The translations under genes and the position numbers were made by a program. A stretch of 63,634 nt of DNA, filler included, from Octopus bimaculoides (taxonomy: Eukaryota): assembly GCF_001194135.2 (NCBI RefSeq). It is 4 parts of 4 records of this genome, joined end to end, with 100 filler letters (N's around TTAATTAATTAA, not from the genome) between each part and the next. Parts side by side here need not be neighbours in the genome. Positions count along the whole stretch, not along the records: positions 46,563 to 58,830 come from NC_068982.1; 3 more parts are not named here. One strand, given 5' to 3'. The stretch's first letter is position 1. Each line of letters begins with the position of its first letter. Shown here in pieces: positions 1 through 63,634 of the stretch. The notes beneath the pieces were generated by a model, which worked only from the letters and a program-made list of their open reading frames with translations, was not told the DNA's origin and ran no database searches.

Positions 1-36
1 GATAGCAAGGTGGTGTTCAGAAACAGTAGAACACAG

Positions 37-272
37 ACAAAGGGTTTAAGTCGATTGCATCGACCCCAGTGCGTAACTGGTACTTAATTTATCGACCCAG
101 AAAGGATGAAAGGCAAAGTCGACCTCGGCGAAATTTGAACTCAGAACGTAACGGCAGACGAAATACCGCTAAGCATTTCGCCCGGCGTGCTAACGATTCT
201 GCCAGCTCGCCGCCTTTGTCTGTCCTTATTTGTCCCCTCTATGTTTAGCCCCTTGTGGGCAATAAAGAAATA
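37..272. mobile_element. Chimeric SINE A-prime (SINE A head/body + Tx1-like 3' tail), 5' part inverted
   Basis: 37-214 is reverse-oriented SINE A body+head; 215-278 is the forward tail identical bar 2 nt to the reverse complement of 48470-48536; 18-bp direct repeat AGAAACAGTAGAACACAG at 19-36 and 273-290. Confidence 0.85.
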
Positions 273-313
273 AGAAACAGTAGAACACAGTACACAATAA
301 TTTGTAATGCTCA

Positions 314-535
314 AAGGAGGCGAGCTGGAAGAAACGTTAGCATGCCGGGCGAAACGCTTATCGGTATTTCGTCTGTCTTAACGTTCTGAGATCAAATTCC
401 ACTGTGGTCGACTTTGCCTTTCATCCTTTCGGGGGTCGATAAATTAAGTACCAGTTGCGTACTGGGGTCGATCTAATCGACTGGTTTCCTCTCCAAAAAT
501 TTCGGGCCTTGTACTAAGAGTAGAAAATAATAATT
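314..535 (+). mobile_element. tRNA-derived SINE family A
   Basis: Head GGCGAGCTGG..GAAACGTTAGC, B-box-like GAGATCAAATTCC, body GTCGACTTTGCCTTTCATCCTTTCGGGGTCGATAAATTAAGTACCAG; more than 10 similar copies in the window. Confidence 0.9.
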
Positions 536-696
536 TCTAATGCTCAGCTATATCTGCTCACTTTCTGAGATCGAGTCACTTTGAAGTCAACTTAGCTTTT
601 CCTCCATATATTGATATCGTTGTGGCACACAGTGGGGATATGTTGGATCACAGGGTTACTCTATCAGGGTTGACCTAAATCTAAATAATTCTTTAT

Positions 697-877
697 ATTA
701 TAGGCACAAAGCCTAAAAGTTTAAGCAAGACGGCTAGTCGATTACATCGACCCCAGTCTTCAAATGGGACTTATTATATCGACGAAGAAGGAACGAAAGG
801 CAAAGTCGACGTTTGGCGGTATTTGAACTCAGAACTTAAAGCCAGAAGAGATACCGCTAAGTGCTAGCTCGTCGCTT
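697..877 (-). mobile_element. SINE A, diverged and internally deleted
   Basis: AGTCGATTACATCGACCCCAG and GAAAGGCAAAGTCGAC..ATTTGAACTCAGAAC blocks. Confidence 0.8.
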
Positions 878-1350
878 CAACACGAGATCTAAATAATAAC
901 AAAAACCAAGTCACCGTCACCAGTAACGAACGACCAACACCTCCATCATTTTCACAACTATAATAATGACAATAACTGCAACAACGACCACAGCGATAAG
1001 AACAACAACACCAACAACTATATTTAAATTACCAGTTATCTATTATTTGTAGAAAAGTGGAAAAAAAAAAGAATAAATTCTCTGATGTAATCTTGATCAT
1101 ATTTCTCGACTGTTTTCTTGATTTCTAGTTTCTTGTGTTTTCTTGGCTTTGATTTTGTCTATTGCTTTTAATCAACTAACCAGACGAGCAAACAAATAAG
1201 CAACAAAACAGATGAGCAAACCGTTATTGTATGGTTAATTATTGCACTTAGTCATCTCTACTGCTGGTTCTGCAACGCTAGTACCTAGTGAAACAGATAT
1301 ATTACAGCATCGGTAATTATATAATCATAATAGCATTCTCTCTTTTTCAG

Positions 1351-1365
1351 ACAACCATTGTATAG
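1351..1365 (+). other. Candidate 15-nt microexon
   Basis: TCTCTCTTTTTCAG / ACAACCATTGTATAG / GTTAGT; splice-signal pattern only. Confidence 0.2.
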
Positions 1366-1699
1366 GTTAGTACGCGATGTACATGTATTCAACTATTTTA
1401 ACCGTTTGAAACAGACGCAGCCGCCATATTGAAGCGTAATACGTAATTCTAACAATAGAGAATGATAGCTCTTTTTTCTATTATTTCTATTTCGTTTCCT
1501 TTCCCATTTTTTCTTAACCTCCTTTTTTCTTCCAAAAAGTTCAAAAGAAGAACGCACTGAGAGATTTTTAATATTCTAATGTTATTTAAGTCACAATTCA
1601 CTTGGTTCCGGGCAAGACATTTATCACGACTTCCACACTCGAACATACCACCTAGCTATATACATAATAATAGACTTATAACTTTTATCATGTGATATC

Positions 1700-1790
1700 T
1701 TTTACTCGCTACAGTCATTACACTGCGGTCATGCTAGGTCACAACCTTGAAGGGATTATTCAAACAAGTCGACACCAATACATTTTTTTT
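1700..1790 (-). mobile_element. SINE B 3' fragment, degenerate
   Basis: CTTTTACTC..CAGTCATT..CTGCGGTCATGCTAGG matches the reverse of the SINE B tail. Confidence 0.5.
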
Positions 1791-1949
1791 ACAGGGACGT
1801 ACACAAATCAAAACTTCTTGTCACACAGAGATAGTTGACAAACATTACAAACACAAAGGCACAGGTATAAATACACACACAGAGACATACATACGAAACA
1901 TACATGCATACACATATATATGTGTGTGTGTGTGTGCGTGTGTATATAT

Positions 1950-1994
<45 letters not shown>

Positions 1995-2927
1995 NNNNNN
2001 NNNNNNNNNNNNNNNNNNNNNNNNNNNNNNNNNNNNNNNNNNNNNNNNNNNNNNNNNNNNNNNNNNNNNNNNNNNNNNNNNNNNNNNNNNNNNNNNNNNN
2101 NNNNNNNNNNNNNNNNNNNNNNNNNNNNNNNNNNNNNNNNNNNNNNNNNNNNNNNNNNNNNNNNNNNNNNNNNNNNNNNNNNNNNNNNNNNNNNNNNNNN
2201 NNNNNNNNNNNNNNNNNNNNNNNNNNNNNNNNNNNNNNNNNNNNNNNNNNNNNNNNNNNNNNNNNNNNNNNNNNNNNNNNNNNNNNNNNNNNNNNNNNNN
2301 NNNNNNNNNNNNNNNNNNNNNNNNNNNNNNNNNNNNNNNNNNNNNNNNNNNNNNNNNNNNNNNNNNNNNNNNNNNNNNNNNNNNNNNNNNNNNNNNNNNN
2401 NNNNNNNNNNNNNNNNNNNNNNNNNNNNNNNNNNNNNNNNNNNNNNNNNNNNNNNNNNNNNNNNNNNNNNNNNNNNNNNNNNNNNNNNNNNNNNNNNNNN
2501 NNNNNNNNNNNNNNNNNNNNNNNNNNNNNNNNNNNNNNNNNNNNNNNNNNNNNNNNNNNNNNNNNNNNNNNNNNNNNNNNNNNNNNNNNNNNNNNNNNNN
2601 NNNNNNNNNNNNNNNNNNNNNNNNNNNNNNNNNNNNNNNNNNNNNNNNNNNNNNNNNNNNNNNNNNNNNNNNNNNNNNNNNNNNNNNNNNNNNNNNNNNN
2701 NNNNNNNNNNNNNNNNNNNNNNNNNNNNNNNNNNNNNNNNNNNNNNNNNNNNNNNNNNNNNNNNNNNNNNNNNNNNNNNNNNNNNNNNNNNNNNNNNNNN
2801 NNNNNNNNNNNNNNNNNNNNNNNNNNNNNNNNNNNNNNNNNNNNNNNNNNNNNNNNNNNNNNNNNNNNNNNNNNNNNNNNNNNNNNNNNNNNNNNNNNNN
2901 NNNNNNNNNNNNNNNNNNNNNNNNNNG

Positions 2928-3243
2928 ACTTATTCTTTGGAAGCCTAGAACTTATTCTATCGGTTTCTTTTTGCCGAAACGCTAAGTTACGGGGACGTAA
3001 ACACACCAGCACCGATTGTCAAGCGATGTGGGGGGGGGCAAACACAGACACGCAAACACATACACACATACATATATATACATATATACGACGGGTTTCT
3101 TTCAGTTTCCGTCTACCAAATCCACTCACAAGGCTTTGGTCGGCCCGAGGCTATAGTAGAAGACACTTGCCCAAGATGCCACGCAGTGGTACTGAACCCG
3201 GAACCATGTGGTTAGTAAGCAAGCTACTTACCACACAGCCACT
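2928..3243 (-). mobile_element. tRNA-derived SINE family B (internal microsatellite)
   Basis: Reverse of GTGGCTGTGTGGTAAGTAGCTTGC..GGTTCCGGGTTCAGT..CTTGGGCAAGTGTCTTCTACTATAGCC; 3' end lost in N gap. Confidence 0.9.
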
Positions 3244-3504
3244 TGCTTATTTGTTTTCATTTGTCCAAATATTTACTAACATTAAAAGAAAAAAAAAATT
3301 AATTATATTGCTGATGTAAGTATATATTAGTATACAGTTCAAACTATCGAACACAGTCACTGTTTCCAGCATCATCTATTAAATATTTGACTACGTGTCC
3401 CGCGATAGAAGCCCTTATGTAAACTGGAGAAACCGGATTGTAAGTGTGTGCACATTTGTGTGTGGTTGGAGGTGTGAGTGTATGTGTATGTGTATATGTC
3501 TTTG

Positions 3505-3700
3505 TCTTTGTGTTTGTCCCACTCCACTGCTTTGAGACCAGTGTTGGTCTGTTTACGTCCTAGTAACTTAGCTGTTCAGCGAAAGAACTTGGCAGAAGTA
3601 CCAGACTTAACAATATGTACTAATGTATTATTTGCTCGTCGAAGTCCTTCAAGGCGTTGCCCCAGCATGACCACAGCCCAACGACTGAAACAATTAAAAT
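3505..3700 (+). mobile_element. SINE B 3' half, diverged
   Basis: TGTGTTTGTCCC..GTTTACGTCC..AACTTAGC and CCCCAGCATGACCACAG..ACTGAAAC. Confidence 0.7.
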
Positions 3701-3754
3701 ATATATATATATAGATAGATAGATAGATACATACATACATACATACATTCTTTT

Positions 3755-3962
3755 CTACTCTAGGTACAAGGCCCGAAATTTTTGGGGAGGGCGCCAGTCG
3801 TTTAGATCGACCCAGTACGCATCTGGTACTTAATTTATCGACCCCCAAAAGGATGAAAGTCAAAGTCGACCTCGGCGAGATTTGGACTCAGAACGTAAAG
3901 ACAGACGAAATGCCGTTAAGCATTTCGCCCGGCGTGCTAACGTTTCTGCTAGCTTGCCACCT
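3755..3962 (-). mobile_element. SINE A, full length
   Basis: Full match to family A from tail to tRNA-like head. Confidence 0.9.
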
Positions 3963-3983
3963 TACATATATATATATTGATAT

Positions 3984-4112
<129 letters not shown>

Positions 4113-4164
4113 TACATACATACATATATATACATACATACATATACATATATATACATACATG

Positions 4165-4730
4165 TATATATTACTCTTTAATTCTTTAATGAGTTTCAGG
4201 TGGGGAGCTGCGACCATGCTGGGGCACCGCCGTGAGCTTTGCTACGGCTTCACTACTTGAAGCCTTCTCTGATATGTGGCATTTGGTGAATGAGGATGTT
4301 TGATGCTATTGCCCTCATCTGCCTTTCCTGCCATGATATACGTTCATCCGGAATCCTTGACAAGAGGAGATCCAGTTTTGTTTTGAAGACACCTACGTCC
4401 ATACCGTTCAGATCTCTCGGGATTTTTTGGTGGATACTGAAGAGCTGCTGGCCCTTGTAACCGAAACTGTTGCAGTATCTTGTCCTGTATCTTGATGGTA
4501 ATGTCGAGATCTTTGGCACTATGCAGTGGCACCCTGTTCTGTTATTTGTGTAACTTTCAATACCAAAGTTTGGTACAAGTTCTTCCAAGATTTTCCAGAT
4601 GTATATCACTTCACATCTTTCCTGTCTATGTTCTAAGGAATAAAGTTTAGAACATCCTTTGCATTGAGGCGATCTTCTTTGTATAGCTTTGCTGGATTGC
4701 CTCAAGTTCCACCATTAATATTACACTGTG
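4165..4730 (-). mobile_element. CR1/L2-like LINE 3' end (ORF2 C-terminus + 3' UTR)
   Basis: Translation ELEAIQQSYTKKIASMQ..LYSLEHRQER..IYIWKIL..KGQQLF..VFKTKLDLLLSRIPDE, typical post-RT CR1-type motifs; stop at 4253-4255; UTR ends in TAAAGAATTAAAGAGT. Confidence 0.85.
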
Positions 4731-4739
4731 TGACTATAG

Positions 4740-5687
4740 TTGGGGCAGTAGTCTTACCAGTTGAAGACATGTGTCTTCCAGAAAACAATCATTCTCTTTC
4801 TGAAAGTTCGAAGGATCTATCGAGCCGGCCGCCAGCATTTTATTGCCAACATACACCTGGAATGACGCATCATTACTTATGTCAATGCCCATGTCGCGCG
4901 CTGATTTTGGATCCAGTGATTGAATGGTGAAAAGCTGATAACATGCACTTGTGATGTTTTGAATGTGTCATCCATTCCTAAAAATGAGGTGTTTTCCAGT
5001 TGTTGAAGACCTTCGTTAGAGGCAAAGATTAAAATCCTCTTTTCATCATTACTGCTTGTGTCGCATTGTAGGAACAAATCGCTGCCTTCCAAGTATTTAA
5101 AAGAATCAAGCACTTGAAATCCAGTACGATGAAGAGGCAACGGACGAGCACCAAAAGCTTTATTGCGCCAGTTTGTAAAACTTCCAGAAACTGTTTGCAA
5201 CCGTGGTAATTCATATTTCACATTCTCACTAATATTATTTGTAGTTTCTGAAACGAGCACTCGAATACTTGTTCCAACTCCATCTTGCAACTTTTTTCTT
5301 AATGCTGAAATGGCGAATCGTGCTTCCACTGCATTCGATGTTGGTTCGTGGTCATGACTATTGATTGTTGAAATAATTGTAAGTTCACCTAGTTTATTCT
5401 CTGTATGAACACAAACACAACATGTATTGCGAATCTCACAACGCCACAGTTTCCTTGTCTCATCGAAACTAAACTTATGAAAGTCGTAAACATAATTAAG
5501 TTCATCAATCAATTTATCTTTGTTTTTCTTACTTTTAAAATATTTTGCAGCCATATTAGGATTTCTTAAAATTAGAAATATTTATCTTGTGGGCAAAATG
5601 ACGTGTGGGCGAAATGACTGGATACCGATTTGAAAAATTGTCTGGGACGAAATTTATTGGGACCGAATTTAACTTGCCTGAAAATCC
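4740..5687 (-). mobile_element. Mutator-like (MULE) DNA transposon, 5' portion
   Basis: FLYWCH-like and MULE motifs in ORF; subterminal repeats TGGGCAAAATGAC/TGGGCGAAATGAC/TGGGACGAAATTT/TGGGACCGAATTT at 5588-5670. Confidence 0.8.
4877..5554 (-). pseudogene. FLYWCH zinc finger + MULE transposase N-terminus (frameshift near 4945)
   Basis: KSKKNKDKL..YVY..WRCE..C..H.H FLYWCH pattern; RILIFAS..L..MDDTFK (normally DGTFK), then YQLFTI in the next frame. Confidence 0.8.
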
Positions 5688-6140
5688 TGTGCATTCGCAT
5701 GTGAAACTCAGAGTAGCAAAATAAAATGAAATATATTTTACACACACACACTCTACAGTGGCCACTGCCACCGTGACTAATACAATAGGAAGACCACTGA
5801 ACTTCCTTCACACACAAAACTGAGTTACNNNNNNNNNNNNNNNNNNNNNNNNNNNNNNNNNNNNNNNNNNNNNNNNNNNNNNNNNNNNNNNNNNNNNNNN
5901 NNNNNNNNNNNNNNNNNNNNNNNNNNNNNNNNNNNNNNNNNNNNNNNNNNNNNNNNNNNNNNNNNNNNNNNNNNNNNNNNNNNNNNNNNNNNNNNNNNNN
6001 NNNNNNNNNNNNNNNNNNNNNNNNNNNNNNNNNNNNNNNNNNNNNNNNNNNNNNNNNNNNNNNNNNNNNNNNNNNNNNNNNNNNNNNNNNNNNNNNNNNN
6101 NNNNNNNNNNNNNNNNNNNNNNNNNNNNNNTCTTCTTCTT

Positions 6141-6171
<31 letters not shown>

Positions 6172-6535
6172 TTCTTCTTCTTCTTTTTCTTCTTTCATTC
6201 CTTCCTTCCCTTCACCCCACCCTCCTCTTTCTCTTAGGAGGAAAGCAAGGGACTGTCTGTTCTCAAACTTAAAGAACAACAGACACCGTCAGGGCTTGGA
6301 ATGCTCTGGGCATGTCGTATATACGGTAACTTCTGTACGGCATCTGGATTTGTTGGCCCAATGACAGGATCTTGAAAATGATATCAACATCTACAGTGAA
6401 GGCCATATTTCTTAGACGCATGATCGTTACAATAAATCACATTTCGCAAGTTATTCCTTCATAACTCGTGCATAAGAAGATTACTTAAAAGCACCGTGTA
6501 AATAATAGATATAGCGAAATCTAAATGTTCTAAAG

Positions 6536-7090
6536 CAGTGGTTCCCAAAGTAGTGGCACTGTCCCTTTGAGGGCGGCAGTAAGATCCACAGGGGAGTTAA
6601 AGAAATGTGGGGTGATAATGGGGTTAAGTTGACTTTCCTTCTCGAGTCACGCTGACTCAAAAAGGTCGGTTTCCCGGTCTTCATGGCGTATAAATTCCCC
6701 ACTTTGACGGAAAGCCGGTCCGTTGTAGGGTTACTCATTTTTGCCAGGTAAGTGGACTGGGGCAACGTGAAATGAAGAGTTTTGCTCAAGAACACAACGC
6801 GTCGCCCGGTCCAGGAATCGAAACAACAATCTTGTGATCAGGACTCTAACACCCTAACCACTAAGCCTCGCGGCTCCACAGGTAGTAGAATGGAAAAAAA
6901 GATAGCGATGGATGAAAAAAAAATTCAAAATAATGGGTTAACTAGGTTAAGTTTTATTTATAAAATACAGTTGTTTTGAATTTGTTGCAGAAAATGGTGT
7001 ATATTGGTGGTGGTGAGTGGGTAGGAGGGCGCCAGGAATGTGTCCCGGGTGCCAAGGGTGCCGCAGCCTGAAAAAGTTTGGGAATCACTG
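6536..7090. mobile_element. hAT-type MITE with nested SINE
   Basis: TIRs CAGTGGTTCCCAAA / TTTGGGAATCACTG; 8-bp TSD TTCTAAAG at 6528-6535 and 7091-7098. Confidence 0.9.
6624..6879 (-). mobile_element. tRNA-derived SINE family D
   Basis: Reverse head GTGGAGCCGCGAGGCTTAGTGGTTAGGGTG..GTTTCGATTCCTGGACC with A/B boxes; second copy at 12453-12696. Confidence 0.85.
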
Positions 7091-7244
7091 TTCTAAAGTT
7101 ATGTTCGAAAATTTCGACAGCCATGTTCGAATTGGTCGCTGGCTATATGATATTTAATCTGCAGATATCCTAAAATGCAATTCGTACTAATACGCATTCC
7201 TGTGGCATATAGCCTTAGTTGAGCAACAATGTACACTGAAAAAG

Positions 7245-7276
7245 ATGTCAAAAAGTAAAAACAAAAAACAGAGCAG
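7245..7276 (+). other. Candidate coding exon end (MSKSKNKKQS-) with perfect donor
   Basis: CAG/GTAAGT at 7274-7282; only one open frame upstream; no homology recognised. Confidence 0.2.
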
Positions 7277-7614
7277 GTAAGTGCGCGCTTGTGTGTGTAT
7301 TGGGGGGGGGACATGTGTGTGTGTGTAGGGGTATATGTGTATGTGTGTATGTGAGTATGCTTGTGTGCTCGTTGTTGAAAGATAAAAGTTATACAGGATT
7401 CCCTTCAAAGACAAGTAACACATGATTAGAGAGAGAGAGATATATGATATCCCTATTTGAAAGCAACCGGTATGGCAGGTAGAGATCATCAATGAGAAGC
7501 TATGGTGAGGAAGTATAAGTAGATGGTGTTACATGGTACATATAGTTATACATCATAGAGTTGAAACCGAAGATTTATAATCAGATGTCCATTTGTCATA
7601 GTAGCAACCTCGCG

Positions 7615-7832
7615 AAGGCAGCGAGCTGGCAGAATCATTAGCACGCCGGGCGAAATGCTTTCGCGGTATTTCGTCTGTCTTTACGTTCTGAGTTCAAATT
7701 CTGCCGAGGTCGACTTTGCCTTTCATCCTTTCGAGGTCGATAAATTAAGTACCAGTTGCGTACTGGCGTCGATATAATCGACTGGCCCCCTCTCCCAGAA
7801 TTTCGGGCCTTGTGCCTAGAGTAGAAAAGAAT
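7615..7832 (+). mobile_element. SINE A, full length
   Basis: AAGGCAGCGAGCTGGCAGAATCATTAGC head, GAGTTCAAATTC B box, tail GCCTTGTGCCTAGAGTAGAAAAG. Confidence 0.92.
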
Positions 7833-8565
7833 ATAAGGTTATAACGTGAGTGCGAGACTAGTAAGAAGTTATTTAAAAGCAATTAATCATTGAGATGGAA
7901 CTGTATTTGTGTATTCATTANNNNNNNNNNNNNNNNNNNNNNNNNNNNNNNNNNNNNNNNNNNNNNNNNNNNNNNNNNNNNNNNNNNNNNNNNNNNNNNN
8001 NNNNNNNNNNNNNNNNNNNNNNNNNNNNNNNNNNNNNNNNNNNNNNNNNNNNNNNNNNNNNNNNNNNNNNNNNNNNNNNNNNNNNNNNNNNNNNNNNNNN
8101 NNNNNNNNNNNNNNNNNNNNNNNNNNNNNNNNNNNNNNNNNNNNNNNNNNNNNNNNNNNNNNNNNNNNNNNNNNNNNNNNNNNNNNNNNNNNNNNNNNNN
8201 NNNNNNNNNNNNNNNNNNNNNNNNNNNNNNNNNNNNNNNNNNNNNNNNNNNNNNNNNNNNNNNNNNNNNNNNNNNNNNNNNNNNNNNNNNNNNNNNNNNN
8301 NNNNNNNNNNNNNNNNNNNNNNNNNNNNNNNNNNNNNNNNNNNNNNNNNNNNNNNNNNNNNNNNNNNNNNNNNNNNNNNNNNNNNNNNNNNNNNNNNNNN
8401 NNNNNNNNNNNNNNNNNNNNNNNNNNNNNNNNNNNNNNNNNNNNNNNNNNNNNNNNNNNNNNNNNNNNNNNNNNNNNNNNNNNNNNNNNNNNNNNNNNNN
8501 NNNNNNNNNNNNNNNNNNNNNNNNNNNNNNNNNNNNNNNNNNNNNNNNNNNNNNNTATATATATA

Positions 8566-8721
8566 CTTCTTTCTGCTTCCGCCTACCAAATCTACTCAAA
8601 ACGCTTTGGTCGGCCCAGGGTTATTGTAGAAGACACTTCCCCAAAGATACCACGCTGTGAGACTGAACCCGTAAGCATAAGTTTGGGAAGCAAGCTTCTT
8701 GGTATACAGCCATGCCTACGC
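8566..8721 (-). mobile_element. SINE B 5' half
   Basis: Reverse of head and CTTGGG..TCTTCTAC..GGCCGACCAAAGC block. Confidence 0.8.
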
Positions 8722-8924
8722 ATTTGGTTGTGAAAGTATTTGAGCTAGAAACAATCTGGAAACAATTGCGCATGGTACCAGCGTAATTTTAGTTTAATTA
8801 TAAAATTCAGCTGAAATATCGCGTGTGGATGTAATCTGTGAACCTAAATGCAGGTCTCACTGATTTGAGGTAAAAAAAAAATATGGGATTAAGAGCCACA
8901 CACTTTCACAACAGAATATTGGTT

Positions 8925-9352
8925 TTAAATTTTGACATAGGTCCAGTAATTATAAGGAGGGGCTAAGTCAAGTACATCGACCTCAGTGTTCAATTAAGTA
9001 TTTACTACTTTATCGACCCCAAAAGGCTGAAAGGCAAAGTCGACCTCAGCGAAATTTCAACTCAGGACATAAAGACGGACGAAACGTCGCTAAGCATTTT
9101 GCCCGTCACGGTAATGATTCGCCCAACTCATCACCTTGAATATTGGTTTCAAATTTTGGCACAAGGCCAGAAATTTGGGGGAAGGAGCTAAGTTGATTAC
9201 ATCGACCCCAGCGTTCAGCTGGTACTTATTTTATCGATCCGAAAAGGATGACAGGCAAGATCGATCTCGGTGGAATTTTGAACTCAGAACGTAAAGACGG
9301 ACAAAATACCGGTAAACATTTTACCCGGCGTGCTAACGATTTTGCCAGCTTA
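8925..9352 (-). mobile_element. Two tandem SINE A copies (about 8925-9140 and 9143-9352)
   Basis: Two consecutive family A matches in the same orientation. Confidence 0.85.
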
Positions 9353-9410
9353 AAGCCCTAAGCCTTCTTAGATATTAAAAAAAAAAATGATCGAACTTAA
9401 TCAGATATAT

Positions 9411-9575
9411 AGGCGTAGGAGTGGCTGTGTAGTAAGTAGCTTGCTTGCGAACCACATAGTTCCAGGTTCAGTCCCACTGCGTGGTACCTTGGGCAAGTAT
9501 CTTGTACAATAGCCTCATGCCGAACAAAGCCTTGCGAGTGGATTTGGTAGACGGAAACTGAAAAAAAAACCCGTC

Positions 9576-9615
<40 letters not shown>

Positions 9616-10180
9616 NNNNNNNNNNNNNNNNNNNNNNNNNNNNNNNNNNNNNNNNNNNNNNNNNNNNNNNNNNNNNNNNNNNNNNNNNNNNNNNNNNNNN
9701 NNNNNNNNNNNNNNNNNNNNNNNNNNNNNNNNNNNNNNNNNNNNNNNNNNNNNNNNNNNNNNNNNNNNNNNNNNNNNNNNNNNNNNNNNNNNNNNNNNNN
9801 NNNNNNNNNNNNNNNNNNNNNNNNNNNNNNNNNNNNNNNNNNNNNNNNNNNNNNNNNNNNNNNNNNNNNNNNNNNNNNNNNNNNNNNNNNNNNNNNNNNN
9901 NNNNNNNNNNNNNNNNNNNNNNNNNNNNNNNNNNNNNNNNNNNNNNNNGTGTGTGTGTGTGTGTGTGCCTGTGTTTGTCCCCACAACATCACTTGACAAC
10001 CGATGCTGGTGCGTTTACGTCCCCGTAAATTAGCGGTTCGGCAAAAGAGACTGATAGAATAAGTACCAGGCTTACAAAGAATAAGTCCTGGGGTCGATGT
10101 GCTCGACTATAGGCGGTGCTCCAGCATGGCCACAGTCAAATGACTGAAACGAGTAAAAGAGTAAAAGAGAGTAAAAGAGT
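9411..10180 (+). mobile_element. SINE B, full length with expanded internal TA/TG tract (N gap)
   Basis: GGCGTAGGAGTGGCTGTGTAGTAAG head to GAGTAAAAGAGTAAAAGAG tail. Confidence 0.92.
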
Positions 10181-12452
10181 ATATGTAAGACCATGCTACG
10201 TGCTCGTCCATGGATTTGAAAGCAAAAGTACATAGCTGCTGAAATCCAACCCAGCCACTCGTTAAATGTTATGCTTGATAATGAAATACCAGTTAAACCG
10301 AATTTAAGGTTTCAAATGTACAACTTGCGGAATGTGTGCGTGTGTATAAATACAAACATATATACATACACACAAACACACACATAAACACACACACACA
10401 CTCACATACACAGACGCGCACGCATACACACACACATGCACGTATACACATATACTGCGTCTGTTATACATAGACATATACTGTGTCTGTTGTCTGTTAT
10501 ATATATATACACACATACATATATTGCACATGTACAGGTGTATGTGCGTGTGTGTGTATATGTGCGTATGTGTGTGTATGCATGTGTGAACTTGAATGGG
10601 CACATAGTCGCACACGGGCACGTGCACACATATCGAGGAAAAGATTAAAAATAGGTGGATATAAATATAGGTACACCTCAAAATAGACTCACAAACACAC
10701 ACCTTCAGTCTCTCCATTTCTCTCTCCCTCCGCCCCCACACACATATACACACTCACACACACACATGCACTTGCTAAGTTATAGAAGTACATATGGAAT
10801 ATTTTTCCCGGAACAAACAAAACCAACTGGTGAATCGTATTTGATGAGTGCTGAAAGAACCCAGAGATATCTATACANNNNNNNNNNNNNNNNNNNNNNN
10901 NNNNNNNNNNNNNNNNNNNNNNNNNNNNNNNNNNNNNNNNNNNNNNNNNNNNNNNNNNNNNNNNNNNNNNNNNNNNNNNNNNNNNNNNNNNNNNNNNNNN
11001 NNNNNNNNNNNNNNNNNNNNNNNNNNNNNNNNNNNNNNNNNNNNNNNNNNNNNNNNNNNNNNNNNNNNNNNNNNNNNNNNNNNNNNNNNNNNNNNNNNNN
11101 NNNNNNNNNNNNNNNNNNNNNNNNNNNNNNNNNNNNNNNNNNNNNNNNNNNNNNNNNNNNNNNNNNNNNNNNNNNNNNNNNNNNNNNNNNNNNNNNNNNN
11201 NNNNNNNNNNNNNNNNNNNNNNNNNNNNNNNNNNNNNNNNNNNNNNNNNNNNNNNNNNNNNNNNNNNNNNNNNNNNNNNNNNNNNNNNNNNNNNNNNNNN
11301 NNNNNNNNNNNNNNNNNNNNNNNNNNNNNNNNNNNNNNNNNNNNNNNNNNNNNNNNNNNNNNNNNNNNNNNNNNNNNNNNNNNNNNNNNNNNNNNNNNNN
11401 NNNNNNNNNNNNNNNNNNNNNNNNNNNNNNNNNNNNNNNNNNNNNNNNNNNNNNNNNNNNNNNNNNNNNNNNNNNNNNNNNNNNNNNNNNNNNNNNNNNN
11501 NNNNNNNNNNNNNNNNNNNNNNNNNNNNNNNNNNNNNNNNNNNNNNNNNNNNNNNNNNNNNNNNNNNNNNNNNNNNNNNNNNNNNNNNNNNNNNNNNNNN
11601 NNNNNNNNNNNNNNNNNNNNNNNNNNNNNNNNNNNNNNNNNNNNNNNNNNNNNNNNNNNNNNNNNNNNNNNNNNNNNNNNNNNNNNNNNNNNNNNNNNNN
11701 NNNNNNNNNNNNNNNNNNNNNNNNNNNNNNNNNNNNNNNNNNNNNNNNNNNNNNNNNNNNNNNNNNNNNNNNNNNNNNNNNNNNNNNNNNNNNNNNNNNN
11801 NNNNNNNNNNNNNNNNNNNNNNNNNNNNNNNNNNNNNNNNNNNNNNNNNNNNNNNNNNNNNNTTCAGAAAACGAAACAATAGTTTCCCCATTCTTATAGC
11901 AAAACCGTTGTACTACACATTGATACGTTAGTTTGACCAAGAGAACCGGCTATTGCAAGCAAAAATAAATAATGAAAAAACAAAGAAACACATTTGGCCA
12001 AATTTGGACAGTTTAACATAATAGTAACAGTGTGTGTGTGTGTGTTTGACAACGTCGATTTTATGGAGAAAGTGAGCTAATATGCCGCACGAACATTTGA
12101 TCATTATAAACAAATCATTTGCCCTGGTCGTTTAGCAAAAGCCGAACGTACGTCGTCTTCGACGGGAGAGTCCATCACTATGTGTGTGTGTGTGAGTGGG
12201 GGTGTATACGTTTGTTGGTGTGAATGATGTATGTAAGCATGTGTAAGTGTGCTTGTGAAAATGACCATATATGTATGAATGATGTATGTGTGGTTGCATA
12301 TACAAATGTGGATGGGAACTGCATATAATCATATATTAATAGCTGAGAGATCAGATATCCCAAAATTGACAGCAGAATGTTTTGTAAAGCATGTTTATGC
12401 TTGGAAAAACATCGTTGAAAATTCTTCTATTGGTTGTAAGTAAAATGTAAAG

Positions 12453-12696
12453 CTCTTTCTCGAGTCATGCCGACACATAAGGGCCGGTTTGCCAGTTTCC
12501 ATGGCGTATACATTCCCCACCTGGATGTGACGCCAGTCCGTTGCAGGATTAATCATTTTTATCACCTGAGTGAACTGAAGCGACGTGAAATGAAGTGGTT
12601 TTCTTTAGAACACAGCGCGTCGCCCGGTCCAGGAATCGAAACCACAATCTTACAATCATGAATCCAATACCCCAATCCCCAAGCTACAGGCCTCCT
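12453..12696 (-). mobile_element. SINE D
   Basis: Aligns to 6624-6879 (CTCGAGTCA..GCGTCGCCCGGTCCAGGAATCGAAAC). Confidence 0.85.
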
Positions 12697-13644
12697 CTTA
12701 AAGGTTATATGAAACGATTAGAAGAATTACCGGGAGGAAATTCAACCAAAACTGAACCACGTCACAACTAAACAATCTCGACAACATGCACATTTCGTTG
12801 CTCAGAAAATAGCTGTTATCGATGGCCTAATTTCTGTGATGTCAATCGATTTTGTGAAGGTATCTAAAAGCAGCCAAAAGCCGGGTTTTGGTATAGAAGA
12901 AAACTATAAAATATAGCCAAGTCATCGTAGCCGTCACTACTAATATCGCTTAACCCTTAAGCGGCGAGTATCAATCGATGTCTGCGAAAATTTTAAAAGG
13001 ATACAGTCGTCATCAATAGATGTTCGAGTGTCTACTTTGTTAAATGCTCTTAAGCGTGAGCGGCCCTTTTCGATGGGAGAAATTAAGACGCGGCTATTGA
13101 AACGAATTATTCAAAGAGTCAGTAATAACCGCAATTTCACCCAGAACTTGTGCTGGGGTTGTTGCTTGATATATATAGGTTTCTATAAATACATGTGCAC
13201 TTACGTAATTACATGAATCCAGCGTTCATATAAGTACGTACATACGCATTGAACGTAATATAAAATAGCGCTTAAAATACCTATACTTAGTATGTATGTA
13301 TCTATGTATGTACAAGATTTTATATGTACATACTAAAACAGAAAACATTGAAGCTATATACCACAGCAAAGATCGCAACATTTCTAACAGAGATCTCTTT
13401 AAATCTTATGTTTCTCAGGAAAATAAACTCACCAGTTATCTTCTACAAACATCTTTTCATCTCGGAACAGTTTATTTTGCTATTTCATATTGCCAACTTA
13501 TACTTGGCCTTTTCTTCCCCTGTAGTTGTTATTGCTCGAGCATTCTCGACATTAAAATTGTACACAGCTTTCTGTTTCTTTTCTCAAATAAAATTAAGAC
13601 TGTGCATATACACACGTACATCCATCCATACATATATATGTGTG

Positions 13645-13725
<81 letters not shown>

Positions 13726-13740
13726 ATGTGTGTGTGTGTG

Positions 13741-13776
<36 letters not shown>

Positions 13777-14955
13777 TGTGTGTGAGCGCACGCACATGTG
13801 TATGCGTGAGGTTAAGTGGACTGGCAGAATTGTTAGCATGTCGGACAAAATATGACTTGCAGTATTTTTTCCGCCCCTTTACTTTAAGAATTCAAATCTC
13901 ACTGCAACCAACTTTGTTTTTAACCCTATTGGATGGATAAAATAAAATACCAGTCAAGTACTGGGGCTGATGGTATCGATTAATCCTCTCCTCACAAAAT
14001 TGAGTGTAGATTAGTAAAACTGCTAAATCGCTGGGTAAACAGCCTTTGTAGTCACACTTCTGTATGTTCGTATGTCTATATATCTCGAGAATTTATTCAC
14101 GCTCTTCACCCATGTACGTATATTATGTATGTTATGTTATGTTAAGTTATATATGTATGTAAGTATGTTTGTATGTATGTAAGTATGTTTGTATGTATGT
14201 ATGTATGTATGTATGTATGTATGCATGCATGTATGTACGTCCGTATATATGTGTGTATGTGAGTGTGCATTTCTATGTGTATGTGGATGTCTGTGTGCCT
14301 CTGTGCGTACAGTCTGTAAACCAGAGGAAGCTAATTTCTAGACTTCAACTAATTACGAGCTACTTGTTGCGTTTAACCCTTGGTATTTCCTAACCGAGTT
14401 GTTCTCTGATCAAAGGTATTCCAGTAACGCTCATTTCATTTTTTTTTTTCAGATACCGTATATTCAGAACCATATCATTATCCGATGTATTCCTCCAAAT
14501 TTTGAGAACAGCAAGTGTTATTTGAGTTAGCAATTCCGTTAATTGACAGAAAGAACATCCGTATAGTTATCTATTTACAAGACGAACTAAACGTCCAGGT
14601 AGTCTAAAATTTAAGACTTATTTGCAACCCGTTGGCCTGAGATGTCTCTTTATACCATTGAGAAGAAAGAATAGAACGATGACTCAGTTCATTTGAATAA
14701 CCCATGGAGGCATCGGAGATGTGGTGAGATGGGAATACCAACTCTAAGAGTCTTCTGCCCAAGCATTTTTCAGCTTCAGTGCAAAGTCCTTTCGCTTCAT
14801 AGATGTGGCGACAATATACTCCAAACGATGGTATTTCTTCTACCAATGTAACCTCGCCATTGAAGGGGATCTGGGAAGAGTTCTGATTTTGAGATAAAAA
14901 ATAGTAAAAAAGAAGGAACCATAACACTTAGTTGATGCTTTATTTATCGATAGTG

Positions 14956-15255
14956 TTGTTGTTGGCACTCCGACGCTTACGACATCGAGGGTTCCAATTG
15001 ATCCGATCAACGGAACAGCCTGCTCGTGAAATTAACGTGCAAGTGGCTGAGCACTCCACAGACACGTGTACCCTTAACGTAGTTCTCGGGGAGATTCAGC
15101 GTGACACAGTGTGACAAGGCTGACCCTTTGAATTACAGGCACAGCAGAAACAGGAAGTAAGAGTGAGAGAAAGTTGTGGTGAAAGAGTACAGCAGGGTTC
15201 GCCACCATCTCTTGCTGGAGCCTCGTGGAGCTTTAGGTGTTTTCGCTCAATAAAC
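14956..15255 (-). mobile_element. tRNA-derived SINE family C (head lost in gap)
   Basis: Near-identical to 23584-23877. Confidence 0.9.
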
Positions 15256-15887
15256 NNNNNNNNNNNNNNNNNNNNNNNNNNNNNNNNNNNNNNNNNNNNN
15301 NNNNNNNNNNNNNNNNNNNNNNNNNNNNNNNNNNNNNNNNNNNNNNNNNNNNNNNNNNNNNNNNNNNNNNNNNNNNNNNNNNNNNNNNNNNNNNNNNNNN
15401 NNNNNNNNNNNNNNNNNNNNNNNNNNNNNNNNNNNNNNNNNNNNNNNNNNNNNNNNNNNNNNNNNNNNNNNNNNNNNNNNNNNNNNNNNNNNNNNNNNNN
15501 NNNNNNNNNNNNNNNNNNNNNNNNNNNNNNNNNNNNNNNNNNNNNNNNNNNNNNNNNNNNNNNNNNNNNNNNNNNNNNNNNNNNNNNNNNNNNNNNNNNN
15601 NNNNNNNNNNNNNNNNNNNNNNNNNNNNNNNNNNNNNNNNNNNNNNNNNNNNNNNNNNNNNNNNNNNNNNNNNNNNNNNNNNNNNNNNNNNNNNNNNNNN
15701 NNNNNNNNNNNNNNNNNNNNNNNNNNNNNNNNNNNNNNNNNNNNNNNNNNNNNNNNNNNNNNNNNNNNNNNNNNNNNNNNNNNNNNNNNNNNNNNNNNNN
15801 NNNNATATATACCATTCCGTCATTTTATCGCTTCACCATTTACTGGATTACATTCACTTCTTCTGTGCCCACCTCTCTCTCTCTCTT

Positions 15888-15929
<42 letters not shown>

Positions 15930-17128
15930 CCTCTCTCTCTCTCTCACTCACTCACTTCCTCGCTCACAGACGAAGGGGATGATTCATAAAAGTGAGATCC
16001 TTCACTCTTTATATCAGTTAAACATATCGAACTTTTCTATGAACTGATCGCTGCTGACATAGATAATCAGCAGTTTCCACAGATATCAGATTTAACCCTT
16101 CCAATTGTCGTCTGCCTTTCTAGAAAACTGGAACAGAAAGAACCGACTCGTATCTTACAAAGCAACAGCTGAGTTTACGGTCGCAGGGTAATGTTCAGAA
16201 CGAGGTTGTAGCGAAGTAAAGGAGATGAGTAAGGCTGTAGGGGTCTCGATGTAAAGGTACGAGCTGAATTTGGAAGGGAGGAAGAATAAAATAAACCGTT
16301 ATATGATGAGGGATGAGGTAGAGAATGTAGGGAGTGTGTACACTTATAGGATATGTTGTGTGTGTATGAGGAGGGATGTGTTTATATGGTTCTTATGAAG
16401 CCTCTTATCTAATGAGAATCTTAAAGGCTGACTGCTGGTTATGCTGACACATTTACAAACAAAATATACATACACACTTACGTACAAACATTACATACAT
16501 ACATACGTATATGTGTGTGTGTGTGCGCGCACGCACAAAAACGCGCATACTTCGACTTACACATACATGCCTTTCTCTGTCTACGCATGTGTATAATGTG
16601 CGTGTGTATATATATATGTATATGCATGTCTGTGTATATATNNNNNNNNNNNNNNNNNNNNNNNNNNNNNNNNNNNNNNNNNNNNNNNNNNNNNNNNNNN
16701 NNNNNNNNNNNNNNNNNNNNNNNNNNNNNNNNNNNNNNNNNNNNNNNNNNNNNNNNNNNNNNNNNNNNNNNNNNNNNNNNNNNNNNNNNNNNNNNNNNNN
16801 NNNNNNNNNNNNNNNNNNNNNNNNNNNNNNNNNNNNNNNNNNNNNNNNNNNNNNNNNNNNNNNNNNNNNNNNNNNNNNNNNNNNNNNNNNNNNNNNNNNN
16901 NNNNNNNNNNNNNNNNNNNNNNNNNNNNNNNNNNNNNNNNNNNNNNNNNNNNNNNNNNNNNNNNNNNNNNNNNNNNNNNNNNNNNNNNNNNNNNNNNNNN
17001 NNNNNNNNNNNNNNNNNNNNNNNNNNNNNNNNNNNNNNNNNNNNNNNNNNNNNNNNNNNNNNNNNNNNNNNNNNNNNNNNNNNNNNNNNNNNNNNNNNNN
17101 NNNNNNNNNNNNNNNNNNNATATATGTA

Positions 17129-17149
<21 letters not shown>

Positions 17150-17171
<22 letters not shown>

Positions 17172-17390
17172 GTGTGTATATGTTTGTGTGTATGTTTGTC
17201 CCCCCAACATCGCTTGACAATCGATGCTGGTGTGTTTACGTCCCGTAACTTAGCGGTTCGGCAAAAAGAGACCGATAGAATAAGTACTAAGCTTCCAAAG
17301 AATAAGTCCTGGAGTCGATTAGCTCGACTACAGGCGGTGCTCCAGCATGGCCGCAGTCAAATGACTGAAACAAGTAAAAGAGTAAAAGAG
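17150..17390 (+). mobile_element. SINE B 3' half
   Basis: TGTTTGTCCCCCCAACATCGCTTGAC..GGCGGTGCTCCAGCATGGCCGCAG..GTAAAAGAG. Confidence 0.9.
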
Positions 17391-18034
17391 TATACTTGCA
17401 TAGACAAGCAAAATTGCATATTTTCACACAACAGAAAATAACTTGTGGCTGATCACTTTGCTAGAAATAGCAGTAAATTCTCCTTCGAAAAACACCATTA
17501 TATCACTTTAAAGGGGAAAAAACAAATTGAATTTTTGTCTAAACATAGGTTAATCCAGATAGAATTGATGTGTTTCTAAACAATAATGATATATCGATTT
17601 CATTGTAGCATTCAGTGGTTCAGTCATCTTGACTATCAATATCTGTCATGTTTTACTTGTTTCGGTCATTGAACGACGACCAAGCTGGGGCATTGCCTTG
17701 AAGGGTTTTCGTCAAACCGCTACGTTATGGGGCGTAAGCAAACCAAGTTGGGTAGTAAACGTCTTACCACACAGCCTACGTCTGTTATATATATANNNNN
17801 NNNNNGTGTGTGTGTGTGTGTGTGTGTTTGTGTGTGTATGTATGTGTGTGTTTACCTACACCACATACTATATTTTATCAACGTATGAAGAAGGAAAGGT
17901 ACGGTTGATTCCGTTGAGGTGAACTTTGCCTTTCATAAAGTACCAGTCAAGTATTCAAGCAAATGCAACTAAACTTCGCTTCTTATAATTGCTGGCGGTG
18001 TGCCTAAATCAGAAACCATTTAAAAATGAAAGTA

Positions 18035-18262
18035 ATAACGGCTTCAAGTATGGAGACAATGGCAGCAATATCTGAGGGGAAAAGGCTAGTCGATTACATC
18101 AAACCCAGTGCTTGGTACTTATTTATTGACTCCGAATGAAAGGCAAAGTCGATCTCCGTGGGATATTCAACTCAGAAAGTAAAGAGGTGGAAAAATGCCG
18201 CAAAACATTTTGCCCTGCCTGCCAACGATTCTGCCTGCCAACGATTCTGCCAGCTCACCACC
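18035..18262 (-). mobile_element. SINE A, diverged, with small internal duplication CCAACGATTCTGCC
   Basis: Family A blocks. Confidence 0.75.
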
Positions 18263-18857
18263 CTCTAAAGGGATAAAATGCAATGCAATATACATGGAGG
18301 GAATGAAAATAACCGAGTTATACATATGAAAATATATGTGTGCGTATGGGAGCGTGTGCATGTATGTATGTATGTATGTATGTATATTGGAGATGTACTT
18401 ACATAGTAAAGTGACCTGATCTGAGATCGTGTGCTGGAACGAAAACAACTGCAGCGTGGAAGGTGTTTATAAGCCATTTAAAAACACACAAAAGCCGTTA
18501 GATTCACTTCAACATTTAAATTTTATTTGCCAAAATATTTTCGTCGCTTTGAGAGCGCGACCTGTTCACTGACAAAATTATGTGCTGTATATATNNNNNN
18601 NNNNNNNNNNNNNNNNNNNNNNNNNNNNNNNNNNNNNNNNNNNNNNNNNNNNNNNNNTATATATATATATATATATATATTGAGAGAGAGAGACACAGAG
18701 AGAGAGGGGGTAGGTAAGTAGGTAGGCAAGCAGGTAGGTAAGTAGGTAGGTAGGTAGGTAGAGATGTTTGACATGTATGCAAATGTATAAATACGCTAAT
18801 CATTTTCAGCAAGCTGCAGTTATTCGATATATTTTTCAATCATTTCTTTTATGATAG

Positions 18858-18957
18858 ATTTTGTGATAACGCTCCAGACCTATTTTGAATCTTCTCGCAA
18901 ACTTCGCACAGAAATACACATGTATTTGAGGGATATGGTTCAAGAAATGAGGTTGGT
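18858..18957 (+). other. Candidate internal coding exon (D-FVITLQTYFESSRKLRTEIHMYLRDMVQEMRL)
   Basis: TTTCTTTTATGATAG acceptor, GTAAGT donor at 18958 (alternative GTTGGT at 18952); single open frame; no homolog recognised. Confidence 0.3.
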
Positions 18958-19159
18958 GTAAGTTTTCTAGAGTTCTAACAATTAGCAACAACACACCTAC
19001 CAATCTGGCGAACACACAAGTCAGATACATTACATTTTTTGGTACTGTTATATACAAAGACACCATCTGTAAAATGAGAGTCGACAACGATTTTTGTGAC
19101 AATTTTAGCATGAAGTTATAAGTTCATCAAAGTTCAGTATTCGGTTTTCTCCTATTTAT

Positions 19160-19460
19160 TATAGCTCTACAGGCCATCAAAGATGAGTTTAAGACTAGAT
19201 GTGCGTGGGAACTCCTATGTATTAAGGATCTAGTTTCCGTAGCTGCATCTATTATGAAATTAGTGAAGAAATTCTAAATATGGAAGCTAAAACTAGAATG
19301 GGGAGGACTTAATGTAAAATTAGCAAAGTCTAAGTTTTTGGCATATATGGAAGAAGACAGAACCCTGGAATCACTAGGGAAATGCCCTTGTTCGATATGC
19401 AGGAAAGCTATGGACACACAAGAGGTGTAGTGGATTCAGAGACAGGCTGAGAAAGTAAGC
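19160..19460 (+). mobile_element. RTE-clade LINE reverse-transcriptase fragment, highly decayed
   Basis: LQAIKDEFKTRCAWELL(C)IKDLV corresponds to the ELLYADDLV region; GKCPCSICRK downstream. Confidence 0.7.
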
Positions 19461-19954
19461 TTTATATGCTACAAATGCACTGGAGTAGTAGGTACAATGA
19501 GCATACAAGAAATATACTCTTAAATGCTCGGATGGCTCACTCGAAGAAGTCAAATTGTTTTTGTTATCTAAGAGAAATAATTAGTAGAGGAGGTGGTTAC
19601 TTTGAAAGTATAATAGTCAGAGTAAGAACAAGTGGGATAAGCAAAGTTCTTTGCCTTCAAAATAAAAAGCAGGTTGTATGACGCTTGTATTAGAACCGCG
19701 TTGCTGCATGTGTTGAGAATGAACCCACACTCTCGCTTCCTATAGCTCCATTCATTCCTGTTCACACCATACCTTGAGGGTCCACCAAAGTATCACATCA
19801 CAGCTCCACCCTGGTCACCTCACCCCACCCATCTCTTCTCAAATATGATTAGCCAACTGGCCTCTCAAAAGGCACCTCTCATATTTTAATCCCACTAATC
19901 TCCTAACATAAAACCGCCTCTCTCAGAGTTGCAAGCTGCATGACGACCTCACTT

Positions 19955-20120
19955 GTGCTGGTGGTACGAAAAAGACACTCAGCAGACGCTGTAAAGTGAT
20001 TGGTTTTAGGAAGGCCATCCAGCTGTTGAAACGCGACCAAAGTAGACATTGGAGCACGATGTAATCGTTGAACCCATCGAATTCTATCAAACCGTCCAAC
20101 CCATGCCAGCATCAAACACG
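19955..20120 (+). mobile_element. Probable RTE-type 3' UTR repeat
   Basis: TTAGGAAGGCCATCCAGCTGT..CAACCCATGCCAGCAT, recognised by pattern only. Confidence 0.4.
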
Positions 20121-20786
20121 TGCATTATTGATTAATATCTGTTGATGTTTCTGTAAAATTTGATATGCATGTTTATCATTAAAAAAATGTATACCTGTTA
20201 ATAATAAGCAAACATTTTAAACTTCGTTTTGAGATTTTTCTCTCTGTGGACAAAAAATGTAAGATCGATCTTACTGGTGTCTAGTCTTCCTAGACTTTCA
20301 TCAGAAGTAGAAGAAAAAGGTTAAAACAACATCCCTTCAGAGGAACTACAAGCTTACAACTTATTTATTGTGCATATTAACTCTAACACAGCTAAGTTTA
20401 ACCATCTGATTTGCATAATAACGTGTATGCAGCGAACATACTTAATTCATTAATTAATCAATGTCCAAAGAAGTGACGCTATACATGGCTACCAACGACA
20501 GGAAGTTTTAAGATTTTTATAATGAGTTGGTTAAAGAAAAATTGTGTATATTTTGTGCGCCTTCTTTACTCTTTGATTTATATCTCTAACTTCCCAACCC
20601 ACTTCAACTTAACTTAATCTAGAAAAGGTTGTCTCCCCTATGGTAGCTAACTGCCAGAAGTACACCAGGTGTATGAATTACGCAACGATTTCTAGATAAT
20701 TTAAAAGGAGCTGTACTGATAGGTAAACCTCTGGAGAACAAGGTATATCATTATTTTGTAATTATGTAGCTATTTAAGAAAACATA

Positions 20787-21494
20787 CAGGGGTTGGACAA
20801 AATAATGGAAACACCTTAACATTTCAAACAAATCTATTTTAATATGGGGTAGGACCGCCTTTGGCAGTAATTACAGCTTGAATTCTACGAGGTATGGACT
20901 TCTACAAAGTTTGAATTGTTTCCAAAGGAATTTTTGTCCATTCTTCAGCTAAAACAGTCTCCAGCCTTGTAGTGATGATGGTGGAGGATATCGACTCCTT
21001 ACTTGTTTTTCCAAAATGCATCATAAATGTTCAATAATATTGAGGTCTGGGGGACTGTGGTGGCCAGATAAGATGTTCAACTTCACTAGAATGTTCGTCG
21101 TGCCATTCAGTAACAACTTTAGCTGTGTGAATTGGTGCATTATCATCCTGAAATATTGTGTTTCCCGCCGGAAACAGTTCCGCAACCATAGGATGAATTT
21201 GATCAGATAAAATGCTTAAATAGCCTTAACAAGTAATTCTGCCATGAAGAGAAACCATTGGGCCGGCGGATTTCCTCTTTGAAAGTCCGATAGATCTGTC
21301 ATTTCAATGAATTTTAATTACCTTTTTCTGATGATATCTGAAAAGAAACAGCAATTTTAGCAAAACATATTAAGCCACACTAATAATAAATCAAAAAAAC
21401 TTTAAAATAAACAAAGCTTTTGACGATTTTATAAGATATTTCGAAATTATGATTCTATGATGCTAAGTGTTTCTATTATTTTGTCCAACCCCTG
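20787..21494 (-). mobile_element. Non-autonomous Tc1-like element (DD36E spacing), internally deleted
   Basis: TIR CAGGGGTTGGACAAAATAATGGAAACAC / GTGTTTCTATTATTTTGTCCAACCCCTG, TA on both sides; FQDDNAPIH..WPPQSPDLNIIE in reverse frame. Confidence 0.92.
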
Positions 21495-21861
21495 TATTTC
21501 TTCTTATATAAATTTTCCGTTTAGTTTTCCGATAGTACTGTCTAACATTAAATGTTAAAAAGCTTCTGCGATTTGGTCACTAATACAGTTCCACATTCCA
21601 AGGCCTCATTGACAGAACCACGTCGAAACGTTTTCATACTCCATAGTAGACGGTATTATTAACAAATAACGTATTTTCTGGCATGCAAGCCGACGTATTA
21701 TATAAGGTAAACGTGTAATGTAAACATTCAAACGTCGTCATTATACTTCCAAATCCTGATGCATTTCACATGGAATTTTTTGTCTTTCGAAGTTGTCTTG
21801 GTATATAAATCGATCTACTTTTTTAGCTGTCTATTTGGGTTTGTAAAATTCGGCTTATATG

Positions 21862-22033
21862 CACTAGCTTCGCTAGTGGTAGGGGCGGTCCGCCCCTGGC
21901 GGCACTTTCAAAGGGGCGGCATTTTTCATTCTGCTGTAGGCTATTGCTCTAGGCAATATTTGATTTTTGTGGGGTTCGAGGGCAGCAAACGGAAGGTCTG
22001 CCCCGGGCGGCACACACTCTAGCAACGCTACTG
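21862..22033. mobile_element. hAT-type MITE (172 bp)
   Basis: 8-bp TSD CTTATATG at 21854-21861 and 22034-22041; imperfect TIR CACTAGCTTCGCTAG / CTAGCAACGCTACTG. Confidence 0.85.
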
Positions 22034-22174
22034 CTTATATGACAGAAAGCGTCTATGTAGATCTTGTGTCATTTTTTTTAGATTAGTAAAATGAATCTTC
22101 TGCAATGTAATTGCTAAATACGCATACACCTGAGGTACGTTATATCATATTATATTACACCTTATTATATCATG

Positions 22175-22316
<142 letters not shown>

Positions 22317-22610
22317 TACTTAACATGAATGTATTGTTAGAATGCCGCAATTCTGCCCTATACATCTTAAGAAGCCATTTAACATATAGTTATGGAGCTA
22401 AGAAACATAGATATGTCGGGAGCAGGTGAGAAATCGTCCAGCATCGGTGGTGGAACTGGTACATCACGTGATTTCAGCGTGACTGCGCTTCATCAGCAGC
22501 ACGCATCCACTCACCACTTGCAACCCAAATCCTGCTGCCACCGATGTATATAAAAACAGTGATTACTCAACCTCTGATGCCGCAAAAAGCCAGCAGCTCT
22601 GTTAGGATTA

Positions 22611-22849
22611 AATATTAGCGAGAGAAGCAGTGTTAATACCGAATGGCAATCGTTATATCCAACTTAATGTGGATGATCTATTAAACGTTGCGGATCTGCT
22701 GCTAATATGTCTATGATTTTAGTACTATATGTCAGTATGAGATGATTTCTCAAAGCGAATACCGGAGTTTTATGCCAAACAATACACCCACGTTACATAA
22801 GTTATAAAGATTGCCATTCGGCATTAATACTTGTTCCTTCGCTAATATT
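22611..22849. mobile_element. MITE-like element with about 45-bp terminal inverted repeats
   Basis: AATATTAGCGAGAGAAGCAGTGTTAATACCGAATGGCAATC vs GATTGCCATTCGGCATTAATACTTGTTCCTTCGCTAATATT; no clear TSD. Confidence 0.7.
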
Positions 22850-22852
22850 CAC

Positions 22853-22936
<84 letters not shown>

Positions 22937-23404
22937 CACACTTGCATTTTCAGGCGCATACTCACTCGCCGTCTCTTTCTCTCTCCCTCTTTCTCGCTTT
23001 CGCTTTCTCTCTCTCTCTCCTGCTATCTTGCTTTGGCTTTCTCTCGCTTTCCATCTCTCTCTCTCTCCCTCTCTCTCTCCCTCTCTCTCTCTCTCCCCCC
23101 CTCTCTCTCTCGCTCTGGCTTTCCCTCTCTCTCTCACACACACACGCGCGCGGACACTGTATTCCTCAGCTGGTAGACTCACATATTTCAAAGAAAACCA
23201 AAACACATTCTAGAATTGTTTAACAGTAACAGTTCCTATTATTATAAAACAAGATTCTAGAAGAAAACAGAGAGAAGAAACATCAACATTTAGTGCAGGC
23301 TTTTTTCCAAATAGACACAAACACCACAAGTGCACATTCAGATGTCTGTACTTACATATATGCACACACTCACATGCACCCATCCACATACATACCTAGG
23401 CATA

Positions 23405-23530
23405 GACGTGTTGCTAAGAAGAGCGCTTCGGAAGCATTAGTTTGGATTCGGTCCCACTGCATGGCATACTCCACTAAGACTTCGGGCCGAATTAATTTGG
23501 TAAACGGAGACTGTGTGGAAACCAGTCGTA
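23405..23530 (+). mobile_element. SINE B 5' half, diverged
   Basis: GGATTCGGTCCCACTGCATGGCA..TTTGGTAAACGGAGACTG. Confidence 0.65.
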
Positions 23531-23583
23531 TACAAGTGATTTTAGTTTGTTTCAATCCCCGAAAATAAGCAGTTCTTATACAT

Positions 23584-23964
23584 GTTGTTGGCACTCCGTC
23601 GCTTACGACGTCGTAGGTTCCAGTTGATCCGATCAACGGAACAGCCTGCTCGTGAAATTAACGCGCAAGTGACTGACCACTCCACAGACACGTGTACCCT
23701 TAACATAGTTCTCGGGGATATTCAGCGTGACACAGTGTGACAAAGCTGGCCCTTTGAATTACAGGCACAACAGAAACAGGAAGTGAGAGAAAGTTGTGGT
23801 GAAAAGAGCACAGCAGGGTCCGCCACCATCCCCTGCCGGAGCATCGTGGAGCTTCTAGATGTTTTCGCTCAATAAACACTCACAACGCCCAGTCTGGGAA
23901 TCGAAACCGCGATCCTATGACCACGAGTCCGCTGCCCTAACCACTGGGCCATTGCGCCTCCACT
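23584..23964 (-). mobile_element. SINE C, full length
   Basis: Reverse head GTGGAGGCGCAATGGCCCAGTGGTTAGGGCAGCGG..GGTTTCGATTCCCAG (A and B boxes); TSD GTTCTT(A/G)TACAT at 23572-23583 and 23965-23976. Confidence 0.93.
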
Positions 23965-24126
23965 GTTCTTGTACATACATACATACATACACACACACAT
24001 ACATACATACATGCATACATACATGCATACATACATGCATATGTATATATGCATATCTATCGATCTATGTGAGTATGTGTGTGTCTACATATATATGTAT
24101 ACACACACGCACACACACACACACAC

Positions 24127-24886
24127 TTGTCCGTAACGAAAAATACTCCTCCAGTACTGTTCGAACCTTTCCTACAAAATTCATAATTTTTCCCTCCAAA
24201 TGATTTTGCGGAATAAATGGTAATCAGATGGCGCTATAAATGGGAATAAATGGTAATCAGATGGGGCAATGACCGGTGAATATGGTGGGTGGGGCATCGT
24301 TTCCCATTCAAACAGCTCCAGCCTTTGGAAGGTAATCCTCGCTGTATGTGGCCGAGCATTAATTATCCTGATGGAAGAACACCTTTCATCTTGAAACCAA
24401 AGATGGTCGTTTTTCTTCAAGCGCTGACTTGATTGACTGGTTGAATGACCAAATCTAAGCTTCTTGACTAGTTTCTCAACAGTTACGATGTGATTTTGTC
24501 CTACCAGGGTTCGCAGGACGTCCTCGTTGAGCTCTTCAGATCTTTCAGGACGAGGTTCGTCTTCTAGGTTATAGTTTCTGGTTCGGAATTTCTGGAATCA
24601 CCGTTGACACTGCGTTACGCTTATTGCCCGATCCCCATATACTGCATTTAAATTCCTCGCACTTTCCGTTGATTTGTTGCTTTATTGAACTCATAAAACA
24701 AAACATGCCGAATATGCTCCTTTGTCACTTCCATTATGGGTTTGATAAAATAACTGCACTAAGAATAAGGACAAGGTAAAATTACTACCTACTTCTATAG
24801 CAAGTTGAAGCAGGTAGTTTATCCTGTCCCTCTCCGACTTTTAGTTTGTGCAATTGAAAAAAAACCGCATTATATATGGGATGACC

Positions 24887-24889
<3 letters not shown>
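24127..24889 (-). mobile_element. Mariner element, internally deleted
   Basis: ATG at 24734, MEVTKEHIRHVLFYEF..EDEPR (HTH) joined to NARPHTA..HPPYSP..APSDYHLF; 21-bp duplication of the SDYHLF codons; right terminus ..GGGATGACCGAA+TA. Confidence 0.88.
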
Positions 24890-24930
<41 letters not shown>

Positions 24931-25206
24931 AGAGAGGAGATAGTGACTTCAAAATTTCGGACTGTTCCCGTGAATGCTAGTAGCTGGGTGAAAATTTGGA
25001 GCCACTATCACGCCTCTTCTGATAAAGTTTTATAAACATTTACTCCACAAAAATGTATTGAGTTTAATGTTAAATTGTTTCTATTACAACTTGACATAAG
25101 AGATGGAAAGAAGTTAGGAGAGAGTACGGGAAGAAGATAGATAAATAAATAGATAGATGGCCAGATAGATAGAGAGATAGAGAGATAGACAGACAGACAG
25201 ATAGAG

Positions 25207-25282
<76 letters not shown>

Positions 25283-25283
<1 letters not shown>

Positions 25284-26666
25284 CATTTCTTTTATTAGCC
25301 ACACAAGGCTCAACAAAGATGGGACGAATACAATGTAGAGCTTTTCTTTTTAGGAGGGGGAAGGAAGAGAAAAAAAAAAGTAGGGTGGGTGTTGATCAAA
25401 AGGGAAGGAAAAAAGGGGGGAGTTCAATCAAAAGGGACCGAGAGAAAAAAAAAGCGATCAATAGGGATCGTGTATCACAGTAATGTTCTCGTGTAAAAGG
25501 AGGGGAGGACAGTTTAGGTTTAGCCGTGGAAAGAAAAGCCTACGGAAAAGACCACAGTAACCTTGGTCAATATTGTCATTGCAGAAACTATAACAGTAAG
25601 TGACTCTCTTTTGCCTTTTTGTTTTTTGTCTGGATTTTTTTACTCCTTTATAGTGTTATGCTCNNNNNNNNNNNNNNNNNNNNNNNNNNNNNNNNNNNNN
25701 NNNNNNNNNNNNNNNNNNNNNNNNNNNNNNNNNNNNNNNNNNNNNNNNNNNNNNNNNNNNNNNNNNNNNNNNNNNNNNNNNNNNNNNNNNNNNNNNNNNN
25801 NNNNNNNNNNNNNNNNNNNNNNNNNNNNNNNNNNNNNNNNNNNNNNNNNNNNNNNNNNNNNNNNNNNNNNNNNNNNNNNNNNNNNNNNNNNNNNNNNNNN
25901 NNNNNNNNNNNNNNNNNNNNNNNNNNNNNNNNNNNNNNNNNNNNNNNNNNNNNNNNNNNNNNNNNNNNNNNNNNNNNNNNNNNNNNNNNNNNNNNNNNNN
26001 NNNNNNNNNNNNNNNNNNNNNNNNNNNNNNNNNNNNNNNNNNNNNNNNNNNNNNNNNNNNNNNNNNNNNNNNNNNNNNNNNNNNNNNNNNNNNNNNNNNN
26101 NNNNNNNNNNNNNNNNNNNNNNNNNNNNNNNNNNNNNNNNNNNNNNNNNNNNNNNNNNNNNNNNNNNNNNNNNNNNNNNNNNNNNNNNNNNNNNNNNNNN
26201 NNNNNNNNNNNNNNNNNNNNNNNNNNNNNNNNNNNNNNNNNNNNNNNNNNNNNNNNNNNNNNNNNNNNNNNNNNNNNNNNNNNNNNNNNNNNNNNNNNNN
26301 NNNNNNNNNNNNNNNNNNNNNNNNNNNNNNNNNNNNNNNNNNNNNNNNNNNNNNNNNNNNNNNNNNNNNNNNNNNNNGAATGCGTTAATTGTGATGCAGT
26401 CGCTCATGGTTGACCCGGGTTGTTGGAGTTGCCGGAGAGCAACGCGACACTCGCGGTGCCATTCGCCCTTCCTCGGCCTCTTCTTGATCCACGACTGCAG
26501 TTCGGTCATGGAGACGAGCTGCGGGAAAGCGCGCCGCACAAACGGCGACTACACCTGTTCACCGTTGTTTACGTAGAGCCGGAGATGTCGCAGTCTCAGC
26601 GCGTGTCTGCGCATCATCAACCACGGCATGCCCAGTCCTCCTTTTAACGGGTGTTGGCAGAAAACG

Positions 26667-26670
<4 letters not shown>
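25283..26670 (-). mobile_element. L1/Tx1-clade LINE, 5'-truncated, inside (GATA)n
   Basis: 26380-26660 translates CQHPLKGGLGMPWLMMRRHALRL..WHRECRVAL (post-RT GGLG motif); 3' end ..GTGTGGCTAATAAAAGAAATGT then (ATCT)n; GATA tracts on both sides; middle is N. Confidence 0.8.
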
Positions 26671-26731
<61 letters not shown>

Positions 26732-26732
26732 C

Positions 26733-26777
<45 letters not shown>
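26671..26777. repeat. (GATA)n tract, partner of the GATA/GACA tract at 25135-25282
   Basis: Direct sequence. Confidence 0.97.
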
Positions 26778-26779
<2 letters not shown>

Positions 26780-27471
26780 ATGACAAGAACAGGTATACAT
26801 TTCATGTGTTATGCTCGTAATAGAGATGCTCAGTGGGGTGGTACGTTTATCATGCGTAGAGTTAAGCATTGAATGAGATGCAGTTTAAAGTTTGTATAAG
26901 ACGTGAGTGATCTGTGATGATCAGCAGATGGCGTAAGGTGCCAGCAGTTACTTGCATTTTTGTCTTTCGAAATATTGTATTTATATATTTTGTATTATCA
27001 TAGGTGTTGTTTGACGTTTAGAACCAGATCAGCTATGATAGACCAGACCGATGAGCAAGGACGTTTCTGCCTATAACCATCACGTATTTACTTTCGGATA
27101 CCGCGTATCTATAGGGCTATATGTAATATCTGTCCCACTGTTTCTTTCTTCTTTTTGTTTTTGCTTTTTCTTTTTTTTTTCTAAGAAGGTGAGGTGCGAT
27201 CTGGGACAGATTTAGCTGCTATTTCTAGCAAATCGAACGACTAAGCTGAGGTTCTTTCATTGGGACCTTCGCAATGCTGGTACTTGATGTGCCACATTCA
27301 CACCTACCTCACTACCTACATAGCTCCCACCCTCCCCTACTTACCTACCTTTCTAACTACTTACTTACCTACCTGGTACCTATCTACCTAACCTACCTAC
27401 CTACATACATACATACATACATACATACATACATACATACGTGCATACATACATGCATAGATACACAATAC

Positions 27472-27516
<45 letters not shown>

Positions 27517-27519
27517 CAT

Positions 27520-27550
<31 letters not shown>

Positions 27551-27742
27551 TATATATATACATACATACATACATACATACACACATATAGACGTATGCA
27601 CACACACACACACAGGCGTATATACGTATTTATATATACATACATACATACGTTTATGCCTATTCAAAGTTTCAAACAAACACACACATACAGATACACA
27701 TACTCACATACATACATACATAAATACACACACATACATACA

Positions 27743-27774
<32 letters not shown>

Positions 27775-28007
27775 CNNNNNNNNNNNNNNNNNNNNNNNNN
27801 NNNNNNNNNNNNNNNNNNNNNNNNNNNNNNNNNNNNNNNNNNNNNNNNNNNNNNNNNNNNNNNNNNNNNNNNNNNNNNNNNNNNNNNNNNNNNNNNNNNN
27901 NNNNNNNNNNNNNNNNNNNNNNNNNNNNNNNNNNNNNNNNNNNNNNNNNNNNNNNNNNNNNNNNNNNNNNNNNNNNNNNNNNNNNNNNNNATGCATGCAT
28001 ACATACA

Positions 28008-28039
<32 letters not shown>

Positions 28040-28063
28040 CGTACAGAGATAGGCTAGGTTCAA

Positions 28064-28139
<76 letters not shown>

Positions 28140-28147
28140 TGCATGCA

Positions 28148-28179
<32 letters not shown>

Positions 28180-29505
28180 CACCATGTATCTATATAAACA
28201 TGTGTGTGTGCGCGCGCGCATGTGTAGGTATCTATGTTTAAGTGTATGCAAAGGTACATATGGCTGTTTGAGCGAATGTGTATCGGTGGAGGTGTAAGGT
28301 GCGGTGCACGCGTATGGCGTATGTGCGTGCATTTGTGTGTGTGTGTGTGTGTGTGTTTGCGTACATGTGCGTGTGTGTGTGTGTGTGTGTGTTTGCGTGT
28401 GTGTTTTCCTGTGTGTCTACTTGTGGAAGCGACTTGTACCTTAAATGGCGTTATGTTAAGTGCAGTGGGGAAGATATCAAATGTCTTCACCCGGCGTCTG
28501 TCTACCCACCACCAAACTTTAACGAACAGAACTCTCCTAGTCGCGCAGATTCCCACCAAACCAATAAGGGGGTTGGGAGGAATATATAAATAAATAAATA
28601 GATAAATAAATAAATAAATAAACAAAAAGCGATAACAAAAAAAAACAAGAAACAAAATTACAGGAGATAGTAAAACTAAAAAAGCGTTTAACTTTACCTC
28701 CNNNNNNNNNNNNNNNNNNNNNNNNNNNNNNNNNNNNNNNNNNNNNNNNNNNNNNNNNNNNNNNNNNNNNNNNNNNNNNNNNNNNNNNNNNNNNNNNNNN
28801 NNNNNNNNNNNNNNNNNNNNNNNNNNNNNNNNNNNNNNNNNNNNNNNNNNNNNNNNNNNNNNNNNNNNNNNNNNNNNNNNNNNNNNNNNNNNNNNNNNNN
28901 NNNNNNNNNNNNNNNNNNNNNNNNNNNNNNNNNNNNNNNNNNNNNNNNNNNNNNNNNNNNNNNNNNNNNNNNNNNNNNNNNNNNNNNNNNNNNNNNNNNN
29001 NNNNNNNNNNNNNNNNNNNNNNNNNNNNNNNNNNNNNNNNNNNNNNNNNNNNNNNNNNNNNNNNNNNNNNNNNNNNNNNNNNNNNNNNNNNNNNNNNNNN
29101 NNNNNNNNNNNNNNNNNNNNNNNNNNNNNNNNNNNNNNNNNNNNNNNNNNNNNNNNNNNNNNNNNNNNNNNNNNNNNNNNNNNNNNNNNNNNNNNNNNNN
29201 NNNNNNNNNNNNNNNNNNNNNNNNNNNNNNNNNNNNNNNNNNNNNNNNNNNNNNNNNNNNNNNNNNNNNNNNNNNNNNNNNNNNNNNNNNNNNNNNNNNN
29301 NNNNNNNNNNNNNNNNNNNTATATATATAGTGTGTGTGCGTGTGGATGTGGGTATGCGTGTGTGTTTCCAAGTTGGACTCTACCCCGTTTTAGCACCTGT
29401 CCACCAAACTATGTACCTGTCAGCATGACTTTTTTGATACCTGTCAAAAGATTAGTCTTTTTAAATGCCAATCGTACCTGCAAATCCGTAAGTCTGAACA
29501 TGACA

Positions 29506-29567
<62 letters not shown>

Positions 29568-30291
29568 AATGGTGATGATGGCAGTGATATATTCACAAAC
29601 ATATATATATATACACACACATATATATAAATTTGATAGAAATGGCAAGACAACAAAAGAATGAAAGAGACCTCGATATTATGTAAATAGAGGAATTTAT
29701 CTGTAAATATATGTGTTAAGTGTGTGAGCATCCTTTCTTAAATGCTAATAATTATTTCTTGTTTGTGGTTCTATCATCGTATACATACATACGTATAGGA
29801 GGTATCAATACAAATACATATATTTACATATACAAAGTATCTTCAATGTTTGTGTTTACCCTATTTTCAAAACAGTCGGAAAAGTTTTGGTGTAAATAAA
29901 GATACATGAAATTTTTTTCCGTCGGACACTTCGGCTAGAATGTTCCTACGCTTTCTCACATGGTTTTGGCGCTTCTTGGAATTTCTCTCTGTATACATTT
30001 GATACTGAGAAGAGCCTGCGTATTCTCATAGGTACAATTTTTAAATACTTTGAATATGTGTGCGAATGTAGCTAATGTATGGATGGGCGTGTGTAGGGGT
30101 ACATTTATGTAGGTATGTATGTATGCATGTATGTATGTATGTATGTATGTATATATGTATGTATGTACGTATGTATGTCCATGTGTATGTATGTGCCTGT
30201 ATGTATGTATCTATGTTTGTATAAGATCGGCGTGTGTATGTATGCGTCCATGTATACATCTACGTGTAGGTATGTATGCATGCATATATGG

Positions 30292-30426
<135 letters not shown>

Positions 30427-30828
30427 GCACGTATGAGCATCTGTAACCATGTATATGTGTGTATACATGCATCTATGTATATATACGTGTGGGTATGCAT
30501 GCATGCATGAATATATGTGCGTGTGTTCGTGTGTGTATGTAAGTATGTAAATATATATGCATGTATGTTTATGCGTATATATGTATATGTATGTGTACAT
30601 GTACGTATTTATGTGTACACGTGGGGGTATGCACATATACATGTATGGCTATACGTGCATGTGTGCGTGTGTTTGCTCATGAATTCGTCTGTAGCTACGT
30701 GTTTCTGAATGTAGGAATGCTTGTGTATATTATCCGCAAATATATAAGCATTCGCATATGTGTGCTATGCGTGCGCGTGCGTGCGTGTATGTGTATATAT
30801 ATATATATGTGTTTGTATGTATGTATAT

Positions 30829-30881
<53 letters not shown>

Positions 30882-30925
30882 NNNNNNNNNNNNNNNNNNN
30901 NNNNNNNNNNNNNNNNNNNNNNNNN

Positions 30926-30937
30926 TTAATTAATTAA
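30926..30937. other. Assembly spacer TTAATTAATTAA in a 44N-12-44N gap (also 46507-46518 and 58875-58886)
   Basis: Identical 100-bp layout three times. Confidence 0.95.
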
Positions 30938-30981
30938 NNNNNNNNNNNNNNNNNNNNNNNNNNNNNNNNNNNNNNNNNNNN

Positions 30982-31085
30982 AGGAGGAAGGGGAAGCAGA
31001 GGAGGAGGAAGGGGAAGCAGAGGAGGAGGAAGGGGAAGCAGAGGAGGAGGAAGGGGAAGCAGAGGAGGAGGAAGGGGAGGAGGAA
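30982..31085. repeat. 21-bp purine minisatellite (AGGAGGAAGGGGAAGCAGAGG), about 4.5 units
   Basis: Direct sequence. Confidence 0.9.
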
Positions 31086-31274
31086 GGTGGTTGTGATGGT
31101 GGTTGTGTTGGTGGTGGTGATTAAGATGGCGTTGACGACATCGCTAACAACCATGTCATGTGACAACGAAAATAATGGTGACGACAATGACAATGATGAC
31201 GACGTTGACGACGACGATTATGTGATTGTGAATGCAGATAAATAAATACTTATAGATGGTTTTGATTTTCTTTA

Positions 31275-31345
<71 letters not shown>

Positions 31346-32183
31346 TATGTGTGTGTGCATGTCTGTCTGTGAGAGGCAGATCGGGAGAAGAGAGAGAGAG
31401 AGAAATGTCTGATCAGTTAATTAACGACGTGCATTTAACAGTGATTAAGAGATTAAAACTGTTTATTCGATTAAGCAGAGATTACTAAGCAACAGAAACC
31501 AAGATCAATGTAAGAGGTGCGATGCGACTGGAATATTTCTGAGAAAAAAACCATCTGTCGTAATGCTTGCTTTATCGCAAGAGAATNNNNNNNNNNNNNN
31601 NNNNNNNNNNNNNNNNNNNNNNNNNNNNNNNNNNNNNNNNNNNNNNNNNNNNNNNNNNNNNNNNNNNNNNNNNNNNNNNNNNNNNNNNNNNNNNNNNNNN
31701 NNNNNNNNNNNNNNNNNNNNNNNNNNNNNNNNNNNNNNNNNNNNNNNNNNNNNNNNNNNNNNNNNNNNNNNNNNNNNNNNNNNNNNNNNNNNNNNNNNNN
31801 NNNNNNNNNNNNNNNNNNNNNNNNNNNNNNNNNNNNNNNNNNNNNNNNNNNNNNNNNNNNNNNNNNNNNNNNNNNNNNNNNNNNNNNNNNNNNNNNNNNN
31901 NNNNNNNNNNNNNNNNNNNNNNNNNNNNNNNNNNNNNNNNNNNNNNNNNNNNNNNNNNNNNNNNNNNNNNNNNNNNNNNNNNNNNNNNNNNNNNNNNNNN
32001 NNNNNNNNNNNNNNNNNNNNNNNNNNNNNNNNNNNNNNNNNNNNNNNNNNNNNNNNNNNNNNNNNNNNNNNNNNNNNNNNNNNNNNNNNNNNNNNNNNNN
32101 NNNNNNNNNNNNNNNNNNNNNNNNNNNNNNNNNNNNNNNNNNNNNNNNNNNNNNNNNNNNNNNNNNNNNNNNNNNNNNNNNNN

Positions 32184-32222
<39 letters not shown>

Positions 32223-32709
32223 TTGTGTGTGTGTGTGTGTGAGTGTGTGTGTGTGTGTGTATGTGTGTGAGTGTGTGTGTGTGTGCGTCTTTGTGTCTGC
32301 GTTTGTCCCCCCACGACCACTTGACAACTGGTGTTGGTGTGTTTACGTGTCTGAGCGACTTTTCATGTGCACCATTAATTAATACACATGCACACGCATA
32401 CAACATACATGTTTATATACATATAATACATACATACATACATACATGTATAGATATATACAATGTATGCATACAAACATATTCTTGTATGCGCGTGTTT
32501 GTGTATGTGCGTGTGGTTATATGTCTTTGTGTGTGCGCATTTATATGTGTATGTACATGTGCGTTTTGTGTGGTGTGTGCACGTATGGAAGAGTGTGTGT
32601 ATATATGTGTGTGTAGTAGTGGCTTTAGTCCTACCTTATACAATATGTCGTTTGCTTTTGTTGATTTCTTAAATATCCTACAGTGTCCTATGAGAAAGAT
32701 TTGGGGTTA

Positions 32710-33300
32710 GGGTGAGGGTCCTTGTACGGCGACCTCGTAGAGACTCCCCTATTAGCAGGATTTCTAGTTGATTTTTACAGCAGTTGTGACTTGTGACAGT
32801 AGTTGTGGTGATCATAAGGGCAATGGCCGCAGTAGAGATATTTGGTGATATAGTAATGTAGTTTCAGACCTCCTTTAGTCTGTGACAGGTTATCCATGCT
32901 TGTACCTTCCTGATCATGATGAATGCTTCCGAACAGCTCACCCAACCACTTAAGTATTTGAAGTCTTCGGCAACATTCAATTTGGAACCACTCAAAGCAA
33001 ACAGTTCACTATCAACTTGATTGGTTGAAAGACATGTATTCCGTTTTCTTGACATTTGTGTGAAGTTCTATTTTAGCAGCTGCTGTTTCTATTCTGCTGA
33101 GTAGAGACTCAATGCCTTTATATGGCAGTATAACATGAATACCGACAAAGAAATTATCAAACAGGCTAAACGGATGCTACTCAAGGATGCTACGAATGGC
33201 CCTAAATCTGAAATGGTAGCAACATACGACCAATGAATGTCTTTATGGAAACCTGCCGAAATTTAGCGAGATCAGGCAAAGACGGCTGCGCCACTCTGAA
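32710..33300. mobile_element. RTE-clade LINE fragments in opposite orientations
   Basis: Minus 33110-32870: LLSRIETAAAKIELHTNVKKTEYMSFNQ..AEDFKYL..IRKVQAW; plus 33185-33300: MLRMALNLKW*QHTTNECLYGNLPK..IRQRRLR. Confidence 0.8.
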
Positions 33301-33514
33301 CTAGAAGCATTCAAATTCGTTTTGTAGAATCCACTTTGTAGTGATGTAAGACGAGGAAAACTTCGTCACATTCCATCCACAACTTGACTGCAGGCACTGG
33401 CTTGGAATGTAGCCAGGAGATTGAGGTAGTAGTGATGGACTGAGAGGAATGGCGGTTAGACTTTGTTGCTGAGGCCCAGGTTACAACTTGGCCATGATAA
33501 TAATATTGTAGTTT

Positions 33515-33719
33515 TTCCTTCCTACTACAAAGGGAAGGGGTAGCTAGTCGATTACATGGAGTCCAGTGCATATCTGGTATCTATTTCGTCGGCCGCGAAA
33601 CAATGAACAGCAAAGTCGACCTCGACGGAATTTGAAATCAGAACGTAAGGCAGAACGTAAAGAAATGCCGCTAAGTATTTAGACCGGCGTGCTAACGATA
33701 CCTCCAGCTTGCCGTCTTC
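33515..33719 (-). mobile_element. SINE A, diverged
   Basis: Family A blocks. Confidence 0.75.
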
Positions 33720-33896
33720 AGGGTGATGTAGTTGTTGCTATTGCTGCTGTTGATGATGGTAGTTGTAGTGGTGATGGTTGTATTGGTGGTGGTCGTAGTG
33801 TTGTTTTTGTTGTTGGCGGTGGTGGATATGATGGAAGTTGTAATAGTGATTATACGGTTATGGTATTACTGGAGTCGGGAAGCTGTGGTTGTTTCG

Positions 33897-33936
<40 letters not shown>

Positions 33937-34090
33937 TCGTCGTCGTCGTCGTCGTCGTGAGGGCAGCGACGGCGACGCTGTTGGCCACTGTAACTGTGTT
34001 AATGGTAGCGGTGATGATAGTGGGGTATACATGTGACTGCGACACAGATATGTGGTGGCTGTGGAGGAACCATAGTAGTAGTAGTAGAAA

Positions 34091-34141
<51 letters not shown>

Positions 34142-34200
34142 CAGCAGTAGAATTGGTAGTGAAATTGCAGTGGTTAGTAGTAGTAGGAGTCGTAGTAGTC

Positions 34201-34264
<64 letters not shown>
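33720..34264. repeat. Compound trinucleotide low-complexity tract (GGT/GTT/CGT/AGT)
   Basis: Direct sequence. Confidence 0.9.
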
Positions 34265-35318
34265 NNNNNNNNNNNNNNNNNNNNNNNNNNNNNNNNNNNN
34301 NNNNNNNNNNNNNNNNNNNNNNNNNNNNNNNNNNNNNNNNNNNNNNNNNNNNNNNNNNNNNNNNNNNNNNNNNNNNNNNNNNNNNNNNNNNNNNNNNNNN
34401 NNNNNNNNNNNNNNNNNNNNNNNNNNNNNNNNNNNNNNNNNNNNNNNNNNNNNNNNNNNNNNNNNNNNNNNGTGGGGGAAGCGGCGGTGTGGGTGGGGGT
34501 GGCGGTGGTGGTGGTGTCGGCTGCAGTTGTTAGAGGGAGAATTACTTGACTGTGATATGAAGACTGTTTGTACGTGGACTTGATTTAAACAAAGAGTTTA
34601 GTCGGGACAAACAAGGAAAAGATTTTTAAAAAGCGCAGATATGTACGCGTGTATATGCGTGTATATGTGCATGTCTGTACACGTAAGTAGAATGCGTATG
34701 ATTGTAGAACGCGTGTATAGTTGGTGTGTATTTGCGTATGTGTATGTGGGGATAAATGGTCGACTTTGAACATTTGCATAAATAGCCTTATCAATGTATT
34801 TCTTTTTTCTATAACTATATACGTATGCACACACTCAATATATACCTATATATATATAAATGTGCATATATATACATGTATATATATGTGCATATATATA
34901 TACATGTATATATATATATATATATACATATATATATGCATGTATACCATAGACATAATATATATATATATATATATATATGTTGTACACACTCATNNNN
35001 NNNNNNNNNNNNNNNNNNNNNNNNNNNNNNNNNNNNNNNNNNNNNNNNNNNNNNNNNNNNNNNNNNNNNNNNNNNNNNNNNNNNNNNNNNNNNNNNNNNN
35101 NNNNNNNNNNNNNNNNNNNNNNNNNNNNNNNNNNNNNNNNNNNNNNNNNNNNNNNNNNNNNNNNNNNNNNNNNNNNNNNNNNNNNNNNNNNNNNNNNNNN
35201 NNNNNNNNNNNNNNNNNNNNNNNNNNNNNNNNNNNNNNNNNNNNNNNNNNNNNNNNNNNNNNNNNNNNNNNNNNNNNNNNNNNNNNNNNNNNNNNNNNNN
35301 NNNNNNNNNNNNNNNNNN

Positions 35319-35354
<36 letters not shown>

Positions 35355-35382
35355 GCACACGTATAAATATACATAGATACGC

Positions 35383-35426
<44 letters not shown>

Positions 35427-35734
35427 AATGTGAGAGATGTGTGCGTGTGTGCGTGTGCGCATGTGTGCGTGCATGTGTTTGTGTGTATGTGCGTGCGCAG
35501 GTGTATGAGTATAAGTGTGTGTAAATATGTATATCTCTTTGTATGCGAATGCATTTATAGCGTCGTATTTGAAAAGGCGACGAGTTTGAACGCATGCATC
35601 CAATTGAGATACGTTAAGAGAGGGCAGAGAGTAGAGTAGGGGGTGTTTAGAAAAGCTCTACCCGAGTTCTGCTTCGAGACGTGCGCGGACGTGCCTGTGT
35701 ATACGAGGTAGAAATTTAATGGGTGTTTGCATGT

Positions 35735-35780
<46 letters not shown>

Positions 35781-36115
35781 CGTAGATGTTAGAACGGAAT
35801 GAAAGGGTGGGTTATATGAAAAAAAGGAGGATGCTTTGTCTAGGACAAACAAACGCNNNNNNNNNNNNNNNNNNNNNNNNNNNNNNNNNNNNNNNNNNNN
35901 NNNNNNNNNNNNNNNNNNNNNNNNNNNNNNNNNNNNNNNNNNNNNNNNNNNNNNNNNNNNNNNNNNNNNNNNNNNNNNNNNNNNNNNNNNNNNNNNNNNN
36001 NNNNNNNNNNNNNNNNNNNNNNNNNNNNNNNNNNNNNNNNNNNNNNNNNNNNNNNNNNNNNNNNNNNNNNNNNNNNNNNNNNNNNNNNNNNNNNNNNNNN
36101 NNNNNNNNNNNNNNN

Positions 36116-36148
<33 letters not shown>

Positions 36149-36336
36149 TTTCTCATTCTCTCTAAATATTTATGTGTGCGTGGTGTGTGTATGTGTGTGT
36201 TCACAGAGAGAGAGAGAAAAAGAGATAGGTAGGTATATAAATAAGTAGGTAGACAGACAGATAGATAGATAGATAGATAGTGCTGCCTGGTTATGAACAT
36301 ACCCATTAATAAATATTAACAAAAAATATGTGCGTA

Positions 36337-36381
<45 letters not shown>

Positions 36382-36454
36382 GCACATATACACACTATCA
36401 TTAAGCATATATACATAAAATATGTATATATGTGTCAGTGTGTCTGCACAAAGC

Positions 36455-36494
<40 letters not shown>

Positions 36495-36634
36495 AATATA
36501 TATATAGCATGCGTGTTCAGTTTTGTGTGTTTTTGTGCGTGTGTGAAGGCATTGAAGCATGATAAAGAGAGAAATCACCGAAGGGACAACTTTTAATAAA
36601 TATTGTAGTAGTTGAACGCTTAGAAAGGAAGTGA

Positions 36635-36672
36635 GTCTTTACACTTCGGATGCAAGTCCTTCATCAGAAGAA
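36635..36672 (-). ncRNA. Degenerate minimal type I hammerhead ribozyme
   Basis: TCTT-CTGATGA-A-GGA(CTTGCA)TCC-GAAG-T-GTA-AAGA: stems I and II pair, GAAA core mutated, stem III lost. Confidence 0.45.
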
Positions 36673-37201
36673 AATTTTAGTAGACATGTAAAGGGGGAAT
36701 GTGAAAGAGTAAGAGTGTTTTGAAAAGAGAGAGACAAAATCATGCGCGGTGTTAGAGACCAGATGGGAATGTAGTTCGCTTCGGTGAGTTAAGAAGGGAA
36801 GAATTTATGCAAGGTATAGTAGTGTATCCATGTTTTGAGATGGGCAGAAGGGGAAAACTAACGTTTGTGGTTTTGTGGTATATGCGTATGCGTGCGAATG
36901 TACGAGGGTATAGTGGCGAGGGTTGGTGGGAGTGTGAAATATCGGTGTATATGAGCAATCGCTAAGTGTGTGAAGAAATCGTTAAACTAAGAAGGTAGTA
37001 ATAGGTGCGAGTGTGAGCTTAAAGGGAAGGCATATAGGTGTGAGAGAAGTGTATTTAAACAAACTAAGAATTTATTTTGTATGGAATTTGATGTATCTGT
37101 ATTTGTCTACAATCAAAGCGAAGATGCACACGTACAAACATGTATACACACATTCATAGATATAGGCCTATATCAGACACACACACCGCACATATATGCA
37201 T

Positions 37202-37266
<65 letters not shown>

Positions 37267-37809
37267 AAGAAAAGGATAGGAGACAGAAAATGGAATTCAC
37301 GGGACCCTTTTACAGAATCACTATGATTGTTTCGACTCATCATGCACCGATGCTTTACAGGTGATTCTTTACAATCGATTGTCACACTTTGTAAGTCCAG
37401 ATACGTCTCTGCAGTTGACTATTCTAAAAAGAGTACTGCGTTTTTTACCTACCGTTTCGCTTATTTCTAAAACAATACATTTTGGTAAATGTACGCTAAC
37501 TTTTTATATAAACTTTTCGACACAATAGAATTCCTGAAGCAAATTCAGTGGCTAATATATATATTCAATTCTAATCGGCAGAATTTACAAAGTGACTCAA
37601 GGACGGAAAGGTTTGAGTATACCTTTTAAGTGTCATACACGAAACTTTCGGTCTTTTAAGTTACTTTGTAATCGCAACCAATTAAACACACACACACACA
37701 CACATATATACATACATATATATATACATAATAATATATATAATATAATATAAATATATGCATATATCCATACACAAATGTACATACCTACATCTATATG
37801 TATACATAC

Positions 37810-38010
37810 ATGCATATATGGGTACAGGACATAAAAAAAAACGTTAAACTCAATGAGAAACGAAAACATAGAAAGCGAACTATTTTTCGAACAAAGAAAC
37901 AAACAGAGAAACGAGACATGCAACATAAAGAGTATACCCCTTCGTCAGTTGTCCCTGTTTCATCTACTCCGCGTTTCGAAGGCAAGGACAATACGCGACT
38001 TCGTTGAAAC
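37810..38010 (+). repeat. Interspersed repeat family P (probably Penelope-type)
   Basis: GGTACAGGAC..CCCCTTCGTCAGTTG..GCGTTTCGAAG shared with 52520-52633 (+) and 58075-58260 (-); Penelope assignment is inference. Confidence 0.55.
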
Positions 38011-38420
38011 AGTCCTTCCCGCAAAGGAAATTAAATAAAATTTCGAATTTTTTGTGGATGGTGAAAGTGTTAACAAGAACAAGACAGTGAGAACAAGACA
38101 GTAAAAACAAACAGTGAGGGCCGTGGAGCCAAGACGATAGAAAAATTATTATGAACTCTAGGTAGACGAGCCATGAGAAGACAGGAACAGGCACGTCTTT
38201 TCTTTAGGAAGGAAGTAGACAGAAAGAAAGATCCCCTTTCGTCACGTGTTAGCGACGAGAGAGTCAAGGTGGAAGAGTGAAAGAGAATATATATATAAAT
38301 AGTCAATTCAAACATGAACAAGCAAGAAAAAACACGAAAAAAACACGAAAAAACAACAACGCGAGGATGTGGAATAAGTACAGTGTTACTGGACGCTCAT
38401 GAAATGAAAGAAAAGAAAGT

Positions 38421-38462
38421 GGATTTTACGTTTCGAGCAGAGCTCTTCATCAGAAATATAGG
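38421..38462 (-). ncRNA. Minimal type I hammerhead ribozyme (Penelope-like-element type)
   Basis: ATTT-CTGATGA-A-GAGC(TCT)GCTC-GAA-ACGT-A-AAAT: 4-bp stem I, 4-bp stem II, palindromic ACGT stem III, GUA cleavage triplet. Confidence 0.75.
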
Positions 38463-38515
38463 AAAAGTCCAAACGAGGGAAGACAGAGAAAGAAAATCGC
38501 CAACGATGTACACGC

Positions 38516-38554
<39 letters not shown>

Positions 38555-38615
38555 GAGAATGAATGCTCAACACTGAATTGGTGAATAATTTTTTTTTTTT
38601 TGTGCATTAAGTTTA

Positions 38616-38791
38616 CCATTGGTTTCATATCTTAACGATTTTTCAAGCCGATCACATGGAGGAATGGTGCTCGTATCCATTCTGGATGAAAGCATTTTGG
38701 ATCCAAAATGGAGACGAACATCATTCCTTCATGTGATCGGCTACAAATATTGTTAAGATATTAAGACATTTTCTTCACATGATACCAATGG
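38616..38791. mobile_element. Foldback MITE flanked by TA
   Basis: CCATTGGT..ACCAATGG termini with TA at 38614-38615 and 38792-38793; about 55-bp arms ATATCTTAAC..GCCGATCACATG..GGAATG pair with CATTCC..CATGTGATCGGC..GTTAAGATAT. Confidence 0.8.
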
Positions 38792-38869
38792 TAGCCGTAA
38801 TACACAAATATGTATATGCGTATGTATGTATGTATGTATGTATGTATGTATGTGTATATACATACACAT

Positions 38870-39090
38870 ATATCTTTTAACTTTTATCTTTTGTTTGCTT
38901 CAATCATTAGACTGTGGCCATGAAGGAGCACCACTTTGAAGAATTTTCGTCGAATATATTGACCCCAGTACTTTTCTTTTATAAAGTCTGGTACTTACGC
39001 TACCGGTCAATTTTGACGAACCGTTAAGCTACGTAAACATACCAGTACCAGTTGTCAAGCGGTGGTGGGGTATAAACACAGACACAAAGA
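38870..39090 (-). mobile_element. SINE B 3' half, diverged
   Basis: GACTGTGGCCATG..GAGCACC and GACCCCAGTAC..GTTGTCAAGCGG. Confidence 0.75.
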
Positions 39091-41688
39091 CACACACTCA
39101 CACACACGTGCGCACATACACAGACACACACATATGCATCTGTCACACCGGCCATGATGAAATACCACAAAGTATAGAAAATACGTATTCGCCTTTATAT
39201 ATTTAATCCTTTATATTGAACACTCAATATTTCATATATTCAATAAGGCATATTCCATATATTCAATAAGACATTCAATACTTCATTTCATTGTACCATC
39301 CATTTTTATATTTCATATTATATATTACATATTCCATATTGTATATCCCACATTAATTTTACAAGAGTATAAATAAAACATAAAAAACAGACAGAGTTGA
39401 AATTCTTTTAAATAAAATAATATATTCCTCTATACACGATCATACAAAACCCCTNNNNNNNNNNNNNNNNNNNNNNNNNNNNNNNNNNNNNNNNNNNNNN
39501 NNNNNNNNNNNNNNNNNNNNNNNNNNNNNNNNNNNNNNNNNNNNNNNNNNNNNNNNNNNNNNNNNNNNNNNNNNNNNNNNNNNNNNNNNNNNNNNNNNNN
39601 NNNNNNNNNNNNNNNNNNNNNNNNNNNNNNNNNNNNNNNNNNNNNNNNNNNNNNNNNNNNNNNNNNNNNNNNNNNNNNNNNNNNNNNNNNNNNNNNNNNN
39701 NNNNNNNNNNNNNNNNNNNNNNNNNNNNNNNNNNNNNNNNNNNNNNNNNNNNNNNNNNNNNNNNNNNNNNNNNNNNNNNNNNNNNNNNNNNNNNNNNNNN
39801 NNNNNNNNNNNNNNNNNNNNNNNNNNNNNNNNNNNNNNNNNNNNNNNNNNNNNNNNNNNNNNNNNNNNNNNNNNNNNNNNNNNNNNNNNNNNNNNNNNNN
39901 NNNNNNNNNNNNNNNNNNNNTATATATATATATATATATATATATGTACGTATGTTTGTATATATACGCACACACATGCACATACATGCGCTCTTACACA
40001 TATTCACACACAAGCACCCAGTCGAGAGCCAGAGAACGATGAAGGAATCTTTTCGGTAAGGCTGCATTCTTTTTCTCTTTTTACTCATAGCGTGTGTGCA
40101 TGGCGGTGCGAAGTGGGGTGCGTTTTTGTTTGGAAACACCTTCAATTTGAAACTGAAACCGTCTGGCCGGATTTCTTACGTATGAGCGGGACTGTTCTTT
40201 GTAGTCAATCATAATAGGGGACGTACGGCTGCCTGAATAAAGAAGATATTGTAAATGTTAGACGGATTAATAGATTACGTTTGACAACAATGGCTTAATC
40301 CCTTACCTTTAATCTAATCAGCCAATTTAGATTGTCTTTACACCTTTTAGCATTGACTCACGCCAGCCAGTGAGTTAGATTTTTAAACTCCTTTCTTCTC
40401 TGTCGCTGTTATTGTCTATCCCCAGGCTAGCTGTGACTGAACAGCCCTATGATTAAAGATCCTCCAGCCGTGACTATTCCATCTATTTATAAGACAGCAC
40501 GGTACAATATGACAATTTATTTATGGCTATTATGAACATGTCGAAAGCCTACATAGACTTAATGCTCGTCATAATGCTTACGTCGTTGCTTTTGCAATTC
40601 ATGTTCATGATCTCGTCGACGCCGTCATCATCGTCGTCATCATCGTCGTCATCATCGTTGTTGACATCATCGTCATTGTTATTGATGGTGATGGTTATTA
40701 GCCCCTAAGTCCTGATGGAACAAGCTCGAAAGATTTCCAGCCATGATTACATCACGCAATATTCTTCGTGTATCTAAGGTCATATCGTCAAATGTGCTGC
40801 TAAAAGTTAAAAAATATAAAAAAAACGTTGGGTATGATTTTGAGAAAGATATAGCTGCTATTTCTAACGAACGGTTGACCACTTAGAGAATCTGTTATTG
40901 GCTTGATATTATCATCTAGATTTTGTTGTTCTTCTTCTTTAGCTATGATTGCCTAATCATTTGATCAAAGGCGTTCAAGTTGGAATCATCCTGTTTTTTA
41001 CTTCCTTTTTTTTTTTTTTGCAATCTACGTGCATTCAAAACATTATCGTTGTGCACTTCATTTTTGTTTCAGGCAGTATGGTATAGTTTAGGAGAATATG
41101 GTTGCCATTTCTAGCAGTTCGCTCGACTGATAGAAGTTCTCTCGACAGGAAACAAACGAGAAATAAAAATGGTACTTCATTCATAAGGTCAATACCAAAG
41201 AAAGGACTCTGACCGTAACAAGTGAATTGAATAATTGATCAAACAATTAATAATAAAAGACGATAGCTTAATTAACTAATTAGTTAATCATTTGGTAATA
41301 ACAATAAAAAGACGTGAAACAGAATCGCTGCGTATGTTCCTTATTGGCAAAATGACTCTCCCAAAATGCAATACGAATTTCAAAACACGAATTCCCGCCA
41401 AGAATTTGACAAAACAAATACGATAACGAAACCTTGATGTTGACGTTAATTTAAGTTGATAAAGGAAATGCTTCGCAGTGCAAGCTCTATACAATACGTA
41501 TATGCATGTATATAAGTGCGTGTATGTGTATATACATATGCTTATTCTCTTCACTCTTTCGTGTAGATTTATCAACTTGGTTTAACCTCAAAGAGATTCT
41601 CTCACCTTTAATAGTAAAATCACCAGACATAAACCACGTGTGTATATATGTGTGTGTATATATATGTGTGTGTATATATATGTGTGTG

Positions 41689-41731
<43 letters not shown>

Positions 41732-41764
41732 GTGTGGGTGTCTGTTGTGTGTGTGTGTGTGTGT

Positions 41765-41915
41765 AGGACCAGGTGTGGGTGTGTGGTAAGGGTTTTGCTT
41801 TCTAACCAGATGATTCCGGGTTCAGTGCACGGCACCTTGGGAAAGTGTCTTTTACTATAGTCTCTGACCTACTAAAGCTTTGTGAGTGAATTTGGGAGAC
41901 GGAAACTGAAAGAAA
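41765..41915 (+). mobile_element. SINE B 5' half
   Basis: GGGTGTGTGGTAAG..CCGGGTTCAGT..GGCACCTTGGGAAAGTGTC..GACGGAAACTGAAAGAA. Confidence 0.8.
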
Positions 41916-42033
41916 CCTGTCGGACTGTGAGATGACTTAACTGGCCGAAACTTCGAATTCACTGTCAACAACAATGTTCTTGTTTAAGAATGAACGCATA
42001 TATGTACGTATATGTGTATAAATATGTGTATAA

Positions 42034-42064
<31 letters not shown>

Positions 42065-42527
42065 CATACATACATGTATGTATATGTGTGTGCGTGTGTG
42101 TGTATTATGTATATCTGTATGTATGTATGTATGTATGTATGTATGTATGTATTTATGTATGTATGTATGTATGTATGTATGTATGTATGTATGTATGTAT
42201 GTATGTGTGCATGCATGTATATATGTATGTGTATGCACGAGGATTTTGAAGCTTCTGGCTTGGCACCCAAATACATATTTAGCCGACCAGCGTGGGTTGG
42301 ACTATAAGCCGTTGGGGAAGGCAACTAATCTTGGAGATGAAGAACTCTAATACAGAAGACTAATGCATGTTGCACATTAAATTGGTGACAAACATCTCCA
42401 CCAATTTTCTATTAGCATTTCTAAAATGTGTGGTTGGTCCGACACCAGTTTTGTCCGCTGAAAACAAACTGTTGAACCCTTATACATTATAACGGCGGGA
42501 GTATCCACTATATATGTATGGACGTGG

Positions 42528-43113
42528 GAATTAAATAATGAATTAAAAGCAGCGATAGTGTTGTAAACATTATCGACCGCACATACTCAATGTATATGTT
42601 TTGTTTGTTCGCCGGTTCACTGCAGAATAGTGCATGCGGGACGACTCCCTCATAACACTGGGAGTTAAAACACCTGAAAATTATAGACAGGTGACACAAT
42701 TCGTTGTGATCCAATTCAGGAGTGACCTAGCATAATGAGGGAATTGTCTTCCAGGCGCTTAGCCGCAGCGAGCCAGTGACCAAGCAGAACACACATGGAG
42801 CATGTATAACCGATAATGTTTACAATACTAGCGCTGCTTTTAATTCGTTATTGAATTTATTCTTTCGTATGCATCACCATGGCATACCAACAAATAGTTT
42901 TTACACTGTTTATATATAGTCATAGACTGGCGATTCGATTCCAGGTTCGATTCAATTATGTGATGTTGCAAAGCCTCAAGAATGGCGAAATATTGGGATT
43001 GGGGGCGAGTTGTCACGTCTGTCTATGACTTACAGGTGCTCAAACATCCAGTGTTATGAAAGAGTCGTCCCCATAGCGCTAGCCTGCAGCGAACCGGCGA
43101 ACAAACCTGTTTT
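42528..43113. repeat. Complex inverted-repeat cluster (probable decayed MITE copies)
   Basis: 42534-42600 pairs with 42790-42851; 42600-42712 pairs with 43000-43113. Confidence 0.75.
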
Positions 43114-43462
43114 CAGGTCTACTCTGACTCGGATAATAACAATTGTTAGGGTCCCAGCTATGGGTTAACTAGCATGTGAATCACTAGAAGTGAAGCGTTC
43201 TAGTTCTCGTTTGAACTTCCTTCTGGGAGAAAGTAAAGTCTTATGAGAAGCTTGAAATGCAGTTGATTTATGGTCGTCTCAACCATTGGTTCTATCGCTG
43301 GTTGCGCTGAGAAGTGGGTTTAAAGGTGTGCAGCGCTTTACTTACTCAAAACAAATTCTCATAGAGAAACATCTTGGACTTTCACAACGTTTGTTCTGAC
43401 TTTCTGAGTTGAGGGAGCGAAGCTAGAAGTTGAGTTCTGGAAATCAACTTGTAATTTCTACA

Positions 43463-43535
<73 letters not shown>

Positions 43536-43549
43536 ATAAGGAGATAGAT

Positions 43550-43600
43550 ACATTTCTTTTATTAGCCACACAGGGCTCAACGAAGATGGGACAAATACAA
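43550..43600 (-). mobile_element. 51-nt 3' terminus of the GATA-associated Tx1 LINE
   Basis: Matches 25283-25333; 15-bp TSD ATAAGGAGATAGATA at 43536-43550 and 43600-43614. Confidence 0.88.
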
Positions 43601-43605
43601 TAAGG

Positions 43606-43661
<56 letters not shown>

Positions 43662-43692
43662 GGAATGACAGGCAGGCAGACAAAGAGGGATG

Positions 43693-43740
<48 letters not shown>

Positions 43741-44129
43741 TATTCTCTCACACACACACACACACACACATACACATACATATATACAAATATGAATAGA
43801 GGTATTCAGACACGAACACAACACACACGCACACGTACACACACACACACACACACAACACACACACATAACACACACACACATGATCCTAACACAAATA
43901 TAATGGCGAACACCAACATGGTAATCCATTGACTTGCAGTTAAAATAACAATGAATAAATCGGCTTTTACAGTAAGTAAGTTATTGCTTGTATTTCAAGA
44001 CATCTGCCGTAAATCCCAGACGAAAAGCCTCGACATAAAGCCAGGCACACTTCTGCTGATCTTACACCTTTCTAGTGTTTTTTTTTTGTTTCCTTTTTTT
44101 TAAATTTTCTTTTTATCTTCAGATTAACA

Positions 44130-44294
44130 TTATTCCTGTCATCATCATCATCATTATCATCATCGTCATCATCATCACCATCAACGTCATCGTCGTTGTG
44201 GTCTTTGTTGCCATCAAAATAATCACCATCATTATTATTATTATCATCATTATCCTCGACGTCCTTGTCGTCGAGGTCGTTATCATTCCACTTT

Positions 44295-44357
<63 letters not shown>

Positions 44358-44639
44358 ATGTAGTAGTAGTAGTAGCTGTTGTTGCTGTTGTTATTGTTGT
44401 TGTTGTTCTTCTTCTTCTTCTTCTTCTTATTCTTATTCTTCTTCTTCTTCTTCTTCTTCTCCTCCTCCTCCGCCTCCCTCTTGTAGTGGTAGTAGTTGTA
44501 GTATTTCAGATGCTCGTGTTCATTTTCATATCAATCTTGTTCATTTTCGTTCCTCATCATCATCATCATCGTCGTCGTCATCGTCATCCATGATCATCGT
44601 CATCATCAAATTTGCCTTATACTTCTCTTCCACTTTCTC

Positions 44640-44670
<31 letters not shown>

Positions 44671-44680
44671 CCATCATCAA
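44130..44680. repeat. Compound trinucleotide tract (ATC, ATT, ACT, AGT, GTT, CTT, CCT)
   Basis: Direct sequence. Confidence 0.9.
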
Positions 44681-44949
44681 CGTCATGATTACTCGTGTTG
44701 TTACGGAAGAGTGTTGGTGGGGTAACAACAAATGCGATGAGACAATCACTGGTGATAATTCATTTTGATTATTGACATTCCGATTTCAATTCCAGCTGGA
44801 GTCCTTGTGCTTCTGATGTCACGAAAATGAATCCAAGGAAAGATTTGTTTCAACCAATGTTATCGATTCCGCTCTTTCCTCCTTACAAAATAGGTGGATC
44901 TTGTGATTCACACGTTTCGTAAGGCGAGAGCCGAAAGATTTCTGGATTA

Positions 44950-45305
44950 ACGTTACTCGGCGAGGTGAGTAGCTCGGAGATCAGAAAGTCCCTCCAGGTC
45001 AAGTCGCTATTTCTCCACTTTGAGAGGTTACAGCTCCGGTACTACATATATGTGATTAGAATGTCGCAGGAAAAAATTGCAAGACGGATTCTTCAAGATG
45101 AACCAACTGGCAAGGGACCTAGGAGTAGACCAACAATAAGATGGCTGAATAATATCCATAACCTCAGTTGGTTGTGCTTGGGAATCCAGCCGGAAAGTCT
45201 AATGACGGTTGCTTCTGATAGAACCCTATGGAAGAGGTGCTTGAGGACCCTTCCGCTCATGACCCTCCCAAGAATTGTGGATGGAGAAGACAGATGAATG
45301 GATGA
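44950..45305 (+). mobile_element. RTE-clade LINE C-terminal fragment
   Basis: FERLQLRY..VIRMSQEKIARRIL..PTGKGPRSRPTIRW..VASDRTLWK, RTE post-RT motifs. Confidence 0.8.
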
Positions 45306-45314
45306 ATACGCGAA

Positions 45315-45539
45315 ATTCTCAGCAGGGTAAATTGACCGAATCACTAGAGCTTTGGACAAAATGCCTTGCGGTATTTGTTCCGCTTCTTTATGTTCTAGAT
45401 CCAAATTCCGCTGAAGTCAACTTCCACCGAGGCCTTTTGTCCTTTCGGGATCGATAAATCCAATCAAAAACTTGGCGTCGATGCAATCGGTTAACCTCCG
45501 CCCACTAAAATCGCCTGCCTTGTGCCGATAATAGAAAAG

Positions 45540-45601
<62 letters not shown>

Positions 45602-45807
45602 CATTGTTGTTGCTGTTGTTGTTGTTGTTGTTGTTAAGGCAGTAAGTAGATAGAATCGTTAGCACGCCGGACAAAATGCTTAGCGAGCATTTCGCCTGTT
45701 TTTATGATCTTGGTTCAAATGCCGCCGAGGTCGACTTTGCTTTTCATCCTTTCGGGGCCGATAAAATAAGTTCCACCTGAGCACTGGAATCAACATAATC
45801 GACTTAC

Positions 45808-45861
<54 letters not shown>

Positions 45862-45863
45862 CC

Positions 45864-45933
<70 letters not shown>

Positions 45934-46239
45934 TATCAGTATTATTATCATCATCATTATTTTTATTACCGTCGTCGTTGTCATCATCATCATCATCAAC
46001 AGCATCATCAATAGCAATAATAATTCCATCTACTATAGGCACAAGGCCTGAAATTTTGAGGTAAGGAGTCAGTCGATAACATTGACCCCAGTGCTTAACT
46101 GATACATATTTCCTCGATCCCGAGAGGATAAAAATAAATTCGATCTTCGCGGAATTTGAACTCACGATGTAAATAGCCGGAGGAAATGTACCTAAATATT
46201 TTTGTCCGGGGCGGCAACGTATCTGACGGCTCGCCGCCA

Positions 46240-46240
<1 letters not shown>
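45315..46240. mobile_element. Cluster of three SINE A copies (about 45315-45540 +, 45633-45805 +, 46030-46240 -) embedded in (ATT)n
   Basis: Family A blocks separated by ATT/GTT tracts. Confidence 0.8.
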
Positions 46241-46298
<58 letters not shown>

Positions 46299-46300
<2 letters not shown>

Positions 46301-46462
46301 CCCGGATGCAGTACCAGGCAGTGGCTCTCATGGCTTCTGATCTTAATTGATTGGAAGTGTTATCATGTACATTGTTTTGTCTTGGTATAAAAGATGGGCT
46401 ACAGCATATATTCTGCTCAATGCCACAGATTTGTTTGTCAGTTGTTTGACCTTAATCAGTTG
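46299..46462 (-). mobile_element. 3' end of an unidentified retroelement with (ATT)n tail, cut by a gap
   Basis: Unique sequence ending GGTACTGCATCCGGGCA then (TTA)n on the minus strand; no ORF visible, family is inference. Confidence 0.4.
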
Positions 46463-46562
46463 NNNNNNNNNNNNNNNNNNNNNNNNNNNNNNNNNNNNNN
46501 NNNNNNTTAATTAATTAANNNNNNNNNNNNNNNNNNNNNNNNNNNNNNNNNNNNNNNNNNNN

Positions 46563-47268
46563 TCACTTAAAGCATGCGGAACCCATGCTCCATACTTCTG
46601 AACCTTTCCCATCGAGTGAAGATGCTTCTCTATAGCAGTGTGGGAACATTCCATTTTCTCTGTCAGTTCCCTTGTCGTTTGACAAGAATTTTCGTGCAAA
46701 AGTTGGTTTAATCGCTCTTCATCGAACTCAAGTGGACGGCCAGAACAAGGTGCGTCTTTGAGGTCAAAATTTCCGTTTTTGAACTTGGCATACCAATCAC
46801 AAATGGTTCTTTCAGCTATGGTACCCTCTCCATACACAGCACAAATATCGCGAGCAGCTTTTGCGGTCTTAGAACCTTGATTAAAAGCAAAAAGAAGAAG
46901 GTGTCGAAAATGCTCGTTTTTCTTAACCTGACATTTCATTCTAATGATCTGAAAATAAACAAAAATTAACTAAAATTAACTAGAAACCTTCAACTCTGAA
47001 AAGAATGGAAAAATTTACAAACATGATTAATAAAATAAAGAAGTAACATCTTTGAAATATATTTTGTTGTTGTCACTTAAAGCATGCGGAAACCATGCTC
47101 CATACTTCTGAACCTTTCCCATCGAGTGAAGATGCTTCTCTATAGCAGTGTGGGAACATTCCATTTTCTCTGTCAGTTCCCTTGTCGTTTGACAAGAATT
47201 TTCGTGCAAAAGTTGGTTTAATCGCTCTTCATCGAACTCAAGTGGACGGCCAGAACGAGGTGCGTCTT
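46563..47268 (-). mobile_element. Mariner transposase N-terminus plus duplicated fragment
   Basis: 46563-46939 MKCQVKKNEHFRHLLLF..DAPCSGRP..WVPHALS; 47073-47268 repeats 46563-46758 with 2 differences. Confidence 0.9.
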
Positions 47269-48277
47269 CCTAAATGTTAACTTCAAAGCGAAGTTAATTT
47301 TCTTTTTCAGTTTTACATGCGTAGTGTGCCAATAATTGTTTCATTATTTTGTGTGCCACGAAGTCAAACGATTGAGAACAACTGGTTTAAAAGAACAATG
47401 TAACTTTCTTTCACGGTTGATACCTCTGTACTTTTAAGAGACGGAATGATTTGACTCCGATTAAAATCTGAAGCCAAACAGCTAATATAGAAATATCTGA
47501 TTAATGGAACAAATAAAAAAAGGAAATCAATGACTTTTATTACTTTCATTGCATAGCACGGCTAATACGGGAAACAACTCTGTACATGCTTCTGTATTGT
47601 TATGATTTCATTAGGGAAATATACATCGCCATACTAGTAAGTTTTAAAAAATGCTTTATAGCTAAAAATTAAGAAAAAAAATTGCAGAAAACTAGTGTGT
47701 AATCTTTTGTTAATCATGCTTGTGTATGACATTACGAATAAAATATTTTTCAGGACACTTAGGTATTAGTAATGATATTAAGGCCCCTAAATCATATCTT
47801 TAAATAATCTGCTGCACATCTAGATTCCTCATGCGGTGCATCATTTCAGAACAACTTGGCAGAAAAAAAAAAAAAAAACAGACTTGTGATGGAGATCCGG
47901 AAGAAAACGGTTCGTATCTTACGGGAAAGGAAAAGAGTGCGAAAATAATGCGAAAGAAAAAAAATGCATGTAAATTTAAAAAAAAGTGAGAATCTTTATT
48001 TCCATTGTATGAAATAGGAGTACTAAAAAAATGAAAGAAAAAGGAGGAAAAAAGAAAAAAGAAAAAAGAACCATTTCTTTCCTCGTGAAGTGTGGGACTT
48101 TTAAACTAAAACTTTACCAAAATTATCTAGATTATAAATACCTTTCCGTAAATAATGCTACAAGTTTGAGGAGGGAGTGAAACAGTCGATGAATTTGGTA
48201 CAAATACATACAAACAAACTTGAATCCGGATTTGAACACGGAACTTCGAAGAAGTAATTAGAATTAATAACAGTAAT

Positions 48278-48474
48278 ACTTTTCTTCTCCAGGCACAAGA
48301 CCCGAAATTTTGGGGGGAGGGGGAAAGTCGATTAGATCGATCCCAATACGCAAATAGTACTTAATTAATCGACCCCGAAAGGATGAAAGGCAAAGTCGAC
48401 CTCGGCGGAATTTGAACTTAGAAGGTAAAGACACGAAATACCGCTAAGCATTTCGCCCGGCGTGCTAACGTTTC
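48278..48474 (-). mobile_element. SINE A interrupted at GCTAACGTTTC (host)
   Basis: Normal family A tail and body; stops 16 nt short of the head end. Confidence 0.88.
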
Positions 48475-48695
48475 TTATTTCTTTACTGCCCACAAGGGGC
48501 TAAACATAGAGGGGACAAACAAGGACAGACAAAGGAATTAAGTCGATTACATCGATACCAGTGTGTAACTGGTACTTAATTTATCGACCCCGAAAGGATG
48601 AAAGGCAAAGTCGACTTCGGCGGAATTTGAACTCAGAATGTAGCGGCAGACGAAATATCGCCCGGCGTGCTAACGTTTCTGCCAGCTCGCCGCCT
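48475..48695 (-). mobile_element. Chimeric SINE A-prime with Tx1-like tail
   Basis: Head+body 48537-48695, tail 48475-48536 (reverse ..GTCCCCTCTATGTTTAGCCCCTTGTGGGCAGTAAAGAAATAA). Confidence 0.88.
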
Positions 48696-48809
48696 AGATT
48701 AATAAGATCGATAAAATCAATGCAAAAATATTAACAAAGAAAGGTGGGGGGAAAGCAATTATATTATTTAGAAACATTACTAAAAACATGCACATTTTCT
48801 AATAATCCA

Positions 48810-49008
48810 TTTTTCTCAATAATAGAGGGCCTGAGATTGAGGGAGGAGGTAGTCGATTACATCGACCCCAGAGCTCAACTGGTACTTACTTCATCAATCT
48901 CGAAAGGGATGAAAGACAGTCAGCCACGGTGGAATTTGAACTCAGAATGTAAAGACGGATGAAATGCCGCGAAGCGTTTTGTCCGGCGTGGTGACGATCC
49001 TGCCAGCT
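48810..49008 (-). mobile_element. SINE A
   Basis: Family A blocks. Confidence 0.85.
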
Positions 49009-49432
49009 TTGAAAAACGACTAATAATATGTGCACCTATATTTGCACGCCCTCTTACCAACAGCGACAACACCAATAACAAAACCACTGCTCAGATTCGG
49101 GTAATCAATACGCTATCATTTGAAATAGTATATCAGCTGCAGACTTTACAGGCCGAAATAAATAATCACGATTATTGACCCCGATGAGAAAACGCCATAA
49201 CATCCAAACCAGCATCACACTTGATACAGCTAAAACTACCACTACTACTAGAAATATCTTCCCTCACTCACGACTCCACCACCACCACCACCACCAATCA
49301 CCACCGCTAACAACGACAAAAACACCAGACTGTTGAAGAGAGTCGAGTTGCTTTCTTTGTTTAAAGACGTTGCCGTCTCCACACCACCCGCAGCTGGGGT
49401 GGAGGTGACAGAAAGAGAGAGGGAGAGAGAGG

Positions 49433-49493
<61 letters not shown>

Positions 49494-49588
49494 GGGGAAG
49501 GGGAAGGAAAGAAGGAAGGAAGAGGGGAGGTACAGAGCAAAGAGATTTGATTCCTTCTTTTGTTTACTGAATACCCTTCTGCAAACAG

Positions 49589-49651
49589 GGACTCCGGACG
49601 CTGCGCTGTGGCAGATAAGTCACAGCTGAGGTCACTGCTAGCCTTACCACA
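49589..49651 (+). other. Candidate 63-nt exon (DSGRCAVADKSQLRSLLALP)
   Basis: Pyrimidine tract + AACAG acceptor, GTAAGA donor, locally GC-rich, one open frame. Confidence 0.25.
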
Positions 49652-49887
49652 GTAAGAACCGAGTCCCATAACTATTGCAGCTGTTTTATATACTGCGTTG
49701 TGGCGCCGTTGCCCAACACAACACTTCGACCAAATCTATTTCGCCCATTGTTTAAACCTAATATTTTTCATGTAGTATTTTTTCCTTCTTTCATTTTAAT
49801 AAATGTTCCCTCTGTTTATATACACAAACGCATATTTTGTTTGTTATGCATGCGTCTATTATTTTCTGAATATTACATGAACGTATC

Positions 49888-49920
<33 letters not shown>

Positions 49921-49979
49921 ACACACACACACACACTCATATGTGAAACTAAATATTCCTCTGTATGCGTGTTAGAATT

Positions 49980-50017
<38 letters not shown>

Positions 50018-50237
50018 CGTGTGTGTGTGAGTTTACGCTCGAGCGTGTGTATACGTACAACACTAACTCGTTAGACAATGTTATTACACGCCTCCAAGGT
50101 AGACACCAATGCGAGTGTGCTTGTTCGTGTTTACACAAAGACTTTATACCTGATTAGATATGCATGCATAAATACTCATATACGAATTAATATGCTTGTA
50201 TATTACTTTATACATGTATGTATACGTACATTTATGC

Positions 50238-50268
<31 letters not shown>

Positions 50269-51251
50269 CATACATACTTACANNNNNNNNNNNNNNNNNN
50301 NNNNNNNNNNNNNNNNNNNNNNNNNNNNNNNNNNNNNNNNNNNNNNNNNNNNNNNNNNNNNNNNNNNNNNNNNNNNNNNNNNNNNNNNNNNNNNNNNNNN
50401 NNNNNNNNNNNNNNNNNNNNNNNNNNNNNNNNNNNNNNNNNNNNNNNNNNNNNNNNNNNNNNNNNNNNNNNNNNNNNNNNNNNNNNNNNNNNNNNNNNNN
50501 NNNNNNNNNNNNNNNNNNNNNNNNNNNNNNNNNNNNNNNNNNNNNNNNNNNNNNNNNNNNNNNNNNNNNNNNNNNNNNNNNNNNNNNNNNNNNNNNNNNN
50601 NNNNNNNNNNNNNNNNNNNNNNNNNNNNNNNNNNNNNNNNNNNNNNNNNNNNNNNNNNNNNNNNNNNNNNNNNNNNNNNNNNNNNNNNNNNNNNNNNNNN
50701 NNNNNNNNNNNNNNNNNNNNNNNNNNNNNNNNNNNNNNNNNTATATTTATATGCATTTCAATGGCCTTTGTTTTCTATACTTGGTCTCATATTTGCACCT
50801 GGATAGTCACTCTCCAAGGTGCAGGCCTGGGAAGATTGTATTTTCTTTCTCTTTGTCTTTTTTCTTTCTTGTGGAAGACGTATTGTTGCCCATGATGCAT
50901 GCAAGTTGCACCTCTCCACATCACTAACGCTTTCCAAGTAAGTGAAGACCATTAATTACCTTGGCACCATTACCATCTCAGGCACCGTCGTCAGAAAGCA
51001 AAGAGTAGGAAGACATATTACAAAGCATACCGTGCCACACTCTACCAATTCTACTAATATCCACTCTGTAAGTGTTACTTTGCTTATCGAACCTGAATAA
51101 ATGAGAGATGAATTCGAATCATGCATGGTCTGTAATCAGAGCAGTCAGTCGGAGAAAATATCGGAAGACATTCTTTCCAACGCCTAAATAGCAGGGCTCA
51201 TCACCAGCCTTATGCGTACATACATACATGCATACATACATACATAGAGAC

Positions 51252-51282
<31 letters not shown>

Positions 51283-51297
51283 GAAACTGTGTACAGT

Positions 51298-51570
51298 AGT
51301 GGGAATTAGCTGCCTAGTGGATGTTAATATAAGACTTAAGATCAGTGAAAAAGAAAATACTTACGCTGAAAAATTGCGAAATCTGCAGCTACTCTACCTA
51401 GATTACAAGTTCAAGTTTATACCTGTAATTATTGGGGCACTGCCTAAGTACCAATCTTGAGAATTTAGACTCCTCAAAACAAGAAAGGAGGAAGCTGGTT
51501 CGAAGTCTACAAATCCAGTCATCACTAGAGCTACACAAATTTGTAAAAGTTTCCAGAAGTAAATCATATA
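51298..51570 (+). mobile_element. R4/Dong-like (RLE-endonuclease) LINE C-terminus, decayed
   Basis: GISCLVDVNIRLKISEKENTY..LRNLQLLYLDYKFKFIPVIIGAL..ICKSFQK resembles the end of RLE-type ORFs. Confidence 0.65.
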
Positions 51571-51610
51571 AGTATATATGCGCATGTCTGGACATGGAAC
51601 TATATGCATG

Positions 51611-51698
51611 AGAATGCATACATGAAACAAAGAATGCATACATGAAACAAAGAATGCATACATGAAACAAAGAATGCATACATGAAACAAAGAATGCA
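51611..51698. repeat. 20-bp tandem repeat (AGAATGCATACATGAAACAA) x4.4
   Basis: Direct sequence. Confidence 0.95.
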
Positions 51699-51885
51699 AA
51701 TCTTCAATACACTGACTCCAAATACTGCACATGTATAAACATGCATGCAAAAATATCAGGAAAGCAAAAAATATATATGTATAAATCGAAACAATTTGTT
51801 GGCCTTTTATGGTTTTTATAATTATTTATTTCCTTTTTGGATTTGGTTTGCAAGATTCTTTATGTGAGTTCGTGTGTTGAAGCAT

Positions 51886-52123
51886 ATACTGTTGTGTCTG
51901 GGGAGAATCATTCTCTTTTAGTACCTTATAATTTACACACTCAGCGGTAAAATTTCCACTTTATTTCTTCTTTATTTTTCTAAAATTTTCCTTGTATCTT
52001 GCAACCTTTTTAAGATGCAACGAAAATTTTAGAAAAATAAAGAAATAAGTGTAAATGTTACCGGTGAGCGTGTTAAACTATAAGGCACTAAATGAGAACG
52101 ACACTCCCCAGACACAACAGTAT
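51886..52123. repeat. About 240-bp imperfect palindrome
   Basis: 51886-52000 is the reverse complement of 52012-52123 with an about 11-nt loop. Confidence 0.9.
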
Positions 52124-52423
52124 AATTATTTATGTTATATAATATAATGTCATGTTACATTACATTCATAGTGTTTAATGTAATATTGTAATACAAATAA
52201 ATTATTGGATTGTCAATAGTATATCTCTATATTTAATCTATCTTTATAATTGAATTATACAAATATTTATATGGTATCCAACTGATGTGCTAGTGAATTG
52301 GGTGTTTAACACACCCATTTGAAGGATTTCTTTTCCTCAGTTTGTTACTTTACACACACACACACACATACATATGTATAAATATATATAATATATACAT
52401 AATATATATATGTTATGTATTAT

Positions 52424-52463
<40 letters not shown>

Positions 52464-52519
52464 CAAAGAATATATATGCATGTATACACACATATATGTA
52501 TATACTTACATTTACATGT

Positions 52520-52633
52520 GTATATAGATGCATATCAGGGTACAGGACGTTAGAACAATGAACTACAGACAACGGAATGAACACATAGGAAAACAGAAAG
52601 CCACTTGGAATTATTCATCAGCTGCCTCTATTC
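52520..52633 (+). repeat. Family P repeat fragment
   Basis: Reverse complement of part of 58095-58260. Confidence 0.6.
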
Positions 52634-52775
52634 NNNNNNNNNNNNNNNNNNNNNNNNNNNNNNNNNNNNNNNNNNNNNNNNNNNNNNNNNNNNNNNNNNN
52701 NNNNNNNNNNNNNNNNNNNNNNNNNNNNNNNNNNNNNNNNNNNNNNNNNNNNNNNNNNNNNNNNNNNNNNNNNNN

Positions 52776-52808
<33 letters not shown>

Positions 52809-52816
52809 GTATGTAT

Positions 52817-53846
52817 ATAGTGGTGGTCAGTGGGGGCAAGATCAAATATGAGGGATGATGGAGTACTTCCAGCTCCAATTCCTGTAGTTTCGCCAAAATC
52901 ATTTTTGCGATGTGTGGTTTGGCGTTGTCTTGCAATGAAATAGGAGTGAATTTGTTGACTAATCTAGGCTGTTCTTTTTTGTAAGTTTCTGCATCATTTG
53001 GTCCAGTTGGCTGCAGTATACTTTGGCCGTGATTGATGAGCCAGGCTTAATGAAATCATAATGGATCACACCTGCGCCAGATCACCAAACGCACACCATC
53101 AACTTCTTTTGATGAATTTTGCAGTTTGGCCTGTGTTTTGGCTGCTCGTCTTTGTCCAACCATTGTGCTGAACGTCTATGGTTGTTGTATTGGATTCATT
53201 TCTCATCGCATGTTACAATTCGATTAAAAATTATTCATTTTTGTGACAAGAAAGTAGCAAAATGCAGGTTTCCAAACGTTGCTGATTCTCATTTTCATTG
53301 AGGTCATGTGGAACCCTCTTATCCAACATTTTCACTTTACCGATTTGAACTAGGTGAGTCAATATTGTTGGTTTGCTTACACCAAACAACAACGATAATT
53401 CACGGATACTTTGAGATGGATCCGACTCGACGGTGGCTTTCAGTTCATCATTATCCACCTTTGTTTCTGGTCGACCCCATTGCTCATTTGTGAGGTTAAA
53501 GTTACCAGAACAAAATTTTGCCAACCTATTTGATACTGTCTGCTGTGTAATAACATTAAAATGAAATACTCCATTAATATTCCGAGCTGTATGTGATGCT
53601 GTATTTCGAAGAAAGAACTCATATTTCAAAACTGAAAGAATTTCCGACTTACCCATCTCTAAACAAAAATTGTAAAAAACGATTTGTAAATATTTTATAA
53701 AGCTCAAAAGGGGTTAGAATAAAGAAATAGATGTGTCAGCTTTCTAACAAAAAATAAAGATGGTCAAAATTTAATAATGACGCAAAATGAGTAGCTGTCA
53801 AAATTTACCATATACTTTACTACAAATTTCATACTTGGCGACCTAA
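52817..53846 (-). mobile_element. Mariner element with near-complete decayed transposase (ATG 53656)
   Basis: MGKSEIL..HTH; IVTCDEKWI; QDNAKPH; HPSY..DLAPTD; right terminus ..GGCGACCTAA+TA; left end lost in microsatellite. Confidence 0.9.
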
Positions 53847-53852
53847 TATATA

Positions 53853-53884
<32 letters not shown>

Positions 53885-54145
53885 CATATAAATGACGATT
53901 ATAAAGAGACCACTTCTCAACAGAATTTGCAGCCATTCAACTGTTTTCTAATCATTACTTCTCTTACAAAAGCTACCACCCCCAGAACGTGAGAGTTTTC
54001 TCCAGTTCAGAACACATGAATTTATTTCATTTTATGGATTTCATTCAGCAATGTTTTGCTTATGTTATGGTTTCTTCTATTAAACTTCTTTCCAAACAAT
54101 CAGCTTATCTGGCAAATCCTATACACAAGGACTTCATGACCTATG

Positions 54146-54199
<54 letters not shown>

Positions 54200-54256
54200 A
54201 TCTGTAAAATGTACAATATAAAGGAGGAAAAATGCATTAATACATTCATTCATATA

Positions 54257-55525
54257 CAGGGTGCGATGGGTAAATTGTCGCCATTACGTATTTCGCACTT
54301 GCTCATTGTTTCTTTTTGATTTTGTCAAATACACAGTATAATAGGGTCAGTTGGATACCGTCTGTGAGAAAAACAACACCATGACGCAATTCACTCTGCC
54401 AGAAATTTGTAAACGACATGCTGTACTGCTTGGCATTCGCTCTGGAAGCTCCAAAACGAACCTTCTAGAGTGTTTGGGTGTCAATCTGAGGATAATGCAG
54501 AGGATTCGGAAAGAGTTGGATGAGTCTAATGGTGATTACCAAGGTACGGCAGCTCGAAAAAACTCACTCTGATTGTTCTGATAAGAAAAGAACTCCTGAA
54601 TTTGTTGGTGAGATTTTGGCCATGATTGAAAACGATCCCTCCAAGTCAATCAGGTCCATCGCTAGGGACATGGGAGTGTCTGAGTTTCTTATCAGGCAGG
54701 TAGTGCATGAAGACATTCAGTATTCCTCATACATGATGAGAAAATTTTTTATCCCAAGCCATCAAGGACAGGCGGAAAAACCGCGCTACGGAGCTTTTGA
54801 ACAAACTCAAGCATCCCTTCCAACCGAACAGGCTTTGGTTTTTCTCGGACGAAAGATTTTCTGCCAGAATCAGATGGTGAACACATAGAACAACTGTTGG
54901 GTTGCTGTGTCCCCAAAACATGTACCGAGTGTGATAAAAATCAAACATCTAGTCATCATGATGTTTGGAGTGATCACTAATGACGGCGGCGTTATGCCTC
55001 CATTCATTTTCCACAGAGGCCTACATCAACTGGCTGGAGGAGGTAGTGCTGCCCTGGATCAAGAGGGTGGCTGCTGGAAGACTCTTTGTTTGGCAACAGG
55101 ACTCCGCATCATGCTACACAAGTTGGAGAACCCATTCATGGCTGGCAGATAAATTATGCGATCACATCATCCCTAACATCTAGCCACCTAACTCCCCAGA
55201 CTGCAACCCCTTGATTATTATATGTGGGGCACAATTGAGCGAGAGACCAACAAAACTCCTTATAGCACCAAAGATGAACTGAAGACAAGGATTATGGCAG
55301 CATTCACCAACTTAAACAAAGAGACCATTCAGAAGAGTTGCAGGAGATTCTGAAGTCGTCTGCAGGCCGTGGTTGAAGCCAATGGCGATTTTATTGAATA
55401 AACTTACTATTTAGTATTTCAAGATATTTTAATGTAATTTTGGTAAATATATTTGTTAAAATGAAATGTCAGTGTTACTTTTCATTTTTGCGTAATTTAG
55501 GCGACAGTTTATTCACCGCACTCTG
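54257..55525 (+). mobile_element. Full-length maT-type (DD37D) Tc1/mariner element, pseudogenised
   Basis: TIR CAGGGTGCGATGGGTAAATTGTCGCC / GGCGACAGTTTATTCACCGCACTCTG, TA on both sides; FFSDEK, QQDSA, PPNSPDCNP(L)DYY, VEANGDFIE*. Confidence 0.9.
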
Positions 55526-56954
55526 TACGTGTGTGTATGTACGTGTGTGTAAGTGTGTGTGTGAGTGCGTGTATGTATATATGTATTTATGCGTGTATAT
55601 ATATGTATGTGTATGCGCATATATTCTCTGGAGAAAATGTGCATGTTATATCACTTGGTACTGACTGAAATGAAGAATGACCGAGAACATAGATACCACG
55701 TTTCAGGGTAAACATATCGTGTACTGTTGCAGACATCGTCTAATCTACTTCACTTGCCTTAGGCATGGTGCCAAGTTATGAAACGAAGGTTACTATCTTG
55801 AACGTATCTTCTTGAAACAATTTATTGTGTGTCATTTAGTGCAGAATTTCATAGATCATTGGTGAGCGTGAGAGTAAAGAGGAAAGAATAGCAAAATAGA
55901 GAGGGAGGAATGGATGAAAAGCGAGAGCGTTGAGAGCAGCAAAATTCAAATAATGTAGATTATGCATCTCGGTAGTGTACCAACTCCAATTACTGTTTTC
56001 AATGTTCTTGATGTTTTCAATGTTTCTGTTGGAGTACAATGACAAATCTTTACATCTTTCAATCTTATTAGACCTCCTTGACGAAATATATAGACTTTAG
56101 CAATATTGCTAAACACGTGCACACTCTCATACATGTGTGTGTTTATGTATGTATACGCATATACTATATATATGTATGCATGTTTATGTACACACGCACA
56201 CAGACATGCACACACACATTTATCATGTACGGTTCTATTACTGGTGGGATCGACAAAAATAGTACTCCCAATAAAAGATAAATATCATACGGTGGATTTA
56301 AATTCAAGTTACTAATAGTTTCATGCGGTGAAAACACGATGATCTGACAAGCTTGTACAGTGTTACCAAGCAATCATTCAAGCTCAAATGTACATACAAT
56401 ATGGCTGGTCTTTTTTGAAAAGCAATGAAAAAAAGAAAGGAAGCTGGTTTTGGACTAAAACGAGAAATGGCGCTTGTTTAAAAGAAAAAAACAAAAACAC
56501 GAGAAATAACGAGAGAAAGGTAAAAGTAAAAAGCGGAATGAGAAAAAGAAAAAAGAGTTGCGTCCCTTTGGCCCATTCGAAGCATGACTAATATGGTTGG
56601 CGTACATTCATTCAATGGGGAGAAGATTAAAGTTTGTGAGACTGCGTGCTTAATCTGGAGAGAGTGGTGTTTTCCAGTTCAATAAAAGAAATTTGTCCAG
56701 ATGCTTACATTTAATAAAATTTAATAGGTTAGTAGAGCTCTTAGGGCTAAAATAGATATGAAATCTTTCAGCTAAAAAAAAAAAAGTCTTGGTCTCTTTG
56801 ATGGCGAAGATCGTTCCACGATATTTCATTTGATAATGTGTGGTGTGTTGTTGAATTTCAGATCCCGTAGCTGTCTTCATAACCACGAGTTGGAAAGAAG
56901 ACAAGCGGTTAGCGTAACTTTTCAAAAAACTATCTTCAGCATATACAAATCTAG

Positions 56955-57013
56955 TGCGGTACTCCAGCATGGCCGCAGTCAAATGACTGAAACAAGTAAA
57001 AGAGTAAAAGAGT
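56955..57013 (+). mobile_element. Isolated SINE B / CR1 3' tail
   Basis: GCGGTACTCCAGCATGGCCGCAGTCAAATGACTGAAACAAGTAAAAGAGTAAAAGAG. Confidence 0.85.
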
Positions 57014-57014
57014 A

Positions 57015-57256
57015 AGTAGTTGTTGGTGGCTTTCTACGACTTCACCAGCCCCAATTTCTCGCCTCCTAATTTCCCTGATTGTAATCCCATGGAATACTAT
57101 GTGCAGTGCACAGTTTGGAAAGAAATCAACCACTCTGCCTACAATACCCAGGGTGAACTGGTGGCCAAGATCAAGGACGTGTTGGAAGATCTTTCCAGGA
57201 CACAGCGAGGAATGCAAGCGCCAGTGGTGGAAGCTGAGGGCGGTTATTTGGAGTAA
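57015..57256 (+). mobile_element. maT-type transposase C-terminal fragment (second family)
   Basis: PPNFPDCNPMEYYV..VVEAEGGYLE*. Confidence 0.75.
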
Positions 57257-58074
57257 ACTGTTATTTCCCAGCCATAATAATAGTTGATATATCCGTATTT
57301 TTGGAAATACTTCATTTTTGGATGAGATATTGCGTTTTCTTTTGCTTTTATACAAACTATGAAATTTAGTCCGAACATTTTGTATGTAATGAACTTCATT
57401 TGCTTATAGCTGTTTCTGCTATAAGTTGCAATACAGTCATCGTAGACTGACTGTGGTATCACCTCATAGCTTCGTCGGAGTTTTAAATGGAAGTGCAATT
57501 TAATGTGGTAAAGAATTTATATCCATGGAAAACGTCACCAAAATGTAAGATCAAGTTTGAAGGGAAAGACCACTCCTGGAAATATGTAGTCTTAGATAAA
57601 TTCGTGTATATATATATGTGTACTGGTGGACATACTATCTATCTATCTATTTATCTATCTATCTTTCTTCTTACCTATCTCCCCGTCCCGTTCTGTTTCC
57701 TTCTGTTGTTCTTGCTTCTCCCCTTCACTGCTACACATATCTCTCTCTTACTCTTCCTCCCTGTCTCTCGTCTCTCACCTTCGTTCCACTTCCTCCCTTT
57801 TCCTCCCTCCACCACTCCTCTTTGCTCACATGTGACCCGCGGTCACTTCTTCCTTTCTCACCCCAGCTGGCATAAAGGCAAAACGAAACTACTATTTCTC
57901 CGTCCAGCTTCGTCATATCACAAGCGTTCAATATCTCATCGCGTTTGGCCCTACGGCCTTTTAATGTTGTTTTCACTGTCTAATTTTTCCTGTCTTGGTT
58001 TGTGTTTGCTACCTTGGAAGTCTCTGTTTAGTGAGTTAATCCACTACTCAGGAAGAACTATTCTAAGAGTGCGT

Positions 58075-58260
58075 CCTACCTTATCTTCGAAACGCCTAGT
58101 TTAGAATAGAGGCAGCTGATGAAGGAATAATTCCATAAGTGGCTCGTCTGTATTCCTATGTGTTCGTTCTGTTGTCTTTAAACAAAGTCCGTTTTGGTTT
58201 TTTATGTCCCCGTTCACTTTTCTGACGTCCTGTACCCGGATATGCATTTATATATACATG
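58075..58260 (-). repeat. Family P repeat
   Basis: CTTCGAAACGC..CTGATGAAGG..GACGTCCTGTACCC. Confidence 0.6.
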
Positions 58261-58317
58261 TAGATGTAGGTATGTACATATATGTATGTATACATGCATA
58301 TGCTCATATATCATTTG

Positions 58318-58357
<40 letters not shown>

Positions 58358-58365
58358 ACATATAC

Positions 58366-58422
<57 letters not shown>

Positions 58423-58454
58423 TCTCATACACACACACAAACACACACATATAC

Positions 58455-58790
58455 AAATAAACACACGCGTTGCTGTGTAGTAAGAAGCTTGCTCTTCAAC
58501 CACACGGGGCCGACCAAAACCTTAGTAGATGGAAACCGACCGAAAAGAGCCCGTCGCATATAGTTATATATCTATCTATGTATGTGTCGTTGTGTCTATG
58601 TTTGTCCCACCGCTTGTCAACCTGTGTTGGTGTGTTTAAGTCCCCGTAACTTAGCGGGCAGGCAAAAATGACCGGTAGAATATGTACCAGCCTTAACTAA
58701 AATAAGTACCGGGGTCGATTCGTTCGACTAAAAATTCTGTGTGGCCGCAGTCTAATGATTGAAACGAGTAAAAGATAATAAAAGATATAT
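58455..58790 (+). mobile_element. SINE B, diverged
   Basis: GCTGTGTAGTAAGAAGCTTGC..GGCCGACCAAAA..TGTTTGTCCC..GTGGCCGCAG. Confidence 0.8.
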
Positions 58791-58791
58791 A

Positions 58792-58830
<39 letters not shown>

Positions 58831-59015
58831 NNNNNNNNNNNNNNNNNNNNNNNNNNNNNNNNNNNNNNNNNNNNTTAATTAATTAANNNNNNNNNNNNNN
58901 NNNNNNNNNNNNNNNNNNNNNNNNNNNNNNATATACACATATGTATATATATAGATTTAATGCATAACTGTAAAGTGACGATATAAACAAACTTTGAAAT
59001 CAATGTGTATATATG

Positions 59016-59060
<45 letters not shown>

Positions 59061-59199
59061 CTGTGTGCGTGTGTATAGATATATACATACATACATACAT
59101 ACATACATACATACGAGTGTATATAAAGATAGTGTTGTTTATGTATATTTATATATATATATAATATATATACATACGCATATATTACATAGACACGTA

Positions 59200-59275
59200 T
59201 ATTATATATACATATACATATATATAAATGTATATATATGTATGTTTGTATGTATATACATGAAACGACAAGGTG

Positions 59276-59334
<59 letters not shown>

Positions 59335-59420
59335 ATAATTGTATATATATATACGTATGTTTGTATATAAATGTATATATATACGTATGTTTGTACGTAT
59401 ATACATGAAACGACAAGGTG

Positions 59421-59464
<44 letters not shown>

Positions 59465-59476
59465 NNNNNNNNNNAT

Positions 59477-59510
<34 letters not shown>

Positions 59511-59619
59511 ATATATATACGTATGTTTGTATGTATATACATATAACAAGCTGTATGTATATGTATATATATAAATATAAATACGTATGTTTGTATGTAT
59601 ATACATATAACAAGCTGTA

Positions 59620-59671
<52 letters not shown>

Positions 59672-59720
59672 AATATAAATACGTATGTTTGTATGTATAT
59701 ACATGAAACGACAAGGTGTA
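59200..59720. repeat. Higher-order repeat built on TA/TG microsatellite
   Basis: TACATGAAACGACAAGGTGTAT three times (about 59256, 59402, 59700); CATATAACAAGCTGTATGTAT twice. Confidence 0.85.
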
Positions 59721-60046
59721 TATATATATATATATATATATATANNNNNNNNNNNNNNNNNNNNNNNNNNNNNNNNNNNNNNNNNNNNNNNNNNNNNNNN
59801 NNNNNNNNNNNNNNNNNNNNNNNNNNNNNNNNNNNNNNNNNNNNNNNNNNNNNNNNNNNNNNNNNNNNNNNNNNNNNNNNNNNNNNNNNNNNNNNNNNNN
59901 NNNNNNNNNNNNNNNNNNNNNNNNNNNNNNNNNNNNNNNNNNNNNNNNNNNNNNNNNNNNNNNNNNNNNNNNNNNNNNNNNNNNNNNNNNNNNNNNNNNN
60001 NNNNNNNNNNNNNNNNNNNNNNNNNNNNNNNNNNNNNNNNNNNNNN

Positions 60047-60077
<31 letters not shown>

Positions 60078-60124
60078 TTATATATGCATGCATGTATGTA
60101 TAAAGAGTGTTTATAACGGCTTAC

Positions 60125-60181
60125 CTTTCGATGTGTTGGCGTTTTGCCCGGAGTAGCTGCCGATGTAATATTATCCAACAT
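60125..60181 (-). CDS. Candidate first coding exon, MLDNITSAATPGKTPTHRK (phase-0 donor); product unknown
   Basis: AAAATG start, AAG/GTAAGC donor, about 570 bp downstream of a TATA+Inr; no homolog recognised. Confidence 0.4.
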
Positions 60182-60746
60182 TTTCGAATCAATCTTTGTA
60201 ATTAATCACAAATCAATACTTGAAAGAACTCAATACGTGTGTCCACAATATATATATGTATATATATATATATATATATATCGGTATCAGTATATATATG
60301 TGTGTAAATATATGTATTTATATATACATAAAGATGTATATATATTAGATGTTTTGACGCGGTTGTTTATCGGAATGAAATTTACGACGCTATACGTCAA
60401 TGTTGCATAGTAAGAGAATTAAGTCCTGTTCGTCTCCGTTGTGTTATTGTCTTAGAATTACCCTCCTTGGGCCGCCTTTAAACGGGAAATCGATATTTAA
60501 AAGAATATATATATATGTCCACAATATATATACATTTGTATATATATATATATATATATATCGGTCTGGATATATATATATATATGTGTGTATTTATTTA
60601 TATATACATAAGAATGTATGTATATATGTGCAGTCTTTTCGCAGGGTGTTTATCGGAATTTAAAGTATACGACGCTATAAGTTACTATATACGTTGGTTA
60701 GTGACAGCATTGAAGCCGCTTCCTCTCCGCGCAGTGGATTGTAGTA

Positions 60747-60783
60747 GAATGACCCAATTCGTGCCTCCCGGGTCGGCTTTATA
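60747..60783 (-). promoter_or_regulatory. Candidate TATA box + initiator (TSS about 60750)
   Basis: TATAAA at 60783-60778 and TCATTC at 60752-60747, 33 nt from the first T to the +1 A, inside a CpG-rich island (60690-61047). Confidence 0.45.
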
Positions 60784-61658
60784 CGGGCGCGAGATCTGTG
60801 TGAAATAGCCGGGGCGCTCGTTCCCACGACTGCCACCAGATGCGCTCTACTGAACCGCCTATGACCGAAACAGCTACATTAACCTTACCAACCCATTGCC
60901 CCCTCTTAAACCCCCCCCCACTAACCACCACGCCGCATGGCATGTGCCAGGCGCAACGGTTTAAAGCAAGCAAGCAGCCGCTGTCGGCGAAGCAGCAGCC
61001 GTCGAGGTACCCCTCCAACACCCCTCACGCACACAATCCACCCCCTANNNNNNNNNNNNNNNNNNNNNNNNNNNNNNNNNNNNNNNNNNNNNNNNNNNNN
61101 NNNNNNNNNNNNNNNNNNNNNNNNNNNNNNNNNNNNNNNNNNNNNNNNNNNNNNNNNNNNNNNNNNNNNNNNNNNNNNNNNNNNNNNNNNNNNNNNNNNN
61201 NNNNNNNNNNNNNNNNNNNNNNNNNNNNNNNNNNNNNNNNNNNNNNNNNNNNNNNNNNNNNNNNNNNNNNNNNNNNNNNNNNNNNNNNNNNNNNNNNNNN
61301 NNNNNNNNNNNNNNNNNNNNNNNNNNNNNNNNNNNNNNNNNNNNNNNNNNNNNNNNNNNNNNNNNNNNNNNNNNNNNNNNNNNNNNNNNNNNNNNNNNNN
61401 NNNNNNNNNNNNNNNNNNNNNNNNNNNNNNNNNNNNNNNNNNNNNNNNNNNNNNNNNNNNNNNNNNNNNNNNNNNNNNNNNNNNNNNNNNNNNNNNNNNN
61501 NNNNNNNNNNNNNNNNNNNNNNNNNNNNNNNNNNNNNNNNNNNNNNNNNNNNNNNNNNNNNNNNNNNNNNNNNNNNNNNNNNNNNNNNNNNNNNNNNNNN
61601 NNNNNNNNNNNNNNNNNNNNNNNNNNNNNNNNNNNNNNNNNNNNNNNNNNNNNNNNNN

Positions 61659-61702
<44 letters not shown>

Positions 61703-61930
61703 CGTGTGAGTATACATATATATACATAAATTCAGTTATATACACTTGTAAATACAACGTATTTGTATATAGTTTTTTTGACTGCGGCCACGCTAGAGCA
61801 CCGCCGCCTACATATATATACACACATATACACCAAATTCTTCACATATATCTATACATATATATATATATCTATGTATACACATGTATATACGTAAATA
61901 CAATTATATACACTTGTAAACACGACGTAT

Positions 61931-62284
61931 TTTACTCTTTTACTCTTTTACTTGTTTCAGTCATTTGACTGTGGCCATGCTGGGGTACCGCCTTTTTGTC
62001 GAGCAAATCGACCCCAGGACTTATTCTTTGTAAGCCGAGTACTTATTCTATCGGTCTCTTTTTGCCGAACCGCTAATTTACGGGGACGTAAACACACCAG
62101 CATCGGTTGTCAAGCGATGTTGGGGAGACAAACACAGACACACACCTATATATATATATATATATACGAAGGGCTTCTTTCAGTTTCCGTCTACCAAATC
62201 CACTCACAAGGCTTTGGTCGGCCCTGGGCTATAGTAGAAGACACTTGCCCAAGGTGACAAGCAGTGGGACTGAACCCGGAACCA
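61931..62284 (-). mobile_element. SINE B, 5'-truncated in the head
   Basis: Complete tail TTTTACTCTTTTACTC to GAACCCGGAACC. Confidence 0.92.
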
Positions 62285-62737
62285 TATATATATATATATA
62301 TATACGTGTGTATACATGTATATACGTAAATACAATTATATGCACTTGTAAACACAACGTATATGTTTATAGTTTTTTTTTTACTGCGGCAACACTGGAG
62401 CACCGCCTACATATATATACGCATACAAACACACACACACACACATATATATATATGTGTGTGTGTGTGCGTGTGTATGTGCCTGTGTGTATACACACGC
62501 GTATACACTCATATATATATATGCGTGTGTGTCTGTGTGTGTGTATATATACACATACAAATATACATAAGCATATATTTATATATATATAAATACATAT
62601 AAACATAAATATATATATATGGTGCACCAGCATGACCGCAGCCACTTGGCTGAAACACATAAATAAATAAATATATATATATATATATATATATTTATAT
62701 GTATTTATATATATATATATATGCTTATGTATATTTG

Positions 62738-62809
<72 letters not shown>

Positions 62810-62911
62810 AATAGCTATACGCAAATATTTAAAAACGTATTTAATATATACACACATTCTTATACATACATGCACAAGTATATACATTTCTCAACAACTT
62901 AACATATATCG

Positions 62912-63259
62912 CTGCATGGCACCTTGGGCAAGTGTCTTCTACTATAGCCTTGGGCCGACCAAAGCCTTGTGAGTAGATTTGGTAGACGGAAACTGAAAGA
63001 AGCCCGTCGTATATATGTATATATATATATGTATGTATGTGTGTGTATATGTTTGTGTGTCTGTGTTTGTTTCCCAACATCGCTTGACAACCGATGGTGG
63101 TGTCTTAACGTCCCCGTAATCTAGCGGTTCGGCAAAAAGAGACTAATAGAATAAGTTATAGGCTTACAAAGAATAACTCCTGGGGTCGATTTTCTCGACT
63201 AAAGGCGGTGCTCCAGCATGGCCGCAGTCAAATGACTGAAACAAGTAAAAGAGTAAAAA
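62912..63259 (+). mobile_element. SINE B, 5'-truncated
   Basis: CTGCATGGCACCTTGGGCAAG to GTAAAAGAGTAAAAAG. Confidence 0.92.
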
Positions 63260-63634
63260 GGATATATACACACAAATAGCTATACGCAAATATTTAAAAA
63301 CGTATTTAATATATACATTCTCATACATACATATACATATATATATATGTATATATATGTGTATGTATGTATATACATATGTGTATATATACACACGCAT
63401 ATGTCACTACACATTCCCACGCGCAGAAACAACACACACACACGCACGCAAAACACTCCCATCTCCTCGTAAGAAGCACGCACTTAGCTCTGTTAAAAGC
63501 GCCCTCTCCTTCCTTTCCTCCCTCCCTCTCCTCCCTTCCCTCCTCCCTTCTCTCCTTCCTTTCCCACCCCGACCACGACCACCACCACCGACAACAACAA
63601 CGACAACAGCCAAAAAAGCAAGCAGCAGGCTAAA

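What the first reader, a model, noticed from the sequence alone, without database searches (positions are those of the whole stretch)
48278..48695. Chimeric SINE with a Tx1-type tail that appears to target AGAAAC, including the head of its own parent family
Seen: a SINE A head/body ends not in the normal A tail but in an about 62-nt tail (..TTTGTCCCCTCTATGTTTAGCCCCTTGTGGGCAGTAAAGAAATAAGAAAC). This tail resembles the 3' end of the Tx1 LINE at 25283 (..TTCGTCCCATCTTTGTTGAGCCTTGTGTGGCTAATAAAAGAAAT). Here it sits at CAGAAAC/GTTAGC inside another SINE A head; the second copy (37-278) also sits at CAGAAAC. The tail's last bases copy the target. Known: SINEs recruit LINE machinery through shared 3' tails, and several Tx1 families are sequence-specific. 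Inference: a SINE captured the tail of a site-specific Tx1 partner and now nests into its own family. I do not know whether this has been described.
Basis: partly seen in the sequence, partly recalled or inferred. Interest (0 to 1): 0.8.

Follow-up and report, generated by a model that had tools for sequence, protein, structure and literature searches.

The report
Octopus SINE nested in sister SINE
A young octopus SINE copy carrying an alternative LINE-like tail has landed inside the head of an older copy of the same SINE family; this is a common, ordinary subfamily that often, but not only, hits its own relatives, and it is not specific for AGAAAC.

Summary
On the minus strand, a SINE head and body ends in a distinct tail (48476-48541, 66 nt). 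The tail abuts ...GGC^AGAAACGTTAGC of a second SINE copy that carries the usual tail.

There is only one head. The whole pair is flanked by a single target-site duplication, and a perfect 23-nt repeat brackets a 182-nt, 5'-truncated insert.

In about 210 kb of Octopus bimaculoides, O. sinensis and O. vulgaris DNA I found 13 more copies of this tail type. It is a regular, recently active subfamily.

Its canonical end is ...AAAGAAAT(A), so AGAAAC belongs to the host and is not copied by the tail.

Targets are varied and A/T-rich, with duplications of 0-21 bp:
- Only the window copy sits at the head AGAAAC.
- Two others sit at ^AGAAAG, and a fourth at ^AGATAT.
- Three junctions lie at GCG^GTATTTCG.
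- 5 of 13 events lie in or at same-orientation family copies (p about 0.003-0.04).

Copies with the usual tails also form head-to-tail arrays.

Verdict: ordinary nested SINE insertion with a modest preference for its own family.

The parts
48696..48706 (-). Upstream copy of the host SINE's target-site duplication (CTTATTAATCT), immediately 5' of the single head
   Evidence: Read. It matches CTGTTATTAATTCT at 48260-48273 apart from two 1-nt indels.
48658..48695 (-). The single SINE head, AGGCGGCGAGCTGGC followed by AGAAACGTTAGCACGCCGGGCGA. On the preferred reading this is the 5' part of the older host copy. Its last 23 nt (48658-48680) are the upstream copy of the duplication made by the nested insertion.
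   Evidence: The 23-nt stretch is identical to 48453-48475 (family D16). The rest of the two monomers is only 81-85% alike.
48476..48657 (-). Nested T-subfamily SINE insert, 5'-truncated. It starts at TATTTCG (family position about 51) and ends ...GGGCAGTAAAGAAATA. It is 3.6% diverged from the T consensus.
   Evidence: Alignment with 10 other T copies shows an apparent 12-nt gap exactly at the end of the 23-nt repeat. Other T copies are also 5'-truncated (L014:21583, L015:21194, L019:10707, L020:8065).
48476..48541 (-). The variant (T-type) 66-nt tail: TTAATTCC TTTGTCTGTCC TTGTTTGTCCCC TCTATGTTTA GCCCCTTGTGGGC AGTAAAGAAATA
Evidence: The same tail occurs in 13 other copies from O. bimaculoides, O. 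sinensis, O. vulgaris and an ENA contig.
48488..48500 (-). Small hairpin in the tail, GCCC[CUUGU]GGGC
   Evidence: The same loop with class-specific stems occurs in the usual tails: AGGC/GCCU in N1 and UGGC/GCCA in N2. 88.5% of cells pair, and 0 of 500 shuffles reach this. The hairpin is not the minimum-energy fold of the T tail, so this is suggestive only.
48453..48475 (-). Downstream copy of the 23-nt repeat.
48274..48475 (-). Remainder of the host SINE (usual N1-type tail), from family position 16 (AGAAAC) to ...CTTGTGCCTGGAGAAGAAAAGTATTA
   Evidence: The tail aligns with N1 tails from other loci.
48260..48273 (-). Downstream copy of the host SINE's target-site duplication (CTGTTATTAATTCT)
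48830..49008 (-). A third, older copy of the same SINE family (73-77% alike to the others), about 130 nt upstream. It gives family context and is not part of the nested pair.

Best explanation
The locus is an ordinary nested retroposition.

Step 1. An older copy of the abundant octopus SINE, with the usual N1 tail, inserted and made the duplication CT(G)TTATTAAT(T)CT.

Step 2. A copy of a younger subfamily (T) later entered it by target-primed reverse transcription. T has the same head and body but a different 66-nt LINE-like tail ending ...AAAGAAATA.
- The bottom strand was nicked at GGC^AGAAAC in the host head.
- The cDNA was 5'-truncated at about position 51.
- 23 nt of host head were duplicated.

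Because insert and host are homologous and in the same orientation, the product looks like one complete SINE with a strange tail, followed by a headless SINE.

Shown: the anatomy, the canonical tail end, the existence and youth of the T subfamily, and its varied targets. Inferred: the order of events and the priming mechanism.

The T subfamily is presumably moved by a LINE whose 3' end carries the same tail module. That LINE was not recovered and its clade is unknown.

T copies prefer A/T-rich starts, and more of them than expected land in or at same-orientation members of their own family. There is a recurrent site at GCG^GTATTTCG, but no single recognition sequence.
For: - Anatomy: one head; a perfect 23-nt direct repeat (48658-48680 = 48453-48475) bracketing a 182-nt insert; outer duplication at 48696-48706 and 48260-48273.
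- The insert's apparent 12-nt deletion begins exactly at the end of the repeat. One truncated insertion explains it without a second event.
- The T subfamily is real: 13 further copies in L011, L014, L015, L019 and L020, 3.4-10.3% from their consensus.
- A true nested case keeps both host halves: L015:5670-5891, with 14-nt duplication GTATGTC[G/A]CTTGTC.
- Stand-alone copies have 15-21-nt duplications: L015:8774, 16128, 32383; L020:8077.
- Empty site: L019:10707-10837 is absent in O. sinensis, which fixes the insert's end at ...AAAGAAAT.
- The second monomers of two such pairs (window and L011) start at different host positions (16 and about 125). They are about 70% alike, against 89% for the first monomers, so these are independent events.
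- Enrichment in the family: 4 of 12 unbiased events against 5.4% coverage.
Against: - A 23-nt duplication is longer than the 0-21 nt seen in other copies.
- The 23-nt repeat equals the family consensus, so two little-diverged copies could share it by chance (my estimate is about 5%).
- An in-register join of a full-length cDNA plus a private 12-nt deletion gives the same sequence. So does a template switch of the reverse transcriptase from an N1 RNA to a T RNA within one event.
- The partner LINE was never seen.
- The sample is 13 events from a few loci, some of them SINE-rich.
- Usual-tail copies also form head-to-tail arrays, so clustering is not special to T.
Confidence: 0.7

Rival explanations
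1. Single-event chimera. During one retroposition the reverse transcriptase copied a usual (N1) SINE RNA from its 3' end to position 16. It then switched to the 3' end of a T-subfamily RNA and copied that to its 5' end. The pair was integrated together, flanked by one duplication.
For: - There is one head, both parts are in the same orientation, and one outer duplication flanks both.
- L012:22205-22592 holds two complete usual-type copies joined by TAATTAAA and flanked by one duplication, TACTTGGACGTAT. Multi-unit products of some kind therefore exist.
Against: - It does not explain the 12-nt gap that starts exactly where the 23-nt repeat ends.
- L015:5670 shows a DNA-level nested insertion with its own duplication.
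- The L011 host remnant is much more diverged than the T copy in front of it. That fits a young element entering an old one.
Confidence: 0.12
2. The T subfamily is driven by a sequence-specific Tx1 LINE that recognises AGAAAC, so it homes to the head of its own family.
For: - Three of 14 junctions begin ^AGAAA[C/G]: window, L014:21702 and L015:21350. A fourth begins ^AGATAT (L020:2491). All four are in the GGGCA/GGACA tail variant, 4 of 7, against 0 of 6 for the GGGTA variant (Fisher p about 0.05).
- L1-Tx1 LINEs are recently active in O. vulgaris (PMC13282606).
- A SINE that inherits the target preference of a Tx1 partner is documented (PMC4494074).
Against: - Only 1 of 13 events is in the head AGAAAC. 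The other two AGAAAG sites are in a Tc1-like transposon and at the end of a usual SINE tail.
- Nine events start with other motifs.
- Duplications vary from 0 to about 21 nt.
- No Tx1 LINE body was seen.
Confidence: 0.08
3. The pair is a copy of a fixed dimeric SINE family, or a local tandem duplication.
For: Tandem amplification does occur. The two-unit array L015:30532-30947 has four units at the orthologous O. vulgaris site, L019:27173-27946, with nearly identical units.
Against: - In the window the two monomers have different tail types and are only 81-85% alike.
- Other pairs have different junction positions (16, about 50, about 125) and different partners.
Confidence: 0.05

Closest known systems
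LINE/SINE pairs with a shared 3' tail, such as UnaL2/UnaSINE1 (Kajikawa and Okada 2002; Ohshima et al. 1996; from my own knowledge and as cited in PMC4494074)
   Same: The element is built as head, body and LINE-like tail. The tail has a small hairpin followed by a short A-rich end. Subfamilies share head and body but differ in the tail module. Insertions make target-site duplications and are often 5'-truncated.
   Different: The partner LINE is not identified here. The hairpin rests on between-class covariation only.
SINEU families mobilised by Tx1-Mar LINEs in crocodilians (Kojima 2015, PMC4494074)
   Same: A SINE whose insertions are enriched in one other repeat family. Tandem SINE copies occur. 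By that paper's rule (more than 20% of flanks of one kind), 5 of 13 T events in or at the family would count as a target preference.
   Different: SINEU-3 goes almost always to one site of one Mariner family and makes a defined duplication. Here the sites within the SINE differ (positions 16, about 50, about 125, and the tail end) and most insertions are elsewhere. The target is the element's own family. The partner's clade is unknown.
Alu-in-Alu and SINE cluster formation through L1-type endonuclease preference for A/T-rich sites (my own knowledge)
   Same: New copies land in or next to older same-family copies, often at A-rich tails, producing head-to-tail arrays.
   Different: The recurrent internal site GCG^GTATTTCG is not an A-rich tail.
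U6/L1-type chimeric retrotranscripts made by template switching (Buzdin and colleagues; my own knowledge)
   Same: A full-length 5' partner, a 5'-truncated 3' partner, the same orientation and one flanking duplication.
   Different: No terminal T-run of a Pol III transcript lies at the junction. The 23-nt repeat and the coincident 12-nt gap fit a DNA-level insertion better.

Membership tests
LINE-dependent SINE (head, body, LINE-like tail) | Many dispersed copies with individual flanks and target-site duplications | tested here: met
   There are 60 BLAST matches to the family head and body in about 210 kb. T copies have 13-21-nt duplications, and one has an empty site in a sister species.
LINE-dependent SINE (head, body, LINE-like tail) | Head derived from a small RNA gene with Pol III A and B boxes | tested here: inconclusive
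   A B-box-like motif, GAGTTCAAATTCC, is visible by eye. ARAGORN finds no tRNA, and Rfam finds nothing even at E up to 10 on the head alone.
LINE-dependent SINE (head, body, LINE-like tail) | 3' tail shared with a partner LINE | tested here: inconclusive
T-like tails that are not attached to this SINE occur at L019:19288-19438 (a 150-nt O. vulgaris-specific insert) and at L018:13615-13680. No LINE reading frame was found upstream of any such tail.
Tx1-clade-driven, target-specific SINE (SINEU / Tx1-Mar type) | Partner LINE belongs to the Tx1 clade (tree of the endonuclease and reverse transcriptase) | not testable with these tools
No partner LINE sequence could be obtained.
Tx1-clade-driven, target-specific SINE (SINEU / Tx1-Mar type) | One defined target sequence in most insertions (here AGAAAC in the SINE head) | tested here: not met
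   1 of 13 independent events is at the head AGAAAC, and 3 of 14 junctions begin ^AGAAA[C/G]. The others differ.
Tx1-clade-driven, target-specific SINE (SINEU / Tx1-Mar type) | More than 20% of flanks belong to one repeat family (criterion of PMC4494074) | tested here: met
   5 of 13 events (4 of 12 without the window copy) are in or at same-orientation copies of the SINE family, against 5.4% coverage. The sample is small, and usual-tail copies cluster too.
Fixed dimeric SINE family | The same junction and equal divergence of both halves in independent loci | tested here: not met
   The junctions lie at host positions 16, about 50 and about 125. Between the window and L011, second monomers are about 70% alike against 89% for first monomers.
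Template-switch chimeric retrotranscript | A single duplication flanking a full-length 5' part and a 5'-truncated 3' part | tested here: inconclusive
   The layout fits, but a nested insertion into a homologous host predicts the same layout.

The most novel reading that the evidence does not exclude
The T subfamily, and perhaps the whole SINE family, has a real self-directed insertion bias with variant-specific hot spots: GCG^GTATTTCG for copies with ...GGGTA.. tails and ^AGAAA[C/G] for ...GGGCA.. tails. One possible cause is that master copies nested in family members make read-through transcripts. The 3' flank of such a transcript would pair with the same site in other copies, giving homology-guided re-insertion that seeds SINE arrays.
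Probability: 0.15. Interest if true: 0.55.

Novelty: new member of a known kind. Interest (0 to 1): 0.25.

Why it matters
SINEs make up about 11.6% of the O. vulgaris genome, and nearly all of its recently active SINE families are unclassified (PMC13282606). A defined tail-variant subfamily is therefore a useful handle for pairing octopus SINEs with their LINEs and for dating insertions. This one has presence/absence differences between O. vulgaris and O. sinensis and a measurable bias towards its own family. For genome annotation, the point is that an apparent complete SINE with an odd tail followed by a headless SINE is a nested insertion, not a new composite element. Beyond that, the locus is ordinary.

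Tried and rejected
- Exact-pattern scans of the tail in viral, metagenome and prokaryote-genome collections gave only chance bacterial hits, in an RND pump gene and others.
- A composite query of six-frame translations of the tail found nothing in the protein collection.
- An antisense SINE reading frame found one ENA contig, L011.
- No reading frame of the piece is on record in the collection.
- A literature search for SINE sequence strings found nothing.
- Two ENA contigs with the same mariner (L016, L017) carry no copy of this SINE, so they are not octopus.
- I first suspected that the T tail and the usual tail are plainly homologous. Local alignment gives only p about 0.01. Only the hairpin and the A-rich end are shared.
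- I first took the near-identical O. sinensis dimer (L015:30532-30947) for a repeated insertion. The four-unit O. vulgaris ortholog shows it is tandem amplification.
- The LINE reading-frame fragments I saw (L020:2984-3853, which ends in (ATT)n, and L019:15060-15620) do not carry the T tail.
- The reading frame upstream of the T-like tail in L018 is an unrelated DUF7083 fragment.

Full report
**What is in the window**

Only 46563-58830 is real sequence, with N gaps at 50283-50741 and 52634-52775. It holds three copies of one SINE family, all on the minus strand between 48274 and 49008.

Read on the minus strand, the finding runs as follows:
- flank CTTATTAATCT (48706-48696);
- head AGGCGGCGAGCTGGCAGAAACGTTAGCACGCCGGGCGA (48695-48658);
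- body from TATTTCG... to ...GTAATCGAC;
- a 66-nt tail, TTAATTCC...GCCCCTTGTGGGCAGTAAAGAAATA (48541-48476);
- then AGAAACGTTAGCACGCCGGGCGAAATGCTTAGCGG..., a second copy that lacks its first 15 nt and ends in the usual tail ...CTTGTGCCTGGAGAAGAAAAGTATTA (48274);
- then CTGTTATTAATTCT (48273-48260).

Three details differ from it:
- There is one head only.
- One duplication flanks the whole pair.
- A perfect 23-nt repeat, AGAAACGTTAGCACGCCGGGCGA, occurs at 48680-48658 and 48475-48453 (family D16).

**Getting comparison data**

No cephalopod genome is in the DNA collections. Tail patterns hit only bacterial genes by chance.

An antisense reading frame of the SINE found one ENA metagenome contig, L011. 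It carries an independent copy with the same tail.

The mariner reading frame at the edge of the piece retrieved annotated Octopus proteins. Through them I obtained chromosome segments of three species:
- O. bimaculoides: L012, L013, L014, L018;
- O. sinensis: L015;
- O. vulgaris: L019, which is orthologous to L015, and L020.

Together with the piece this gives about 210 kb without N.

**The tail type is a regular subfamily**

The family's copies fall into three tail classes:
- N1: ...CCCCCAAAATTTCGGGCCTTGTGCCTAGAGTAGAAAAGAATA, often followed by (ATT)n.
- N2: ...TTAAAATTGCTGGCCTTGTGCCAAAATTTGAAACCAATATTA.
- T: GACTTAATCCCTTTGTCTGTCCTTGTTTGTCCCCTCTATGTTTAGCCCCTTGTGGGTAGTAAAGAAATA.

Outside the window I found T copies at these places:
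- L011;
- L014:21583-21702;
- eight places in L015;
- further places in L019 and L020.

They differ from their consensus by 3.4-10.3%; the window copy differs by 3.6%.

One copy, L019:10707-10837, is present in O. vulgaris and absent at the exact orthologous site of O. sinensis. This shows recent activity. It also shows that the insert ends ...AAAGAAAT, with no duplication in that case.

**Relation of the tail to other tails and to a LINE**

With N1 it aligns only weakly (p about 0.01), and with N2 p is about 0.08. N1 and N2 are clearly alike (p = 0.0002).

All three classes can form a 4-bp hairpin with the same loop, CUUGU, and class-specific stems: GCCC/GGGC in T, AGGC/GCCU in N1 and UGGC/GCCA in N2. 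On 24 tails, 88.5% of cells pair, 20 cells have changes on both sides, and 0 of 500 shuffles reach either value. Slid controls pair at 52% or less.

These changes separate classes, so they represent only two or three events. The hairpin is also not the minimum-energy fold of the T tail. I treat it as a hint that the three tails come from related LINEs.

T-like tails that are not attached to this SINE exist at two places:
- L019:19288-19438, a 150-nt O. vulgaris-specific insert with duplication TATTT;
- L018:13615-13680.

Neither leads into a LINE reading frame. L1-Tx1, CR1, RTE and Dong-R4 LINEs are all recently active in O. vulgaris (PMC13282606). The clade of the partner is therefore open.

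**Where T copies insert**

The sequence after ...AAAGAAAT(A) at each junction is:

| Copy | Junction | Context |
|---|---|---|
| Window | AGAAAC GTTAGC | family head, position 16 |
| L011 | AATAT ATTAAGT | family body, position about 125 |
| L014 | AGAAAGGATGCC | Tc1-like transposon |
| L015:5670 | GGTATGTC | family position about 50; a true nested insertion with 14-15-nt duplication and both host halves present |
| L015:29493 | GGTATTTCG | family position about 50; pair flanked by AAT[C/G]AAA[A/G]ACTGTCT |
| L015:30716 array, inner | GGTATTTCGG | internal junction of the array |
| L015:30716 array, outer | GGTTATTTGC | 17-nt duplication |
| L015:21194 | AGAAAGAAT | last bases of an N1 tail, 15-nt duplication |
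| L015:8774 | TATATGTAG | 15-nt duplication |
| L015:16128 | TAATATTCC | 16-nt duplication |
| L015:32383 | TATAGTGTGG | 17-nt duplication |
| L019:10707 | AGGTACTGG | no duplication |
| L020:2491 | AGATATAT.. | (TA)n |
| L020:8077 | TATATATGTGCAT | about 20-nt duplication |

There is thus no single target. The starts are A/T-rich. ^AGAAA[C/G] occurs three times, and ^AGATAT once, all four in the GGGCA/GGACA variant of the tail. GCG^GTATTTCG occurs three times. One of those three is the internal junction of an array that has two units in O. sinensis and four in O. vulgaris, which means tandem amplification.

Counting the array once gives 13 independent events. Five of them (four of twelve without the window copy, which was picked because it looked odd) lie in or at a same-orientation family copy. 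Family coverage of these loci is 5.4%. The binomial p is 0.003, or 0.0002 if orientation is counted. It is 0.04 with the published 11.6% SINE content.

Usual-tail copies also stand head to tail:
- N1 copies are followed at once by the next head after their (ATT)n.
- Two complete N1 copies lie inside one duplication at L012:22205-22592.

Clustering is therefore a property of the whole family and not of the T tail alone.

**Reading of the window locus**

The simplest account needs two events. An N1 copy inserted first and made the outer duplication. A T cDNA, truncated at about position 51, was then inserted at GGC^AGAAAC of its head with a 23-nt duplication.

This explains three things at once:
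- why there is one head;
- why the 23-nt repeat is perfect while the monomers are otherwise 81-85% alike;
- why the first monomer seems to lack 12 nt exactly after the repeat.

Two alternatives remain possible. One is a full-length cDNA joined in register through homology, plus a private deletion. The other is a template switch within one event. A fixed dimeric family is excluded: pairs in other loci have other junctions and unequal divergence of the halves.

**Verdict**

The "62-nt tail ending in AAGAAAC" should be a 66-nt tail ending in AAAGAAATA. AGAAAC is the host's own sequence.

The subfamily is common and young. Its insertions are biased towards its own family but are not AGAAAC-specific. 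The Tx1 link could not be tested.

SINE subfamilies with exchanged LINE-type tails, SINE-in-SINE nesting, and SINEs that inherit a LINE's target preference (PMC4494074) are all known. This is a new member of a known kind and of modest interest.

Noticed in passing
window 46563-46939 (-), with 46563-46758 repeated at 47073-47268: N-terminal HTH part of a Mos1-type mariner transposase, 84-90% alike to annotated 'SETMAR-like' proteins of Octopus and, oddly, of a bee (Habropoda). A 196-nt stretch is duplicated 510 nt away at 99% identity, which could be a tandem duplication or an assembly artefact.
   Followed up: partly
window 53231-53707 (-), 54351-55183 (+), 57020-57256 (+): Further decayed mariner/Tc1-like transposase reading frames. 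The piece is a patchwork of DNA transposon remnants, SINEs and microsatellites.
   Followed up: no
window 56970-57012 and 58742-58784: A repeated motif, TGGCCGCAGTCAAATGACTGAAAC..AGTAAAAGAG. Its translation (HGRSQMTETSKRVK) also appears in a reading frame of L014:8177-8671. It is probably the end of another repeat family.
   Followed up: no
window 51591-51710: Five tandem copies of a 20-nt unit, AGAATGCATACATGAAACAA.
   Followed up: no
L012:22205-22592 (-): Two complete usual-tail SINE copies joined by TAATTAAA and flanked by a single duplication, TACTTGGACGTAT. This is either a dimer made in one event or an insertion at the very 5' edge of an older copy.
   Followed up: partly
L015:30532-30947 (-) and L019:27173-27946 (-): The same T-type SINE locus has two near-identical units in O. 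sinensis and four in O. vulgaris (unit about 184 nt, from position about 47 to the tail end). A SINE is turning into a small tandem array.
   Followed up: partly
L015:29258-29548 against L019:26193: About 290 nt spanning the end of one SINE and the head of the next are missing in O. vulgaris. This is consistent with recombination between adjacent same-orientation SINE copies.
   Followed up: no
L019:19288-19438: A 150-nt O. vulgaris-specific insertion (empty site in O. sinensis, duplication TATTT). It is not this SINE but ends in a related tail, CTTGTCCCATCTGTGTGCAGCCCTGTGTGGCCAATAAATAAAC. It may be a truncated end of the partner LINE or of a relative.
   Followed up: partly
L018:13615-13680 (-): Another T-like tail not attached to the SINE (…TATGTCTGTCTTTGTATTGTCCC…GGTGGCAAATAAAAGAAAC). 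It ends in AAGAAAC and lies downstream of a DUF7083 reading-frame fragment.
   Followed up: partly
L018:12990-13590 (-), 8478-9001 (-): Usual-tail SINE copies end in long (ATT)n runs, and the next copy's head starts immediately after. This gives head-to-tail arrays, some with 5'-truncated units.
   Followed up: no
L020:2984-3853 (-): A LINE reverse-transcriptase fragment whose 3' end is an (ATT)n run. It may be related to the partner of the usual (ATT)n-ended SINE tails, although its untranslated end does not resemble them.
   Followed up: no
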